Source: an uncultured Chlamydiales bacterium (GTDB lineage: Bacteria; Chlamydiota; Chlamydiia; Chlamydiales; JAAKFR01). Taken from it: a stretch of 64,000 nt of DNA. Location: positions 1,227,757 through 1,291,756 of the forward strand of contig OY969414.1 in the NCBI GenBank assembly GCA_963699155.1, in the 5' to 3' direction. The notes under the pieces are model-generated. The model saw only the letters and a program-made list of their open reading frames with translations. It was not told the origin of the DNA and ran no database searches. A program made the translations under genes and the position numbers. Shown here one piece after another: positions 1-64,000 of the stretch (within the stretch, counting starts at the first letter, position 1; each line of letters starts with the position of its first letter).

Positions 1-127
1 TCAATCCCGGTATCGGCCTTCCTTCGCCCCCACAACGCCAGAATAATACCAATTTTTGGATGCAGGGTCTGACCGCCGGTATTTACGTTTGTTACTAACC
101 CCCTCTTTCCTATAGAATCTTCTCCTC

Positions 128-1348
128 ATGGAAAAGAAAGGATCTGTTTTATCAGCGACGCTTCTCGTTGCGGGGACATGCATTGGGGGAGGAATGTTAG
201 CCCTACCTGTCGCCACTGGGGCTTCCGGTTTCTTTCCCTCCTTCCTTCTGATTCTTGTCGGCTGGGCTTTCATGACTACCACGGCACTTTTTCTTGCAGA
301 GGTCAATCTCTGGATGGAACCAGGCGTTCACGTCATTGGAATGGCTTCGCGCTTTTTAGGACCACTCGGAAAGGCAGCCGCATGGATTCTCTACCTCTTT
401 ATCGGATATGCCTCCCTAGTTGCCTATACGGCCGGTGGTGGAGAGCTCTTTGCAGCGGGTATAAAAAAGGTTTTAGGCATCGATCTCTCCCATACTACTG
501 CACTCGTTCTCTTTGTGGTCATTTTTGGGACCATCATCTATTTGGGCAATACCATCGTCGGACGTGTCAACACCGTTTTAATGTTTGGATTGATCATTTC
601 CTATATTTTATTGATTGGCATCGGATTGCCCTATGTGCAGTGGAGACATCTCCTTAGAGGCTCCTTTGGCAATAGTTTGATCGCCATTCCGCTCCTGTTG
701 ACCATCTTTAGCTTCCAGACCATTGTCCCCAGCTTGACGATCTACTTGAAGCAGGATGCAAGAGCGCTGCGCCGCTCGATCATCTATGGAACGACATTTG
801 CCTTAGTGATCTATATCTTGTGGCAATTGCTCGTTCTCGGAACTGTACTCTATGAGGGTGATCAAGGTTTAGCAGCCGCTCTCGCACAAGGTAAACCGGC
901 AACTGAGTTTCTTGGGTCGGCGGTTGCAAACCCGTGGCTAGGGATGATTGCCGACTTTTTTGCTTTCTTTGCACTCGTCACCTCCTTTTTAGGCATCGCC
1001 CTCGGTTTGTTCGATTTCCTAGCCGATGGCTTAAAAATTAAACGGACCCATTTGGGAAATATAGCGCTCGGCTTTTTGGTCGCGCTGCCCACACTCTTTT
1101 TCGCACTGACGTTGGAGAGATGTTTCTTCATTGCGCTCGATAGCTCCGGAGGCATCGGTGATGCTCTTCTCAATGGACTCTTTCCCGGGCTCATGCTCTG
1201 GATAGGAAGGTACCGGGATCAATTGCCCTCCGAGTATAAAACTCCGGGAGGGAAGCCTCTCGTCATTGCCATTATCATCTATGCCCTCTTTGTCTTTACT
1301 GTTGAGATGTTAGGAAAGTTTGGCTTCATCGTCTCATTAGGTGGATAA
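128..1348 (+). CDS. tyrP: Aromatic amino acid (Tyr/Trp) permease, HAAAP family
   Basis: 406 aa polytopic membrane protein; N-terminal LLVAGTCIGGGMLALP motif and ALVTSFLG motif typical of TyrP/Mtr. Confidence 0.85.
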   Translation: MEKKGSVLSATLLVAGTCIGGGMLALPVATGASGFFPSFLLILVGWAFMTTTALFLAEVNLWMEPGVHVIGMASRFLGPLGKAAAWILYLFIGYASLVAYTAGGGELFAAGIKKVLGIDLSHTTALVLFVVIFGTIIYLGNTIVGRVNTVLMFGLIISYILLIGIGLPYVQWRHLLRGSFGNSLIAIPLLLTIFSFQTIVPSLTIYLKQDARALRRSIIYGTTFALVIYILWQLLVLGTVLYEGDQGLAAALAQGKPATEFLGSAVANPWLGMIADFFAFFALVTSFLGIALGLFDFLADGLKIKRTHLGNIALGFLVALPTLFFALTLERCFFIALDSSGGIGDALLNGLFPGLMLWIGRYRDQLPSEYKTPGGKPLVIAIIIYALFVFTVEMLGKFGFIVSLGG

Positions 1349-1497
1349 ATGAAACCGGAATTGGTCGAAGCCTTGAAAACCCTTCTCTAAAAAGGGAAGC
1401 CAACTCCCCACCCTCCTCAATAAAATCAATCTCTCCTCAAGGGATAATAAAAAAAGTGACAACGAAATAATTTTCTCAAAATAAGGAGAATGAATAG

Positions 1498-1768
1498 ACA
1501 TGTCGGGTGGGTTGCGTCACTTCGTGTCAGCAACCCCCCAGCGACCTAATACCGTCAAGTTAAGGAAATCCGCAGTTATTATAAGGGGAGGGCCCCTCGC
1601 GCTTTGCGCTCGCCCCCCTCCCCTTTTAACCCCTCCCCCACCCATTTTTGGGAGAGATCTGTCGACTCCGCGAGGATATTTGCCAAGACACAACATGGAT
1701 CCTAAATGGCTTCTCATTTATCTGTCGGGCGGTTGCTGACACGAAGTGACGCAACCCACCCGACATGT
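1498..1768. mobile_element. MITE/REPIN-like unit bounded by a perfect 38-bp inverted repeat
   Basis: ACATGTCGGGTGGGTTGCGTCACTTCGTGTCAGCAACC at 1498-1535, reverse complement at 1731-1768; no transposase ORF. Confidence 0.6.
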
Positions 1769-3430
1769 ATATAAGCTGCTTTTTAAGATCGATTGTACTG
1801 TCTTGGTTGCTTAGACTCCATTCTGGAAAATCTCTCCCAAACATGGGCGGGAGAGGGGTTTAAGGGGAGGGGGGCGAGCGAACGTAGTGATGCGAGGGGC
1901 CCTCCCCTTATAATAACTGCAGACTTCCTTAACTTGACGGCATTACCCAGCGACCCCCCTTGAGCCGCAGATTGCAAAGCCATATCGCCTCCTCGCTGGG
2001 AGGGTGTGCACAGCACTACCCTCCACGCTTCGCTCAGCTCCGGAAGCGATCTGGCTTTGCAATCTGCGGCCGCGGGCGCCTACGGCGCGGTCCCGCACTG
2101 CCTGGTGCTGGTTAAACCCTGAGGCAGTGAAAGTATCTCAGGTTATATCTTGCGGGAGTAATGCCTCGCCACTCCTGCCTGCGAACGGGGCACTCGCGCA
2201 CTCATTCCCCAGCGTGACTTCGTCTCTATGCTGGGGCCCCTTTCGTGTCAGCTCGTAGACATACCTGGAGGAGGGCCCTTCGCTTCGCTCACCCCGCTCC
2301 CCCAGACCCCTTCCCCCACCCATTGTTCAGGGGGAGAGAGGCTAACGCCGCCTCTCTCCCCCTATACCCCCTCTCTCAGCGGCAAAGGGGCATGCCCCTT
2401 TGCATACCTATAGCCCAACGTACGTGCTTCTAGCTCTTATTATCCAAGAGCTGTGTCCTTCCTAGATACTGCTGAGGGGTTCCAGTAAATGAGACGAAGT
2501 CTCTCAGGGGTATTCGTGCAAACACAAAATCGGGTGGGGGCGCCAAAGCTTCGCAATGGCACGGACCAGTGGAACGTCCCAAGATATGCATACGAGCGAG
2601 ATATGAGAGGTGCCAATCATAAAGTAAGTATGGCTATGTCTTGGGTAAATCACTTCCACTTCGACAAATCTCTCCCAAAAATGGGTGGGGGAGGGCGGCG
2701 CCCCGTTCGCAGGCAAGAGTTGCGAGGCATCACTTTCGCAAGATGTAACTAGAAATAATTTCGCAAAAAGAGCTTCAAGGATGGGTGGGGGTGGGGGCCA
2801 GGGGGAGGGGGGTGAGCGAGTGAAACGAGCGAAGGGCCCTCCCCCAGGTATGTCTACGAGCTGACACGAAAGGGGCCCCAGCATAGAGACGAAGTCACGC
2901 TGGGGAATGAGTGCGCGAGTGCCCCGTTCGCAGGCAGGAGTGGCGAGGCATTACTCCCGCAAGATATAACCTGAGATACTTTCACTGCCTCAGGGTTTAA
3001 CCAGCACCAGGCAGTGCGGGACCGCGCCGTAGGCGCCCGCGGCCGCATCTTGCTTTGCAGATCGCTTTCGCAGCTGAGTGAAACGTGGGGTCTAGTGCTT
3101 TGCACAGACCCCCAGCGAGAAAGCGATATGGCAAAGCAAGATGCGGCTCAACGGGGACAAGGTACCTCAAAAAGCCTCCAGTGGAGGGTTTTTGATGGGT
3201 TGTCCGAGAGTTCACAAGTTTACTTGTGAACCGAGGGGAAGCAGGGGGTTGCTGACACGAAGTGACGCAACCGCCCGACAGATAAATGAGAAGCCCTTTA
3301 AGATCGATTGTGATGTCTTTGTCGTTTAGACTCCATGCAGAAAAGCTTCTTCAAAAATGGGTGGGAGAGGGGTTTAAGGGGAGGGGGGCGAGCGATGCGT
3401 TAGCGAGCGAGGGGCCCTCCCCTTATAATA
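1498..3430. repeat. Non-coding mosaic of nested inverted and direct repeats
   Basis: ~1552-1660 inverted vs ~1830-1940; perfect ~204-bp IR 2065-2268 vs 2844-3047 (identical spurious ORF translations on opposite strands); ~3247-3430 repeats ~1731-1915 imperfectly; partial extra copy at ~2701-2750. Confidence 0.85.
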
Positions 3431-3441
3431 GTCGACTCGGT

Positions 3442-3858
3442 TTAGAGGTGCACCAGATGACGGAGCGCCTCCTGCTTCATCTTGAGGTAGAGGCTGGCAA
3501 GTCCGTTGGCCCTTCCGGGTGTCAATGCACTGGGGATGCCGATCTCTTCGAGAAAAGTGGGAGGGGAGAGAAGGATCGTTTCGGCAGGCTCTCCGCTATA
3601 GACTTCGATGAGAAGGGCAGCCAAGCCAGCCGAGATGAGGGCGTCAGAGGCAGCATAGAAATAGACCTTCTGGTTTTCATAGCGGCTATAGAGATACATC
3701 AGGCTCTGGCAGCCCGAGACCCGGTTTTCTTCGGTTTTCCAAGCAGGATCAAAGGAGGGGAGCTTCTTTCCCCCTTCCATAATTTCGCTATAGAGAGTTT
3801 CTTTAGTGACTAGGCTGTCGAAGCGTTGAATAAGAGCAGTGGCTTTAGTGAGGCTCAT
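3442..3858 (-). CDS. sufE: SufE family Fe-S cluster sulfur-transfer protein
   Basis: ENRVSGCQS motif, ASDALISAGL, LTPGRANG. Confidence 0.9.
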   Translation of the reverse strand: MSLTKATALIQRFDSLVTKETLYSEIMEGGKKLPSFDPAWKTEENRVSGCQSLMYLYSRYENQKVYFYAASDALISAGLAALLIEVYSGEPAETILLSPPTFLEEIGIPSALTPGRANGLASLYLKMKQEALRHLVHL

Positions 3859-4604
3859 AATTCTGGATGGCCTGGAGAGCTGGGGGAGAGGTTATTCGCT
3901 AAAGACTCTAGCTGTGCTAGCTTTGTTTTCATCTCTTCGATGCCCCTTTGCAGAACGTCACGCTGGTTTTCTTCTTTTTCCGGATCATGGCCCAGGTTTT
4001 GCCCTGAGCCGATTTTTACGGCCACTTGGAGAGCGATAAAGAGTCCAAAGACGGCCCCCATGACATAGGGGAAGACCACGGAAGCTGCCAACAGAACCGT
4101 CACAGCGACGGCAAGAACAATCTGTTTTGTTCCATTTTGATCGAGACCCTCGATTCCCTGATTGAGGATATTCCACAGCGTATATTTTCCTTCGGGATCA
4201 AAACTATTTACCGATAAAAGACCGGCAATGAGTCCAAAGGCAGCACCAAAACCCAGTCCAATTGTGAGTGGGAGGGCGACCGCCTTAAATCCATAGAGCA
4301 GCCCTGTGCAACTGATGATGACTCCCCATGTTAGGAGATAGCCGACCAATTGGCGCCAGTTATTTTTGACAAAGGTGGCTGTCTTTCCAAAGGCAGAACC
4401 TAAAGTGGCGACCACAGGAGTGATTCCCCAGGCGATGACCCCCAATGCTGTATCGAGAACCTGATCTGCCTGGCCGAGAGCGCTAGGAATTTTTTTAATT
4501 TCGGCGGTAAAGTCCTTGCGAAAGCTCTCCCAACAATGGTTGATCGATCCAGGAATGCAACAGCTCATGGCGTATAGAATAGGGCGCAAGGGTTTATCTT
4601 GCAA
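3855..4604 (-). CDS. Multi-pass membrane hypothetical protein (syntenic with the chlamydial gene between sufE and infA)
   Basis: 249 aa with several hydrophobic segments and a C-terminal coiled-coil-like tail; start codon uncertain. Confidence 0.6.
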   Translation of the reverse strand: MQDKPLRPILYAMSCCIPGSINHCWESFRKDFTAEIKKIPSALGQADQVLDTALGVIAWGITPVVATLGSAFGKTATFVKNNWRQLVGYLLTWGVIISCTGLLYGFKAVALPLTIGLGFGAAFGLIAGLLSVNSFDPEGKYTLWNILNQGIEGLDQNGTKQIVLAVAVTVLLAASVVFPYVMGAVFGLFIALQVAVKIGSGQNLGHDPEKEENQRDVLQRGIEEMKTKLAQLESLANNLSPSSPGHPEL

Positions 4605-4658
4605 TTAAAAAAGCATTGAAGTTTAATACCCTGTCATTGTAATTGATCTAGTGAATCT

Positions 4659-4877
4659 ATGCCGAAAGAAGATACCATAAAAGTGGAAGGGACCGTTGAA
4701 GAGCTGCTGCCCAACATGCATTTTCGGGTGGTTTTGGAAAATGGGATGACAGTGGTCGCTCACTTATGTGGCAAGATGAGAATGCGCAATATTCGAGTCC
4801 TGACGGGTGATAAAGTGACCGTGGAAATGTCGCCTTATGACCTTTCAAAAGCGCGGATCATCTATCGTCATCGGTAA
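4659..4877 (+). CDS. infA: Translation initiation factor IF-1
   Basis: 72 aa, [17 protein letters not shown]...[21 protein letters not shown]. Confidence 0.97.
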
Positions 4878-5007
4878 GCTTTCCCGCGCGCCCAATTTGG
4901 GAGAAATTTTGCTAACATTGTACCAGTTCTGCATTGCTGTTGATTTTTTTTAGATTTATTCCGTAAACTGTGCAGCTTATTCTAGAGGTACATTGTATGT
5001 GCTTTGT

Positions 5008-5079
5008 GCCCAGATAGCTCAGTGGTAGAGCACTTGCATGGTAAGCAAGAGGTCGTAGGTTCAATTCCTATTCTGGGCA
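5008..5079 (+). tRNA. tRNA-Thr(GGT)
   Basis: GCCCAGA acceptor pairs with TCTGGGC; anticodon arm CTTGC-ATGGTAA-GCAAG; T-loop GTTCAATT; CCA not encoded. Confidence 0.95.
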
Positions 5080-5129
5080 GTAGAAGTTAGAAATAAATAA
5101 AACTTAAAGCTTAACGGAGGATAGTCAAA

Positions 5130-6319
5130 ATGGCTAAAGAAACATTTCAAAGGAACAAGCCACACGTCAATATCGGAACAATCGGTCACGTCGACCATGG
5201 TAAAACTACGCTGACTGCTGCGATCACAAAAGTTCTGGCTGAGAAAGGGCAGAGCGAAATTTCGCGATTATGCTTCGATCGACAATACCCCCGAAGAAAA
5301 AGCGCGAGGGATTACGATTAACTCGACTCACGTCGAGTATGAAACAGAAATTCGCCACTATGCGCACGTCGACTGCCCAGGCCACGCTGACTATGTCAAG
5401 AACATGATCACCGGTGCTGCTCAGATGGATGGTGCGATTCTCGTCGTCGCAGCAACAGATGGTGCGATGCCTCAAACAAAAGAGCACATTCTCTTCGCTC
5501 GCCAGGTAGGCGTTCCTTCGATCGTCGTCTTCCTGAACAAAGTCGACATGATCGGTGAAGGCGATCAGGAGCTGATCGACCTCGTCGAAATGGAACTGAC
5601 ACGAACTTCTGGAAGCTAAAGGCTACAAAGATTGCCCCATTATTCGAGGATCCGGCCTCACGCGCTCTTGAAGGGGATCCGAAATATGTCGCAAGCCATC
5701 GTCGAGCTGATGAAAACTGTCGACGAACATATCCCCACACCCAAGCGTGAAGTCGACAAGCCCTTCCTGATGCCTGTCGAAGACGTCTTCTCTATTTCTG
5801 GCCGCGGAACTGTGGCTACCGGACGTGTCGAGCGTGGAGTTGTCAAAATCAACGATAAACTCCAGATCGTCGGCCTCCGTGAAACACGCGATAGCGTAGC
5901 TACAGGCCTCGAAATGTTCAACAAAACGTTGGACGAAGCGCGTGCAGGGGAAAACGTCGGGATCCTCCTCCGTGGTGTGGAGAAAGATGATATCGAGCGC
6001 GGTATGGTTCTCTGCGCTCCCGGTACATGTGACCCCGCACAAAAAATTTAAAGGCACAATCTATGTTCTGACCAAAGAAGAGGGAGGCCGCCATAAGCCC
6101 TTCTTCACAGGGTACCGTCCCCAGTTCTACTTCCGTACAACGGACGTGACGGGAACTGTCACTCTACCTGAAGGGACAGAGATGGTGATGCCCGGCGATA
6201 ACGTCGAGATCTCAGCTGAATTGATCGCTCCGATCGCGATGGAAGAGGGAATGCGTTTTGCGATCCGTGAAGGCGGCCGTACTATCGGTGCTGGAACGAT
6301 CTCAAAAATCATTGAGTAA
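5130..6319 (+). CDS. tuf: Elongation factor Tu (split by several apparent indels)
   Basis: [32 protein letters not shown] and C-terminal [14 protein letters not shown] lie in different frames; breaks near 5253, 5600-5690 and 6031. Confidence 0.93.
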
Positions 6320-6375
6320 CGCGCCTGGGATAGAGCAAGGGGTAAAACCCTTGCTCAAAACAACCTGACGAGCGG

Positions 6376-6447
6376 TGACTTCACACGGGGGTCGCTCACG
6401 AGAGATGACTTCCCACGGGGGTCCCTCACGAGAGATGACTTCCCACG
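6376..6447 (+). repeat. 30-bp tandem repeat, ~2.4 copies
   Basis: TGACTTC(A/C)CACGGGGGTC(G/C)CTCACGAGAGA at 6376 and 6406, partial copy at 6436. Confidence 0.85.
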
Positions 6448-6473
6448 AAAGGAGTCTTCTCTTGATCAGGTAT

Positions 6474-6546
6474 GGGTGTGTAGCTCAGCTGGTAGAGCAG
6501 CGGTCTCCAAAGCCGCCGGTCGGGGGTTCGAATCCCTCCGCACTCG
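6474..6546 (+). tRNA. tRNA-Trp(CCA)
   Basis: Cloverleaf; anticodon arm GCGGT-CTCCAAA-GCCGC; GTTCGAATC T-loop; canonical position before secE. Confidence 0.95.
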
Positions 6547-6600
6547 ATGATTCATTTAAAGAGCCAGTTTTGCAATTGGCTATAACGAGAGAAATCAAAG

Positions 6601-6873
6601 ATGGTTGGTGAACAGGTACAAAAAATGGATGTCAAGAAAGGCCGCTCATCCTCTTCTGCTAAAGCTGAAGGGCAAAAAGTCGTAGCTTTTATCGGCGATG
6701 TCAAGCAGGAGCTCAAAAGAGTCGAATGGACGAGTAAAGAGGAAATAAAAAATTATACCAAAATTGTCCTTTTGAGCACCTTCATTTTCGCTGCATTCAT
6801 CTATGTGGTCGACCTAGTGATCCAAGGATTCCTGGGAGGAATCAACCTTCTTGTTAAGTTAATTACCGGATAG
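6601..6873 (+). CDS. secE: Preprotein translocase subunit SecE
   Basis: ELKRVEWTSKEE motif followed by one TM helix; lies between tRNA-Trp and nusG. Confidence 0.92.
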   Translation: MVGEQVQKMDVKKGRSSSSAKAEGQKVVAFIGDVKQELKRVEWTSKEEIKNYTKIVLLSTFIFAAFIYVVDLVIQGFLGGINLLVKLITG

Positions 6874-6880
6874 TTTTGAC

Positions 6881-7426
6881 ATGAAGAAATGGTACGTCGT
6901 TCAAGTCTATACAGCTCAAGAGAAAAAAGTAAAAAAAGCTCTTGAAGAGTTTCGGGAATCTTCTGGCGTTGCAGATCTCATCGAAGAAATTCTACTGCCC
7001 ACAGAAAATGTCATGGAGGTCAAAAAAGGGGAGCAAAAGATCTCCGAAAAAAGAATTTGGCCAGGCTATGTTCTCATTAAGATGGAGCTGACAGATGACT
7101 CCTGGCAGTATGTCAAACACGCCGCCGGCGTCATCGACTTTTTGGGAGGGGAAAGGCCAACCTCGCTCACAGATGGCGAAGTCAATAGTATTCTCAAAGA
7201 GCTCGAAGATAAAAAATCGGGTGTGACCCAGAAACACAAAATTGAAGCCGGTGATCGCGTCAAAATCAACGATGGCGTCTTCGTTAACTTTATTGGGACC
7301 GTCCAAGAGGTCTTTCAAGACAAGGGCCGTCTGAGTGTGATGGTCTCCATCTTCGGCCGCGACACCCGGGTCGACGACCTAGAATTCTGGCAAGTCGAGG
7401 AAGTCACCCCCGACACCGAACTTTGA
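6881..7426 (+). CDS. nusG: Transcription termination/antitermination factor NusG
   Basis: KWYVVQV, WPGYVLIKM, KOW motif, VSIFGRDT. Confidence 0.96.
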   Translation: MKKWYVVQVYTAQEKKVKKALEEFRESSGVADLIEEILLPTENVMEVKKGEQKISEKRIWPGYVLIKMELTDDSWQYVKHAAGVIDFLGGERPTSLTDGEVNSILKELEDKKSGVTQKHKIEAGDRVKINDGVFVNFIGTVQEVFQDKGRLSVMVSIFGRDTRVDDLEFWQVEEVTPDTEL

Positions 7427-7433
7427 TTTATAA

Positions 7434-7565
7434 TTCAACGCAAAGACACAGAGACGCAAAGTCGCAAAGACACAGAGACGCAAAGTCGCAAAGAAAAGAG
7501 GAAAGCCGGAGTCGTCACCAAAAAATTTGATTCCTTTCTTAGCGTCTTTGCGCCTTTGCGTTGAA
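7434..7565. repeat. CGCAAAG short-repeat element with inverted ends
   Basis: Two tandem 24-bp units CGCAAAGACACAGAGACGCAAAGT; ends TTCAACGCAAAG ... CTTTGCGTTGAA are inverted. Confidence 0.8.
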
Positions 7566-7660
7566 TTTTTAATAAGTTTTTGGTGACGAAAAAAAGCGGG
7601 ATTCATATAATAGCCGGCATTCTGCCTCTATTACGTACGTAATGTTCAAGGAAAATTGTC

Positions 7661-8095
7661 ATGGCTAAGAAAGTCGTCAAATTAATCAAGCTTCAGATTC
7701 CAGCTGGAAAAGCCAACCCTGCGCCGCCCATTGGGCCTGCTCTCGGTGCTGCAGGGGTCAATATTATGGCCTTTTGCAAAGATTTCAATGCGAAGACGCA
7801 AGAGATGAGTGGAGATATTCTCCCCGTTGAAATTACAGTCTATGCAGATAAAAGTATTACCTTCATCACGAAACAGCCCCCTGTGCCGAATATGATTAAA
7901 AAAACCTTGGGACTTGAATCGGGCTCAAAGATTCCTAACCGAGACAAGGTGGGCAGACTGAGCAATGCTCAGGCTGAAGAGATCGCGAAAAAGAAATATC
8001 CCGATATGGGAGTCCGTACACTACGCTCTGCAGTGAGAATGGTGAAAGGGACTGCTCGTAGCATGGGAATCGATGTCGATCCAGAAGAGGAATAA
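7661..8095 (+). CDS. rplK: 50S ribosomal protein L11
   Basis: [27 protein letters not shown]. Confidence 0.97.
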
Positions 8096-8098
8096 GGG

Positions 8099-8144
8099 CT
8101 GCTCTTTGGCGCAGGAGCCCAAGCAAGGCAGGCGCTAAGAGCGG
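8099..8144 (+). promoter_or_regulatory. Stem-loop between rplK and rplA, candidate L1 autoregulatory site
   Basis: CTGCTCTTTGGCGC pairs with GCGCTAAGAGCGG around an AGGAG internal loop; position matches L1 operator sites in several phyla (inference). Confidence 0.35.
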
Positions 8145-8178
8145 TAAAATCTCCTTTTGGACGTTAAAAAAGGAAAAT

Positions 8179-8877
8179 ATGGCACAAAAAAGTAAACGCA
8201 TTCGGGAGATTGCTTCCAAGGTGGATACCACAAAGGCTTATTCACTGGATGAAGCGGTCGCTATATTGCAGCAGTGCCCTTCCGTTAAATTTGATCAGAC
8301 GGTCGATATATCGATCAAAATGGGAGTCGATCCCAAAAAGTCTGATCAGCAGGTGCGAGGAACCGTTTCTTTACCGAATGGAACGGGTAAATCGCTATCA
8401 ATTCTCGTCTTTGCTGCCGGTGACAAAATACAGGAAGCGCTCGATGCGGGCGCCGACTTTGCCGGTAGTGACGATCTCTTTGAAAAAGTCAAAGGGGGAT
8501 GGACAGATTTTGATGTTGTCATTGCAACGCCTGATATGATGCGGGAGGTCGGAAAACTAGGAAAGGTATTAGGTCCGCGCGGCCTGATGCCCACGCCAAA
8601 GGCGGGAACTGTCACGACCGATGTCGCATCGGCTGTTAGAGAAATTAAAAAGGGTAAAATCGAATTCAAACTCGATAAACATGGTGTGAGCAACACGGGC
8701 GTGGGAAAGCTCTCTTTTTCCAAGGAAGCCATTGTTGAAAATATCCGTACCCTTCTCACAGCGCTCATGCGTGCTAAACCAGCCTCGGCAAAGGGACAGT
8801 ATATCATGTCGATCGCTCTGTCTTCGACTATGGGACCAGGTCTCAAGATTGACCGGTCTGAAATTCCATCAACGTAA
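8179..8877 (+). CDS. rplA: 50S ribosomal protein L1
   Basis: [43 protein letters not shown]. Confidence 0.97.
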
Positions 8878-8885
8878 GGGGTAAC

Positions 8886-9398
8886 ATGAGAGCTGAAAAA
8901 CAACTCCTCCTCGATGAGATTAAAGAAAAGATTGAGGGAGCTACTGGATTTGTCGCCCTGAACTACAAGAACTTTACATCGGCTAGAGCGCGTGCATTCC
9001 GCGATCGGGTAGCAGAGATGGGAGGTGAATTTGAAGTGGTGCGGAAGCGCGTTTTTGTCAAAGCGGCAGAAACGATGGGTCTTTCGTTCAACGTTCAAGC
9101 GTTGACTGGGCATATCGGAGTGATCTTCGCGAAGGATGATGCAACGGCTCTGATTAAGAGCACGCTGAAATTCAGCGAAGAGAATGACGAAGCGATGACT
9201 CTTTTAGCAGGACTTATCGATGGTGTGCTCTGCACAGCAGAAGATGTCGAGGCGATTGCGAAATTGCCAGGTATCAACGAACTGCGCGCACAATTCCTTG
9301 GTCTTCTCGAAGCGCCCATGGCGCAATCGGCCCAAGTGGTCCAAGCTGTTCTTGCCGCTATTCTCTATGCTTTAGAAGAGAAGGGCAAAAAAGGTTAA
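8886..9398 (+). CDS. rplJ: 50S ribosomal protein L10
   Basis: 170 aa between rplA and rpl[21 protein letters not shown]. Confidence 0.93.
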
Positions 9399-9471
9399 TG
9401 TTCTCTATCTTAAGAAGAGAAAGGCAAAAAAGGTTAGATTTAATTTTAATGTTCAAGATGAGGTAACAACC

Positions 9472-9867
9472 GTGACTACACAAAATTTAGATGATATCGT
9501 CGAAACGCTCAGCAATCTCAAGGTCGCTGATCTCGCCAAATTGAAAAAGATGTTGGAAGATAAGTGGGGCGTCACAGCTGCAGCTCCTGTAGCTATGGCC
9601 ATGGCCGCTCCTGCAGCTGGAGCTCCTGCTGCTGCGGCAACTGAGTCAACAGAGTTCAAAGTCACACTCGAATCTGTGCCTGCTGATAAGAAGATCGGCG
9701 TGATTAAAGTGGTGCGCGAGGTGACTGGGCTCGGCTTGAAAGAGGCGAAAGATATCGTCGAAGCCGCTCCCAAAGTTCTTAAAGAAACTGCTCCAAAAGC
9801 AGAAGCAGAAGAAATTGCTAAGAAGCTTGAAGCTGCTGGTGCTAAGGCAACTTTGAAAGGCCTGTAA
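9472..9867 (+). CDS. rplL: 50S ribosomal protein L7/L12
   Basis: Ala-rich hinge, [21 protein letters not shown]. Confidence 0.97.
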
Positions 9868-9890
9868 GCTGCTGAATCAACCAAAATTTT

Positions 9891-9926
9891 GCACAAGCTA
9901 CCTCACTGAGGATAGCTTGTGCTTTT
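9891..9926 (+). terminator. Intrinsic terminator/attenuator between rplL and rpoB
   Basis: GCACAAGCTA...TAGCTTGTGC hairpin followed by TTTT. Confidence 0.65.
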
Positions 9927-9958
9927 GTCATTATTTTACTTAGTGGGGAGCTTGTCAC

Positions 9959-12900
9959 ATGCTAAAGAGACGGCCGGATAGGGTCAGCTTCGTCAAAAAG
10001 GAAGAGATTATCGATCTTCCCAATTTGATCGAGGTGCAGATTAAGTCATACAACCAGTTTCTGCAAATCGATAAATTTCCTGAAGAGCGGGAAAATATGG
10101 GATTGCAAGAGGTATTCACAGAAATATTTCCGATCAAATCCTACGATGAAAAAACTGTTTTAGAATATCTCTCCTATAACCTTGGAGTGCCCAAATACAC
10201 TCCAGAAGAGTGTATCCGGCGCGGGATCACCTACAATGTCACTCTAAAGGTCCGCTTCCGGCTGACAGACGAGACAGGTATTAAGGAAGAGGAAGTCTAC
10301 ATGGGGACGATCCCTGTGATGACCGAAAAAGGGACCTTTATCATCAATGGAGCTGAACGTGTGGTCGTCTCCCAGCTCCACCGTTCTCCTGGTATCAACT
10401 ATGAACAGGAAAGACATCCGAAAGGGATGATGCTCTAGCCTTCCGCATGATCCCTTACCGCGGAAGCTGGCTCGAGGCTGCTTTTGACTCGAACGATCTG
10501 ATCCATGTCTATATCGACCGTAAAAAACGGCGCCGCAAAATTCTTGCCACGACCTTTATCCGTGCTCTGGGCTACTCTTCGGATGCCGACATTATCGAAG
10601 AGTTTTTCACCACCTCCAACATGAAGGTGAAAAGTGAGAGCGAATTTGGCAAGCTGGTCGGTAAAATTTTAGCTGAAGACATTATCGATGCCGCTAGCGG
10701 CCTTGTCTATGGAAAAGCAGGCGAGAAGCTGAGCACAGCGATGCTCAAACGGATCGTCGATGCAGGCATCCACACCTTAAAAATCGCCCAAGATGCGGAT
10801 GAGAACCATCCGATCATCAAAATGTTGGCGAAAGACCCTACCGACTCCTATGAAGCTGCTTTAAAAGATTTCTATCGCAAAATCCGCCCCGGCGAACCTG
10901 CAACGCTCTCCAATGCACGTTCTGTCATCATGCGCCTCTTCTTCGATCCGAAACGCTATAACCTGGGGCGTGTAGGTCGCTATAAATTGAATCGTAAACT
11001 CGGTTTTGGCTCTAGTGAAGAAGAGCTTGCGATCGTTACCCTGCGTAAGGAAGATGTCATCGGAGCTTTAAAATATCTGATCCGCTTAAAAGCGGGTGAT
11101 GAAAATGCGAACGTCGACGACATCGACCACCTCGCAAACCGCCGTGTCCGTTCTGTCGGAGAGTTGATTCAGAACCAGTGCCGCGTCGGTTTGGCGCGCA
11201 TGGAGAAGATCATCCGCGAGCGGATGAACCTTTTTGATTTTTCTTCCGATACTTTGACACCTGGCAAAATTGTCTCTGCAAAGGGGCTGGCAGGTGTGCT
11301 GAAGGACTTTTTCGGCAGATCTCAGCTCTCCCAATTTATGGATCAGACCAATCCGGTTGCTGAATTGACCCACAAGCGGCGTCTTTCTGCTCTGGGACCT
11401 GGCGGTTTGAACCGAGAGCGTGCTGGTTTCGAAGTGCGCGACGTCCATTCTAGCCACTACGGAAGAATCTGTCCGATTGAAACACCTGAAGGTCCTAACA
11501 TCGGTCTGATCACCTCACTTTCGTCTTTCGCAAAGATCAATGAATTTGGCTTCATCGAAACCCCTTACCGGATGGTCCGAGACGGGGTTGTCACCGATGA
11601 GATTGAATATATGACTGCCGACGTGGAAGAGCAGTGCATCATTGCACAGGCCTCGGCACGGCTCGATGAGCATAATATGTTTAAAGATGAGATTTGCTGG
11701 GCTCGCTATAAAGGGGAGTCACTCGAGATCGAATCGAGCAAAGCGACCCATATGGATGTCTCGCCTAAGCAGCTCGTCTCTATCGTCACAGGCCTGATTC
11801 CCTTCTTGGAACATGATGACGCCAACCGGGCGTTGATGGGCTCGAACATGCAGCGTCAAGCGGTACCTCTTCTGATACCTGATGCCCCGATCGTCGGAAC
11901 AGGCTTGGAAGCTCGCTCTGCGCGCGATTCTGGAGCTGTTGTTATCGCTGATGAAGATGGGACAGTCGAATATGTCGATGGTCTCAAGATCGTAGTCGCC
12001 TCAAAACAAAATCCGATGGAGAAAAAAACCTATGAACTGAAAAAGTTCATGCGCTCCAATGCAGGGACCTGTATCAATCAGAAACCTCTCTGCGATGTGG
12101 GTGATAAGGTAAAAGCGGGTGACGTCATTGCCGATGGACCCGCGACCGATCGTGGCGAAATTGCACTCGGTAAAAACGTGCTCGTGGCCTTCATGCCTTG
12201 GTGTGGCTACAACTTTGAGGATGCGATCATCATCTCGGAAAAACTGCTTCGAGAGGATGCCTACACCTCAATCTACATCGAAGAGTTCGAGTTGACAGCG
12301 CGCGATACCAAACTGGGTAAGGAAGAGATCACCCGCGATATTCCGAACGTGTCGGAAGAGGCGCTCGCCAATCTGGGCGAAGATGGGATCATCCGCATCG
12401 GTTCCGAGGTGAAGCCTGGCGATATTTTAGTCGGGAAAATTACGCCGAAGTCTGAAACTGAGCTGGCTCCTGAAGAGCGACTCCTCCGCGCCATCTTTGG
12501 CGAAAAGGCCGCTGACGTCAAAGATGCCTCTCTGACTGTGCCACCAGGCACCGAAGGGGTTGTCATGGATGTGAAGGTCTTCAGCCGCAGAGACCGCCTC
12601 TCCAAAACAGATGATGAGCTGGTCGAAGAGGCCTCCCATCTGAAAGATCTGCAGAAAGAGTACAAACAGCGGATGACGATCCTGAAGATGGAGCGTCATG
12701 AAAAATTGGGGGCCCTTCTTATGGGTGAGAAGGCGCCTGCGCCGATCATCCATCGCCGTACCGCAGAAGAGATTGTAGCTCAGGGAGCGCTCTTTACTCA
12801 GGAGATGATCGAGACCTTCGAGCATGAAGATCCGATCGATCTCATCATGCCTCCACACGATCTCTACGAGATGCTCCGCTCGATCTTGCGTGACTATGAG

Positions 12901-13722
12901 ATCCAGCTGCAGAAGCTCGAGATGAAACACAAGACTGAGATCGAACTACTTCGCAAAGGGGATACCGATCTCGATCCAGGTGTCATCCGTCAAGTCAAGG
13001 TCTACATCGCCTCGAAGCGCAAGCTGCAGGTGGGCGATAAGATGGCAGGTCGTCACGGTAACAAAGGGGTTGTCTCTAAGATCGTGAACGAGGCCGATAT
13101 GCCCTACCTTCCCGATGGCCAGACGATCGAAATCATTCTGAACCCGCTTGGGGTACCTTCTCGAATGAACATCGGGCAGGTGTTGGAAACCCACCTCGGC
13201 TTTGCTGCCAAGAAGGCGGGCATCTTTGTGAAGAGCGCCGTCTTTGAGGGATTCCCTGAAGACCGTATCTGGGAGATGATGAAAGAGCAAAAATTGCCTG
13301 AGGATGGCAAATCTTATCTCTATGATGGCCGCAATGGAGAGCGATTCGATAACAAAGTGGTTATCGGATACATCTATATGCTGAAATTGAGCCACCTAGT
13401 GGCCGATAAGATCCACGCCCGCTCGATCGGCCCCTACTCCCTCGTCACCCAACAGCCTCTCGGCGGTAAAGCCCAGATGGGGGGACAACGATTTGGGGAG
13501 ATGGAGGTGTGGGCGCTCGAAGCCTATGGTGCTGCACACGTATTGCAGGAAATCTTGACCGTGAAATCGGACGACGTCTCAGGGCGTACCCGCATTTATG
13601 AGTCAATCGTGAAAGGAGAGAATCTCCTTAAAGCCGGAACGCCAGAGTCCTTTAACGTCTTGATCAAAGAGATGCAAGGCTTGGCGCTAGACGTGCGTCC
13701 ATTAACTGTCGAAGAAGATTGA
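9959..13722 (+). CDS. rpoB: RNA polymerase beta subunit (one apparent frameshift at ~10436)
   Basis: [45 protein letters not shown]; ORFs 9959-10438 and 10447-13722 are in different frames. Confidence 0.95.
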
Positions 13723-13741
13723 GCAAGAGAGGAGATTGTAC

Positions 13742-17892
<4,151 letters not shown>

Positions 17893-17897
17893 GAAAA

Positions 17898-17923
17898 AGA
17901 GCCCAGGTTCACCCCTGGGCTCT
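17898..17923. terminator. Hairpin after rpoC (probable terminator)
   Basis: AGAGCCCAGG...CCTGGGCTCT, preceded by an A-run. Confidence 0.55.
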
Positions 17924-17940
17924 CTAACAAAGGAAACCCT

Positions 17941-18306
17941 ATGTCCCTCAAACCCGTCACCTTCTGCCAAGTCTATAATGAATATGGCACCGAAGGCCTT
18001 ACTGAGGAAGGGAAGTCTACGCGAAAAATCATGATTGGCTGCATCGCCGGAGGAATTGGCGGGGTTGTTTCCGGTGCATTAGTCATCGTTCTAGCTATTC
18101 TCTTTCCCAGCCACCCTTTTCTCAATATGTGGCAAATGCCCCCAGTAACTTTCACAGCGATCGTCGCCACTTCAGGATCTATCATGGCGTTGTGTGGCTC
18201 CATCCTCGCTATACTCTATACTTATCTTGGCTATTGCCACCCCATGAGTGAGGAGAACATGAACCATGAGGTCCATCCCGATATCATCCCCCAGCTCCGC
18301 GCCTAG
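17941..18306 (+). CDS. Small membrane protein with a bilobed hydrophobic segment (Inc-like candidate)
   Basis: 121 aa, two close hydrophobic stretches, no signal peptide. Confidence 0.55.
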   Translation: MSLKPVTFCQVYNEYGTEGLTEEGKSTRKIMIGCIAGGIGGVVSGALVIVLAILFPSHPFLNMWQMPPVTFTAIVATSGSIMALCGSILAILYTYLGYCHPMSEENMNHEVHPDIIPQLRA

Positions 18307-18439
18307 TTCTTATCGTTCCTATCGTTGTATCGTTCAAATCGTTTTCTGGTTTCGACGCATTTGACATGAAATTTCTTATCCAAAATTGGCGTTTTTTTAT
18401 GAACATCCTGTATGAGATGAGAAAAAGCGAGGAGACTCA

Positions 18440-19183
18440 ATGAAAAGCATTTCACTGTTAGCACTGCTGTTGTTCATATCCGCTAGTTCACTGCCTAGTG
18501 TGGGAACTGAGGAGAGCATGGGTAGGGTTGATGGCATCGAGATCAATGTGGCAGTACAGGGACCAGCGACGCAGGAGACACCTTTACAGGTTGCCTGTCT
18601 GTTTGAGTATACGGAAGGCGATATTTACAAATCGCCCCCTGCATTACCAAAAGAGTTGAATGGGATGGTCCATCTGGATGAAGCATTGAATGGACTCATT
18701 ACCGAGATACGCAAGACAAATAAATTTAGGGGAGAGCTCTTAGAAACACTACTCATTACACCTCCACCCAATACGGTGAAGGCAAAAAGATTACTGCTGA
18801 TCGGTCTTGGAAATAGGGACAGCTTCAAACCTGAAATCATGCGGATGGTCGGTGTTGTAGGGATGCGAGAAGCGTTGAGAATGGGGGTTTCGAGCTACGC
18901 GCATGCGAGCGACTTAAAGGATGCGGGGATCTCTTCGCCCACAGCTGAAGTGGCTGAGTTTGCGATCAAGGGAGCGATAGAGGCTTACCGTACACAACTC
19001 TTTTTAAAAGAGCGGAATGCTTCGGAGAATTTAACCGTAAATAAAATGACTCTTCTAGCCGGACCAGCCTTAGAAAGTATCGTGGGAAGTTTGAAAAGCT
19101 TAGCTGTCTTAGCCAAGATGGCTGTGTTATGCATAATGGACAGACGATCATGGCTTTGGACTCCAAAGTACATGGCCGGCTGA
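18440..19183 (+). CDS. Exported peptidase M17 N-terminal-domain-like protein; 3' end replaced by antisense ycaC sequence
   Basis: Signal peptide; HLDEALNGLITEIRK...FRGELLETLL...AKRLLLIGLG resembles the PepA N-domain; no catalytic C-domain. Confidence 0.7.
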   Translation: MKSISLLALLLFISASSLPSVGTEESMGRVDGIEINVAVQGPATQETPLQVACLFEYTEGDIYKSPPALPKELNGMVHLDEALNGLITEIRKTNKFRGELLETLLITPPPNTVKAKRLLLIGLGNRDSFKPEIMRMVGVVGMREALRMGVSSYAHASDLKDAGISSPTAEVAEFAIKGAIEAYRTQLFLKERNASENLTVNKMTLLAGPALESIVGSLKSLAVLAKMAVLCIMDRRSWLWTPKYMAG

Positions 19184-19239
19184 AAGTCTATCAAAGCGAG
19201 CGCACAATTCTGAGGGGTTAGCATTTCTCTCATACTCAT
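19070..19239 (-). pseudogene. 5' remnant of an isochorismatase/YcaC-family hydrolase
   Basis: MLTPQNCALALIDFQPAMYFGVQS...AKTAKLFKLPTILS is a YcaC-type N-terminus; homology stops after ~56 aa. Confidence 0.75.
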
Positions 19240-19282
19240 AACAACCTACCTTTTAGCGGGAAACTAGGCAAAATGAGCTAGA

Positions 19283-19311
19283 TTGTCAATAAAAAATTTA
19301 CTTGTTAGGAT
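19283..19311 (+). promoter_or_regulatory. Putative sigma70/sigma66-type promoter of the NHLP-like gene
   Basis: TTGTCA-17 bp-TAGGAT; GGAGG Shine-Dalgarno at 19328-19332. Confidence 0.4.
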
Positions 19312-19337
19312 AGACTTAACTATTTTGGAGGGTTTTT

Positions 19338-19913
19338 ATGGCAGTTGAAAAAGAATTAGATGGCTCGGTTCTTGAAATTTTGACAAAGCCTGAAGTCAGA
19401 AAAGAATTTAAACAAAATCCGCGAGAATGTCTCAAAAAGCACAATATTAAATGGAGCGATGACCGAGAAATTAAAGTCTCCGAAGATACAGACAAAAAAA
19501 TCTATTTTACCATTAGGGTAATGAAAGATCCAAAATTATTGGATCAAATCGAGCTACCTGAGAACTTAAAAAAATTCTATAGAGAACTGTACCAATCACC
19601 CGAGCTCCGTGCTCGATTGCAACGCAATCCAAAAGAAGTTTTTAAATCGTTTAATATTGATTTTCCGAGTGACAAAGAGATTATTGTTCTTGAAGATAGC
19701 GATCAGCTTTTTAATTTTGTTCTTCCAGATTCATCAGAAATTAGTGAAGCGGAATTAGCTCAACTAGCAGGTGGGGTAACAACCAAGAAGAGTACCTCAA
19801 CAGATCTGATTGTCGCTGGTGTCGTCTTATGCAGTTTGAATCTCTTTGTGGGTGCTGGATTTATTATTGCGGGTGCTGTCCTTAAAAGTAGAGAGGCTCA
19901 AACCAAAAATTAA
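19338..19913 (+). CDS. NHLP (nitrile hydratase-like leader) family RiPP precursor with a duplicated leader domain
   Basis: Two copies of R..(F/L)..NP(R/K)E.........D.EI.V.ED.D...F, then LP...EISEAELAQLAGG and a 45-aa hydrophobic core. Confidence 0.8.
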   Translation: MAVEKELDGSVLEILTKPEVRKEFKQNPRECLKKHNIKWSDDREIKVSEDTDKKIYFTIRVMKDPKLLDQIELPENLKKFYRELYQSPELRARLQRNPKEVFKSFNIDFPSDKEIIVLEDSDQLFNFVLPDSSEISEAELAQLAGGVTTKKSTSTDLIVAGVVLCSLNLFVGAGFIIAGAVLKSREAQTKN

Positions 19914-19917
19914 TAAC

Positions 19918-20807
19918 TCAAATTCTTGCCGAGTTAGAGCGGCCACTCCCAGGTGTGTAGCTTTGGGGAGTGGGACGAGGAGCTACTTGCCGAGGAGGAG
20001 GTTCTTGTCTGGGAGGAGGGTCGGGGTTTCTCACCACCATGCCCACAAGACCGATAGATCGCTTTTGAGGTAACCTGAATTCCTCTCTCTTCTGGGCGGG
20101 CTTTGGAGCAGGCTGTTGAACCGGCCTTGAAGAGGGTGGGGGCACAATTTTACTGGGCTGAGGGGGAGAAGTTGTCACTACAGGCTGCGGGCTATAAGGG
20201 GTAAAATCAACGGCTCTTGGCATAGGAGGAGCTGTCACTACAGGCTGTGGAGTGTATGGGGTGAAATCGACATGGCTTGTTACAGAAAAGGATGGCGAGT
20301 CTGTGAATCCACTGAACATAGTAGAGGAATCCGTAGGCGTTGCGTATGGGGTATATTCACCGTACTTGACGAGCTCCCTCCGCTATAAGGAACATAATCA
20401 GACTCTGTTGACGAAGGTGAGTGCAGGATATCGGAAGCGGCATCGTCGAGTGTGCTTTTAAAATCAGAAAAGACTATACCTCCAAAAGCTGCTGCTTCAG
20501 TTGCCTTTTCGATAGATTGAGCGAGAATGAGGCCATTGGCATAGCTTGGAGTAAACATAGACCCTCCCAAACCATCAATTCCAACCGCAACAGCAGCGCC
20601 ATCTTGGAGCAGAGTTGACTTGTTCATGAGCTCTGCCACTTTTAGAGCTGTTTCTGCCGCATGAATTTCCTCATCGACTTTGGTAAAATCGGGGTAACCA
20701 AAGCCTTTCGAGGCGAAATAGCTATCTATCAAAGCATTCTTAGCTCTGTTCGCAGCATCCAATCTCGCCTGTGCGGCTTGGATAGGGCCATTTAATGGTG
20801 GTGCCAT
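19918..20807 (-). CDS. Pro/Ser-rich hypothetical protein (one frameshift at ~20370), paralog of 62196-63224
   Basis: ORFs 20280-20807 and 19918-20319 join; N-terminus QAAQARLDAANRAKNALID...PDFTKVDEEI matches the 62 kb protein. Confidence 0.7.
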
Positions 20808-20899
20808 TCATTTCCTCATTTGCTTAATTTTCTCATTTCCAGTAAATTCTATAGTTTCAAGTTAATTTCGAGCTAATTATTTTTAATTAAGGAGAAGAG

Positions 20900-22230
20900 A
20901 TGGCAGCCGCTTCATCAGTATCATCACACAGTATAAAGAGAGCTCCTTCACAGGATGCGAGAGGAGCACCCGCAAGGGGACAAAATGGTGAAGTAGCTCG
21001 GGTCGTGCAAACATCTCTAGCTAGTCAAAGCCCTCCTACTCAACTCCCAGCAGATCTGCTCTCTGAATGCTGCAAGAAAGGGGATATTGCTGTTGTGAGA
21101 AGGGCCATTGAGAGGGGAGCGCGTCCCGATGCCCAAACTCTCACTTGGGCTTGTCACTCAAAGAAATATGAAATTGTAGAGGCTGTAGTCGCAGTGGGAG
21201 CCAAACCGGATGGTGAGACGCTGACAACTGCTTGTGCAACAGGTAATCCCGCCATTGTCATGAAAATTCTCTCTTTGGGCGCCACACCCTCTTTTAATAC
21301 GAAAAGAATCGCTGAAAAGAGTCGAAATGATGAGATTATTCGAATGATCTATACTTTGAGGAGCGAAAGTTCTCCCTGGTCCAGTACCTCAGAAGATCCC
21401 TTCAAACCCAATAAAGAGGATTTATTTAAAAAGCAGCAAGAGACTATTCGGGCGATTGAGCAAAATACCCTAGATCGTCAAATGGAAGCTCATCATTGGA
21501 ACTTGTTAGGGGGCTATTTGCTTCGAGGACAAACGGTCAATGTCAGAGGTAAACCCTACACTCAAAAGGATACCGCCTTAGAAGCTATATCTCTAGAGTA
21601 TCCAGGTAAGTTCGATGCTCATTTAGTCCTCGCATCAATTCTTCCAGATGGAGAAAAGATCCTAATGCCTGATGGAAAATGGATGACAAAGAAGCAGCTT
21701 TGCAAAAAGGCTATGGCCATCGATGGAGGCCAACCCCATACTACGGCCGTCTTGTAGAGATGATGGCGGAGGGAGAGCGGCTTGCATTAGTCCCACAGGG
21801 CCTTCCAATGACAAAGCAGGAGATCCTTCTCCATGGACTTGGCATTTTGGGTCGTTGGAAAGGGTTTATCTATTACCCTCTTGCATTAACCCTTCCTGAT
21901 CTGGGGGCCTCTATCCAAGTAGGGGGCGTAATGATGACACAAGAGGCGCTATTGCTAGAAAGCATACGTGAGCTGGCCGGTTTTGCTTTAGCTTGCTACG
22001 TACTTGCTCACCGTCTTCCAGATCAGAGAACCGTCAAATTGCATGATGGAAGGAAAATGTCAAAGCAACAGCTATACTGCGAGGCATTAGCAAGAAACTT
22101 CCCCTGTCCTGCATTGGTCCATCACGATCTGGGGCGTTCTCTTCCTGTGGGGGGAAGAATTCAGGTGCCACCAGATAACCGCATCATGACGAGGGAAGAG
22201 CTTCTCACGAGTAGAGCCTATAACATCTGA
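20900..22230 (+). CDS. Ankyrin-like repeat protein with C-terminal ~40-aa TPR-like repeats (one frameshift at ~21735)
   Basis: GARPDAQTLTWAC / GAKPDGETLTTAC repeats; the LP.G..I...DG..MTKxQL repeat continues across ORFs 20900-21757 and 21679-22230. Confidence 0.7.
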
Positions 22231-22270
22231 CACTACTGTTTGTAGATGTCGACACCGCTGCTTTTTTTTA

Positions 22271-24577
22271 TCAATGTTTGTAGGTCTCGACCCGTTTAAG
22301 CCAGCCTGAGAGCCATTTGCCTTCTTGGTCGGGGTTGGGGGAGTTTTGGACGCGGAGGATGAGGAGCTCCTTGGCCGATTCGGCGAAATCGTAGACGATG
22401 TGAGGGGATTTGGGTGAGACGCGCTGCAGGACCTGGAGGAGGCCCCACCCTTGGCCATTATAGCGCTCCTTGGGAGAGGTGCCAGCGCCTTTGAAGTTGA
22501 GATAATCGACGAGGGCGTAGAGGCCATTGGAAGTGTTGGCCAGCTTGTAAAAGACGCGGATGGCATTTTCGCGCTCTGCATTGGGGAGATAGATCACAAT
22601 TTCTGGAAGTCTTCTTTCAAAGCGCTTGGCGAGGAAAATAGCCTGAAATTTTCTTGTGTCGACAAGGAATTGGCGCAAAGATTTCATCTGCGGGCTATTG
22701 ATGTTGTGATAGAACTCCTCACGAGAATTCCAGGGACAGGCTTCTGCCTCGCGCAGCCACTCGGGAATGGGTAGGTTAAGTTCCATCAGATAGTGGAGAA
22801 ATTCGGGAAATATCTCTTCGAAAGGACCTCTATAATTGGCGGGATACCAGATAAAATGGCCAATCCCAAAAGAGCCGAAATTTTCGCCTTTGTTCCAGTG
22901 AATGAGGTAGTCGATACTCCCGCCGCATTCGTTATACCAGATTTTGTCTGCAATCTTAATGGCATCTCTTTCATTGATGGTGAAGGAAAAGCCATCACCC
23001 CTCTTTTTGATGGTTTCTAGGGCAGATAAGAGGGAGGGGGGTGTTGGACTATAGGTGGCCAGAATTAAATCAGCACCGGGAAAGAGCGTCACATCGATCG
23101 GATCGCGTGCCGCGATGAGAATGACCGGTTTTCCCATTTCGATTAACTGCTGTAAAAATGCTTCTTGCTCAGGTTGATTCCAAGCATTAGAGCTGAAGAG
23201 GCAGAGAATATCGGCCTTGCTGGCCTCTTCGATCAATGGGGATGAAGGGTGCTTCTTTGAAAAAAAGATAATCGAGCTCTCTTTGCCGAAGGGTATAGAG
23301 AGTTGCCGTAGATGCGGCTCTAGACTGTCTGGAGCAAAGATTGCGACCGATCGTTGGCTGAGTGAGGGAATAAAAAAGAACTCATGTTTAATGGTGCGAA
23401 TCGCCTCTGCAGCAATTTTTTTTGCCAGTTGCTCATGGTTCGCTTTATTGAAAGAAGGGGCTTCTGACCTATCTAAGGAGCGCTCTTTTAACTGAATCAG
23501 CCTCGAAACAGATTCCTCGATCCTTTTTTCAGAAAGGCGTCCGCTTTTCACAGCATCCACGATGGCCAGATGGATGCGCTGCACATCATGAGGGGATAGC
23601 TCTTTTGAAAGATCTGCTCCAATCAATTGTTTCCCTCCCAAAAGAAGAAGATTACTACCTGCAGCAATGGCTTGGATCGCTGCTTCTTCAATCGAGCTGC
23701 AGCATTTCAGAAGTCCCTCCATCACCAAGGAGTCGGCGATGATGATTCCTGGAAAGCCGATCTCTTCTCTCAAATAAGAAAGAATTTTTGGCGAGAGTGT
23801 GGCGCATTTTTCTGAATCGAGTGCAGGAACAAGAATATGACCTGTCAAAATCGTATCGCACTCGGAGGCAAGCTGGGCGAAGGGAAGAAGTTCCCTTACT
23901 TTCAGCTCCTCCAAGGGCTTCTTCACAGTCGGCAAATCGAAGTGCGAATCGACCCCGACATCACCATGACCGGGAAAATGTTTGAGTGAGCTCACGATTC
24001 CCGCTTGTCTGTAACCCTCTAGAGTCGGTTTGGCAAACCGAATGACCGTTTCAGGATCTTCGCCAAATGAGCGGATCCCGATGACAGGGTTGCGAGGGTT
24101 GGAATTGACATCGACGACAGGGGAGAGATTCAGATTGACACCCACAGCTTTCAACTCGGAGCCCATGGCAAGAGCACTTTCTTCAGCCCACTCTGGTTTG
24201 CCAGCCATAGCAAGAGCGCGATTACCTGGGAAGAGAGTAAAGCCCTCCGTCAAACGGGTAACCTGGCCTCCTTCCTGATCGACAACGATCCAGAGGGGGA
24301 TAGGAAGGCGGTTTTCGCACGCGATCGCTTGCAGACCATCGCTGAGGAGACGCACTTGGTGCGGTGACTTAAGCCCATTCGCCCAATTATAGTAGATGAT
24401 CCCTCCGATATGGACCTCTCGGATCAGAAAATGGGCATCCTGATTGGCCTCTTCACCATAGAAGTGAGCCACAAGAAGTTGTCCCACTTTCTCTTCAAGG
24501 GTCATTTGATCGATCGTAGATGAACCAAAACAGGGAAAGAGTGCTAAAATAGCGGCAAACGCAAAAAATGGTCGCAT
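22271..24577 (-). CDS. nagZ: GH3 beta-N-acetylhexosaminidase fused to an extra ~230-aa C-terminal domain
   Basis: Signal peptide, VDQEGGQV, IRSFGEDP, KHFPGHGDVGVDSH, IIADSLVM. Confidence 0.88.
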   Translation of the reverse strand: MRPFFAFAAILALFPCFGSSTIDQMTLEEKVGQLLVAHFYGEEANQDAHFLIREVHIGGIIYYNWANGLKSPHQVRLLSDGLQAIACENRLPIPLWIVVDQEGGQVTRLTEGFTLFPGNRALAMAGKPEWAEESALAMGSELKAVGVNLNLSPVVDVNSNPRNPVIGIRSFGEDPETVIRFAKPTLEGYRQAGIVSSLKHFPGHGDVGVDSHFDLPTVKKPLEELKVRELLPFAQLASECDTILTGHILVPALDSEKCATLSPKILSYLREEIGFPGIIIADSLVMEGLLKCCSSIEEAAIQAIAAGSNLLLLGGKQLIGADLSKELSPHDVQRIHLAIVDAVKSGRLSEKRIEESVSRLIQLKERSLDRSEAPSFNKANHEQLAKKIAAEAIRTIKHEFFFIPSLSQRSVAIFAPDSLEPHLRQLSIPFGKESSIIFFSKKHPSSPLIEEASKADILCLFSSNAWNQPEQEAFLQQLIEMGKPVILIAARDPIDVTLFPGADLILATYSPTPPSLLSALETIKKRGDGFSFTINERDAIKIADKIWYNECGGSIDYLIHWNKGENFGSFGIGHFIWYPANYRGPFEEIFPEFLHYLMELNLPIPEWLREAEACPWNSREEFYHNINSPQMKSLRQFLVDTRKFQAIFLAKRFERRLPEIVIYLPNAERENAIRVFYKLANTSNGLYALVDYLNFKGAGTSPKERYNGQGWGLLQVLQRVSPKSPHIVYDFAESAKELLILRVQNSPNPDQEGKWLSGWLKRVETYKH

Positions 24578-24601
24578 GGTCAGAGCAGTATAGACTAACT
24601 G

Positions 24602-25582
24602 CTACTTTCTCGTCAGATTATTGCTCTTAGTACGTTCAAGAACCAGCTTTTCCAATTTGATCGTGTCAGCGGCAAATTTGCGGATCCCCTCAGAGAGCTT
24701 CTCAATAGCCATCGCATTGTCGCCCAAGTAATAGCGGAAAGTTGGCTCGTCCACTTTAAATTTGTCGATAGGCAGATCATGAGCTTTTTGAGGATCCAAT
24801 TTACGAGGAAGATTTCCTTCCGTTTTACTGAGCACTTCTAAGAATTTCGGCGCAATGGTCAATAAATCGCATCCGGCCAATTCCAAGATTTCATCGACAT
24901 TGCGGAAAGAGGCGCCCATCACCTGTGTTTTAAGGTCATACTTTTTGTAATAGTTATAAATTTGGGTGACAGAAACGACTCCAGGATCTTTTTCAGGGGG
25001 ATAGGAGTCGACCTTTTCATGAGCTGTGTACCAATCGAGGATGCGTCCAACAAATGGTGAGACGAGGGTCGCTTTCGATTGGGCACAGGCGATCGCTTGT
25101 ACCAAGCTGAACATCAAGGTCATGTTACAGTGAATCCCCTCTTTTTCCAAAATTTTGGCAGCTTGGACACCTTCCCAGGTGGAGGCCAGTTTAATCAAAA
25201 CACGACTCCGATCGATACCAGCCGCCTCATAAAGCCCGATCAGCGTGGTCGCTTTGTGGATACTGGCTTCGACATCATAAGAGAGGCGGGCATCCACCTC
25301 GGTAGAAACTCTCCCAGGAACATATTTCAAAATCTCGATCCCAAAATTGACGAAGAGTTTATCGAGGATGTGGTGCAGCATCTGCTGCTCGTGAGAGGTC
25401 TTATGCGTTCCCCAATGGATGGCATCATCGATCAGATATTGGTACTGTTCCTCTTGCGCAGCTTGAAAAATCAGCGAGGGGTTGGTCGTTGCATCTGTCG
25501 GCCCATATTTCTTGATACTGTTGATATCTCCAGTATCGACTACAACGGTCGTTATCTGTTTCAGTTGATCAAGTTTATTCAT
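24602..25582 (-). CDS. tal: Transaldolase
   Basis: VVVDTGD, DATTNPSLI, GRVSTEVDARLS, LIKLASTWEG, SPFVGRILDW. Confidence 0.97.
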   Translation of the reverse strand: MNKLDQLKQITTVVVDTGDINSIKKYGPTDATTNPSLIFQAAQEEQYQYLIDDAIHWGTHKTSHEQQMLHHILDKLFVNFGIEILKYVPGRVSTEVDARLSYDVEASIHKATTLIGLYEAAGIDRSRVLIKLASTWEGVQAAKILEKEGIHCNMTLMFSLVQAIACAQSKATLVSPFVGRILDWYTAHEKVDSYPPEKDPGVVSVTQIYNYYKKYDLKTQVMGASFRNVDEILELAGCDLLTIAPKFLEVLSKTEGNLPRKLDPQKAHDLPIDKFKVDEPTFRYYLGDNAMAIEKLSEGIRKFAADTIKLEKLVLERTKSNNLTRK

Positions 25583-25688
25583 TTTTCAACCCTTTTCTAA
25601 AAATATATAATATAAGCCATTGCTTTTTATTTATTTTTACCATATAACTATATTTTAGACAATCATTATAAAGATCAAGGAGGATTTT

Positions 25689-26141
25689 ATGGGGTCTCTC
25701 ATCCCACGATGGCAAACCAAATTTCCCACTCCATCACGAAGAGTCAGTGATCTATTTAATCTCGGACAGTTTTTCGAAAATTTTGAGCGCGAGCTCGAAA
25801 TCATGGGGACAACTTACTCTGGTTTAAGTATTTCTAGTGATGATGTCTCTGTTTTTGTCGATGCGCATGTCCCTGGACTCACTGCTAAAGATATCGAGGT
25901 GGCGATTGACGGAAACAACTGCTTGTGGATCAAAGGGGAAAAGAAAAGCGAAGAGAAAGATAAAAAGAAAAAGTACTATCGTCAATCTCAGGTTTCCTTT
26001 TCTTATTGCCTTCCTCTATTGGAAGAAATTGACCAAACGATAGAGCCAGAAGCTACCTGTAAAGATGGTGTGATGCACATCGTCTTTGCCAAAAAGAAAG
26101 AGAAGCAGACAGAAGCTAAAAAGATTAAGGTGAAAGAATAA
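25689..26141 (+). CDS. Small heat shock protein Hsp20/alpha-crystallin family
   Basis: VDAHVPGLTAKDIEV, LWIKGEKK, ATCKDGVMHIVF. Confidence 0.88.
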   Translation: MGSLIPRWQTKFPTPSRRVSDLFNLGQFFENFERELEIMGTTYSGLSISSDDVSVFVDAHVPGLTAKDIEVAIDGNNCLWIKGEKKSEEKDKKKKYYRQSQVSFSYCLPLLEEIDQTIEPEATCKDGVMHIVFAKKKEKQTEAKKIKVKE

Positions 26142-26204
26142 TTCTCAAGTCCAGCGGTTCTCTCTGAGATGCCGCAAAAAATTGGAAATTGTGCAAGAAA
26201 GCGA

Positions 26205-26786
26205 CTATTTTTTAGTCGCTTTCTCCTTTTTGGCGATCTTGTAGCCTTTGCTTTTTTTCGTCACTTGGGCCGATTCTTCGCGGCCTCCAACCTTGCCTTT
26301 GGAGAGAATGGCGATCCATTCTTGTCGCTCCCCTTCGGTGATCGCTGCTTTCTTGACATAGGCAATGCGGTGTAAGCCACTTTTCGTCAAAATCATACGG
26401 ACTACTTCATGCTCTCCTGTTGGGAAGGAGCGTTCATAGAGAAGATCTTGTGGACTTTGCCAATGAACCTTCAGGGCGCTGATTTTACTTTTGAGGATCT
26501 CATCCTTCATCATCTCTTCCGCACTCTCTTTCGTCAAGACCTCACTATGGGTAAAATGGACGTCGATCAACTGGGTCCACTTTTTCTCATCTTCCCCTTC
26601 TAAAAAGTACCGTGTGACAGAAACACCCTTCTCTTCATGACCGTTTTGTGAACCCCTTTTCCACTTCGCCTTCTCTTCAGCTGGCAGGTTGAAATAGACG
26701 GTTTCATCAAACCGATACTTGGCCTCCAGCCCAAATGGTAGTAACAATAAGGTTAACAAAAGGAAAGGAAACCACTTTTTCATCAA
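26205..26786 (-). CDS. Exported hypothetical protein with a Lys-rich C-terminal tail
   Basis: Signal peptide MKKWFPFLLLTLLLLPFGLEA; 193 aa. Confidence 0.7.
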   Translation of the reverse strand: MMKKWFPFLLLTLLLLPFGLEAKYRFDETVYFNLPAEEKAKWKRGSQNGHEEKGVSVTRYFLEGEDEKKWTQLIDVHFTHSEVLTKESAEEMMKDEILKSKISALKVHWQSPQDLLYERSFPTGEHEVVRMILTKSGLHRIAYVKKAAITEGERQEWIAILSKGKVGGREESAQVTKKSKGYKIAKKEKATKK

Positions 26787-26860
26787 TCACCCCCTGAATA
26801 AAGAAATATTATAATCAATTTATAAATTAAAGGCAAAGTTTCGATGGGCACTTTCGGCAG

Positions 26861-27373
26861 AAAACTGGGGGTTTGCCACAGTGGGGCGAAGAGCGCGGGC
26901 TGGACGAAAACTGGGGGTTTGCCACAGTGGGGCGAAGAGCGCGGGCTGGACGAGAACTGGGGGTTTGCCACAGTGGGGCGAAGAGCGCGGGCTGGACGAA
27001 AACTGGGGGTTTGCCACAGTGGGGCGAAGAGCGCGGGCTGGACGAAAACTGGGGGTTTGCCACAGTGGGGCGAAGAGCGCGGGCTGGACGAGAACTGGGG
27101 GTTTGCCACAGTGGGGCGAAGAGCGCCGGCCGGACGAAAACTGGGGGCTTACCACAGTGGAGCGAAGAGCGCGGGCTGGACGAGAACTGGGGGTTTGCCA
27201 CAGTGGAGCGAAGAGCGCGGGCTGGACGAGAACTGGGGGTTTGCCACAGTGGAGCGAAGAGCGCGGGCTGGACGAGAACTGGGGGCTTACCACAGTGGAG
27301 CGAAGAGCGCGGGCTGGACGAGAACTGGGGGTTTGCCACAGTGGGGCGAAGAGCGCCGGCCGGACGAAAACTG
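26861..27373. repeat. Tandem array of 11 x 46-bp units
   Basis: A(A/G)AACTGGGGGTTTGCCACAGTGG(G/A)GCGAAGAGCGCGGGCTGGACG every 46 bp from 26861 to 27366, plus a 7-bp partial copy; no spacers. Confidence 0.95.
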
Positions 27374-27578
27374 CTTGGCATGAGAAGGGATGATCTGCTA
27401 CAGTGCCTTTCGACCTCTTGCGTAACCTCCTATAGGCAGCAGAAGGGGTCTTTTCGTTTATCTTTTTTTCCTCCCCTTTTCGCCTACTCGATTTGAGTAT
27501 GTCGAAAAGGGGAGGAAAAAAATCTAAACAAAAATTCCTCCTTCTTCTGCCGATAGGAGGTTATGCAAGAGGTCTACA

Positions 27579-27959
27579 ATGCAGATCGGCCATAAACTTC
27601 AGTTTCATTGCCAGGAGTGTGACAACCCGATTCTCTTCTCCGTCCTCGACAAGGAGAATTTCAAAAAAATTGTTTGCTGCGACTCCTGTAAAAAGAAGTA
27701 TGCCTTTCAGGATGAGACCCTCCTCAGACACCTCACCCAGTTTGAAGCCCTCTGCCACCAGATCTACGCCTCCGAAGAGATTCTGGGAAGCACCGCCATC
27801 GCCATCGACGTCGGCACCCACCATGTCGAGGTCCCCTTCAATATCCTTCTCACTCGCCTCAGCTCCGTCATCGAGCTCAACATTAACGGCAAGAAGTCGG
27901 TCATCTACTTCCGCGTCGAACCCCTCAAAGATATCCCCGCAGTCAAATCCGCCAACTAA
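27579..27959 (+). CDS. Cys-rich metal-binding protein (CT312-like predicted ferredoxin/Zn ribbon)
   Basis: CQEC...CCDSC motifs; conserved chlamydial position between tal and the V-ATPase operon. Confidence 0.7.
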   Translation: MQIGHKLQFHCQECDNPILFSVLDKENFKKIVCCDSCKKKYAFQDETLLRHLTQFEALCHQIYASEEILGSTAIAIDVGTHHVEVPFNILLTRLSSVIELNINGKKSVIYFRVEPLKDIPAVKSAN

Positions 27960-27969
27960 CCTATTTTCG

Positions 27970-28095
27970 TGCATCTGCCCATACCGGTGCCCATGCCCGC
28001 CCGTACCCGTTTCTGAAAAAAAATCGGGCACAGGCACAGGCATGGGAACGGGCACGCTCACGGGCACGAAAAAAGATTTACGCTCACGGGCACGA
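27970..28095. repeat. Inverted arrays of degenerate hexamers (CCCGTG / CACGGG type) between convergent genes
   Basis: ...GTGCCCATGCCCGCCCGTACCCG... opposite ...CGGGCACAGGCACAGGCATGGGAACGGGCACG...; ACGCTCACGGGCACGAA occurs twice. Confidence 0.7.
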
Positions 28096-28512
28096 AGGAA
28101 GATTTAATGAAGGGATTCTTGTTGAAAAGTTGTCGATAGAGGCGATGACCTCTTTTTCTTCGTCGAGTGCTTTGATCAGAATGGCTGTGATGGCGTCGGG
28201 GAGCTGGAGCTTTTGGTTGCCCTCGAGGAGATGGCCTTTAAAGTAGATGGGCTTCTGGTCGATCCAGAGAATCCCTTCATTGGAGTTGATTTGGCGGGAA
28301 TAGACGTTGAGGAGAGCGACAGTTTGATCTTCCAGATGAATCAATTGGACCCCTAGGCCTGAAAAGGTATTTTCGGGAAGCAGGGAGTATTGGGAAGATT
28401 GAAAGTGGGGGGAGTTGGACGCCATCTCTTGATAGCGCCACACTGAGGGGGCTGAACAGCTTGTTGCGAGTGCCAGAAGTAGGAAGAAGTTAACGACGTT
28501 GGAGATGGCCAT
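28084..28512 (-). CDS. Hypothetical lipoprotein
   Basis: Lipobox-like FFLLLALATSC after the ATG at 28512. Confidence 0.65.
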   Translation of the reverse strand: MAISNVVNFFLLLALATSCSAPSVWRYQEMASNSPHFQSSQYSLLPENTFSGLGVQLIHLEDQTVALLNVYSRQINSNEGILWIDQKPIYFKGHLLEGNQKLQLPDAITAILIKALDEEKEVIASIDNFSTRIPSLNLPSCP

Positions 28513-28891
28513 TATTGGAACTGACGATGATGGCGCCAGCGGTGGCAAGGCCGGCTAGGATGAGGCCGATCCACCAGAGGCTGATACCGCAATTAGTAGC
28601 GCAGACGACAGCGGGTTCGCAGGCGGCTGTCGCAGCTTCTTCTTCCTCAGCCTCTTCGGCTGTAACCGCTGCGGGTGCTGGTTCCGCCACTAAAACCCCG
28701 CCTTCCCCATCTTCTGCGACTGCTTCAGCAGCAACTCCCTCTTCGAGACCAGCACATTGGCAGGGGGAGCAGTGGCAATTTGGACAGTAACCATGGTTAA
28801 AGTTCTGATAGTCGACAAAGGTATCACCGGCGCGCAGGCAGCCCGTCGATGCGAGGAAGATGCAGAGGAAAGTGAGAAGGTATTTGAGCAT
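28490..28891 (-). CDS. Cys-rich exported protein with a C-terminal hydrophobic segment
   Basis: Signal peptide, [26 protein letters not shown], acidic Ala/Glu linker, CxxxCGxS, hydrophobic tail. Confidence 0.75.
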   Translation of the reverse strand: MLKYLLTFLCIFLASTGCLRAGDTFVDYQNFNHGYCPNCHCSPCQCAGLEEGVAAEAVAEDGEGGVLVAEPAPAAVTAEEAEEEEAATAACEPAVVCATNCGISLWWIGLILAGLATAGAIIVSSNNGHLQRR

Positions 28892-28895
28892 ACGA

Positions 28896-29825
28896 TTAAT
28901 GGTTGGTGTTAGAGCCGTTACCAGAAATTAAAATGATGGCAGCAGCTGCGGCTACTCCCACAACAGCGATCGCAATGGCGCAATAGGAAACGCCACAGTC
29001 AACTCCGCAAAGGGGTGCGCAAGGATCACAGGGAGCGCAAGGCCCGCAAGGAGGGCAGGGAGGAGGTCCTAAGGGAGCAGATCCAGGAGAGGGTCCACCT
29101 GCACAAGACCTGTTAGGTGGGCCTTGGGTAGGTGTGGGTGCATAGGTATTGGTGACATTGGTGCGCACAGGGCTCGTCTGATCAGAGGCTTCGGCGGATT
29201 GATCACCGTTGTTGGGCTGGCCAGGATAAGGTTGTCCGCCATTATAAGGTTGGTTTGGATCAGGCTGTCCGCCATTGTAGGGCTGGCCTGGAGGGGGCTG
29301 ACCACCGTTGTAGGGTTGGTTTGGATTGGGTTGTCCGCCGTTATAGGGTTGCCCAGGATAAGGCTGTCCACCATTGTAGGGTTGGTTTGGATAAGGTTGT
29401 CCGCCATCGTAGGGCTGGCCTGGAGGAGGTTGATTGCCGTTATAGGGTTGCCCAGGATAAGGCTGTCCACCATAGGGTTGGTTTGGATAAGGTTGTCCGC
29501 CATCGTAGGGCTGGCCTGGAGGAGGTTGATTGCCGTTATAGGGTTGCCCAGGATAAGGCTGTCCACCATAGGGTTGGTTTGGATAAGGTTGCCCACCATC
29601 GTAGGGCTGGCCTGGATAGGGCTGTTGAGGAGCTGGGTAGCCTTGGGGGGCTTGCGCACCATTGGGGTTGGGCTGGCCTTGATTGCATACGCAAGGGTAG
29701 GAGTTACAATAGGGGCAATATCCATGGTTGAAGTTTTGGTAATCGACGAAAGTGTCACCAGCTCCAGAAAGGACGGCACTGCATGCGAAGCAAAAAGCAG
29801 TTAATAGAGAAACGACGATCTTCAT
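28896..29825 (-). CDS. Cys-rich exported protein with GQPY low-complexity repeats (paralog of 28490-28891)
   Basis: Same N-terminal motif and C-terminal architecture; ~140-aa G/Q/P/Y/N repeat tract. Confidence 0.8.
29205..29624 (-). repeat. Coding tandem repeat (~33-bp unit, 96-bp higher-order unit)
   Basis: [15 protein letters not shown] units; the 32-aa block [32 protein letters not shown] is duplicated exactly. Confidence 0.85.
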
Positions 29826-29876
29826 AAGCGAGTTCCTGTTCCCAAGTTATTGAAGAGAATCTGCATAGCAAATCAT

Positions 29877-30413
29877 TCATTTTGGGGGCAAGCTGAAAGA
29901 TTGGATCGCTTTGAAGATCTGTGAGGAGAATGCGCTAAATTCCTGTTTGAGGCAGGTTGCCGTGACGACGTAAGCTTCACCATCTTGAAGCAGCATCGCT
30001 TGCACGAAGCGGATATCGCCCCACTGAGAAGGGCGGTCAATTTGGAGCATTTCTGCTGATCCTGCCGCAGTGGCCATGTTTCCCAAGAGTGCACAACGAG
30101 TGCCAGCGCGTCCTTCATGATAGCTCTTTGCTTGAGCTACATAGTCCTTGAGTGAGAGCTGAGTTGATTCAGAGGCAATGTTGATGGAGGGAGTAAATTG
30201 GCTATTTCCATGACCCGTTCCGACGAAGATCGCCTTCACTTTTTGGGGGAGCTGCTTCTCATCAACGATACATTCCCACCCTTTTGGAGGTGAAGCGAGG
30301 TAAGAGTGACATTCTCTCCCTTGAGTTGGTGAAGCTTGGTAAGGAATATGGCCCGCCGCGCCTAGGGTCAATCCACCCAATAACAAGAGAAGAAAAATGG
30401 ATCGTAAAAACAT
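29877..30413 (-). CDS. Conserved chlamydial exported protein (CT311-like)
   Basis: Signal peptide; PPKGWE, FTPSINIASE, YVVTATC; divergent from atpE as in other Chlamydiae. Confidence 0.65.
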   Translation of the reverse strand: MFLRSIFLLLLLGGLTLGAAGHIPYQASPTQGRECHSYLASPPKGWECIVDEKQLPQKVKAIFVGTGHGNSQFTPSINIASESTQLSLKDYVAQAKSYHEGRAGTRCALLGNMATAAGSAEMLQIDRPSQWGDIRFVQAMLLQDGEAYVVTATCLKQEFSAFSSQIFKAIQSFSLPPK

Positions 30414-30528
30414 GCGAAACCTCTTGAATTTTAAAGCCAACAATGCACAATTTTTCTCAATTCTTTAATTCAAAGTCTGAATTTGGGATAAGGCGCTATA
30501 ACACACAACACTCTAGAGGCCCAGGATA

Positions 30529-31155
30529 ATGGAGAATTTAGAAACTGGCAAAGACAAAATCAAAAAGATCTGCGAGATTCTAAAAGAGGAAACGCTCCAG
30601 CCTGCGAAGGAAGAGGCCCAAAAAATTATAGAGATGGCCGAGCAAGAGGCGCGTAATCTCATTCGTGAAGCGGAAGTCAAAGCCGAAGAGGTGGCTCATC
30701 AAAGCAAAACCCGTCTTGCCAAGGAGAGGGAGCTCTTCGACGCCTCCCTCAAGCAAGCAGCGAGACAGGGGATCGAAACACTCCGCCAAGAGATCGAAAA
30801 TCGGCTGTTTAATAGCGCCCTTTTAGATTGGTTAGGTCAGCAGTCGCCTGATCCGAAGCTGCTGGCCAAATTGATCGATGCGATCGTCAAGGCAATTGAA
30901 AAAGAGGGAACCAGCGCCGATTTCTCTGCATTGATCCCCCCCCAAATCCCCTCAGAAAAGGTGAATGCCCTCTTGGTGAAAGATGTTATAGAAAAATTGA
31001 GAGAGAAGTCGGTCGTTGTGGGCAATCAGGCGGCGGGGATTGAGCTCAAGCTCCATGATCGTAAATTGACTCTAGACCTCAGCGATGAGGCATTAAAAGA
31101 GCTGATCGGACAATATGTCCGAAAAGATTTTCGTGAGCTCCTGTTTCAAGCATAA
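30529..31155 (+). CDS. atpE: V-type ATP synthase subunit E
   Basis: DKIKKICEILKEETLQPAKEEA coiled coil; first gene of the V-ATPase operon. Confidence 0.88.
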   Translation: MENLETGKDKIKKICEILKEETLQPAKEEAQKIIEMAEQEARNLIREAEVKAEEVAHQSKTRLAKERELFDASLKQAARQGIETLRQEIENRLFNSALLDWLGQQSPDPKLLAKLIDAIVKAIEKEGTSADFSALIPPQIPSEKVNALLVKDVIEKLREKSVVVGNQAAGIELKLHDRKLTLDLSDEALKELIGQYVRKDFRELLFQA

Positions 31156-31167
31156 GGGGAATTTGGG

Positions 31168-31962
31168 GTGAAGGCCTACTATTTTCTAACCGGTCTACTT
31201 CCACCACTTGAAATTGGACATGTCCCAACACTTGGGTATGTCGAACTTAAACAATTGATGGAGACCGACCTCAGCAATGACGATAAACAGCTAGTTCGTG
31301 AATTTCTCAGGCAGATCGACTTTGAGAATCTGAGAGCTCTTTGGGCGGGAGAACCTTTAGACTATCGGGGAAACTTATCGCGTGAGCAACTCGAGCAGGT
31401 GATGCATGAGTATCGCTGGCCGTCGCAGATTTCCATCCCTTACTATCTCGTCGATAATCTAGAGAAATATCGAACAACTGAAGAACGCCTTCGCCATTTT
31501 TCACTGCTCATGTCGCAATTTTATCGGTACCAGATCGACCACCATACCGGTTTTATCAGCGACTACTATGCCTTTCAGCGAGACCTCAGACTAGTGATGT
31601 TGGGATTTCGGGCCAAAATGATGGGTCGAGATCTCGCTGCCGAACTCCAGTATGAAGATGCCACTGACCCCATCGTTGCTCAAATTTTGGCCCAAAAAGA
31701 TTCCAAAACGTTTGAACCTCCCTTTGAATATAAGGAGCTCAAACCGATCTTTGAGCAGTATGGGGATCAGCCCTTAGAACTGAATAAGGCCCTTTTTGAA
31801 TATCAGTTCAACCACATTATCGAATTGTGGGGAGGGGAGCCATTTAACATTGACCGTATCCTCAATTATTTAGCACGCTTAATTCTGGTCGAGCGTTGGC
31901 TAGAATTTGATGTGCAAAAAGGGATCCAAATCGTTGACCGCATTGAAAAGGAAATCGCATGA
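31168..31962 (+). CDS. DUF2764 family protein (V-ATPase subunit C-like)
   Basis: YYFLTGLLPPL, FNIDRILNY; located between atpE and atpA. Confidence 0.8.
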   Translation: MKAYYFLTGLLPPLEIGHVPTLGYVELKQLMETDLSNDDKQLVREFLRQIDFENLRALWAGEPLDYRGNLSREQLEQVMHEYRWPSQISIPYYLVDNLEKYRTTEERLRHFSLLMSQFYRYQIDHHTGFISDYYAFQRDLRLVMLGFRAKMMGRDLAAELQYEDATDPIVAQILAQKDSKTFEPPFEYKELKPIFEQYGDQPLELNKALFEYQFNHIIELWGGEPFNIDRILNYLARLILVERWLEFDVQKGIQIVDRIEKEIA

Positions 31963-33731
31963 GTAGCGTAAGCGCAACACAGGCAAAAGGCAGGGTTGTC
32001 AAAGCCTTTGGGAACCTACTTCAAGTCCAATTTGATGGCCATGTTCGTCAAGGCGAAGTGGCCTTTGTCGAAGTGGATGGGATCCACCTGAAGGCAGAGG
32101 TGATTGAAATCGCCGGCGATGAGGTCAAACTTCAGGTCTATGAAGATACCCGCGGTGTAAAACTGAATACCCCCGTAGCCTTTACTGGGGACCTTTTGGA
32201 AGCGGAGCTAGGCCCAGGCCTACTAACCAGCGTCTTCGATGGTCTGCAGAACCGTTTGGAGGTGCTTGCTGAAAAAACTGGCTACTACTTGCCCAGGGGT
32301 CTTTATGTTCTTCCCATCGATAGGGAAAAGGAGTGGGACTACCTTCCACGTGCCCATGTGGGGGATATGCTCGAAAGGGGAGATACCCTCGGGACTACCA
32401 TGGAGGAGCGTTTTGAGCATCATATCATGGTTCCTTTCTCATTCTTTGGCACTGTCACGCTCACGTGGACCATTTCTCCAGGACGCTATACCGTTGATAC
32501 TGTTGTGGCGCGTGGGAGGAATGAGCGAGGGCAAGAGATGGAATTTGCGATGGTCCAAAAATGGCCGATCAAAATGGGGCTCTTTCAAGGTGTCAAAGTG
32601 AAGCCGAGCGAGATGATGGACACTGGCCTGCGCACCCTCGACACCCAAAGTCCGATCATGAAAGGAGGGACTTTTTGTACGCCCGGTCCCTTCGGTGCAG
32701 GGAAAACAGTGATCCAGCACCATCTTTCCAAATATGCGGCTGTCGATATCGTCATCGTCACAGCTTGTGGAGAGCGTGCGGGCGAAGTGGTCGAAGTGCT
32801 GCGCGAATTTCCTACATTGATCGATCCTCACACGAATGAGCCATTGATCAGGCGTACCTGCATCATCTGTAATACCTCCTCGATGCCGGTAGCTGCTCGG
32901 GAATCTTCTATCTACATGGGTGTGACCATCGCGGAATACTATCGTCAAATGGGTCTCGATGTCCTTTTACTCGCCGATTCGACCTCACGCTGGGCCCAAG
33001 CGCTACGAGAAATGTCAGGGCGCCTTGAAGAAATTCCTGGCGAAGAGGCTTTCCCCGCTTACTTAGCATCCCGGATCGCTGCCTTTTATGAGCGTGGAGG
33101 GTGCGTCGCGTTGAAAAGAGAGGACCAAGGCTCGGTGACCATCTGTGGGGCTGTTTCTCCCGCTGGCGGAAGCTTTGAAGAACCGGTGACTCAAGCAACT
33201 TTGGCTGTCGTGGGAGCCTTTTGCGCCCTTTCGAGAGCGAGATCAGATGCTAGGCGCTATCCTGCGATCGACCAGCTGATCTCTTGGTCGAAATATGTCG
33301 ATGATGTCGCAAGTCAGTTGGAGCACATTGTCCCTGGTTGGGGTGAGATGGTGCGAAAAGCTGCCTGGTTTTTGCGTGAAGGAGGCGAAATAGGCAAGCG
33401 TATGGAAGTGGTGGGCGAAGAGGGTACCTCTCTCGAAGATATGATCATCCATCTGAAAGCGGAAGCCTATGATTTCTGTTATCTCCAACAGAATGCTTTT
33501 GATAAGATCGATGCCTACTGCCCCTTAGAGAGGCAAATTCCTCTTTTCCGCTTGATGAACCATATCTTTGATACACCTTTTGATTTTACCACTCGGGATC
33601 GCGCACGCGAGTTTTTCCTCAACTTGCAAGGCAAAATCAAAACATTAAATTCGACCCCTTTTGAAAGCCAAGAGTATAAGGAGCTGATGCGGGTGATTCA
33701 TGAAATGATCGAAACGGCACGGCGGATATAA
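31959..33731 (+). CDS. atpA: V-type ATP synthase subunit A
   Basis: PGPFGAGKT Walker [39 protein letters not shown]. Confidence 0.96.
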
Positions 33732-33733
33732 CC

Positions 33734-35032
33734 ATGAAAAAAGTTCATGACAGAATCAACGACATGCGCGGTAACTTGATTACCGTGACAGCAGAGGAGA
33801 TCAGTTTAGGTGAGCTGGCCCGAATCGACAGGGAAGATGGGGCTCCCACCTACGCCTCAGTCTTGCGCTTTGAAGGCGATCAAGTGACTCTCCAGGTCTT
33901 TGGAGGAACGCGTGGAATCTCTACAGGTGATCGAGTGACCTTTTTGAGACGGCAAATGGAAGCGACCTACGGGGAGGCTCTTCTGGGGAGACGGCTCAGT
34001 GGAACAGGTACACCGATCGATGGCGGCCCTGCAATCATGGGTGAGAAGATCCCGATCGGTCAGCCAGCCTTTAATCCGGTCCGCCGCATCATCCCACGCC
34101 ATATGGTGCGGACCAATATTCCGATGATCGATGTCTTTAACTGTCTGGTCAAATCGCAAAAGATTCCCATCTTTTCTGTAGCAGGGGAGCCCTATAACCC
34201 CCTTTTGATGCGGATCGCCAACCAGACCGATGCCGATGTGGTGATCATTGCTGGCATGGGGCTCACCTTTGACGACTATCAAGCCTTTATCGATAATGCC
34301 GAATCGGCCGGCTCTGCTGAAAAAACGGTGATGTTTATCCATCAAGCCACCGATCCTGCTGTGGAGTGCTTATTGGTTCCCGATCTGGCTCTCGCCTGTG
34401 CCGAAAAGTTTGCTCTCTCTGGAAAAGGTGTCCTCGTCTTACTGACCGACATGACCGCTTTTGCTGATGCGATCAAAGAGATCTCGATCACAATGGATCA
34501 GGTGCCTTCCAACCGTGGTTATCCTGGCTCCCTCTATTCCGATCTCGCCTCTCGCTATGAGAAAGCGGTCGACATCGAGGGGAGTGGTTCGATCACCGTG
34601 ATCAGCGTGACCACAATGCCTGGAGACGATGTCACCCACCCCGTTCCCGATAATACGGGATACATCACTGAAGGGCAATTTTATCTGCATGGGGGCTACA
34701 TCGATCCTTTCGGCTCGCTCTCACGCCTCAAGCAGCAGGTGATCGGAAAAGTGACTCGAGAAGATCATGGCGATATCGCCAACGGATTGATTCGCCTCTT
34801 CGCAGACTCCAAAAAGGCAAAAGAGAGACAGTCGATGGGTTTCAAACTTTCTCGTTGGGATGAGAAGTTACTCAATTTCGCCGATCTTTTTGAGAAAAAA
34901 ATGATGAATCTTGCTGTCAACATGTCTTTAGAGGAGGCTCTCGACATGGGGTGGAAACTCCTTTCAGAATGCTTCCAGCGGCATGAAGTGGGTCTCAAAC
35001 AGGCTCTTGTCGAAAAATATTGGCCAGGCTGA
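33734..35032 (+). CDS. atpB: V-type ATP synthase subunit B
   Basis: [41 protein letters not shown]. Confidence 0.96.
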
Positions 35033-35658
35033 TGAGTGCAACTGTAAAACTGACAAAAAATGAGCTCAGAAACCAGCAGGTGCGCCTAGGGCAGCTCAAG
35101 AAATATCTGCCGACTCTACAACTGAAAAAAGCGATGCTACAAGTGGAAGTGAATGAAGTGCGGATGGAGATCGTTCAATTGGAAGAGAGATTTCACAGCG
35201 CCCGCTTGGCAGTCTCTCACAGCAGCAGCCTCTTTAGCGAACGGTTTGGTTTAGATCTTGCCGAAGCGGCAAAGGTCGAGAAAATTGTCAAACGGTATGA
35301 AAATATTGCAGGTGTCGATATTCCCCTATTTGAGGAGGTTCTCTTTGCCCCCTTCGAATATCCCCTCTTCACCACTCCTGCATGGCTCGATGTAGCGGTG
35401 AGTGAGCTGCGCAAAATGGCAACAGCTAGGGCCCAAGTCCTTGTGGCTGATGAAAAACGACGCGCCCTTGAAAAAGAGCTGCGCGAAGTATCGATCCGAG
35501 TTAATCTCTTTGAAAAGAATCTCATTCCCAAGGCGAGCGAAAACATCCGCCGGATCAAAGTCTTTTTAGGAGACCAGCAGCTGGCTGCTGTGGCTCAAGC
35601 CAAAGTGGCCAAAACCAAAATTGAAGAGAGGAAGAAAAAGAAAAAAGATGCGGGTTGA
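35032..35658 (+). CDS. atpD: V-type ATP synthase subunit D
   Basis: LPTLQLKK, ENIAGVDIP, RVNLFEK; ATG overlaps the atpB stop. Confidence 0.93.
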   Translation: MSATVKLTKNELRNQQVRLGQLKKYLPTLQLKKAMLQVEVNEVRMEIVQLEERFHSARLAVSHSSSLFSERFGLDLAEAAKVEKIVKRYENIAGVDIPLFEEVLFAPFEYPLFTTPAWLDVAVSELRKMATARAQVLVADEKRRALEKELREVSIRVNLFEKNLIPKASENIRRIKVFLGDQQLAAVAQAKVAKTKIEERKKKKKDAG

Positions 35659-37567
35659 CATCGTTAAATATCTGCTTCTCGGTCCGATGAGCTCACGGGA
35701 TGCTTTCTTTAAGCAGATCCAGGAGTTTGGGATGGTTGAGTTTATCCGAAAAACCCCCCTTCCCTTAGAAAGATCTCCTGAAATTCAAAACTTCATCGAT
35801 GCCCAACATGTGTTGAGACGGATGGTTCCTGTTAGGCAAGAGCCGCTCGACGATTACCGCTCAGCCAATGTTTTGGCTCGCCATGTAGTGGAAAGGGGGG
35901 TTGAGCTTGAACGTCTCCGAGAAAGAGTCCGCATCCTCAATAAAGAGATCGAGAGGATCGAGGTGTTTGGCGATTTTTCTATGAACGAGCTTCATGAGAT
36001 CGAGAGTGAAACCAGAAGGGTCATCCAATTTTTCTTCTGCAAGATGAATGCAGAACCAAGTGCTGTCCAGCGTCCCGAGGTCATTTTTATCCGCCAATCT
36101 CACACTCTCAATTACTATGTCGCCATCAACAAAGAGAGGAGCTCCTACGAAGGCCTTATCGAAATCGTCATCGATCGCTCTATGGGCGAGCTTAAGCAGG
36201 AGTTGGCTCAGGTCAGTTTGCAGATCGACATGTACGAAACGGAGCTGGCGACCCTCGCCCATAAGAAGACGATTCTCAAGCAGGGGCTCTACAATACCCT
36301 CAATCGGCATAATCTCGAAGATTCGAAAGGGACGACTGAGCCTTACTTAGAAGGAGATCTCTTTGCCGCAGAAGGATGGGTGGCCAAAAATCAAGTGAAA
36401 GATCTCGAAAAAGTGGCCGATGAACATGGCATTTATGCCTCTCCTGTAGCCCTAGAACCAGGCGACCGAATCCCCACCCATTTAGAAAATGATGAGCTAG
36501 GGTCACTGGGTCAGGATCTGGTCGGGATCTATGATACACCCTCTACAAAGGATAAAGATCCCTCTTTGTGGGTCCTCTTCGCTTTTGGTCTCTTCTTTTC
36601 GATGATCATCGCTGATGCAGGATATGGCCTCATCATGCTGGGTGTTTCCTTGTGGCTCTATTATAAGTTTGGGAGGAAGAAAAAGGGATTTGTACGCCGT
36701 TTCACTCAGCTCTCTATATTTCTCTCGATAGGCTGCATCATTTGGGGGCTGTTACTGGCCTCTTTCTTTGGGATCGAATTTGAGCCTGGAACAAAAATAC
36801 GTCAATTTTCATTCATCAATTGGATGATCGAGCGCAAAGCGGAATACCTTTTACGGGAAAAACCGCCCTCCTACCATGATCTCATTAAGGAGTACCCTGT
36901 CCTCGAGAGTGCCACCACGCCCGATCAATTGCTCAAAGGGGTTGTCAGCCAACAAGAGGGGCTCGGAAAATATACGATCTACAACGATTTTCAGGGCAAT
37001 GTCTTTCTGGAGCTGGCCATCTTTGTGGGAGCGATCCATATCTTTCTTGGCTTTTTACGCTATGTGAAAAAGAATTGGTCGGGGATTGGTTGGGCCATTT
37101 TTATGGTGGGCGCCTACCTTTACTTTCCGACCTTCGTGAAGGCAGTGTCTCTCATCCACTACATCTTTGGGGTCCCTTATGCGGAAGGGGCTCTCATCGG
37201 AAAATATCTCCTCTGGACCGGTATTATCCTCGCTGCCATCCTTGGTATTATCCAAAACCGTTGGAAAGGCCTTGCAGATATCATGCATGTCGTCCAAGTT
37301 TTTGCCGATGTGATGTCTTATTTGCGTATCTATGCCCTCTCCCTCGCCGGGATGATTATGGCCTCCACTTTTAACCATATCGGGTCGAAGGTGCCCTGGT
37401 ATTTTGGGATCTGGATCATTTTGATCGGTCATGCCCTCAATTTCACCCTCGCTCTGATGGGAGGCACTATTCACGGCTTGCGTCTAAATTTTATTGAATG
37501 GTATCACTATAGCTTTGAAGGGGGTGGCAAGCAGTTCAAACCCCTTTCCTTATTGAAATTTGATTAG
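35648..37567 (+). CDS. atpI: V-type ATP synthase subunit I
   Basis: FFSMIIADAGYG, FADVMSYLRIYAL, IHGLRLNFIEW. Confidence 0.95.
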   Translation: MRVDIVKYLLLGPMSSRDAFFKQIQEFGMVEFIRKTPLPLERSPEIQNFIDAQHVLRRMVPVRQEPLDDYRSANVLARHVVERGVELERLRERVRILNKEIERIEVFGDFSMNELHEIESETRRVIQFFFCKMNAEPSAVQRPEVIFIRQSHTLNYYVAINKERSSYEGLIEIVIDRSMGELKQELAQVSLQIDMYETELATLAHKKTILKQGLYNTLNRHNLEDSKGTTEPYLEGDLFAAEGWVAKNQVKDLEKVADEHGIYASPVALEPGDRIPTHLENDELGSLGQDLVGIYDTPSTKDKDPSLWVLFAFGLFFSMIIADAGYGLIMLGVSLWLYYKFGRKKKGFVRRFTQLSIFLSIGCIIWGLLLASFFGIEFEPGTKIRQFSFINWMIERKAEYLLREKPPSYHDLIKEYPVLESATTPDQLLKGVVSQQEGLGKYTIYNDFQGNVFLELAIFVGAIHIFLGFLRYVKKNWSGIGWAIFMVGAYLYFPTFVKAVSLIHYIFGVPYAEGALIGKYLLWTGIILAAILGIIQNRWKGLADIMHVVQVFADVMSYLRIYALSLAGMIMASTFNHIGSKVPWYFGIWIILIGHALNFTLALMGGTIHGLRLNFIEWYHYSFEGGGKQFKPLSLLKFD

Positions 37568-37580
37568 TTGATTAGGAGTC

Positions 37581-38006
37581 ATGATGGATATTGGTGTTGT
37601 AGGACCTGCCCTCGTTTTAGGATTGGCCATGATTGGAAGTTCGATCGGGTGTGCTGTCGCTGGTATGGCTTCACACGCTGTCATGGCTAGGATCGATGAA
37701 GGCCATGGTAAGATGATCGGTATGTCGGCGATGCCCTCCTCGCAAGCCATCTATGGCTTTATCTTGATGCTCTTGATGAATGGCGCTATCAAAGGAGGAA
37801 CACTCTCGCCGATTGGAGGCATTGCCATAGGAGCTTCTGTGGGTGCGGCGCTCCTTTTTTCCTCCTACATGCAGGGAAAATGTTGTGCGACAGGGATTCA
37901 AGCTTCGGCTAAACAGCCCGCGATTTATGGAAAGTGTTTCGCTGCCATTGGAATCGTCGAGTCTTTCTCTCTCTTTGCCTTCGTCTTTGCACTCCTACTC
38001 TTTTGA
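37581..38006 (+). CDS. atpK: V-type ATP synthase subunit K (proteolipid)
   Basis: Four TM helices; PSSQAIYG and GIVESFSLFA (Q/E/S pattern associated with Na+ binding). Confidence 0.93.
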   Translation: MMDIGVVGPALVLGLAMIGSSIGCAVAGMASHAVMARIDEGHGKMIGMSAMPSSQAIYGFILMLLMNGAIKGGTLSPIGGIAIGASVGAALLFSSYMQGKCCATGIQASAKQPAIYGKCFAAIGIVESFSLFAFVFALLLF

Positions 38007-38428
38007 TGAGACTCTTCATACTACTTTTGACTCTTCCCCTCCTAGGAGGTTGTCTTGCCCCCTCACTTAGCTGCCGTTCGGAGTACCTCTACCCGAACTA
38101 TCTTGCCTCCGAACAGATCGATACCCCCGATCTTTTGCGGGGATGTTATTACGGCCAGCAGCTCCTTGTCCATTGGCGCGTTCCTAGATCCTGCCTACCT
38201 ATCACTCTCCTCCTCAAGGTCCGCTATGGCAACCGAGAAGTGGAGATTTATAAAGAGGAGCTCACAAAGAGCCGAGGATGGCGGATCCACCGACTCATCA
38301 ATCAAGAATATTGGGAGAGGGGAGGCATTCTCTCTTTCCAGGCGCAGCTTATTCGTGAGGAGAGAGTCATTGCCAGCTGGACCCACTCTCTTTGGGCCGA
38401 AATCATCGAAGTCTGTTCAGAAGATTAG
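38006..38428 (+). CDS. Conserved chlamydial lipoprotein (CT303-like)
   Basis: ATG overlaps the atpK stop; lipobox LLGGC; YLAS..IDTPD, GQQL...W motifs. Confidence 0.7.
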   Translation: MRLFILLLTLPLLGGCLAPSLSCRSEYLYPNYLASEQIDTPDLLRGCYYGQQLLVHWRVPRSCLPITLLLKVRYGNREVEIYKEELTKSRGWRIHRLINQEYWERGGILSFQAQLIREERVIASWTHSLWAEIIEVCSED

Positions 38429-39446
38429 ATCCTTCACGAATCAGAGCCTGAGTCGCAGCCCAATCTAGGCAGGGATCGGTGATCGAGATGCCATGCTTCA
38501 ATGGGAAGGCGAGTTCTTGAGAACCACCATGGAGGTGGCTTTCCAGCATGATGCCAACAATGTTTTGATTTCCCGCTTGAATTTGTTCGATACAGGAGTG
38601 GAAAACCCGCTTTTGCTGTTCAGGCTTTTTTCCACAGTTATCGTGGGAACAGTCGATAATCACTCGTGGATTGATCAGAGCCCGCTCACATTTCTGGATG
38701 GCGGCTGCCACATTCTCAGGATGGTAATTGGGGCCCATCTCTCCTCCGCGAAGGACAAGATGACAGAGAGGATTTCCCTCGGTGAGCAGCCGGCTCATCT
38801 GGCCCGATGGGCTTACACCCAAAAAAGCTTGGGGTGTGGCTGCCGCTAAGATGCCATGAATCGCATGGTCGATATTGCCTTCAGTACTATTTTTAAAGCC
38901 AATCGGGAAATTCAAGAGAGAGGCCATCTGCCGATGGGGGGGCGAGGAGGAGGTCCTGGCTCCAATGCACCCCCAGCTCAGATAATCGGCATAGTAGTGA
39001 AAAGTATTCAATTCGAGAAGCTCTGAGCCCGAAGGGAGCCCCATTTCACTGAGTTCACGCAATAAAAGCCTTGTTTGCCGGATTCCTTTCGCCAGCTGGT
39101 AAGATCCATTCAGCTCGGGGTCATAGAGCATCCCTTTCCAGCCAACAATGGTGCGCGCCTTCTCAAAATAGGTACGCATCACTAGAAAAATATGGTCCGA
39201 GACCTCATCCGCTAATTGCCTCAACTGAGCGCCATATTCTAGGGCAGCTACAGGGTCATGGATCGAACAGGGACCTACGACCACCAAGAGGCGCTGATCC
39301 CAGCCATTCAAAATGGCTTCGATTGTCTCTCTTGAGCGGTGAACAAATGCAGCCTGGTCGTCTGTTAGAGGAATTTCTTGATACAACTCTTCAGGAGTCG
39401 GCACGCTTTCCGTGTCTAATTTCTGCTCCAGAGCTGCCATTAACAT
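38403..39446 (-). CDS. 3-deoxy-7-phosphoheptulonate (DAHP) synthase, class I-alpha (AroF/G/H type)
   Basis: VVGPCSIHD, MRTYFEK, GWKG, IGART, GFKN, IDCSHDN, SITDPC; start uncertain. Confidence 0.93.
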   Translation of the reverse strand: MLMAALEQKLDTESVPTPEELYQEIPLTDDQAAFVHRSRETIEAILNGWDQRLLVVVGPCSIHDPVAALEYGAQLRQLADEVSDHIFLVMRTYFEKARTIVGWKGMLYDPELNGSYQLAKGIRQTRLLLRELSEMGLPSGSELLELNTFHYYADYLSWGCIGARTSSSPPHRQMASLLNFPIGFKNSTEGNIDHAIHGILAAATPQAFLGVSPSGQMSRLLTEGNPLCHLVLRGGEMGPNYHPENVAAAIQKCERALINPRVIIDCSHDNCGKKPEQQKRVFHSCIEQIQAGNQNIVGIMLESHLHGGSQELAFPLKHGISITDPCLDWAATQALIREGSNLLNRLR

Positions 39447-39528
39447 ATTTAGCCAACTTAACAAGATTATGACTTTTAGAAAAGTGGGATTGAAGATATC
39501 TCTTTCAACAGTTATAATTTTTCACCTT

Positions 39529-40926
39529 ATGGAAGGTTTTGTCTATTGGCTAACAAAAGTGGATGGATGGGTCTGGCAGCCCATTTTTGTGGTCCTGATC
39601 GGAACAGGACTCTACCTAACGTTTAAACTGCGTGGGTTACAGTTTCGCAAATTATTTTACTCTCTTAAACTGGCCTTTTCACGCAATCATGTAGAGGGGG
39701 AAGGAGATATCTCCCACTTCGAAGCGCTGATGACCGCTTTAGCCGCAACGATCGGGATCGGCAATATCGCAGGGATAGCCACAGCGATTGCGATGGGAGG
39801 GCTTGGCTCTCTGTTTTGGCTCTGGCTCACCTCTCTCATTGGCATGGCCACCAAGTATGCCGAAGCTGTTCTCGCCATCCGCTATCGCGGAGTCGATAAA
39901 CGGGGAGAGATGGCTGGTGGACCGATGTACTATATCGAGCGCGGCCTCAACTGGAAATGGATGGCAGGCGCTTTCGCTCTCTTCGGCACGATCACAACCC
40001 TGTGTACAGGCAACATTGTCCAGTCAAATTCGATTGCCTCAGCCATAGAGGCCTCTTTCGGAATCAATGTCTGGATTACCGGCACAATCCTCGCTATCTG
40101 TACAGGGCTTGTCTTGATCGGGGGGATCAAATCGATTGGTAATGTCACCTCCTACCTTGTTCCCTTCATGGCCCTCTTCTATATCTTGGGTAGTTTGGTC
40201 ATCATCGTGCTCCGTTACGATGCCGTCCCTATGGCGTTTCAGCAAATTTTCTCGACCGCCTTTACCGGTCAAGCTGCTCTCGGTGGTTTTGCCGGCTCAA
40301 CTATCATGATGGCGATGCAGATGGGTGTGGCCCGAGGTGTCTTTTCCAATGAATCAGGTCTAGGTACTGCCCCCATTGCAGCGGCTGCGGCAAAGACCGA
40401 TCTACCCGGCCGCCAAGCTCTCATTTCGATGACAGGGGCTTTCCTTTCCACAGTCGTCTGCACCTTTACAGGTTTAGCGATCGCTGTCACCAATGTTCTA
40501 GGGATCTATGGAGCTGATGGAAAGATGCTCAATGGAGTTCCTCTTACGATTGCCGCTTTCGAAACAGTGCTTCCCTTTTTTGGGGGCATCATTGTCGTCA
40601 TCGGCAGTATCCTCTTTGGCTACTCGACCATCGTCGGTTGGGCCTACTATGGCGAAAAGTGCTGTGAGTATCTGATGGGGGCAAGATCGATCTTCTACTA
40701 CAGATTGATCTTTACCGTCTTTGTTCTCCTCGGGGTGATCATCCCGATGGATGTTGTCTGGGCCCTCGCCGATATCACCAATGCGTTGATGGCTCTGCCC
40801 AATCTGATCGGCATTGTGGCTCTCGCAGGTGTGGTCGGCTACGAAACGCAGCTATTCTTTGATAAGGTGAATGGTGAAGCGCTTTCAGCGAAGGCCGACA
40901 GCAAGTGCACAGAATCTATGCAGTAG
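39529..40926 (+). CDS. Alanine/glycine:cation symporter (AGCS family)
   Basis: ALAATIGIGNIAG, GGPMYYI, RGVFSNESGLGTAP, MALPNLI. Confidence 0.93.
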   Translation: MEGFVYWLTKVDGWVWQPIFVVLIGTGLYLTFKLRGLQFRKLFYSLKLAFSRNHVEGEGDISHFEALMTALAATIGIGNIAGIATAIAMGGLGSLFWLWLTSLIGMATKYAEAVLAIRYRGVDKRGEMAGGPMYYIERGLNWKWMAGAFALFGTITTLCTGNIVQSNSIASAIEASFGINVWITGTILAICTGLVLIGGIKSIGNVTSYLVPFMALFYILGSLVIIVLRYDAVPMAFQQIFSTAFTGQAALGGFAGSTIMMAMQMGVARGVFSNESGLGTAPIAAAAAKTDLPGRQALISMTGAFLSTVVCTFTGLAIAVTNVLGIYGADGKMLNGVPLTIAAFETVLPFFGGIIVVIGSILFGYSTIVGWAYYGEKCCEYLMGARSIFYYRLIFTVFVLLGVIIPMDVVWALADITNALMALPNLIGIVALAGVVGYETQLFFDKVNGEALSAKADSKCTESMQ

Positions 40927-40971
40927 ACGGCTTAAATTTTTCTACTAGCCCCAGTAGATCGCAGGCTCTGG

Positions 40972-41322
40972 TTATTGGAAAAACTCTCCCATTCCATGAA
41001 TTTGTGCAGAGACTCCCTCGTAACCCTCGACTTGATCACCCCTGATTCTAGAGATTCCTACACAGCATAAGGTTTTGCAAGGGGAGTAGCACTTGATAAT
41101 CACTCCAAGGCCAAGTTGGACCGAGCCGGCACCCACCATCCATTCTCCTCCAGCCATCGGTATCTTTCCATGCATCGCAAGAGCACCTATGACGACGAGA
41201 ATGATCCCAATGGCCATATCGACCCAAGGCCAGGTGTCACTTAAGTAAGCTGCTTTATCCCGGATACAGTCGGTCTCTCGACAGACTTTAAGTCCACAGG
41301 CATTGTTAACAACAGAAAACAT
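40972..41322 (-). CDS. Small Cys-containing membrane protein (Inc-like hydrophobic hairpin)
   Basis: 116 aa, two close hydrophobic segments. Confidence 0.55.
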   Translation of the reverse strand: MFSVVNNACGLKVCRETDCIRDKAAYLSDTWPWVDMAIGIILVVIGALAMHGKIPMAGGEWMVGAGSVQLGLGVIIKCYSPCKTLCCVGISRIRGDQVEGYEGVSAQIHGMGEFFQ

Positions 41323-41393
41323 AGTTTACCCCAAATAGATATAGCTCCATTATAAATCTCACTAATTAAGATTTTATTAAGAATCGTTCGTGA

Positions 41394-42182
41394 TCAGCGG
41401 CTGAGGCAAAATTTGTAGGAAATGCGGGTGACAAAGGTGTTAAAAGAGGGACGGAGGGAATATTCGAAGGGAAAGCCCGTAGAAGGAGTCAGCTTTCCTT
41501 CAAAGTGTCTTCTGTTGGGTCGGTAGTAGTTGAATTCAAGGCCCAAAACCCAGTGTGTCCAGCGGGCTAACTCAAGGCCAACTCCGAGGAGCCAGCCATA
41601 GTGGGTGGCGCTGGCGCTAAATCGATGGGGGGTGGCGTTCAAAAAGGTGTCTGTGGAGCTGAGGTGGCTGCTCAGTCGAGCGATGATCAGGCCCGTTTTT
41701 GCATAGATCAAAAGAGCATCCCAGGGAACGCCGATGCGAGGTGTCAGAGTCAAAAACCAATCTATATCTGTTTTGTAAGTGACATTCGGGGGAACTTCAT
41801 GAAAGACATTCTTCCTCTGGCCGCGGATCCCACTCCAATCAAAAGCAGCCTCAAAGCTGAGTACAAAGGTGGTTAAATGGCTGTTGACTCCAGCGTGTCC
41901 TCCCAGAACGCCTCCACTTACCCTTTCTGCAAAAGAGCCTCCGCTAAAGGGAGCAAACAAGTTATTGGGGCCGCTCCCGCTATCTCCGACCGGAAACCCA
42001 TAATTCACTCGATCAAAGCCATATCCGCCATGCAAACCACAATAGTAACCACTCCAATTATAGCAGTAGGGAATGCAGCAGTTCCAATTGGGGTAACGGG
42101 GAATGGGACAGTAACTAGTGGCGCAGGCTGCATATTGGGTATTCGGGAAGAGAAGTAAGGCAGCTAAAAGAAGCTTTTTCAT
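41394..42182 (-). CDS. Outer-membrane beta-barrel protein, Omp25/RopB-like
   Basis: Signal peptide; WSGYYCGLHGGYG, GGHAG, TPRIG...LIYAKTG, GWLLGVGLE, RISYKF. Confidence 0.8.
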   Translation of the reverse strand: MKKLLLAALLLFPNTQYAACATSYCPIPRYPNWNCCIPYCYNWSGYYCGLHGGYGFDRVNYGFPVGDSGSGPNNLFAPFSGGSFAERVSGGVLGGHAGVNSHLTTFVLSFEAAFDWSGIRGQRKNVFHEVPPNVTYKTDIDWFLTLTPRIGVPWDALLIYAKTGLIIARLSSHLSSTDTFLNATPHRFSASATHYGWLLGVGLELARWTHWVLGLEFNYYRPNRRHFEGKLTPSTGFPFEYSLRPSFNTFVTRISYKFCLSR

Positions 42183-42196
42183 GATGTTGAAAAATA

Positions 42197-42223
42197 AAGA
42201 GGAGGTTTAAAAAAACCTCCTCT
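42197..42223 (-). terminator. Hairpin between the two porin-like genes
   Basis: AGAGGAGGTTT...AAACCTCCTCT, followed by a T-rich run on the minus strand. Confidence 0.55.
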
Positions 42224-42242
42224 ACCTAAGGAACAAAAAAAA

Positions 42243-42989
42243 TTACCGAAATTTATAGGAAAGTCGGACTAGGATGCTATTGAAAGAGGGACGGTGATGA
42301 CACTCAACAGGTAATCCTGCAAGAGAGGTCAAAAAGCCACCGAATCTATTTCTGCTGAGTTGGTAATAGTCATATTCCAACCCAATGATCCAATTACAGT
42401 CCCAAGCATAGTCAACACCTACACCTGCTGTCCAACCAATGTGATCATGAAATCGTCTAAAGTTTGTACTAGAAAATACAGTCGTTGTTGTAGGCAAACG
42501 GAAATGAGATTCGGTGCGCAGAGCAACCAAGCCAGCCTTTCCGTAGAGCAACCAGTTGTTACAAGCAAATCCGAGTCGTGGAGTTATTGTAGCAAACCAA
42601 TCGATTCTCCTTTCAATCCTTGTGCCAACAGGAAAGATAATCCCCGAAGTGGTTGTCAGGCATCTTTTCGCCCAAGTTCCTTCAAAATCAGCCTCTAGAC
42701 CGAAAACAAAAGAACACCATTGGCGATTAAAGCCAATATGGCCGCCGAAGATTCCGCCATTCAGACGGTGATTGCGATTATCACTAAATATAGTGTCTGT
42801 AAAGCGGTTTCGATTGTTACCCCAGCCATATCCTCCATTGATACCAATGTAGAGACCGGTCCAATCAAACCCGCATGGGCAGCAGGCATTAGATCCGAAT
42901 GAATCAAAACCAAAGCCTTGTGCTTGCAGTCGAGCATCCGTACTCAACAACGCCGCACAGGCCAAAAGTATCGTTAACAGTTTTTTCAA
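42243..42989 (-). CDS. Outer-membrane beta-barrel protein, Omp25/RopB-like (tandem paralog)
   Basis: FDWTGLYIGINGGYGWG, GGHIGFN, PRLGFA..NWLLYGKAG, GWTAGVGVDY, RLSYKF. Confidence 0.85.
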   Translation of the reverse strand: MKKLLTILLACAALLSTDARLQAQGFGFDSFGSNACCPCGFDWTGLYIGINGGYGWGNNRNRFTDTIFSDNRNHRLNGGIFGGHIGFNRQWCSFVFGLEADFEGTWAKRCLTTTSGIIFPVGTRIERRIDWFATITPRLGFACNNWLLYGKAGLVALRTESHFRLPTTTTVFSSTNFRRFHDHIGWTAGVGVDYAWDCNWIIGLEYDYYQLSRNRFGGFLTSLAGLPVECHHRPSFNSILVRLSYKFR

Positions 42990-43050
42990 GAGTGCACTCC
43001 TTATTTGAAAAAAGGGTTATCCACTTAGATAGCAGAAGAGAGAATATTTT

Positions 43051-45879
43051 TTAAAGACTTTTATTAAAGTGGCTGATTTTTTCTTGGATCAGTATTGATT
43101 GTTCTTGCGCTTGCTTCAATGCGATTTTCTGTTTTTCGACAAGTTCGGGCTGCGCTTTCGCATGAAAGTCGGGGTTAGAAAGCAGCTGCTCCAGCTTTTG
43201 AATCGTCTGTGCGGCTTTTTCTTTTTCTTTTTCGAGTCGTGCCAATTCTTTCTGAAGGAGTTCTTCAGGTAGAGGAACAATCACCTGAAGGCTACCTACC
43301 ATGCCAGTGGCTCCTAGCCCTATTTGAGGGGCTGTTTTGACAAGCTCGATGCGGTTGCATTTGACAAAAGCACGGATCGTTTCGGGATTCTCTTCGTAGT
43401 CACCCACGATAAAGAGATCGGTAGCGAGATGGGGGGGAATGTTCATTTCTCCCCGAATGTTGCGGAGCGTATAGATCATCTCTTCGAGCAGTGCAAAGCG
43501 CGCCTCAATTTCAGGGTGGATATCGGCAGCATTGATGAGTTGGGGATAAGGGGCAACGGCGCAGGAAGGAGAGAGAAGCGATTCAATGGTGGCACTTGTG
43601 TATCCATCTGCATGGGGATTTTTTTGTAGGACTGGGAAGCGGCTTTTCAGCTGTTGGAAGAGCTCTTCAGTGATAAAGGGGGCCATCGGATGAAGAAGAC
43701 GGATGCTGTTACAGAGGAGAGCCACCAGAATTTTCTGTTTGTTCACTTTTTCGGTTGGAGTTCCTTGTTTGCCAAAGAGAAAAGGTTTAGTCATTTCGAC
43801 ATAGTAGGCGCAGAACTCTTTCCAGAAAAAATTGTAAGCAGAAGCTGCAGCTTGATCAAAGGCATAAGTGGCTAGATGGTGGTTGATATCACGGTTGAGG
43901 TGGTTAACGGCAGAAAGAATCCATCGGTCTTCCAAGGCGAGAAGGGAGAGGTCGATCCCTTTTTGAAACTCTTCGCTAGAAAGCCCTTCCAAATTCATAA
44001 AGACAAAGCGGGCCCCATTCCAGATCTTATTGGCAAAGTTTTTGAACTCTTCAAAGCGCCGTCTGTCGAGATCGATTTGAGGTGTCTGGTTGGCGCATGA
44101 GCAGAGAGACATCCGCACCGCATCGGTCCCATATTCAGCGATCATGTCGAGGGGATCGATCACATTCCCTTTCGATTTCGAGAGCTTTTCCCATTTCGAA
44201 GAAACTCCAGGAGGGAGTGGCTTTCCAAGATCATATTCCCGTTTTTCTTCTCCGGTGATGTAGAGGATGGAGCCCTCTTTTTGCTTCCAATAGGATTTGC
44301 CATAGATGAGTCCATGGAGGAAGGTCTCAGGAAATGGCGGAACTCCGAGCGCATATTCTCCCATCAGGATCATACGGGCGACCCAGAAAAAGAGAATGTC
44401 GTGGCCAGTGACCAGCACGCTGGTAGGATAAAATTTCTTCAGCTCAGGAGTCTCTGCAGGCCAACCTAGTGTACTGAAAGGCCACAACGCAGAAGAAAAC
44501 CAGGTATCGAGTACATCGGGGTCTTGCTCCCACATTTCTGGCTCAGCAGCCACTTCTGGAGGCACTCCTTCACCCGCATAACAGATCACTTGCTCGGGAT
44601 TATCTTTGCGGTACCAAACGGGGATGCGATGGCCCCACCAGAGCTGTCGGCTGATGCACCAGTCGCGTAAGTTATCCACCCAGTGAAAATAGGTCGTCTC
44701 CCATGTTTTAGGGATGATTTTGACCTTACCCTCTCGAACAGCGCTCTGGAGCTTGGGTTTAAATGGCTCCATCTTCACAAACCACTGCATGGAAAGATAG
44801 GGCTCGATCACCGCTTTCGAGCGATAAGAGACCCCCACCCGTAAAAGATGGCGCTCTACTTTTTCCAAGAGCCCTAAAGCAGTCATCTCCTTGACGATCG
44901 CCTGCCTCGCCTCTTCTCGGCTCAATCCTTTAAAGGGGCCGCCATTCTCATTGATGAAGCCATCAGGGGTCATGACGTTAATCATCGGAAGCCCATGCTC
45001 AATTCCCATCCGGTAATCATTCGGATCATGGGCCGGCGTGATCTTGACCATGCCAGTACCAAAAGTGGGATCGACATGATGGTCAGCAATCACAGGGATT
45101 TCGCGTCCTAAGAAGGGAAGGCGCACCTTTTTTCCGATCAGACCTGTATAACGGGGATCTTTGGGTGAAACGGCGATCGCCGTATCCCCCAGCATTGTTT
45201 CAGGCCGAGTGGTCGCAATGGTCACATAGCCTGATCCATCGACAAGAGGGTACTTCAAGTACCAGAGCGAGCCCTCGCGCTCTTCATATTCGACCTCATC
45301 ATCTGCAAGAGCCGTCTGCGTCACAGGGTCCCAGTTGACCAGATAATTTCCCCGGTAGATCAAACCCTCTTCAAAAAGCCGCTTGAAGATCGTTTTGACA
45401 GCCCGATTGCACCCCTCATCCATTGTGAAGCGCAGTCGGGACCAATCGCAGGAGCAGCCCAGCTTTTTCAGCTGAGAGAGAATCGTCTTTTCGCTCTTCT
45501 CTTTCCACTCCCAAACCCGCCCGAGAAACTCCTCTCGGCCATATTCGATCCGCCGCTTCCCTTCCGTCGCCATCAGATGGCGCTCTACCACCGTCTGCGT
45601 CGCAATCCCGGCATGATCAGTTCCCGGCACCCAGAGCACCTCATAGCCACTCATCCGCTTCCATCTTATCAAAATGTCTTGCAGCGTACTGACCAGAGCA
45701 TGTCCCATATGGAGCACCCCCGTCACATTGGGCGGCGGCATCACAATGCTATAGGCAGGCTTCCCCGACCCCGGATCAGCCTCAAAAAACCGACCCTCCT
45801 CCCAAAAACCATACCACTTCCCGTCAGTCACCTCGGGATCATAAGCTTTAGCCATCTCTTCCATAATGGCCGGTATCAT
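43051..45879 (-). CDS. valS: Valyl-tRNA synthetase
   Basis: PPPNVTGVLHMGHA, DWCISRQLWWGH, KLSKSKGN, C-terminal coiled coil. Confidence 0.97.
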   Translation of the reverse strand: MIPAIMEEMAKAYDPEVTDGKWYGFWEEGRFFEADPGSGKPAYSIVMPPPNVTGVLHMGHALVSTLQDILIRWKRMSGYEVLWVPGTDHAGIATQTVVERHLMATEGKRRIEYGREEFLGRVWEWKEKSEKTILSQLKKLGCSCDWSRLRFTMDEGCNRAVKTIFKRLFEEGLIYRGNYLVNWDPVTQTALADDEVEYEEREGSLWYLKYPLVDGSGYVTIATTRPETMLGDTAIAVSPKDPRYTGLIGKKVRLPFLGREIPVIADHHVDPTFGTGMVKITPAHDPNDYRMGIEHGLPMINVMTPDGFINENGGPFKGLSREEARQAIVKEMTALGLLEKVERHLLRVGVSYRSKAVIEPYLSMQWFVKMEPFKPKLQSAVREGKVKIIPKTWETTYFHWVDNLRDWCISRQLWWGHRIPVWYRKDNPEQVICYAGEGVPPEVAAEPEMWEQDPDVLDTWFSSALWPFSTLGWPAETPELKKFYPTSVLVTGHDILFFWVARMILMGEYALGVPPFPETFLHGLIYGKSYWKQKEGSILYITGEEKREYDLGKPLPPGVSSKWEKLSKSKGNVIDPLDMIAEYGTDAVRMSLCSCANQTPQIDLDRRRFEEFKNFANKIWNGARFVFMNLEGLSSEEFQKGIDLSLLALEDRWILSAVNHLNRDINHHLATYAFDQAAASAYNFFWKEFCAYYVEMTKPFLFGKQGTPTEKVNKQKILVALLCNSIRLLHPMAPFITEELFQQLKSRFPVLQKNPHADGYTSATIESLLSPSCAVAPYPQLINAADIHPEIEARFALLEEMIYTLRNIRGEMNIPPHLATDLFIVGDYEENPETIRAFVKCNRIELVKTAPQIGLGATGMVGSLQVIVPLPEELLQKELARLEKEKEKAAQTIQKLEQLLSNPDFHAKAQPELVEKQKIALKQAQEQSILIQEKISHFNKSL

Positions 45880-45971
45880 AGACTTTCAGTGGCGGAATCT
45901 CAACTTCTTTCCTAGAGCTATTATCTCGAAAGGCTATTATTAATAGAGTCTATGACATACTCCAGTTCAAA

Positions 45972-46517
45972 ATGCGCTATATTTTAGGACTTATTCCCCA
46001 AGAACAGCAAATAGGGGCCTTTAGCAAGGCTGCTCAAGCGGTTTTTTCATCTATTTGCGATGGATATTTGCTGAGTGAGGGGAAAAGTTTTCCTCATGTA
46101 ACCCTCTCTTCTTTTCAGTGTAGTGATCAGAAATTGGCCGCGATCTGTGAAGCTGTCCGACAATCGCAAATTACAGAGTGTCCCATTCGTATTCTTGGGC
46201 TGACGTTTAAAAAAGGAAAAATTCCTCCTCAACACTACTCAGTTAGTTTATCCATTGCCAGGGAATCTTCTCTTTTAGAGCTACACAATATCACGCTGAA
46301 AATTCTGAGAGAATTTGGCATTGAGCTTTTAAATCCCCATTCAGAACTCTATTTACCCCATTTAACCTTAGCAGGAATTCGCTGGCCACACTCAGAGTCG
46401 ATTTCTTTATCTTCAATTCTCGACGATCTGATTGCGATGCCAGTTGAACCTTTTCGTTTGGTCCTAGGTAAAGGCGATGATATCGGCCAATATCTTGAAA
46501 CGATACGGCTGTTTTGA
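45972..46517 (+). CDS. 2H phosphoesterase (2'-5' RNA ligase-like) family protein
   Basis: Two HxT motifs, PHVTL and PHLTL, ~87 aa apart. Confidence 0.7.
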   Translation: MRYILGLIPQEQQIGAFSKAAQAVFSSICDGYLLSEGKSFPHVTLSSFQCSDQKLAAICEAVRQSQITECPIRILGLTFKKGKIPPQHYSVSLSIARESSLLELHNITLKILREFGIELLNPHSELYLPHLTLAGIRWPHSESISLSSILDDLIAMPVEPFRLVLGKGDDIGQYLETIRLF

Positions 46518-46545
46518 CTAAAAGGGATCGATTCCTCTATGACGT

Positions 46546-47430
46546 TTATAAGAAAAGATTTTGATCCAGCAGCTCTTCGATGAGCTTTCTACTGAGGAGG
46601 GATTCGAAATTATTCGGATCGGTGAGGCCGGCGGCAACAATGGAAGCCTTCCACAAGGCCCAGGCAGTGGCCCGGAGCCAGGTTGCGGAGTCTAGATTGA
46701 GTTTTTTGCGAAAAAGTTCACGACTTTGCCCCTGAAATAGTGTCCAGGCAATCACCAGATCGCAGGCAGGGTCGCCGACAGCAAGCTGGCCAAAGTCAAT
46801 GACTGCAGAAAGCTTCCCCTCTTTTAGGAGAAGATTTCCTGCGCTGACATCTCCATGAACCCAAACAGCAGCTCCTTGCCATCTTGTTGACAAAGCCTTT
46901 TCCCAAATCTCCGTTGCTTTTGGCGCATTTATTTGGATGAGTTCGAGGGCTTGGCGCATCTCGGTATCGTAGACTTTGAGCGAACCGCCACGGTAAAAAC
47001 TATGAGCTCCCGCTCTGGGCCCTCCTCTTGTGTCGATTTTGTGAAGGGCATTGAGAAATTCTGCTAAAGAGTTGGCCAACTCCACCAGATTCACTGAGGC
47101 TGTTAAGGAGACCGGCTCTCCCTCAATCCAGCGATAAATCGACCAGTTCCAGGGATAACCCTCATCAGGTTTTCCCATTGCAAGTGGTTTCGGGATTTCA
47201 AGGGGCAGAAAGGGAGCCAGTCTTGGCAACCATTGCTGCTCTTTCTCCACCTGAGCAGCATATTCTTGCCGGCTGGGTAACCGGATTAACATCTCGTCAC
47301 CTAACCGAAAGCTTCGATTATCCCAACCCCCGGGTATAACTGGGTTAACTGGAAGCTCCTGCCATTGAGGAAATTGCTTTGCAATTAAGCGCTGAGCTAG
47401 GGCAGAATCTATTGGTGCTTTAGATGGCAT
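46546..47430 (-). CDS. Aminoglycoside phosphotransferase (APH)-family kinase
   Basis: GWDNRSFRLG, EQQWLPRLA, WVHGDVSAGNLL, VIDFG, GDPACDL. Confidence 0.88.
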   Translation of the reverse strand: MPSKAPIDSALAQRLIAKQFPQWQELPVNPVIPGGWDNRSFRLGDEMLIRLPSRQEYAAQVEKEQQWLPRLAPFLPLEIPKPLAMGKPDEGYPWNWSIYRWIEGEPVSLTASVNLVELANSLAEFLNALHKIDTRGGPRAGAHSFYRGGSLKVYDTEMRQALELIQINAPKATEIWEKALSTRWQGAAVWVHGDVSAGNLLLKEGKLSAVIDFGQLAVGDPACDLVIAWTLFQGQSRELFRKKLNLDSATWLRATAWALWKASIVAAGLTDPNNFESLLSRKLIEELLDQNLFL

Positions 47431-47462
47431 GCAAAAAAACTATCAGAGAAAGAGCAATTTTT

Positions 47463-47957
47463 ATGTTAAGAATATTATTCAGTTTGCTCCTGCTGCTGGG
47501 AAGTCAGCTGCTAGGAGAACTGATCTTCCAGGACCCACCTGAAAATTTTCAACCTAAAATGGAAGTTGTTGGTTGTTTTGTCATAGTGGGCGATCAAATT
47601 TTGTTTCTCAAGCAGTTACCAGACGATTCCGAGGCTAACGCATGGGGAGTACCGGGAGGAAAACTCAAAAAAAATGAAGTTGCAACTGTCGGAATGGTAC
47701 GTGAAATTTTCGAGGAGACAGGCATTCGATTGGACGCATGCTCGTTGCAAAACAAAGGCAAAGTCTACATTCGCTATCCAGAGATGGATTTTACCTATCA
47801 GATGTACGAAGTTGCTCTGAATGAATTCCCAGAGAAAATTGTGATTGATCCTCAAGAGCATAGCGAATATCGCTGGATGACCTTTAAAACTGCTTTAGAG
47901 CTTCCTCTCATTCGTGGAGAGGCAGAGTGCATTCATTTAGTTTATGGAGAACAATAA
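47463..47957 (+). CDS. Nudix hydrolase with a signal-peptide-like N-terminus
   Basis: Nudix box GGKLKKNEVATVGMVREIFEETG; MLRILFSLLLLLGSQLLG. Confidence 0.82.
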   Translation: MLRILFSLLLLLGSQLLGELIFQDPPENFQPKMEVVGCFVIVGDQILFLKQLPDDSEANAWGVPGGKLKKNEVATVGMVREIFEETGIRLDACSLQNKGKVYIRYPEMDFTYQMYEVALNEFPEKIVIDPQEHSEYRWMTFKTALELPLIRGEAECIHLVYGEQ

Positions 47958-47989
47958 GCGTAGCTTCACTCACTATTCGAGATTGTGCA

Positions 47990-48799
47990 ACAACCTCCTG
48001 AAGTTTGGACGTTTCTCAAATTAATTTAGAAAGTTACCCGACGCATCATCACTCGGCTGCGCTTCGCGCGCCTCGGATGATGGCGCGGGTAAAGCTCGCC
48101 GAAGGTCGCTCCGCTCCCAACGGCTCGCCCCTTAGGCCGCTTCAAGCTCTTCCATACGATCAGAAATTTGAGCAAGAAGCATTTTCTTATATGGGTAAAA
48201 AAAACAGGATCGGCCGGCCCCAAATAAATTTGGGGACCCCCCGGCCGGCAGGATCCCGCAAGCGGGGCAGGATGGGGTCGGCTTGCGTCACAAAGTGACA
48301 CACAAAAAAAGAGCTCCCTCCCTTGAACAAGAACAGTTTCTTCACATAGTTGTCACTATTTTTTCTTTTTCAAGGGAGGGAGCTCTTTTTTTGTGTTCCC
48401 CTTCGGGGGCAAGCCGATCCTCAACCCTATGGGACATTTCGATAAGGTTTTTCCATTTCGATTTTGAAGCCAGATTTTCTCAAAGCCACAACAAGAGCAT
48501 TTTTATAAACGTTCTCTAGAAAACCAACTTCAGTTTATTGGCTACATCAAAACAGGCTGAGCATGTACATATCCTATCCTGTCCCGCTTTGCGGGATCCT
48601 GCCGGCCGGGGGGTTCCCAAATTTATTTGGGGCCGGCCGATCCTGTTATTTTTTTGCTCATTGAAAAGCATGCCTATTGTAGGCGATTTCTGCAAAGAAT
48701 TAGAAGCTCTCTTACGCCACTACTTACCCTCTGCTCGAAAAAGGATCCGCGGGCAATTGATAAATTAATTTGAGAAACGTCCAAACTTCAGGGGGTTGT
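47990..48799. mobile_element. Non-autonomous MITE-like element with 39-bp TIRs and nested internal IRs
   Basis: ACAACC(T/C)CCTGAAGTTTGGACGTTTCTCAAATTAATTTA at 47990-48028, inverted at 48761-48799; GCA on both flanks; inner IRs ~48200-48273/48575-48655 and ~48301-48327/48369-48395. Confidence 0.75.
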
Positions 48800-48853
48800 G
48801 CAACAACCCCATTCTTGAGTTTTGATGCGTCCAGTTTATCTGTTTTTTTCTAG

Positions 48854-49402
48854 CTATTGGAGAGTAAAGCCGGCGAGGAAGAGGGCGGAGAGGAGGAGGC
48901 TATCGAGGGGGGTGTTGCTGGAGATGGCTTCGCGGAGCTGGTGGGGGTGGAAGAGGATGGTTTCGAGCCGTTCGGCGGGTTCGAGCTGCTGGGAGCCGGT
49001 GAGATGCGCATTGTGGGCGCGGACGAAGATCGTCTTTTGGGTGCAGATGCCTGGGAAGGGATAGGCTTCTCCGAGGATTTCAAAGCGCTCAGCAGTGTAG
49101 CCGGTCTCTTCGATGAGTTCGCGTGGGGCACAGGTGAGGGGGGGTTCGCCCGCATGGACGATGCCACCTGGGCAGCTGAGGAGAAAGCGGCGGATGGGCT
49201 GACGGTATTCCCAATTGAGAATGAACTGATTGTTCGGGGTAGTGGCGACCACCATCACCGAAAAAGGGGGCGTCTCGAGCGTGTAATAATCGTAGGTGTC
49301 ATGGGGTGTGATCTGGATTCTCTCTTTGCGGAGCTGGAAAAAGTCATTGTCGTTGAGAATGACCGAGTGGACGGTGGGGGGAATTTCATCATTCGGGAAC
49401 AT
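48854..49402 (-). CDS. Nudix hydrolase (ADP-ribose pyrophosphatase-like)
   Basis: EYRQP, PGGIVHAGEPPLTCAPRELIEETGY, YPFPG. Confidence 0.85.
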   Translation of the reverse strand: MFPNDEIPPTVHSVILNDNDFFQLRKERIQITPHDTYDYYTLETPPFSVMVVATTPNNQFILNWEYRQPIRRFLLSCPGGIVHAGEPPLTCAPRELIEETGYTAERFEILGEAYPFPGICTQKTIFVRAHNAHLTGSQQLEPAERLETILFHPHQLREAISSNTPLDSLLLSALFLAGFTLQ

Positions 49403-52256
49403 AGATATACTCCTCTCTTTCGAGGTAGCGATAGTAGGCTTCCAGCTCAGGATTTTGGCAGCAATGGTAGTAAAGAGTCAACTGCTGGTAGAGGCGTCGT
49501 CTCTCCCATAGGAAAGAGGTACTATACCAGGCAGGGGAGTCGGTGATTTTGTTCGTCAGCTCATGGCCGAGAAGAGCCCAAGAGCGGGGGAAGGGGGTAT
49601 CGATGACGCCTGCAAAATGGATTTGGGCGAGCTCTTCCCCTTCAGTCGCATAGAGATAACAGCCGTAGAGAGGATGGAGGAGGGTACCTTCAAGATTGAG
49701 CATTTCCAGCGGATAATTGTCGAAAATGGCGCCTGCAGCGTTCCAGAAACTCTCTTTGAGATAGGCCCAGATGCGGCATCCATCGAGAAAGATGCGCTCT
49801 TCACGTGAAAGGAGACGACCGGTGATATTATCGGCGATGAAGTGGACCTTTTCTTCCTGATCGGTTCTGAGAGCATATTGGAGAAGGTAGCCGATGGTGC
49901 GGAATTCCCGGACGCCGATCTCTTCCCGTTTGAGCGCAAAGAAGTAGTCTGTCGCCGCATCGAGCGATTGGGTATGGCAGATGTAGAGCGGCTCGAGCAG
50001 CTGGAACATCTCACGGATCTCGATCACTTCTGGGGGAGAAAGGGTGGCCTTCTGGCTCTCTACTTCGATCATCAACTTGTGGGCAAGTCCATAAGAGCCC
50101 AGCTCAAAAAGGCAATAGAGAATATCGCCCAAGGCTGCGCAGTCGAGCGGTTTCAATTTCATGGTTTCTTGGAAAACTTCAAGGAGGATATAGGGAGCTG
50201 CGAGCCAGAATGAGAGGGGTGTGGCAAAGCGGAGCTCATTGATTTTATCCGTTCCTAACTGGGAGGGATCGACAGGGCTTTCAATGAAAGGGAGGGTCTC
50301 CCAGTTTTTGGTCAGGTGCTTAAAAAGTCGTCTGAAATCACTACTCTGGACCACTTCAGGTAATAGTCTCAGCGCAATGAGGATCAGTTGATAAGCCGCT
50401 CTGCGGTTGGTTTGGGCAGCTTCATGCATGCGATAGACGATCTGCTCTTTGATGGCGCTGACGAGGGGGTGGCGGTAGTATCTGCGCAACCCCAGCTCGA
50501 GACATTTGATCTCTTCCGCATAATCGCGCAGTGATTGATAAACAAGTGCCTTCCCTAAATATTCTAAAGGGGCTCCAGGAGTATTGTGGAGCTTTCCAAA
50601 TTCTTCTAAAGCGAGTGCATAAAACTCTTCCGACTGCTTCTCTTTCCGCGCATTTTTGGCCTGCTCTAGCAGAGTAATGCCTGCGCGGAAGAGTGCTTCA
50701 CGCCCCTCTGCATGACCTGGAAAGGAGTAACCGATTCTGCGGTACTCGGCCAAAGCTCGCTTATAATCTTTGCTGGTAAGTAAAGCATCGGGGACCGATA
50801 GGCAGCTCACCTGGAGATTCTGACTGGCCACAGAGACCACAATCTCATCCATCTCAAAATCGGCATCTCGGGCTAAGATGCCCACATGCGCCCCAAAAAG
50901 GGGGAGGTAGCTTAAATAAGTCAGTCGATGCATATCATCGAGGGTGAAGTGGATATTGTTGTCGATCTTTTCGATCATCAGTGTATGCCAGCGATTCCGC
51001 TTGAGATAGAGCTCTGGGAGGTGCATCACCTGTACTGTGTTGCGGAAAAGATGAGCTCCTGGCATCAGCTCCGATCCGATCCAGAGGCAGAAGCCCTCGA
51101 GGGGATTATCCCTCTCCCCTGCTTCGGGGACACCGAGTAAAAAACCGATTCCAGACCCTGTTTCGCCAATCTGGATCCGTGTTTGGAGCCGCGTATTTTC
51201 TGAAAAGGAAAGCCTTGAGACCATGACGCTGACCCACTCGGCCGATTCGGTCGACCTTGTGATCGCAATGTGCTTTGAGACCAAAACATTTTCCTGAAAT
51301 TCCCAAGGCTCTTTTTTGGCAGGGTTGAGGCGGGCACTCTCAAACCATTCGGAGCGTCCCTCCATGTGGCTCATCAGATCATGGATCAGCGCTTCGGTCG
51401 TCTGGTAGCGCTTTTTCGGATCGGGTTCGAGGCATTTTTTGACGATGCGGGACAAGCGTGGGGGCACATCGCGGTAGGGAGCTAATTCCTCAGGATCGGG
51501 AAGCTTTTCATGTTTATAACTCTTTCGAAATTCTTTGATCGAGGTGCGGCTGAAGGGAAGGTGAAGTGTCAAAATCTGATAGAGGATCACTCCTAAAGAA
51601 TAAATATCGGTCTGGACCGTGGCAGGCTCTCCTAAAGCCCTTTCTGGCGCCATAAAGGCGACCGTTCCGACCAATTTTCCTGGGCTTGTTAAATCGGAAA
51701 CGGCCGACTCTTCTTCTACCTCATCCATCTCTAAAGGGGGTTCAGAAATGATTTGGGCCAGTCCCCAATCGAAGACGATCACTTCACCGAAGGTTCCCAC
51801 TAAAATATTTTCCGGTTTGATATCCCGGTGCAAAATCCCTTTCGAATGGGCATAACTGATGGTTTGACAGACACTTTTAAAGATAGGTAGCAATGCAGGG
51901 ATCGTCCCTTCGAACTGGGCTTTCTTCTGCCTCTGTTGGCAGTTTTTCAAGAGCTGCTTGAGCGTTTCTCCTTCGATATAGGGCATCGTGTAATAGATCT
52001 CATCCTCCTCTTGATGGATCGTATAGATCGAAATAATGCCCGGATGGGTCAGCTGTGAGGTGATTTTGGCTTCTCGCAAGAAACGGTTTTTAAGAGGAAG
52101 ATGCCGCTTAAGATCGGGGCGGATCCGTTTGATCGCGAGCTGGCGATCACAGATGGGATCATGCGCCAGCAAGACCTCTCCCATCCCTCCTCTTCCTATC
52201 ACGCGGATCAGTTCGTAAAGACCCAGCTGCTTCTGTGTGATCTGATCATTCTCCAT
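49389..52256 (-). CDS. pknD: Chlamydial Ser/Thr protein kinase PknD
   Basis: GRGGMGEV, AIK, HRDIKPEN, DWG, GTVAFMAPE; long TPR-like C-terminus; near valS as in Chlamydia. Confidence 0.88.
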   Translation of the reverse strand: MENDQITQKQLGLYELIRVIGRGGMGEVLLAHDPICDRQLAIKRIRPDLKRHLPLKNRFLREAKITSQLTHPGIISIYTIHQEEDEIYYTMPYIEGETLKQLLKNCQQRQKKAQFEGTIPALLPIFKSVCQTISYAHSKGILHRDIKPENILVGTFGEVIVFDWGLAQIISEPPLEMDEVEEESAVSDLTSPGKLVGTVAFMAPERALGEPATVQTDIYSLGVILYQILTLHLPFSRTSIKEFRKSYKHEKLPDPEELAPYRDVPPRLSRIVKKCLEPDPKKRYQTTEALIHDLMSHMEGRSEWFESARLNPAKKEPWEFQENVLVSKHIAITRSTESAEWVSVMVSRLSFSENTRLQTRIQIGETGSGIGFLLGVPEAGERDNPLEGFCLWIGSELMPGAHLFRNTVQVMHLPELYLKRNRWHTLMIEKIDNNIHFTLDDMHRLTYLSYLPLFGAHVGILARDADFEMDEIVVSVASQNLQVSCLSVPDALLTSKDYKRALAEYRRIGYSFPGHAEGREALFRAGITLLEQAKNARKEKQSEEFYALALEEFGKLHNTPGAPLEYLGKALVYQSLRDYAEEIKCLELGLRRYYRHPLVSAIKEQIVYRMHEAAQTNRRAAYQLILIALRLLPEVVQSSDFRRLFKHLTKNWETLPFIESPVDPSQLGTDKINELRFATPLSFWLAAPYILLEVFQETMKLKPLDCAALGDILYCLFELGSYGLAHKLMIEVESQKATLSPPEVIEIREMFQLLEPLYICHTQSLDAATDYFFALKREEIGVREFRTIGYLLQYALRTDQEEKVHFIADNITGRLLSREERIFLDGCRIWAYLKESFWNAAGAIFDNYPLEMLNLEGTLLHPLYGCYLYATEGEELAQIHFAGVIDTPFPRSWALLGHELTNKITDSPAWYSTSFLWERRRLYQQLTLYYHCCQNPELEAYYRYLEREEYIYVPE

Positions 52257-52304
52257 GAGATCGATTGTAACTCAATGCCAATTGCCAGAAAAGCCATAAG
52301 AGTG

Positions 52305-52628
52305 TTATTGAGCTCCAGGAAAATTCTCAGGTACAATGTACTCCTCAGGAGGCTCTTCGACCTCTGAGGATTTAAGGTACTTAATGAGCTGGTGTGAAAG
52401 ATCGGAAAGAACTAAAAGAGCAGCTCCCCCATTGAGGGCGTAGGCTAAGTGGGCGCACCCACTATCGCCAATATAGTGCATGATAGGAAACTTATGCAAA
52501 GCGGTTAAAGTGGCGAGCGTTCCCAGCACAACCGCGCCAGTCAACAGAGCCACATCGGTCCATGGAAAGGGTGCGGCTTGTTTGGGAGTGGGTAAGGGTT
52601 CTGAGCTTCCTCCAATCGGAAATGACAT
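52305..52628 (-). CDS. Small membrane protein (Inc-like hydrophobic hairpin)
   Basis: 107 aa, Ser/Pro-rich N-terminus, two hydrophobic segments, acidic tail. Confidence 0.55.
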   Translation of the reverse strand: MSFPIGGSSEPLPTPKQAAPFPWTDVALLTGAVVLGTLATLTALHKFPIMHYIGDSGCAHLAYALNGGAALLVLSDLSHQLIKYLKSSEVEEPPEEYIVPENFPGAQ

Positions 52629-52669
52629 ATCTCGATTATATCATTTTTTTGAACCGCAGGAACTGATTT

Positions 52670-55600
52670 TTATATATATTTGCCAGTAAGTGATTTGCGA
52701 TTTTTCGCCACCTGTTCAGGAGTGCCTGTGCAGACGATGCGGCCCCCTTGATCTCCAGCTCCTGGGCCGAGATCGATCAGATAGTCGGCATTGCGGATGA
52801 TATCGAGATTGTGTTCGATAATCACCATCGTATTCCCTTTATCGACCAGACGATGAAGAAGGCCCAGCAGTTTTTTAATGTCATCTGGATGGAGCCCCGT
52901 TGTCGGTTCATCGAGAAGATAGAGGGTTTTGCCGGTGCCACGTTTTGCCAACTCGCGGCTTAGCTTCATCCGCTGCGCTTCGCCGCCGGAGAGAGAGGCC
53001 ATCTCCTGCCCCAGTTTCAGATAGCCGAGACCCACCGAAATGAGGGTATCTAAGATCCGTTTGGCTTTGGGTAAAATCTCAAATCGGAAGCGCGCTTCCT
53101 CAACTGTCATTTCGAGCAGCTGTCCGAAATTATTGCCTTCATAGCTCACCTCGAGGCTGACAGGATTGAGCCGCATCCCATGACACTGGTCGCAGACCAC
53201 CTTTACGGCAGGGAGGAAGAGCATTTCGACCTTTTTGTAGCCCAGTCCCCAACAGGCTGTGCACATTCCCTTGCGATGGTTATAGCTGAAATGGCGGGGT
53301 TGCAGCCCCTTGACACGTGCTCCGGCAAGTCCTGCATAAAATTCTCGGAGTGAGGGCAAAACATCGGCATAGGTTCCCACATCTGAGCGAACTGTGTGTC
53401 CGATCGGATCCTGATCGATGACGATGATCTTGTTAAAGGGCTCTTCCTCTCCGAGGAGAGCGGCAAAGGTGGGATAGATCACCTCATGCATCAAAGTCGA
53501 TTTTCCCGATCCTGAAACGCCTGTCAGACAGCTCAACACCTGCAAGGGGAGCTCGAAAGAGAGATTTTTTAAGTTATGTTTGTGCGCATGGGTGATCGGG
53601 AAGCTCTTTTTGACAGGGCGTCTCTTTTCAGGGATGCCAATGGTTTGTTTGCCCGAGAGGTAGGCACCTGTCAAAGAGTTGGGATTTTTCAAAATTTCAG
53701 AATAGCTGCCTTCTGCGGTGATGTGGCCGCCATGCAGACCTGCTCCAGGGCCAAAGTCGATGATGTAATCAGCTGTAGCGACTGTTTGAGGGTCATGTTC
53801 GACCATCAAGAGGGTATTTCCTAACAATTTCAAACTACTCAAGGCTTGATTCAGCCTCTCATTGTCGTGGGGGTGTAGCCCGATCGTCGGCTCATCGAGC
53901 ACATAGAGAACACCAGTGAGTTGACTTCCCAGCTGGCGGGCAAGGCGAATCCGTTGCGATTCCCCATTGCTGAGAGTAGGCGCCCGTCTTTCTAAACTGA
54001 GATAATCGAGACCCACCTTCATCAAAAAGGAGAGGCGCCCTTTGAGCTGTTTCATCACCTCTTCGAGCACTTTGGCGCTACTTTTAGGCAGCTTGAGGTT
54101 TTCTAAAAAGTCATGCGCCTTGACGATCGGCAGGCGACAGAGGTCAGCGATTCCGTAGGGACCGATACGGACCGAGCGGGCGAGAGGATGGAGGCGCGCT
54201 CCTCCACAGGAGACGCAGGTGATTTCGTCTAACAATGGAATCAAAGGGGCACGTATCTCATGGTGAGCTACTTTGCCGGCACGTGCCAGAATGGGTTGTA
54301 GGCCCAGCCAGCGGAAGCGGAAACCTTGTGGAGTCGTTATCCATTTGTCCTCTGGCGCCCCATTTAAGAAGAGCTGGAGCTGAGCGGGTGTAAGCTCCGC
54401 TAGAGGGAGGTAGGGGTCGATTCCCTCCTTTTTGAGAAACTCCTCGAAGAGAGGGATAAAGGTGGTGGTCCAGAAATGGCGTAGGAGGCCGATTACCGAA
54501 AGACGCATCAATTCAGGGTTACGAGAAAAATCGGCTCCATACTGATATCCGAGCCCTTGGCAGTCAAGGCACATGCCTTCAGGGCTATTGAAGGAAAAGG
54601 TGTGGGGGGAGATGGGTGGGTAAGATTTGCCTGTGCTTTCCACAGCGAAAGAGAGATTGAAGAGCTGATCCTCCTGCTCCCGCATGACAAGGATCTTTCC
54701 CTCACCGATTGAAGCAGCGTTTTCCACAGCTTCGTAGAGACGGCTCATGCTTTCTTGTCCCACCTTCAGACGATCGATGACGAGGGCGAGCTCATTTTTC
54801 CTCTTACGATCGAAGGGGATCGGACTATCGAGCTCATAAATTTGACCGTTGAGGCGGATCCTGACATAGCCTTGGCGGCTCAGCTTGGCAGTTAACTCCT
54901 CAAATTTCTCATTTTTTTGGAGCGTGAGCGGAGCGAGCAGGGTGATTTTCTCTCCAGAAGGATAGGAGAGGATCCTATCGACCACATAATCTTTGGTGAT
55001 CGCCTTGATCTCTTCGCCCGTTTCAGGGCAGTAGGCGGTGCCCGCACGTGCATAGAGAAGGCGAAGATAGTCATAGGCTTCTGTCAAAGTGCCTACAGTG
55101 GACCTGGGATTGCCTGCGGCCGCTTTCTGCTCGATGGCAATTGCTGGTGAGAGCCCTTCGATCTGTGAGAGTTTGGGCTTTGGCATCTGCTGCACAAACT
55201 GCCGTGCATAGGGTGTGAGCGACTCGATATATCTTCTCTGCCCTTCGGCGTAGATGGTTTCAAACGCGAGAGAGCTTTTCCCAGAACCAGATGGTCCCGT
55301 GCAGATCGTCAATTGGCCGCGAGGAATAGAAAGATTGAGATGTTTCAAGTTATTTTGCTCGGCTCCCTGGATCTCGATCGAGCGGATCTCGGTACCGATC
55401 TTTTTAGGAGCCGGTTTATGGACATGTTTTTGAGGGGATAGAACATGGCGAAGTGCCCTTCCTGTCGGACTCTCATTTTTTGCTACCTGCTCGGGAGTGC
55501 CTTGGGCCCCGATGCGGCCACCCCCATCACCCCCTTCGGGGCCGAGATCGATGACCCAATCGGCTGTCTTCACCACATCCATGTTGTGTTCGATCACCAA

Positions 55601-58252
55601 GACACTATTTCCCCTCGAGACTAGCTCCTGAAGCACCAAAAGAAGCGCTTGAATGTCATGAAAATGGAGGCCTGTGGTTGGTTCATCCAGAATATAAAAG
55701 GTCTTGCCTGTCCCGGGACGAACGAGCTCTTTGGCCAATTTGATCCTCTGTGCTTCGCCTCCAGAAAGTGTTGTCGAGGGTTGCCCTAAGGAGATATACT
55801 CCATACCCACTTGACAGAGAACATCGAGCTTCCGTTTCAGTGAGGGAATATTGGCGAAGAAGTCGCGCGCATCGGAAACGCTCATCTCTAAAACATCATG
55901 GATATTTTTGCCTTTGTAGTGCACCGAGAGGGTTTCATGGTCAAAGCGCTTACTCTGGCAGCTTTGGCAGGGGACCCATTGATCTTCCATGAAGTCCATG
56001 TCGATGCGGATCATCCCCATCCCATGGCACTGGGGACACGCTCCATCCCTTACATTAAAACTGAAACGGCCTGGAGCAAACCCTTTGGCGACACTTTCAG
56101 GCAGTTTGCTGAAGAGAGCGCGGATATCATCGAAGATTTTGATATAGGTTGCCGGATTGGAACGGGGCGTTCTACCAATCGGTGTCTGGTCGATCGCAAT
56201 CACTTTATCGATTGCTTCGATTCCCATAATCTTGTGATGTGCCCCCACGACATGTTCTGCACGGTGGAGATGATTGGCGAGGGCGGGATAGAGCGTATCG
56301 GTGATCAAGGAGGATTTTCCCGATCCAGAAACGCCGGTGACAGCGATCATCACACCTAAAGGAAAGTGGGCATCGATCTTTTTGAGGTTGTTATGTGTTG
56401 CCCCTTCAATGCGAATCGCCTCTTTACCGGCTTTGCGCCTTTTTTTAGGAATGGGGATGGATCTCTTGCCACTCAGAAAGGCACCTGTGATCGATTCCTT
56501 ATTCTTTAAAAGCTCCTGGATAGAGCCATTCACCAAGATGCGTCCTCCCGCTTTTCCTGGTCCTGGTCCAAAATCGACGATCCGGTCAGCTTCCCAGATC
56601 GTCTCCTCGTCATGTTCGACCACGATGACGGTATTGCCTACGTCACGCAAGTGCTTCAGCGTTTCGATCAGCTTCTTATTATCTCTTGGGTGGAGGCCGA
56701 TCGATGGCTCATCCAAGACATAGGTGACACCGACAAGTCCACAGCCAACCTGTGAGGCTAAACGCACACGCTGCGCCTCCCCACCCGACAGTGTGGGGGC
56801 GGTACGGTCGAGGGAGAGATAGTGGAGACCGACATCGACCAGAAATTGGAGACGTGTCACAATCTCTTTCAGGAGCTCTTCAGCGATGAGCCGATCGGTC
56901 GCATCGAGTTTCAGATTTTCGAAGAAATCGAGGGCTGCTGAGCTATCCATTCCGCTGACCTCATGAATCTTGATTCCCCCGATCGTTGTGGCTGCAGGAT
57001 AGGGACGGAGCCGCGCACCCTGACATTCAGGGCAGATGGAGCTCTTCATCAAGCTCTCCATCTTTTTGCGGTAGATTTCGCTGGTCGCTTCCATGTATCT
57101 TGCACGCGCCTCGTGCAATACTCCACGCCATCCCACATACTCTGTCCACGATTGGGGTCTCTCAGGATGGACAAAATGCATCTGGATCCATTTCTTATCC
57201 GATCCATAGAGGAAAATCTTTTTGGCTTTTTCAGAAAGGTTTTTCCAGGGAGTGTGGAGATCGAAGCCATAGATCGAGGCGAGGTTCTGATAGATGTTCC
57301 CATAGCGGACTGTCTGATAGGAGCTGCCGATGGAGCAGCAATCTTCGGCGATGCTCTTCTCGGGATCGATGATCTTATCGAGATCAAATTCTTGGGTGTA
57401 GCCAAGTCCACTGCAGCGCGGACACATGCCAGCAGGACTATTGAAAGAAAAGTCGTGTGGTTCCAATGAGGTATAGGAAAGACCCGATTTAGGGGAGTAG
57501 GCAAGCGTTGAATAGAGTGTCTCTTCGTGGCGATCAGGGTCGTAGGTTAAAAGCATTCCCTGACCCAGCTCAAGGGCTGCCATCACCGCCTCTGCGATGC
57601 GCGAATGGGCCTCAGGGCCTACTACAAGCCGGTCGATCACAACCTCAATCGTGTGAGAGACATTTTTATCGAGTGAAACCCCCTCACTCAAGTCAACCAG
57701 GTTGCCATCGATGCGAGCCCTGGTGTAGCCCTTTTTTAAAAGCTGTTGAAAATCATCCTTATACTCCCCCTTCTTGCCCTTAGCATAAGGAGCCAAAATA
57801 AGCAGTTTCGTCTTTTCTGGAATGCTCTGGAGGGTTTTGATGATCCGTTCTTTACTCTGTGGAGAGACTACCTCCCCGCTGACAGGACAGTGAGGAGTGC
57901 CGATGCGGGCATAGAGGACCCGAAGATAGTCGTAGATCTCCGTCATCGTTCCCACGGTCGATCGCGGGTTCTTACCGGCGCTCTTCTGCTCGATCGAAAT
58001 GGTCGGTGATAACCCCGAAACATACTCGACATCAGGTTTTGAGAGATCTCCCAAATATCTTCGGGCAAAGGTGGAGAGCGATTCGATATAGCGCCTCTGC
58101 CCCTCCACAAAGAGCGTGTCAAAAGCGAGCGACGACTTCCCCGACCCTGAAACCCCTGTAAACACGACAAATTCATTCGTCTGAAGCTCGAGGTCGACCC
58201 CCTTCAAATTATGAACCCGGATATTTTTAAGAATAATAGGATGTTTTTCCAT
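52670..58252 (-). CDS. uvrA: Excinuclease ABC subunit A, double-length chlamydial form
   Basis: 1860 aa; four GxSGSGKS Walker A motifs and LS(G/N)GExQR signatures; Zn fingers. Confidence 0.96.
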   Translation of the reverse strand: MEKHPIILKNIRVHNLKGVDLELQTNEFVVFTGVSGSGKSSLAFDTLFVEGQRRYIESLSTFARRYLGDLSKPDVEYVSGLSPTISIEQKSAGKNPRSTVGTMTEIYDYLRVLYARIGTPHCPVSGEVVSPQSKERIIKTLQSIPEKTKLLILAPYAKGKKGEYKDDFQQLLKKGYTRARIDGNLVDLSEGVSLDKNVSHTIEVVIDRLVVGPEAHSRIAEAVMAALELGQGMLLTYDPDRHEETLYSTLAYSPKSGLSYTSLEPHDFSFNSPAGMCPRCSGLGYTQEFDLDKIIDPEKSIAEDCCSIGSSYQTVRYGNIYQNLASIYGFDLHTPWKNLSEKAKKIFLYGSDKKWIQMHFVHPERPQSWTEYVGWRGVLHEARARYMEATSEIYRKKMESLMKSSICPECQGARLRPYPAATTIGGIKIHEVSGMDSSAALDFFENLKLDATDRLIAEELLKEIVTRLQFLVDVGLHYLSLDRTAPTLSGGEAQRVRLASQVGCGLVGVTYVLDEPSIGLHPRDNKKLIETLKHLRDVGNTVIVVEHDEETIWEADRIVDFGPGPGKAGGRILVNGSIQELLKNKESITGAFLSGKRSIPIPKKRRKAGKEAIRIEGATHNNLKKIDAHFPLGVMIAVTGVSGSGKSSLITDTLYPALANHLHRAEHVVGAHHKIMGIEAIDKVIAIDQTPIGRTPRSNPATYIKIFDDIRALFSKLPESVAKGFAPGRFSFNVRDGACPQCHGMGMIRIDMDFMEDQWVPCQSCQSKRFDHETLSVHYKGKNIHDVLEMSVSDARDFFANIPSLKRKLDVLCQVGMEYISLGQPSTTLSGGEAQRIKLAKELVRPGTGKTFYILDEPTTGLHFHDIQALLLVLQELVSRGNSVLVIEHNMDVVKTADWVIDLGPEGGDGGGRIGAQGTPEQVAKNESPTGRALRHVLSPQKHVHKPAPKKIGTEIRSIEIQGAEQNNLKHLNLSIPRGQLTICTGPSGSGKSSLAFETIYAEGQRRYIESLTPYARQFVQQMPKPKLSQIEGLSPAIAIEQKAAAGNPRSTVGTLTEAYDYLRLLYARAGTAYCPETGEEIKAITKDYVVDRILSYPSGEKITLLAPLTLQKNEKFEELTAKLSRQGYVRIRLNGQIYELDSPIPFDRKRKNELALVIDRLKVGQESMSRLYEAVENAASIGEGKILVMREQEDQLFNLSFAVESTGKSYPPISPHTFSFNSPEGMCLDCQGLGYQYGADFSRNPELMRLSVIGLLRHFWTTTFIPLFEEFLKKEGIDPYLPLAELTPAQLQLFLNGAPEDKWITTPQGFRFRWLGLQPILARAGKVAHHEIRAPLIPLLDEITCVSCGGARLHPLARSVRIGPYGIADLCRLPIVKAHDFLENLKLPKSSAKVLEEVMKQLKGRLSFLMKVGLDYLSLERRAPTLSNGESQRIRLARQLGSQLTGVLYVLDEPTIGLHPHDNERLNQALSSLKLLGNTLLMVEHDPQTVATADYIIDFGPGAGLHGGHITAEGSYSEILKNPNSLTGAYLSGKQTIGIPEKRRPVKKSFPITHAHKHNLKNLSFELPLQVLSCLTGVSGSGKSTLMHEVIYPTFAALLGEEEPFNKIIVIDQDPIGHTVRSDVGTYADVLPSLREFYAGLAGARVKGLQPRHFSYNHRKGMCTACWGLGYKKVEMLFLPAVKVVCDQCHGMRLNPVSLEVSYEGNNFGQLLEMTVEEARFRFEILPKAKRILDTLISVGLGYLKLGQEMASLSGGEAQRMKLSRELAKRGTGKTLYLLDEPTTGLHPDDIKKLLGLLHRLVDKGNTMVIIEHNLDIIRNADYLIDLGPGAGDQGGRIVCTGTPEQVAKNRKSLTGKYI

Positions 58253-58263
58253 GAGTGGTAAGA

Positions 58264-59541
58264 TTATAGGCCACTGGTATCGGTCTGCGTAAACAGACTG
58301 ATATCCGCCGTGACTATGGCACCACCATCACTGGTTGCCTTGATATTTAAAAAACCAAAGGAACCAAAATTAGGAGGTGCAAATTGCATCACCCCACCTC
58401 TAAAATCTACAAAAGTGAATTGGACAATAGATAACCCAGGTGGTGTAAAGATCATTGGTTCGCCCCAAACAATTTCAAGGGGTGGCGCGAACACCTTGTC
58501 CTGATAGCCTGGTACAAAATGTTCGACTGTTTTATTTTGGATTACCTTGATTGTCGAGTTATAAGTTACCCATTTTGTACTCTCTGTATAGACAGCAATT
58601 GAAAAAATATCCTTAGTGCATTCAACTTTAACTTCAGAATAATCGGTAGGATTCGTTACGACGGATGGTTTACTGACTGTATCAAAAGTGCAACCGGGGT
58701 CAGGAGTGTATTTAATTGCTTTAGGAGTATTATTTTTTTTTACCTTTTGAGAATCATGAATCGTCCTCATTTCTTGAACTACATTTACGACCGTGGTTAT
58801 GGATTTAAATCTTGCATGGGTGATGGTGCCTGCGATGCGAGGAAGGGCGGTGAGAGTCACCTGGTAAAGAGCAGAGTTTGGCCAATATGCTGCAAACAGA
58901 GGATTCCATGAATCAGTCCAGGGTGCATTGAGTTGACCTGTCACAGAGGGAGTATATTTATTATTGGGGAGATGGCCAAAAATTGAAAAGGGTAAAAAGA
59001 ATTCGATTTTTGACTCAGTAGTATTCCTCAGTTTGCATTCCGTACTACCAAAAGTTAAAGTAGGCAGGTGATAACTTGCACAAGGAAATACACCTTCAAA
59101 GGTGATCGTAGAACTACCGGATAGGTCAGTAACGACAAAACAGAGGGTTTTAACAGATGTGTACCGAGATTCTTGGGATACAAAAGGGAGATTGTGAACT
59201 ACAGCCTGAATGGTGTCTAGCCCTTTTTGGAGAAGCTGGCCTCCGCTGCTGATAAATTCTTCTGCGACCGAAACTATTTGATTGAAAAAGCCCTGTGCGA
59301 CCAAGCTCGTTTTGTCAAGGGTATAATCTAATTCTGTTCGATAAGCGTTTTCAAAATGGTCGATCACGCGGATAACTTGATCACCCATTCCGATGAGCAC
59401 ACCCATTGCAGCAAATGTTACCTTAGGAAGATTTTGGTCAACAAATGAGTTGACTTCCTTCTTGACGTATTTTGTCATCACTCCTAGGGCGACAGGACCT
59501 AGAGCCTCAAGACCAGCGGTTATTACTCCTACTACAGCCAT
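58264..59541 (-). CDS. Hypothetical protein: helical N-terminus, beta-rich C-terminus (possible IPT/TIG-like segment)
   Basis: 425-aa ORF with GGAG SD; more AT-rich than the flanks; ITFEGVF...LTFGSTEC...ESKIEFFLP resembles a TIG pattern. Confidence 0.6.
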   Translation of the reverse strand: MAVVGVITAGLEALGPVALGVMTKYVKKEVNSFVDQNLPKVTFAAMGVLIGMGDQVIRVIDHFENAYRTELDYTLDKTSLVAQGFFNQIVSVAEEFISSGGQLLQKGLDTIQAVVHNLPFVSQESRYTSVKTLCFVVTDLSGSSTITFEGVFPCASYHLPTLTFGSTECKLRNTTESKIEFFLPFSIFGHLPNNKYTPSVTGQLNAPWTDSWNPLFAAYWPNSALYQVTLTALPRIAGTITHARFKSITTVVNVVQEMRTIHDSQKVKKNNTPKAIKYTPDPGCTFDTVSKPSVVTNPTDYSEVKVECTKDIFSIAVYTESTKWVTYNSTIKVIQNKTVEHFVPGYQDKVFAPPLEIVWGEPMIFTPPGLSIVQFTFVDFRGGVMQFAPPNFGSFGFLNIKATSDGGAIVTADISLFTQTDTSGL

Positions 59542-59641
59542 ATTTTCTCCCTTTTTTATGTTGCCGTAAACAAAGGACCATCATTTTAGCATAATCGAGA
59601 TTTTAATCGGTCACTGTTGCAATAGTGGCTCGCCAGAATAA

Positions 59642-59989
59642 CTAAGGATGAGCGGTAATGGCGATAATCGTAATCTGACCCTTCTCAGGTCCGTAGGACC
59701 AAAATACTCTGTAGCCTGCCGGAGTGTTATTCTGAATATAGGCCTCAAATACCTTTTGCGAAGAATCCCATGGATGCTCGAGTGAAGAATAAGGATGGGT
59801 ACGTAATCCTGGGTGCCCAGGATTTTCTCTTAGATATTGTAGCGTTTTTTTGACCTGTTTAAAGAGCCCTTCCTGCTTAGAACTTTTACTCTTCAGTTGC
59901 TTTTTTCTTTTGCCCTCTATGTCGATTGCCTTCTGCTCAAGAGAGAGATATATTGCTTCTGCTTCTTCAGTCCATTCCAGGCCAAACAT
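59642..59989 (-). CDS. RelE/ParE-superfamily toxin-like protein
   Basis: LEWTEEA, L.ENPGHPGLRTH, FEAY, YRVFWSY, ITIIAITAHP. Confidence 0.7.
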   Translation of the reverse strand: MFGLEWTEEAEAIYLSLEQKAIDIEGKRKKQLKSKSSKQEGLFKQVKKTLQYLRENPGHPGLRTHPYSSLEHPWDSSQKVFEAYIQNNTPAGYRVFWSYGPEKGQITIIAITAHP

Positions 59990-59999
59990 GACACCCTAA

Positions 60000-60251
60000 T
60001 TAATCTAGATCGATTGCATTTCTTTTCAGACGTTTCTTTTTAGCTTGTTCCAACCCTTTCAGCACTGATTCTTTTGCCTTCTTGTTCCTATGAAGCCAAA
60101 CTTCTCGTTCTGGGACTAAAACTGCTTTTTCCAGGATGAAACGACCCTCAGCGTCTTGGGTAATGATATACCGTTCGCCGGCATGCTTTGCACCTAAAGG
60201 TACTCTTCCTTTTGAGTCAGCAGTGACATCATGAAATGGATTCATAAACAC
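60000..60251 (-). CDS. AbrB/MraZ-fold antitoxin-like protein
   Basis: VTADSKGRVPLG motif; W.H.N..A.ESV..GL tail; directly upstream of the toxin-like gene. Confidence 0.68.
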   Translation of the reverse strand: MFMNPFHDVTADSKGRVPLGAKHAGERYIITQDAEGRFILEKAVLVPEREVWLHRNKKAKESVLKGLEQAKKKRLKRNAIDLD

Positions 60252-60387
60252 CTCTTGTTAGATAATTCTATTATAGCAGAAGTGGGCTATGTTATCAAGT
60301 GGGAATTTCCCACAATGACCTTTTTGCTCGAAGCCTTCGTGCTAAGATCATAAGATCCTAGTATTAATTCAGCAAACTTGATATGAA

Positions 60388-62151
60388 ATGCTTATGTTAA
60401 CGCGTACGAAGATCGTCTGTACGATGGGTCCGGCTGTCGCTAGCCCGGAAAAAATTGAGGCGCTGATCCATGCTGGAATGAATGTAGCGCGCCTCAACTT
60501 TAGCCATGGGACCCATGAAGAACATGCCCGGACGATCCAATATCTCAAAGAGGCGCGGGAGAAACTGGGCGTCCCATTGGCAATCATGCTCGATACAAAA
60601 GGGCCGGAGATCCGCTTAGGGAAGCTGAAAAATGACCAAATTAACTTGAAGCAGGGTCAGCAGTTTTGGCTCGTCAAGGAAGAGGTTTTGGGGGATGAAG
60701 AACAGATCACCCTCACACCACCTCAAGCTCTCGATGCCCTCGAAAAGGAGATGTTTGTTCTCTTAGATAATGGCTACATCATCACTCATGTTGTCGAGGT
60801 GGCATCTAGAGGAGTCAAGGTTGAGGTGGATCATGGGGGAGTGATCAAATCGACAAAGGGAGTCAATATCCCTAGTGCTGTAATTGAACTTCCTCCGATG
60901 ACAACTAAAGACGAAGAGGATATCCGATTCGGCTGTGAGCAAGATATCGACTGGATCGCCGCCTCTTTCATCCGCTCGGCAGAGCATGTCGTTGCGATCA
61001 AAAAACTGCTAGAAGATCAAAACAAATCGGATATCTCGGTCATTGCCAAAATTGAGAATCGACTGGGGGTTCAAAATTTTGACAGCATTGTCCATGTCGC
61101 TGATGGAATCATGGTGGCACGTGGTGATTTGGGTGTGGAATTGCCACTCACACAGGTGCCTCGACTGCAAAAGATGATGATCCGTAAGAGCTTTCTAGCC
61201 TCAAAACCCTGCGTCACGGCAACCCAGATGCTAGAATCGATGATGGTCAATCCACGTCCCACCCGTGCAGAGACCTCCGATGTTGCCAACGCCATCTACG
61301 ATAGCACCTCAGCGGTCATGCTTTCCGGAGAAACGGCAGTCGGGAACTACCCGATCCAGGTTGTAGAGGTGATGAAAGCGATTATCCAAGAGGCTGAGGT
61401 TGACTTTAACTATTACGATTTCTTCAAGCAGTCGAGCCAGCGCGGCTTTTACGATGTCCCTTCCTCAGTTGCTCATGCGAGTGTCAACACAGCATACAGC
61501 TCTAACGCGAAAGCGATCTTTGCCTTTACCACGAGTGGTTCCACAGCGCGTCTTCTCTCGCGCCTCCGCCCCGAAATGCCGATACTTGCGATGACACCCA
61601 ACCCCAAGGCCTACCATCAACTCGCTCTCAATTGGGGGGTGATTCCGATCCTCTGCCAGGAGGCCACCACCATCGAGGAGGCCAAAATGATGCTCAGTGA
61701 ATTTGCGCTCCAAAAAGGGCTTGTCCAGTATGGTGACCTTGTCGTCATTACCGCAGGAACCCCTTTCGGCCGCGCAGGAACCACCAACATGATGATTGTC
61801 GACAGCATCGGCGATGTCCTCGTCCGCGGCAGCGAAGGCCATGGCCCCAAAACGCATGGCAAAGTCTTCCTCAACCCCACTCCCGATACCAAAGACTACA
61901 TTATCCGTGGAAAAATCATCGTCATCCCCGTTTGCAATCCCGACTATCTCAATCTCCTGCGCACTGCCTCCGGCGTCATCCTCCAGAACCTCCCCGACGA
62001 CCCCGATTCCGAAAACTACCTCAAAGAGATCTCCACGCAATACCACCTTCCCGTCATCTTCCGTGCCGAGGGAGCCTCCGACGTCCTCCGCGACGAGCAG
62101 CTCATCACCCTCGACCCCTCCTCCGCCCTCGTCTACAAAGGTATCTTCTAG
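60388..62151 (+). CDS. pyk: Pyruvate kinase with a C-terminal PEP-utilizer-like extension
   Basis: RTKIVCTMGP, ARLNFSHG, DTKGPEIR, IAKIEN, MVARGDLG, ATQMLESM, MLSGETA. Confidence 0.97.
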   Translation: MLMLTRTKIVCTMGPAVASPEKIEALIHAGMNVARLNFSHGTHEEHARTIQYLKEAREKLGVPLAIMLDTKGPEIRLGKLKNDQINLKQGQQFWLVKEEVLGDEEQITLTPPQALDALEKEMFVLLDNGYIITHVVEVASRGVKVEVDHGGVIKSTKGVNIPSAVIELPPMTTKDEEDIRFGCEQDIDWIAASFIRSAEHVVAIKKLLEDQNKSDISVIAKIENRLGVQNFDSIVHVADGIMVARGDLGVELPLTQVPRLQKMMIRKSFLASKPCVTATQMLESMMVNPRPTRAETSDVANAIYDSTSAVMLSGETAVGNYPIQVVEVMKAIIQEAEVDFNYYDFFKQSSQRGFYDVPSSVAHASVNTAYSSNAKAIFAFTTSGSTARLLSRLRPEMPILAMTPNPKAYHQLALNWGVIPILCQEATTIEEAKMMLSEFALQKGLVQYGDLVVITAGTPFGRAGTTNMMIVDSIGDVLVRGSEGHGPKTHGKVFLNPTPDTKDYIIRGKIIVIPVCNPDYLNLLRTASGVILQNLPDDPDSENYLKEISTQYHLPVIFRAEGASDVLRDEQLITLDPSSALVYKGIF

Positions 62152-62195
62152 AAATAAAATCCCCACGATCTCAAAGGCAACTCCTTTGCATCCTT

Positions 62196-63224
62196 TCAGC
62201 AAAGACCGTAGTAATGCTCATAGTCGAACTTGAATCTTTCGTATATTGCTTTCGCATGACGCTCCAATGGTTTTCCTTTGATCGCTCTATACAAGTGATG
62301 ATTATTACTGTTATTAATGGCTTGGATTGCCGTATTCACAACGTAGAGAAGACATACTGTATCCTCAACTATCAGTTTTTTGTGCTGCTGAGATAAATCA
62401 TCCAGTTTCAGAAAAAATGATTCGATCTTTTGATAGATTTGGCGATTCTTGGGATCTACCGGTACCAGAGATAGACTCCCAGATAGCTCTGAACCAATCT
62501 TGTTTAAAAGCTCCGTGATGTTTTTGACGGCCTCTCCGTGACTTTGTGATGGTGCTGTATCTGTTGGTGCTGAAGAAATAGAGGGAGATGAGCTCTGATA
62601 ACTTTCTGGGGCCCTTTTTTCTTCTGGGGGGCTTTCGGAAGCGGATTCGTCTTTTGGAGGAGAGTAGCTTTTAGGAGGGGCATAGGAAGATTGAACACCA
62701 CTTCCACTGTTACTTGTTGACTTCAAAGAGGGCGGGATGAAAAGGGATGGGCTTTTCTGGTCTGCTTGTGGGGTGGGGGAGGGTTTTGGGGCTTCTGAAG
62801 GTGGGGGTTTTGGGGGGCTGTAGGGTGGGGTGTAGTCGATGGGGGCGCCGGAATTGAATTGGTCGAATTGGGTTTTTAGTCCGGCTAGAGCGATATTTCC
62901 AAAGGCTGTTGCTTCTATCACGTTTTGGAGAATGTTCGCATCGAGAAGGCTGGCTGAAAAGGTGGGGCCGAAGGCGCCACTGCTTAAAGCTAGGGCAAAA
63001 TCGATGGCTGTGGAAGCTGCTCCGGCACCGGCTTGTGTGAGGGCAGCATCTTGGAGCGCCTTTTCAGCTGCGTTAGCTGCTTTGATTTCAGCATCCACAT
63101 CTGTAAAGTCGGGGAAATCAAATTTTTTGGAGGCAGTGCATTTATCGATGAGAGCATCCTTAGCTGCATAAGCGGCTTCAACGCGGGCGTGGGCTTGAAC
63201 TAGCTGGGAAGAAATAGAAGCCAT
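62196..63224 (-). CDS. Pro/Ser-rich hypothetical protein, paralog of 19918-20807
   Basis: QAHARVEAAYAAKDALID...PDFTDVDAEI and IEATAFG shared; low-complexity middle; distinct helical C-terminus. Confidence 0.75.
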   Translation of the reverse strand: MASISSQLVQAHARVEAAYAAKDALIDKCTASKKFDFPDFTDVDAEIKAANAAEKALQDAALTQAGAGAASTAIDFALALSSGAFGPTFSASLLDANILQNVIEATAFGNIALAGLKTQFDQFNSGAPIDYTPPYSPPKPPPSEAPKPSPTPQADQKSPSLFIPPSLKSTSNSGSGVQSSYAPPKSYSPPKDESASESPPEEKRAPESYQSSSPSISSAPTDTAPSQSHGEAVKNITELLNKIGSELSGSLSLVPVDPKNRQIYQKIESFFLKLDDLSQQHKKLIVEDTVCLLYVVNTAIQAINNSNNHHLYRAIKGKPLERHAKAIYERFKFDYEHYYGLC

Positions 63225-63283
63225 AATAAACTTGGTTTCTAATGTTAAAAGATCTTATTATTTAGCGAATTTATAAAGGATAT

Positions 63284-64000
63284 ATGGCCTCAGCAATCTC
63301 AGCAAGATCATATTATTTAAACGAAGCCGTTCGGACGGGTCAGGAGAACAAAGTCGGTGAGCTATTAAAGAAAGACTATAGGCCAGATGGTCAAACTTTA
63401 ACCTGGGCCTATCTTTCGCGCACCATCAAGGTGATCGATCTAGTCTTTGAATATGGCGCAAGGGCCGATGAGGAGACATTGCCGGCGGCTTGCGCCTCGA
63501 ATAATCCCATTCTTGTGATCAAAGCTCTGCATCAAAGAGCTCTTCCCAACAAAAAAGCCCTAGAAGTCGCTCGGAAAGTGAATAACCGCGCCATCTCAGA
63601 GATTTTGAAGAGAGAGCTACGGCAGAGGCTGATGGTTGCACTTTCCAGCAAAGATTTGAGCTCTGTGAAAGATGCTTTAAATCGGGGGGCGGTTGTCGTG
63701 GGATCATTTTTGGATCTCGCCATTTTGTCCCGAGAGGAGCGCATCGTCCAGGCGCTGGCCAAAGCAGGGGCGACGCCGACAGAGAGAAGCTTGACATTGG
63801 GTTCTAAATGCGGAAGTGAAGCGATCGCAAAAGTCGTGAGGGGTTTGGTTCTTGCAAAAGAGGGCTTTGAGATAGGCTCTGAGGGGGTGCCGACACACCG
63901 AGCGCTCATCGCTGCCATCGAATCTGATAATGAAAAGGCCTTTATATTGCTGCTTCAACAGGGTGCCAAATGCAATGATGCGGTGCTTTCCGCTGCTATC
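63284..64000 (+). CDS. Ankyrin-like repeat protein (partial, runs off the window), paralog of 20900
   Basis: Absent from the ORF track; translated by hand as 239 open codons MASAISARSYYLNEAVRTG...RPDGQTLTWAYLS...GARADEETLPAACASNNP; AAGGA SD upstream. Confidence 0.8.
   Translation, partial: MASAISARSYYLNEAVRTGQENKVGELLKKDYRPDGQTLTWAYLSRTIKVIDLVFEYGARADEETLPAACASNNPILVIKALHQRALPNKKALEVARKVNNRAISEILKRELRQRLMVALSSKDLSSVKDALNRGAVVVGSFLDLAILSREERIVQALAKAGATPTERSLTLGSKCGSEAIAKVVRGLVLAKEGFEIGSEGVPTHRALIAAIESDNEKAFILLLQQGAKCNDAVLSAAI

Follow-up and report, generated by a model that had tools for sequence, protein, structure and literature searches.

The window, as the whole analysed stretch of 64,000 nt is called here, comes from the genome of an uncultured Chlamydiales bacterium (G000) and includes a 2.09-kb spacer between two convergent genes. 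About 1.9 kb of this spacer consists of stacked, nested small repeats and not of RNA genes. The segment from 1495 to 3288 is one convergent inverted pair of a repeat unit, E(+) and E'(-), with nested insertions of three other small repeats (Table 1). A larger inverted repeat, 1955-2317 and 2795-3156 (I1, 93%; I2, 81%), has the two hairpins of the pair, the hpB copies w1 and w2, at its outer ends.

Table 1. Features of the inverted pair, in window coordinates
Feature	Position	Strand	Basis or remark
5' terminus of E(+), TAGACATGTCGGG	1495..1507	+	Motif scan; genome coordinate 1229253
hpA, small first hairpin of E(+)	1508..1540	+	Inverted repeats I5/I15
MITE-2, unrelated MITE nested in the hpA-hpB linker	1547..1945		54-nt terminal inverted repeats
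C-rich linker CCCAGCGACCCCCCTTGA preceding hpB	1946..1963	+	Kept in G001, G031, G070 and G122 copies
hpB copy 1 (w1), three-tier, perfected outer stem	1964..2070	+	5' arm complements the standard 3' arm
Repeat X, ~115 nt, nested immediately past hpB	2076..2190		Missing there in c607, c2376, c2208 and c321a
hpC, third hairpin of E(+), ending in ...GTGTCAGCTCGTAG	2191..2258	+	Homology
Extra repeat module, inner end of left arm	2259..2317	+	I1 arms 2059-2317 / 2795-3053
Centre between the arms, partly single-copy	2318..2794		BLAST coverage profile; D4/I3
Mirror of 2071-2317 in E'(-): module, hpC' (~2854-2921), X' (~2922-3036)	2795..3041	-	I1
hpB copy 2 (w2), outer stem perfected in the other direction	3042..3147	-	3' arm complements the standard 5' arm
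Linker of E'(-), split by ~80-nt module Y	3148..3243	-	Same arrangement upstream of c2376, c2208 and c321a
hpA' and degenerate 5' terminus of E'(-), CCCGACAGATAA on the + strand	3244..3288	-	I15

The I1 arms, 259 nt long, are 93% complementary and those of I15 (1510-1538 and 3244-3272) are 100% complementary. A hairpin at the hpA position was also present in units of G031, G001, and G070. The arms of MITE-2 (1547-1600 and 1892-1945) match at 94% (I4), its target duplication of 9-10 bp (CCAGCGACC, duplicated linker) lies at ~1538-1546 and 1947-1955, and its terminal repeat also adjoins a DDE_Tnp_1 transposase ORF at 941.5-942.9 kb of G000. The X segment gave ~48 BLAST matches in the genome, a partial third copy lies inside the centre at 2700-2762, and the X insert also interrupts hpB itself in five other copies. 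hpC is homologous to the sequence right after hpB in c607, c2376, and c2208 and to hpC of G001 and G031, and a module similar to the one at the inner end of the left arm lies downstream of hpC in G001 (locus L005). Module Y holds a terminator-like hairpin on both strands (3175-3187).

The three nested stems that the earlier note had read in both hpB copies were recovered as written for the outer, middle, and inner tiers, apart from a C.A mismatch that copy 1 carries in its middle stem (ATCGCCTCC / GGAAGCGAT). In RNA folding, both copies formed a single long hairpin on either strand, with a minimum free energy of -66.8 to -76.8 kcal/mol versus -31 to -38 kcal/mol for 200 dinucleotide shuffles (z of -10.8 to -11.9; 0/200 shuffles folded as well as either window copy), and a repeat search independently recovered the hairpin arms (inverted repeats I17 and I24). 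ORFs of 51-84 aa cross the copies; a coding reading was dropped because copy lengths differ by non-multiples of three (96-145 nt) and base pairing is the conserved signal. Rfam 15 cmscan of window positions 1-8000 (E ≤ 1) gave no match at either hairpin and returned elsewhere only tRNAs and sub-threshold miRNA noise. A literature search found no published description of the hpB repeat, in agreement with the earlier note, which did not recognize a known family in it. The matching sequencing runs were three soil-metagenome DNA runs from one study (shares of 0.05-0.14), with no RNA run listed. Their contigs contain short pieces of the repeat modules, none across a hairpin, and so are silent on the assembly of the two copies; a few joints in these contigs derive from other copies of the repeats.

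A dispersed, insertion-polymorphic repeat family

The hairpin had been taken for a stand-alone motif present twice. The count of two holds inside the window; in the 2.40-Mb genome, BLASTN found 13 hpB loci, namely, 6 intact, 5 split by an insert of ~115 nt, and 2 partial, and the motif is one module of a dispersed fold-back repeat. The inner-stem types differ between the 5' and 3' halves in three of the five split copies (c410, c2274, and c321b). hpB is split in 5 of the 11 complete G000 copies and thus need not be intact for a copy to persist, a point against the explanation favored below. The search for further copies in relatives, which the earlier note had proposed, was likewise productive within the order. 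Covariance model R1, scoring 118.3 bits for copy 1 and 110.5 bits for copy 2, matched 12/151 genomes sampled from the order and 15/151 in a second sample, including 10/22 in family f8, and genome G031 yielded 36 hpB copies across 21 fetched loci.

hpB is the central and best-conserved module of this gene-less dispersed repeat of environmental chlamydiae, whose unit of ~250 nt runs in the order 5' terminus TAGACATGTCGGG, hpA, C-rich linker, hpB, and hpC. The ends of hpB read GCC.../...GGC or GCTT.../...AAGC, and the apical motif GTGC-N3-GCAC-T-A is nearly invariant. With at most one mismatch allowed, G031 has 37 forward and 37 reverse occurrences of the terminal 13-mer, against 0/1 for a backwards control, and terminal inverted repeats TAGACATGTCGGG ... 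CCCGACATGTCTA bound units of 321-590 nt at 12 fetched G031 loci. hpB also occurs without its usual flanks, as solo copies in G122 and G070 and in another 5' context in G048. The single units of G070 and G122 are closed by an A-run/T-run stem and end in a hairpin followed by a T-run.

The units mostly sit between genes in convergent inverted pairs, as fold-back elements, and every copy examined for gene context was intergenic. All 14 close pairs in G031 are convergent, and three convergent pairs were found in G000. The partners are of two different hpB types in 12 of the 14 G031 pairs, a GCCTCA-type being joined to a GCTTYAA-type (P/Q), and their mean identity is 0.757 versus 0.81 for non-partners. 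No orientation bias relative to flanking ORFs, delimited crudely from stop to stop (≥110 aa), was seen: gene 3' ends were faced by 17/28 sides of the G031 pairs, P-Q and Q-P orientations stood at 3:3 in the tandem-gene contexts of six G031 pairs, and 4/8 single copies lay between divergent genes. Wide-spaced pairs were considered as a possible seat of an hpB-associated gene, but in those of G000 and G001 the gap is occupied by an IS481-family element, and elsewhere it holds only short ORFs without evident meaning.

The element is insertion-polymorphic between related species, as seen at two loci. The spacing between the permease gene and sufE is ~35 nt in G001, of the same genus, versus 2.09 kb in G000, and one G031 element is lacking at the orthologous site of G213 (89-nt gap) and G206 (78-nt gap). 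Within the genus, G001 carries copies elsewhere, no copies were found in G002 by BLAST or the covariance model, and none in G003 by BLAST. The empty sites in related species indicate that the element is, or was, mobile. Among 12 G031 elements, TA flanks both sides, being self-complementary and inseparable from the inverted terminus; no direct repeat longer than TA was found, and from some copies a further palindromic module continues outward. Y1_Tnp (PF01797) was absent from all five carrier genomes searched (G000, G001, G031, G048, and G070), with the control search positive in 6/14 reference genomes, and IS630-type DDE_3 (PF13358) was present in one of the five as fragments only, these two families being the scope of the transposase screen across carriers. 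No unit of greater length was seen to combine the repeat's termini with a transposase ORF; the only 1-kb unit, in G206, encodes a 97-aa ORF that is not a transposase.

Conserved fold and probably overwritten arms

Pairing is kept across the family. In a 10-copy MAFFT alignment, both sides had changed in 21/40 pairs, and in a 41-copy alignment from six genomes (A3), which was fitted to the covariance model's own structure, this rose to 28/40, with 92.9% of cells paired versus 38-50% with slid partners. None of 500 shuffles matched the covariation score, a control that overstates significance because the copies are related by descent. Over these further copies, the stems covary strongly; a random build-up of stem-breaking changes was the outcome that the earlier note had set against its reading. 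Where w1 and w2 differ in their middle and inner stems, the variation is of the ordinary subfamily kind and pairing is kept.

In the family norm, the outer stem is interrupted by two internal loops (2x2 and 3x3) that are rich in pyrimidines. The corresponding TC/TC and TTT/TTT mismatches are present in 8 of the 11 complete G000 copies, the loop letters are pyrimidines in 83% of cases (491/590), and position 8 is unpaired in 59 of the 63 copies with in-register flanking stems, the four exceptions being perfected copies. A bulged T past the apical mini-hairpin and an asymmetric side loop are also conserved. Tandem G.U/U.G pairs occupy two middle-stem positions in 28/41 and 24/41 copies, including most of those from G031 and G048, and only five G.U cells occur outside these positions. 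A strand call from wobble pairs (G.U/U.G 57 versus A.C/C.A 36 on the modelled strand) was dropped because 52 of the 57 lie at the conserved pair of positions and the copies do not count as independent. One from folding energy was dropped as not decisive; the opposite strand folds better in 45/64 copies with RNA parameters and in 61/64 with DNA parameters, partly owing to purine-rich loops.

Both window copies deviate from this norm. Of 75 copies drawn from 13 genomes, only four have a perfect 17-bp outer stem, namely, the G000 copies w1, w2, and c2208 and a single G048 copy whose three siblings retain the loops. In all four, one arm exactly complements the opposite arm in its family-standard form: the 5' arm of w1 complements the standard 3' arm, and the 3' arm of w2 complements the standard 5' arm. 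Partial conversions were seen in p2206, where the GA was converted and the TTT was not, and in G125, where only the 3x3 loop was closed. PMC6357072 describes quasipalindrome mutations as universally perfecting the palindrome with the other arm as the template. From these comparisons we infer that the apparent compensation in the outer stem reflects quasipalindrome correction that erased the conserved loops. One overwritten arm per copy, on opposite sides in w1 and w2, leaves two perfect but different outer stems that mimic compensatory evolution. The base changes reported as compensatory thus divide: those of the middle and inner stems stand as family-wide upkeep of the fold, and those of the outer stem, the largest block, appear as arm overwriting.

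The overwritten arm is origin-proximal in the three G000 cases, which under a simple fold-back model points to the lagging strand. An inversion as the single source of w1 and w2 was rejected, as the mismatches stay whichever arm pair inverts, and so was a reciprocal swap of the two 17-nt left arms, for which two patch conversions without flanking homology would be needed. Two events within the hairpins were favored over one rearrangement. Patchy gene conversion between copies could be another way to shuffle arms.

Known systems, rival readings, and implications

REP doublets are moved by RAYT transposases, and E. coli BIMEs bind IHF, gyrase, or polymerase I. The hpB units resemble REP, REPIN, and BIME sequences as palindromes that fold, recur between genes, and are set in inverted doublets, in the alternating orientation of two distinct unit types, in the conserved mismatches within the hairpin, and in the insertion of another IS, here an IS481-family ORF between the arms. 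The chlamydial doublets mostly combine unlike units, as BIMEs do (PMC2817692), and PMC3733652 notes that RAYT cleavage of an E. coli REP is abolished once the hairpin mismatches are closed. The same source defines REP as a palindrome of 20-40 nt tagged GTAG or CGTC at one end, whereas hpB measures 96-145 nt, has three nested stems, and shows neither tag at its ends. The chlamydial doublet (~450-590 nt) further differs in its two additional hairpins per arm, in the missing Y1/RAYT gene in all five carrier genomes, and in its host phylum, Chlamydiota versus proteobacteria.

Bacterial MITEs are non-coding, 100-600 nt long, intergenic, and modular, with inverted termini, nested insertions, predicted stable folds, and copy numbers that vary between relatives, and mostly their termini alone are conserved; Rickettsia RPE copies occur inside genes. 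The chlamydial repeat shares the size range, the non-coding, intergenic, and modular character, nested insertions, variable copy number, predicted stable fold, terminal inverted repeats, and empty sites in relatives. It differs in an internal hairpin that is conserved and covaries across several families, and neither a clear target duplication nor, among the families screened, a parent IS with matching ends was found for it. MITEs with long hairpins named in PMC3733652 are ERIC/IRU, Correia/NEMIS, RUP, and Rickettsia RPE, from the last of which the chlamydial repeat differs in that no hpB copy was seen inside a gene.

As in template-switch mutation, studied in E. coli and yeast reporters (PMC6357072, PMC7202029, and PMC8604942), clusters of two and three adjacent changes make an imperfect inverted repeat perfect, each change exactly complements the opposite arm, and either of the two may be overwritten. 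The hpB cases differ as natural resident copies of a repeat family, known by product only, and in pointing to the lagging strand under the fold-back model, whereas PMC6357072 reports the leading strand of E. coli as the more mutable under induced damage.

Covariation and loops conserved over several families would also be expected if hpB, or the three-hairpin unit, were a structured RNA serving the host and selected on its transcript, mobility being only the means of spread; it could act as a 3'-end stabilizer, a bidirectional terminator or insulator, or a processing signal. The tandem G.U/U.G pairs, the T-run ends of the stem-closed single units in G070 and G122, and the convergent pair, in which transcription entering from either side meets a sense copy first, are in line with such a role, and PMC3733652 mentions MITEs such as ERIC and Correia that act on mRNA. 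Set against it, orientation is indifferent to the flanking ORFs, the element is absent from the close relative G002 and from the empty sites in G001, G213, and G206, a promoter-like site was not found in 1300-3500, and the strands conflict, with the conserved G.U pairs on the modelled strand and the better RNA fold mostly on the opposite one; we regard this reading as unlikely. Copy numbers that range in related genomes from 0 to 36 or more, together with site polymorphism within genera, speak against the analogy-based proposal that the pairs are host-domesticated DNA sites like the E. coli BIMEs, which in double-stranded or cruciform form would influence chromosome structure or supercoiling. 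Such sites would fit the strictly alternating orientation with heterotypic units, the intergenic position of all examined copies, and the almost invariant apical motif, but we consider them very unlikely.

Highly improbable, in our judgment, is a fold under no selection, in which recurrent arm-to-arm conversion, by template switching or by hairpin mismatch repair in a DNA palindrome, would alone produce the pairing and leave covariation as its by-product. The four fully and two partly perfected copies show this process at work on the element, few intermediates accompany the compensated pairs, and G.U cells are scarce beyond the two tandem positions. Under conversion alone, however, the 2x2 and 3x3 loops, the bulged T, and the side loop should vanish, yet they are kept in the 12 other genomes; the position and pyrimidine content of the loops are conserved, tandem G.T pairs persist, and perfect copies are rare. 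Selection on the fold and arm-to-arm correction, which had been posed as alternatives, each account for a different part of the hairpin.

We regard as the probable explanation a mobile, gene-less fold-back repeat with a selected three-tier fold, in which individual copies undergo quasipalindrome correction. Selection on the propagating copies would keep the fold and its two pyrimidine-rich loops; the argument is indirect, in that frequent correction would erase the loops everywhere, yet they persist. Recognition by a protein of the folded single strand, either DNA in replication or transposition or RNA, is the most likely reason for the upkeep of fold and loops, by analogy with REP hairpins and their mismatches. 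Resident copies would be corrected one by one, through resynthesis of one arm on the other as template, and both outer-stem loops would have been lost in this way, in copy 1 via the 5' arm and in copy 2 via the 3' arm. Integron attC sites and IS110 bridge RNAs are analogies for recombination sites read by structure; no relation to them is claimed.

The family offers a natural data set in which two sources of compensatory stems can be separated, selection on the fold, marked by stems and specific loops kept over family-level divergence, and quasipalindrome correction, marked by rare perfect copies in either direction. In the annotation of many chlamydial genomes, it will mislead programs that look for RNA motifs or ORFs, and the covariance model recognizes it. 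Tentatively, hpB may serve as the module by which a so far undescribed class of mobile DNA in chlamydiae is recognized, or as a structured RNA carried along by such DNA. Its conserved pyrimidine-pyrimidine loops, bulged T, and GTGC-N3-GCAC tip would then be read single-stranded by a protein that is neither a Y1/RAYT nor an IS630-type transposase. If so, hpB would amount to a giant REP system whose partner enzyme is of a new kind, and the perfected copies would be dead copies recording the direction of replication-linked template switching. To our knowledge, no REP/RAYT-like system has been described in the phylum Chlamydiota; an enzyme found to read the loops would add one to this obligate intracellular phylum.

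Fold and layout of the window hairpins

The sequences quoted in the earlier note for the two copies of the ~107-nt hairpin (hpB) were borne out on re-reading, and its observation as a whole was confirmed. Both copies form one long three-tier hairpin, with nested stems as quoted except for one C.A mismatch in the middle stem of copy 1. RNA minimum free energies of either strand were between -66.8 and -76.8 kcal/mol, and dinucleotide shuffles (n = 200) reached -31 to -38 (z -10.8 to -11.9), with 0/200 folding as well. Rfam held no match to the hairpin at E <= 1, in agreement with the note, which had recognized no known family.

A repeat search of the window showed each hairpin to be the outermost part of one arm of a larger inverted repeat (1955-2317/2795-3156), whose arms are 81% complementary in the hairpin part and 93% in the remainder. 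Each hairpin lies in a unit with flanking hairpins hpA and hpC, in mirrored order on the left, E(+), and on the right, E'(-), so each is the central hairpin of one half of a convergent fold-back pair.

Features of the convergent pair (window positions) and of IS481-family elements in wide pairs (locus or genome positions)
Feature	Position	Strand	Remark
Terminus of E(+)	1495-1507	+	
hpA of E(+)	end ~1540	+	
Unrelated MITE interrupting the E(+) linker	1547-1945		54-nt terminal repeats (inverted repeat I4) and 9-10 bp duplication of CCAGCGACC
Remainder of E(+) linker	1946-1963		
hpB copy 1	1964-2070	+	
Inserted repeat X in E(+)	2076-2190		
hpC of E(+)	2191-2258	+	
hpC' and X' of E'(-)	within 2795-3041		mirror of E(+)
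hpB copy 2 of E'(-)	3042-3147	-	
E'(-) linker interruption			~80-nt module containing a terminator-like hairpin
hpA' of E'(-)	3244-3272		
Degenerate terminus of E'(-)	end ~3288		
IS481-family element, host genome	L135 (G000:C1:2206500-2208800) 715-1854		between arms of convergent pair
IS481-family element, same-genus genome G001	L136 (G001:C31)		between arms of convergent pair
Identical IS481-family copy	943009-944148		379-aa ORF with HTH, LZ_Tnp_IS481 and rve domains

Dispersed repeats occupy the spacer 1480-3440 throughout. The terminal repeat of the ~400-bp MITE adjoins a 347-aa DDE_Tnp_1 transposase ORF elsewhere in the host genome (L123, G000:C1:941509-942900), and that element is probably its parent IS. 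The ~115-nt structured repeat X, present also at 2922-3036 and 2700-2762, has ~48 matches in the genome, compared with ~10-13 for the hairpin by BLAST. In copies 1 and 2, X was inserted directly behind hpB, and it sits at one identical apical-stem point in five others (32624, 410631, 445793, 2274144, and 321728); either X targets the hpB element or composites were copied after insertion.

The hpB family in the order

The supposed two-copy motif has 13 loci in the host genome by BLASTN, a single contig of 2.40 Mb with 47.5% G+C, whose gene order infA, tRNA, tuf fits an environmental chlamydia. Six are intact (copies 1 and 2 and those at 607635, 2375925, 2208504, and 321201), five are interrupted at the apical stem by the ~115-nt insert, and two are partial. 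They belong to a dispersed, insertion-polymorphic, gene-less family in which the stems covary and the loops are conserved. Diverged copies were found by BLAST in G001 and in G031, a genome of another family. For a ten-copy MAFFT alignment, RNAalifold predicted 40 pairs, with changes on both sides in 21. The covariance model R1 built from this alignment matched 12 of 151 genomes in a first sample of the order and 15 of 151 in a second, the latter including 10/22 genomes of family f8 and 0/27 of a family with 1.0-1.2-Mb genomes. Within the genus, G002 had no hpB by BLAST or R1, and G003 had none by BLAST.

Among 41 best-strand copies from six genomes, 92.9% of cells held standard pairs, compared with 38-50% when partners were slid by 1-3 columns, both-side changes occurred at 28/40 pairs, and 0/500 shuffles attained the covariation score; these values err on the generous side, because kinship among the copies and the fitting of the alignment to the model both favour them. 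They are consistent with the slid controls and with the MAFFT result. Stems flanking the loops covary (e.g., GCCGCA/TGCGGC, GCCTCA/TGAGGC, GCTTTAA/TTAAAGC, and GACTTA/TAAGTC), and at the apex GTGC-N3-GCAC and the bulged T after it hardly vary. Tandem G.U pairs are conserved on the modelled strand; the opposite strand folds better in 45/64 copies with RNA parameters and in 61/64 with DNA parameters. The differences between the window copies in the middle stem (TTCC/GGAA to TTTC/GAAA) and the inner stem (GGAGGGT/ACCCTCC versus GGGGTCT/AGACCCC) are subfamily variants present in other copies and are part of this covariation.

From the flanks of 20 G031 copies, the unit is ~250 nt long: TAGACATGTCGGG and the small hairpin hpA come first, CCCCTGCGACCCCCTTGA/C links hpA to hpB, and a short linker, GTCGGGCTGC, leads on to hpC, which ends in ...CGTCGTCTCGCAG or a variant. 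R1 found 36 hpB copies in 21 G031 loci; 8 copies stand singly and the rest form 14 close pairs. Every one of these pairs is convergent (+ then -), its hairpins separated by 150-190 nt, and 12 are heterotypic, joining a GCCTCA... hpB with a GCTTYAA... hpB; mean identity is lower between partners (0.757) than between non-partners (0.81). Each close opposite-strand pair checked by eye in both R1 samples was likewise + then - (e.g., G228 903958/904344, G206 1193967/1194259, G202 374218/374568, and G161 6490/6854). The 13-mer terminus (<=1 mismatch) occurs in G031 37 times in each orientation, with 0/1 for the backwards control; it delimits units of 321-590 nt in 12 loci, and some single copies lie within such full-length units. 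G070 and G122 carry a solitary unit with an A-run/T-run closing stem and a three-hairpin junction fold, some of their copies consist of hpB and a short tail only, and G048 copies have another 5' context; thus, hpB is a module common to different composites. At one G001 locus (L005, G001:C7, 760-1800), a convergent pair keeps its inverted symmetry for at least ~100 nt beyond either end, in flanks that seem to be unique; this reflects a large inverted duplication there or else an artefact of the draft assembly.

The gap between the permease gene and sufE is 2.09 kb in the window (1349-3441) and ~35 nt in G001 (L112, G001:C18, 1460-1500). The two genes are convergent, and ~1.9 kb of the window spacer is stacked repeats reaching to ~10 nt from the sufE stop codon. 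A G031 element (L092, 1947-2452) is missing at the orthologous site of two congeners, where the flanks lie 89 and 78 nt apart. The self-complementarity of TA, together with the outward extension of some copies into another palindromic module, kept a direct target duplication from being demonstrated. Every examined G031 copy is intergenic. Orientation showed no preference relative to crude ORF contexts: 17 of the 28 sides of the 14 pairs face the 3' end of a gene, the two orders of the hpB types (P-Q versus Q-P) were 3:3 among pairs in tandem-gene contexts, and 4/8 singles lie between divergent genes.

No partner enzyme was found by examining Y1_Tnp, DDE_3, long units, and wide pairs; Y1_Tnp occurred in 0/5 carrier genomes and DDE_3 in 1/5, as fragments. 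The sole 1-kb fold-back unit observed (L125, G206:C1:802400-804100, 321-1356) has a 97-aa ORF (676-969) between its arms, possibly a passenger gene.

Outer-stem arms and perfected copies

In 8 of the 11 complete host-genome copies, the outer-stem arms match GCCGCATCTTGCTTTGC (5') and GCTTTGCAATCTGCGGC (3') exactly or apart from one or two substitutions, and pair through 6 bp, a TC/TC mismatch, 4 bp, a TTT/TTT mismatch, and further pairs. In copy 1 and the 2208504 copy, the 3' arm is standard and the 5' arm complements it exactly; in copy 2, the 5' arm is standard and is matched exactly by a complementary 3' arm. Each of the rare perfect-stem copies is one standard arm plus its complement, and the two window stems are therefore the two possible outcomes of one-arm overwriting. 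The earlier note had read these stems as compensatory; from the sequence, they appear to be an imperfect palindrome with one arm overwritten by the complement of the other. Only 4 of 75 distinct copies from 13 genomes have an outer stem that pairs perfectly over 17 bp, namely, copies 1 and 2, the 2208504 copy, and one in G048, whose three siblings retain the loops. The G048 copy (L088, G048:C63) is followed by a long C-run and the contig end, a poorly assembled place. Partial closure was also seen: the copy at 2206692 has GA converted and TTT unconverted, and in one G125 copy the 3x3 loop alone is closed. Among 63 copies with flanking stems in register, 59 leave position 8 unpaired, the four exceptions being the perfected copies, and 491/590 loop letters are pyrimidines.

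Of the alternatives proposed earlier, selection on the fold or arm-to-arm template-switch correction, each thus received part of the support, the former from the fold and loops conserved across the family and the latter from the outer stem, which is not compensatory. By cumulative GC skew, replication starts at about 0.35-0.40 Mb and ends at about 1.62 Mb, and the overwritten arm is origin-proximal in all three perfected host-genome copies (1229720-1229826, 1230798-1230903, and 2208504-2208610). In a simple nascent-strand fold-back model this hints at the lagging strand, with n = 3 and two of these being neighbours.

The arm differences described above are clustered substitutions, not indels, and the one-base difference in length between the window copies should not be trusted. 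The nearby tuf gene for EF-Tu (5130-6319; gene order infA, tRNA, tuf) is readable only with at least four frame changes, its pieces are well conserved, and BLASTN found no second copy in the genome, so the assembly probably contains indel errors. Long-read indel errors, rather than a pseudogene, are the likeliest cause of the frame breaks.

Comparison with known intergenic repeats

The hpB family falls among the intergenic folding repeats that resemble REP/REPIN/BIME or ERIC/Correia elements. With REPINs it has the inverted doublet in common, with BIMEs two alternating unit types, and with REPs functional-looking mismatches, but it differs from REPs in size, end tag, and the RAYT gene. Like MITEs, it has inverted termini and empty sites and lacks coding capacity, but no parent IS was found. 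A literature search, with subscription journals and supplements outside it, found no published account of such repeats in chlamydiae.

Selection would act on the fold and loops of those copies that give rise to new ones, probably because the folded single strand is read by a putative protein, by analogy with an E. coli REP, in which closing the mismatches abolished cleavage by its RAYT (PMC3733652). Resident copies would occasionally undergo quasipalindrome correction. In reporters, such mutations "universally perfect the palindromic sequence", are templated by the opposite arm, and affect both replication strands (PMC6357072). The hpB family lets selection on a fold be distinguished from arm-to-arm correction inside one family.

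Follow-up and report, generated by a model that had tools for sequence, protein, structure and literature searches.

A chlamydial NHLP-type precursor gene: doubled leader, double-glycine site and hydrophobic core

The gene at positions 19338–19913 of the window (the whole 64-kb stretch of DNA that was analyzed) encodes a protein of 191 aa, followed by a stop codon. It is located on the forward (+) strand, as are all the window features given below. The evidence supports its identification as a precursor of the NHLP type, in which two leader units in tandem and a double-glycine site precede a hypervariable, hydrophobic core. The whole protein matches NCBIfam TIGR03793 (leader_NHLP) in two stretches, with 58.6 bits against a cut-off of 50.9. 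The reading that we favor, at a probability of about 0.6, is that cleavage in trans after Gly146 frees a bacteriocin-like membrane peptide, which leaves the cell unmodified. The genome contains an Hc1 histone-like protein and two full ATP/ADP translocases, in agreement with the chlamydial origin given in a first-pass annotation of this DNA.

The translation displays the elements that had been read from it at first, i.e., two homologous blocks, a leader end of ...AELAQLAGG and a 45-aa tail that starts at nt 19776. Leader unit 1 (aa 1–75, positions 19338–19562) is NHLP/NHase-alpha-like and has no cleavage motif. Leader unit 2 (aa 76–146, positions 19563–19775) ends in the double-glycine motif, with the two GG codons at positions 19770–19775. 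The core or tail peptide (positions 19776–19910) has a net charge of +3 and is without an NCBIfam or Pfam match. It contains nine Ser/Thr and an uncharged hydrophobic stretch of 26 residues (aa 157–182, positions 19806–19883) that is flanked by Lys/Asp and Lys/Arg; the Kyte-Doolittle maximum in a 19-residue window is 2.28. The single Cys described earlier holds for the tail (aa 165), but the protein has a second one at aa 31, in leader unit 1.

The sequence shows a Shine-Dalgarno-like GGAGG (positions 19327–19331), separated from the ATG by 6 nt. The promoter-like TTGTCA-17 nt-TAGGAT at positions 19283–19311 is weak and is a consensus match alone (9/12, with a TG before the second hexamer). 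Three promoter-like sites are present compared with a shuffle mean of 1.7, which is not above shuffle expectation. The gene is AT-rich, as had been noted, with a GC content of 0.35–0.36 compared with approximately 0.45–0.58 in its surroundings, and its GC3 of 0.297 is at the 0.8th percentile relative to 987 long ORFs of the genome. Comparison of positions 15500–24600 with congeners at the DNA level shows that the rpoC part alone matches (76–79%). No ortholog of the gene was found in five relatives, where the best match is 27–36% identical, mostly over unit 2 alone. Five contig pieces of 50–249 nt that match the window are found in three DNA runs from one study labelled soil metagenome. Four of the five are identical to it; the shortest, of 50 nt, differs at 10 positions and may belong to another organism. 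These runs may come from the source sample itself; they do not count as independent evidence. No RNA run was listed for positions 19000–20300.

The two leader units are homologous, as the first reading had it. BLASTP alignment of aa 1–75 with aa 76–146 shows 35% identity over 63 aa (E = 4e-12). When searched alone with TIGR03793, unit 1 scores 24.7 bits (aa 18–68 on model positions 17–67 of 77) and unit 2 scores 39.4 bits (model positions 18–77 of 77). Each half is below the 50.9 cut-off, and therefore the match of the whole protein is the sum of two units. Pfam NHase_alpha, with a cut-off of 27.2 bits, is matched by the whole protein (36.3 bits) and by unit 2 alone (29.5 bits). The search of the separate halves that had been suggested as a check is thus positive for the whole protein and for unit 2 with NHase_alpha, but neither half reaches the TIGR03793 threshold.

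Modeling of the tandem leader, suggested along with it, gave a confident structure. The AF2 model has pLDDT values of 86–97 for aa 11–130 and a pTM of 0.71, and the leader is predicted to have a nitrile-hydratase-alpha-like fold. In a Foldseek search with the model, all matches with E values up to 7e-3 are chains of nitrile hydratase alpha or thiocyanate hydrolase; the first match beyond these is at E = 0.5. VIA-align to nitrile hydratase alpha gave Z values over 119–134 residues of 7.0–8.4, with both units covered. An assignment as the nitrile hydratase alpha enzyme itself was rejected; the TIGR01323 score is 36.9 bits and the equivalog cut-off is 249.85. Nitrile hydratase alpha enzymes carry a metal-binding Cys cluster, which the leader, with its single Cys at aa 31, does not have.

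The doubled leader is widespread. Among the best 150 of 7,200 matches in 1.84 billion representative proteins, 149 have two or more NHLP units. The doubled form is found in at least 113 non-own clusters at 50% identity, which does not agree with the rarity implied in the first-pass annotation, and three- and four-unit forms are also present. Source names of the homologues include Cyanobacteria and Betaproteobacteria. These figures come from an exhaustive search of representatives, used instead of a word-indexed search that gave two proteins when queried with the sequence alone and 11 when queried with a profile. A literature search did not find the doubled NHLP leader layout described; it is apparently a common architecture that is undescribed in the literature. 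In 72 of 93 double-leader proteins, unit 1 resembles its partner unit 2 more closely than it resembles the unit 2 of other proteins, with mean identities of 0.363 and 0.283. The likeness may reflect repeated duplication or concerted evolution, but a composition common to the organism's proteins might have the same effect.

The leader end has Ile at position -12, Leu at -7 and -4 and Gly at -2 and -1. The pattern is conserved in the 93 double-leader proteins: Gly is present at -1 in 87 and at -2 in 85, and a hydrophobic residue is present at -4 in 85, at -7 in 92 and at -12 in 92. Conservation does not extend into the core. Identities to the closest homologue, P0002, are 25/69 in unit 1, 39/71 in unit 2 and 3/33 in the core; the 55% identity of unit 2 compared with 9% for the core points to selection on the leader. 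Between paralogs of the genome, pairwise identity is 0.29–0.44 in the leaders and 0.14–0.15 in the tails. Tails of the homologues are from 8 to 76 aa in length and from hydrophobic through Cys-rich to cationic in composition, and therefore the tail is not a conserved anchor. Loss of the GG site together with a tail kept as a transmembrane anchor, which had been named as the pattern to be expected if the gene were no precursor, is not what the homologues display. An ESM Atlas search with the 45-aa core gave a best value of 0.77 (an NHLP cluster; a cluster with Bacteriocin_IIc on 11% of members), which is below lead level. Since the tail has a pLDDT below 50 in the AF2 model, a helix in this region is presumptive and its membrane-active nature is read from composition alone.

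The 2.4-Mb genome has 17 NHLP-leader genes at scattered locations, 13 with a double leader and four with a single one. The gene had been described as an orphan or captured relic, a view that is not supported, given 16 further NHLP-leader genes and two NHLP export cassettes in the genome; a single 64-kb window cannot show an NHLP-family gene to be an orphan. The NHLP repertoire is the largest in a 250-genome sample of the phylum. Nif11-type leaders gave no match in the genome. Two of the 13 double-leader paralogs are without a GG-type site, Cys is found in two of 15 cores (one each), and in five of 11 double-leader cores the hydrophobicity would suffice for a membrane span. With shared leaders and differing cores, the 17 paralogs look like a diversified peptide arsenal. 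The 137 ORFs that flank them have no recurrent gene family except an IS-like element, copies of which adjoin three paralogs. No immunity gene was recognized among these flanking ORFs, though small immunity proteins need not resemble each other.

Exporter and maturase genes are absent from the 64-kb window, as first observed, and processing must therefore be in trans. Scanning of the genome for C39 exporters and HlyD, another of the suggested checks, revealed two NHLP export cassettes (HlyD, C39-peptidase ABC and second ABC) outside the window, approximately 0.67 and 0.95 Mb from the gene. Cassette B, the one at about 0.95 Mb, has the order TolC-like, HlyD, ABC1, ABC2. Its HlyD scores 199 bits with TIGR03794 (cut-off 156.2), ABC1 scores 910.8 with TIGR03796 (cut-off 853.3) and ABC2 scores 685.6 with TIGR03797 (cut-off 709.4). 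In cassette A the scores are 903.6 for ABC1, 770.8 for ABC2 and 143.2 for a short HlyD. The cassette B peptidase domain aligns with LahT150 (6mpz_A) with 142.7 bits and retains the residues that correspond to Cys27, His101 and Asp117. Cassette A has Ser and Gln at the positions of Cys27 and His101, and on this alignment the putative catalytic Cys and His are kept in just one of the two cassettes, cassette B.

As the exporters are 0.67–0.95 Mb away, the link between precursor and pump rests on co-occurrence and on motif fit. In the relative G028, five tandem double-leader genes adjoin a TolC-HlyD-ABC1-ABC2 cassette. Of 250 genomes sampled from the phylum, 33 have the exporter ABC1 over the curated cut-off and 47 have it overall, contrary to the implied lack of such a system there. 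NHLP matches occur in 31 phylum genomes, 28 of which also have ABC1, related genomes not being independent. The NHLP system was found in none of 29 genomes of the small-genome family. NHLP peptides with a dedicated exporter are thus present in a sizeable minority of environmental chlamydiae.

The maturase screen covered four families, namely YcaO, LanC, SPASM and radical-SAM enzymes. YcaO, LanC (LANC_like) and SPASM gave no matches in the genome. Eleven radical-SAM proteins are present and match MtaB, MiaB, MqnC, MqnE-like, RimO, HemW, HemN, LipA, RlmN (two) and EpmB; from these matches all 11 look like housekeeping enzymes. A radical-SAM gene divergently adjacent to paralog L025 was considered as a maturase and rejected, as it matches MtaB with 453 bits. 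No recurrent neighbor is found at either export cassette, and the G028 cluster, in which precursors adjoin the pump, has no conspicuous maturase. The earlier proposal of a post-translationally modified RiPP is therefore not supported by the screen.

In the proposed mechanism, precursor residues 1–146 would form a folded acidic leader of two NHLP units, with unit 2 ending in the double-glycine recognition helix. The C39 peptidase domain of cassette B, probably the sole catalytically intact pump, would recognize the precursor and cut it after Gly146, and the 45-aa cationic, hydrophobic core would be pumped across both membranes. The freed peptide is most likely unmodified, because no NHLP maturase was found among the four families screened and the cores are almost without Cys; it would be class-II-bacteriocin or microcin-like and membrane-active. 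Counting against this reading are the distance to the exporters, the sub-threshold score of each leader unit alone, the low GC3 and the IS-like flanks of three paralogs, which fit recent acquisition and possible decay, the two of 13 paralogs without GG, the degenerate cassette A, the lack of an ortholog in five relatives and the lack of a recognized immunity gene.

Some of the same observations would fit a decaying or silent copy, a product of transfer or of paralog turnover that has ceased to be processed or expressed. The extreme GC3, the weak HMM score of each unit, the loss of the GG site in two sister paralogs, the degeneration of cassette A, an ABC1 fragment with three stops, the IS-like copies and the lack of a congeneric ortholog are all in keeping with it. 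The gene nevertheless has an intact 191-aa frame with a well-placed GGAGG, all five recognition positions of its cleavage motif (5/5), a fold predicted with confidence, an intact cassette B in the same genome and, from the comparison with P0002, signs of selection on the leader, so that we consider decay quite unlikely. A true RiPP, in which the Ser/Thr cluster and the one Cys of the core would be modified in trans before export by an unscreened or yet-unknown class of maturase, is unlikely as well, if a little less so. NHLP leaders are described as docking modules for LanM, YcaO, radical-SAM enzymes, halogenases and N-methyltransferases (available parts of PMC2887384 and PMC12537861), and SonA-SonM complexes are among the structural matches to unit 2. 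The Ser/Thr content of the core and the Cys-rich, RiPP-like cores of some double-leader homologues elsewhere point in the same direction. Against modification are the empty YcaO, LanC and SPASM searches, radical-SAM proteins of housekeeping type only, the lack of a recurrent neighbor at the 17 loci or either cassette, the lack of a conspicuous maturase in the G028 cluster, and cores that are almost Cys-free.

The single hydrophobic stretch of the tail with its charged flanks could also belong to an uncleaved, tail-anchored inner-membrane protein, whose working part would be a cytoplasmic NHase-alpha-like double domain. Together the two units make up a compact domain whose alignment spans the entire C-terminal domain of nitrile hydratase alpha, and the membrane-spanning potential of five of the 11 double-leader cores would be explained. 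This is very improbable in view of the GG and -4, -7, -12 pattern in 85–92 of 93 relatives, whose tails vary in length and are in many cases non-hydrophobic. The genes also co-occur with peptidase-bearing exporters and adjoin one in G028, and the protein is far below the enzyme equivalog cut-off, with no metal-binding cluster in its leader. Cleavage and export of an unmodified peptide remains the preferred reading.

A folded leader of 146 aa for a cargo of 45 aa raises the question of what structured leaders do without a maturase to recruit. One possible answer, which we hold as tentative and rather doubtful, is that the doubled NHLP leader is a distinct, widespread module that rebuilds the whole NHase-alpha-like domain within a single chain as a built-in chaperone and secretion handle for difficult cargo. 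A soil chlamydia would then have expanded it to about 13 unmodified membrane-inserting peptides delivered via a single active peptidase-exporter. Within the host cell, these might be directed at competing symbionts or might act on membranes of the host or the inclusion. Retention of bacteriocin-like peptides by an obligate intracellular bacterium, if real, would bear on symbiont competition within the host cell.

Unmodified double-glycine bacteriocins and class II microcins are exported by a PCAT together with a membrane-fusion protein and TolC. They have a GG-processed, Gly/Ala-rich, hydrophobic and cationic core of 30–55 aa with no maturase, a short unstructured GG leader of about 15–30 aa, and a dedicated immunity gene beside the structural gene. 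The window precursor is similar in its core, its GG site and the lack of a recognized maturase. It differs in its leader, which is long (146 aa) and has a predicted fold, and no immunity gene was recognized alongside. With the LahT/PCAT exporters (6MPZ; available part of PMC6363468), the cassette B peptidase shares the catalytic triad positions, and the hydrophobic -4, -7, -12 pattern plus GG recognized by LahT150 is the same in the window precursor. The cassette A peptidase, with its Ser and Gln, resembles the non-catalytic C39-like domains described there. Unlike LahT, the system here is of the Gram-negative type: it includes HlyD, a TolC-like protein and a second ABC subunit that lacks a peptidase. 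Single-unit NHLP leaders (8TB1 NMR structure; SonA in SonM complexes; available part of PMC12537861) align with unit 2 with Z values of 3.5–4.6 and cover model residues of about 71–129 or 75–181, i.e., one unit only, whereas the whole doubled leader aligns with nitrile hydratase alpha residues of about 50–200 at the higher Z values given above (7.0–8.4).

Also among the closest known systems is NHLP/NHLM (TIGR03793 with TIGR03794, TIGR03796 and TIGR03797); the gene belongs to its leader family and has the same double-glycine end to the leader. Haft, Basu and Mitchell 2010 (PMC2887384) describe, in the available part of the paper, NHLP paralogous families of 1–12 copies per genome, precursors that are often far from any maturase, and the three-gene NHLM cassette as the sole co-profiled gene family; its 'chlamydia group' names Victivallis alone. 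By comparison with that text, the present system has a leader of two tandem NHLP units that share a single cleavage site, 17 copies of which 13 are doubled, a chlamydia-like host and no maturase found in the genome among the four families screened. The same part of the paper reports tandem NHLP-Burk (TIGR03795) pairs from Delftia acidovorans and Acidovorax avenae, which likewise have two NHase-like leader-family units per polypeptide. Those are described as fusions of two whole precursor genes, a two-peptide system beside a cyclodehydratase, whereas the arrangement here is leader-leader-one core, unit 1 is without a cleavage motif and the genome is without a cyclodehydratase.

The ORF at positions 19338–19913 of the window (+ strand) encodes 191 aa and genuinely belongs to a known family of precursors. 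Two blocks (unit 1, aa 1–75, and unit 2, aa 76–146, which ends in GG) are followed by a 45-aa tail with no family match in the model search. The sequence blocks quoted in the first-pass annotation are found in the ORF translation, and their proposed homology holds, with 35% identity between the units over 63 aa (E = 4e-12). The whole protein scores 58.6 bits against NCBIfam TIGR03793 (NHLP leader; curated cut-off 50.9), in two stretches, and 36.3 against Pfam NHase_alpha (cut-off 27.2). Taken alone, both halves match TIGR03793 but stay below its cut-off: 24.7 bits for unit 1 (model positions 17–67 of 77) and 39.4 bits for unit 2 (positions 18–77). As the unit 1 match stops at position 67, the terminal cleavage helix is missing from this unit. 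Both units also hit one region of the enzyme-family model TIGR03887 (positions 117–168 and 121–169), thus the leader is a duplication of one unit. The gene is AT-rich, as had been noted, with a GC of 0.35–0.36 inside and about 0.45–0.58 in the surroundings; its GC3 of 0.297 ranks at the 0.8th percentile among 987 long ORFs. Of the regulatory signals proposed for it, sequence inspection shows a GGAGG (+ strand) 6 nt 5' of the ATG, but the promoter-like site at 19283–19311 is not above shuffles.

Directly upstream is a 247-aa ORF with a hydrophobic N-terminus (18440–19183, +). Its sole match (46.5 bits) is to the N-terminal domain of M17 leucyl aminopeptidases, and it lacks the catalytic domain. 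Converging on the NHLP gene are two ORFs with no family matches, a Pro-rich one of 133 aa and one of 175 aa, at 19918–20807 (−) and 20900–21757 (+). Past these, another ORF has an ankyrin-repeat match below threshold (21.1 bits, cut-off 27.3).

The gene had been described as an orphan. This is not the case. The window occupies C1:1227757–1291756 of a genome that is one contig (C1) of 2,399,326 bp with 47.5% GC, and a six-frame TIGR03793 search gives 31 matches, 30 of which fall within 17 open frames; there are also two export cassettes. Thirteen frames (168–201 aa) have two matches each and four (114–133 aa) have one. The remaining match, of 12.1 bits, is in a frame broken by six stops. The 17 genes are dispersed over the genome, their GC is below that of the flanks in all but one, and GC3 is under the 5th percentile in seven. 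A GG-type site is retained in 15, with cores of 22–55 aa; only two of these cores contain Cys, one residue each. Cores hydrophobic enough for a membrane span are present in 5/11 double-leader and 0/4 single-leader proteins. Three paralogs each have beside them a copy of an IS-like two-ORF element, and these copies are 100% identical (C1:1334432–1335363, 1620563–1621959 and 1700226–1701439).

The closest homologue is a metagenomic protein (P0002, 47% identity), which is identical at 25/69 positions in unit 1, 39/71 in unit 2 and 3/33 in the core. The 13 double-leader paralogs have mean pairwise identities of 0.29 (unit 1), 0.30 (unit 2) and 0.14 (tail); within the subfamily of the window protein the values are 0.39, 0.44 and 0.15. 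In an alignment of 93 double-leader proteins (these 13 and 80 from a search of representative proteins), 87 have Gly at −1 and 85 have it at −2. Hydrophobic residues occupy −4 in 85 proteins, −7 in 92 and −12 in 92; in the window protein they are Leu-4, Leu-7 and Ile-12. LahT150 seats positions −4, −7 and −12 in hydrophobic pockets, and cleavage of nitrile-hydratase-type leaders is reported (PMC6363468). An alternative reading, in which the tail is a conserved anchor and homologues have no GG, is ruled out because the GG is conserved and the tails are variable in the 93 proteins; the tails are 8 to 76 aa long, some Gly/Ala-rich and hydrophobic, others Cys-rich or hydrophilic. In 72/93, unit 1 resembles its own partner unit more closely than it does the unit 2 of other proteins (mean identities over the alignment 0.363 vs 0.283). 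Possible causes are repeated duplication, concerted evolution and shared composition.

Structure modeling with AlphaFold2, based on the 93-sequence alignment, gives a pLDDT of 78 and a pTM of 0.71, with pLDDT values of 86–97 for residues 11–130 and <50 for the tail (147–185). The model displays three helices and a beta-hairpin per leader unit. In a Foldseek comparison with the PDB, all matches down to E = 7e-3 are nitrile hydratase alpha or thiocyanate hydrolase gamma chains; the one after these is at E = 0.5. VIA-align gives Z values of 7.0–8.4 with 119–134 aligned residues. Model residues about 7–145 (or to 185) cover chain residues about 50–200, i.e., the enzyme subunit's C-terminal domain in full, whereas the solved single-unit NHLP leaders (SonA and the proteusin precursor 8TB1) can be aligned only to unit 2 (Z 3.5–4.6). 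The model suggests that the duplicated unit has come to resemble the two-lobed fold of its parent.

Peptidase_C39 matches two sites in the genome, both within NHLP export cassettes (HlyD, C39-peptidase ABC1, ABC2) as defined by Haft and co-workers. They are ~0.67 Mb (cassette A) and ~0.95 Mb (cassette B) from the gene, in agreement with the earlier statement that the 64-kb window has no exporter. The model cut-offs are 156.2 for HlyD (TIGR03794), 853.3 for ABC1 (TIGR03796) and 709.4 for ABC2 (TIGR03797). Cassette B (C1:2198513–2206495, +) includes a TolC-like gene and scores 199, 910.8 and 685.6, respectively. In cassette A (C1:568183–573394, −) no TolC-like gene is seen; the scores are 143.2, 903.6 and 770.8, and HlyD is short (282 aa). 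The cassette B peptidase domain matches the solved LahT150 domain (6mpz_A) at 142.7 bits and keeps the residues aligned with Cys27, His101 and Asp117, the LahT150 triad (PMC6363468). ABC1 of cassette A (L011:7394–9547 in the extracted locus, C1:570393–572546, −) has Ser and Gln at the Cys27 and His101 positions and keeps the Asp. In this it resembles the non-catalytic C39-like domains described in PMC6363468, and cassette A probably has a non-proteolytic C39-like domain or is decaying. A third ABC1 (TIGR03796) fragment at C1:2188348–2189457, about 9 kb upstream of cassette B, covers model positions 334–708 and has three in-frame stops. Of the peptidase-exporter copies in the genome, one is thus fully intact, a second is probably non-proteolytic and the third is a remnant. 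Beside cassette A are four tandem paralogous genes of 373–456 aa (L011:13186–18277, C1:576185–581276). The first matches Pfam F-box (27.2 bits, cut-off 20.5), and the four may be eukaryote-like effector candidates.

YcaO, LANC_like and SPASM have zero matches in the genome, whose completeness is given as 100%, and no Nif11-type leaders are found in it. The 11 Radical_SAM matches are best explained as housekeeping proteins, namely MtaB, MiaB, MqnC, MqnE-like, RimO, HemW, HemN, LipA, two RlmN and EpmB; the radical-SAM gene that adjoins one paralog (locus L025) is among them. An all-against-all comparison of 137 flanking ORFs shows no recurrent neighbour of the 17 loci except the IS-like element. 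We infer that the window precursor is cleaved and exported in trans by an exporter of known type. The product is most likely released as an unmodified peptide with a putative membrane activity.

The genome encodes two full-length ATP/ADP translocases and a histone-like protein of the Hc1 type (74.5 bits), which fits a chlamydia-like organism. Among 250 scored genomes of the phylum, ABC1 is found in 47 at E <= 1e-100 (33 above cut-off) and in 0/29 genomes of a family with 1.0–1.2-Mb genomes. NHLP leader matches are present in 31 at E <= 1e-6 (23 above cut-off), with the most in the source genome; 28 of the 31 also have ABC1, although related genomes are not independent. Double-leader frames are found in the source genome, G028, G173 and perhaps G102. 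In G028, a relative from another family, five tandem double-leader genes (L055:12654–15973, contig C46) are divergent from a TolC-HlyD-ABC1-ABC2 cassette. They encode 201–223 aa with ...ELQAVSGG followed by Ser/Gly/Asn-rich, non-hydrophobic cores, and this cluster is the clearest physical link of doubled leaders to the NHLP pump. No close ortholog of the window protein is found in five relatives, where the best identities are 27–36%, mostly over unit 2.

Searching 1.84 billion representative proteins with a profile built from the 13 paralogs gives 7,200 matches at E <= 1e-3, 1,853 at <= 1e-10 and 24 at <= 1e-30. Among the best 150 of the 7,200, one matched stretch extends across both units in 124 (11 of them from this genome), 25 match in at least two separate stretches, and the last one is single-unit. 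Double or multiple forms include proteins named from Usitatibacter and Calothrix MAGs, whose only annotation is 'NHLP leader peptide family RiPP precursor'. Three proteins of 311–406 aa (P0020, P0021 and P0024, one named from a Calothrix MAG) have three or four leader units, and their cores are strongly cationic, Arg/Trp-rich, or Gly/Tyr-rich. In a quick ML tree of leaders the 13 proteins of this genome split into two groups, one (SH-aLRT 99) with five of them, including the window protein, and four metagenomic sequences, the other (support 92) with eight and six others. Since they are mixed with other proteins in both groups, the subfamilies are older than this species.

No paper on NHLP in Chlamydiae/Chlamydiota and no description of a tandem or double NHLP leader was found, which is weak evidence as most subscription journals are outside the coverage; the accessible text of PMC3482391 has nothing on the NHLP system in chlamydiae. 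A 2025 NMR study (PMC12537861) demonstrates a folded state for single NHLPs, and its accessible text has no mention of tandem, duplicated or two-NHLP leaders. Haft et al. 2010 (PMC2887384) described the three-gene cassette, NHLP families with 1–12 copies per family and, for Delftia and Acidovorax, NHLP-Burk pairs fused together, and cyanobacterial NHLP precursors of up to 164 aa are catalogued by Wang et al. 2011 (PMC3140520). Compared with the print found, what is new is the recurrence of the doubled-leader architecture, its 13-copy expansion in one chlamydial genome, and its presence there without any recognised maturase of the YcaO, LanC, SPASM and radical-SAM families screened.
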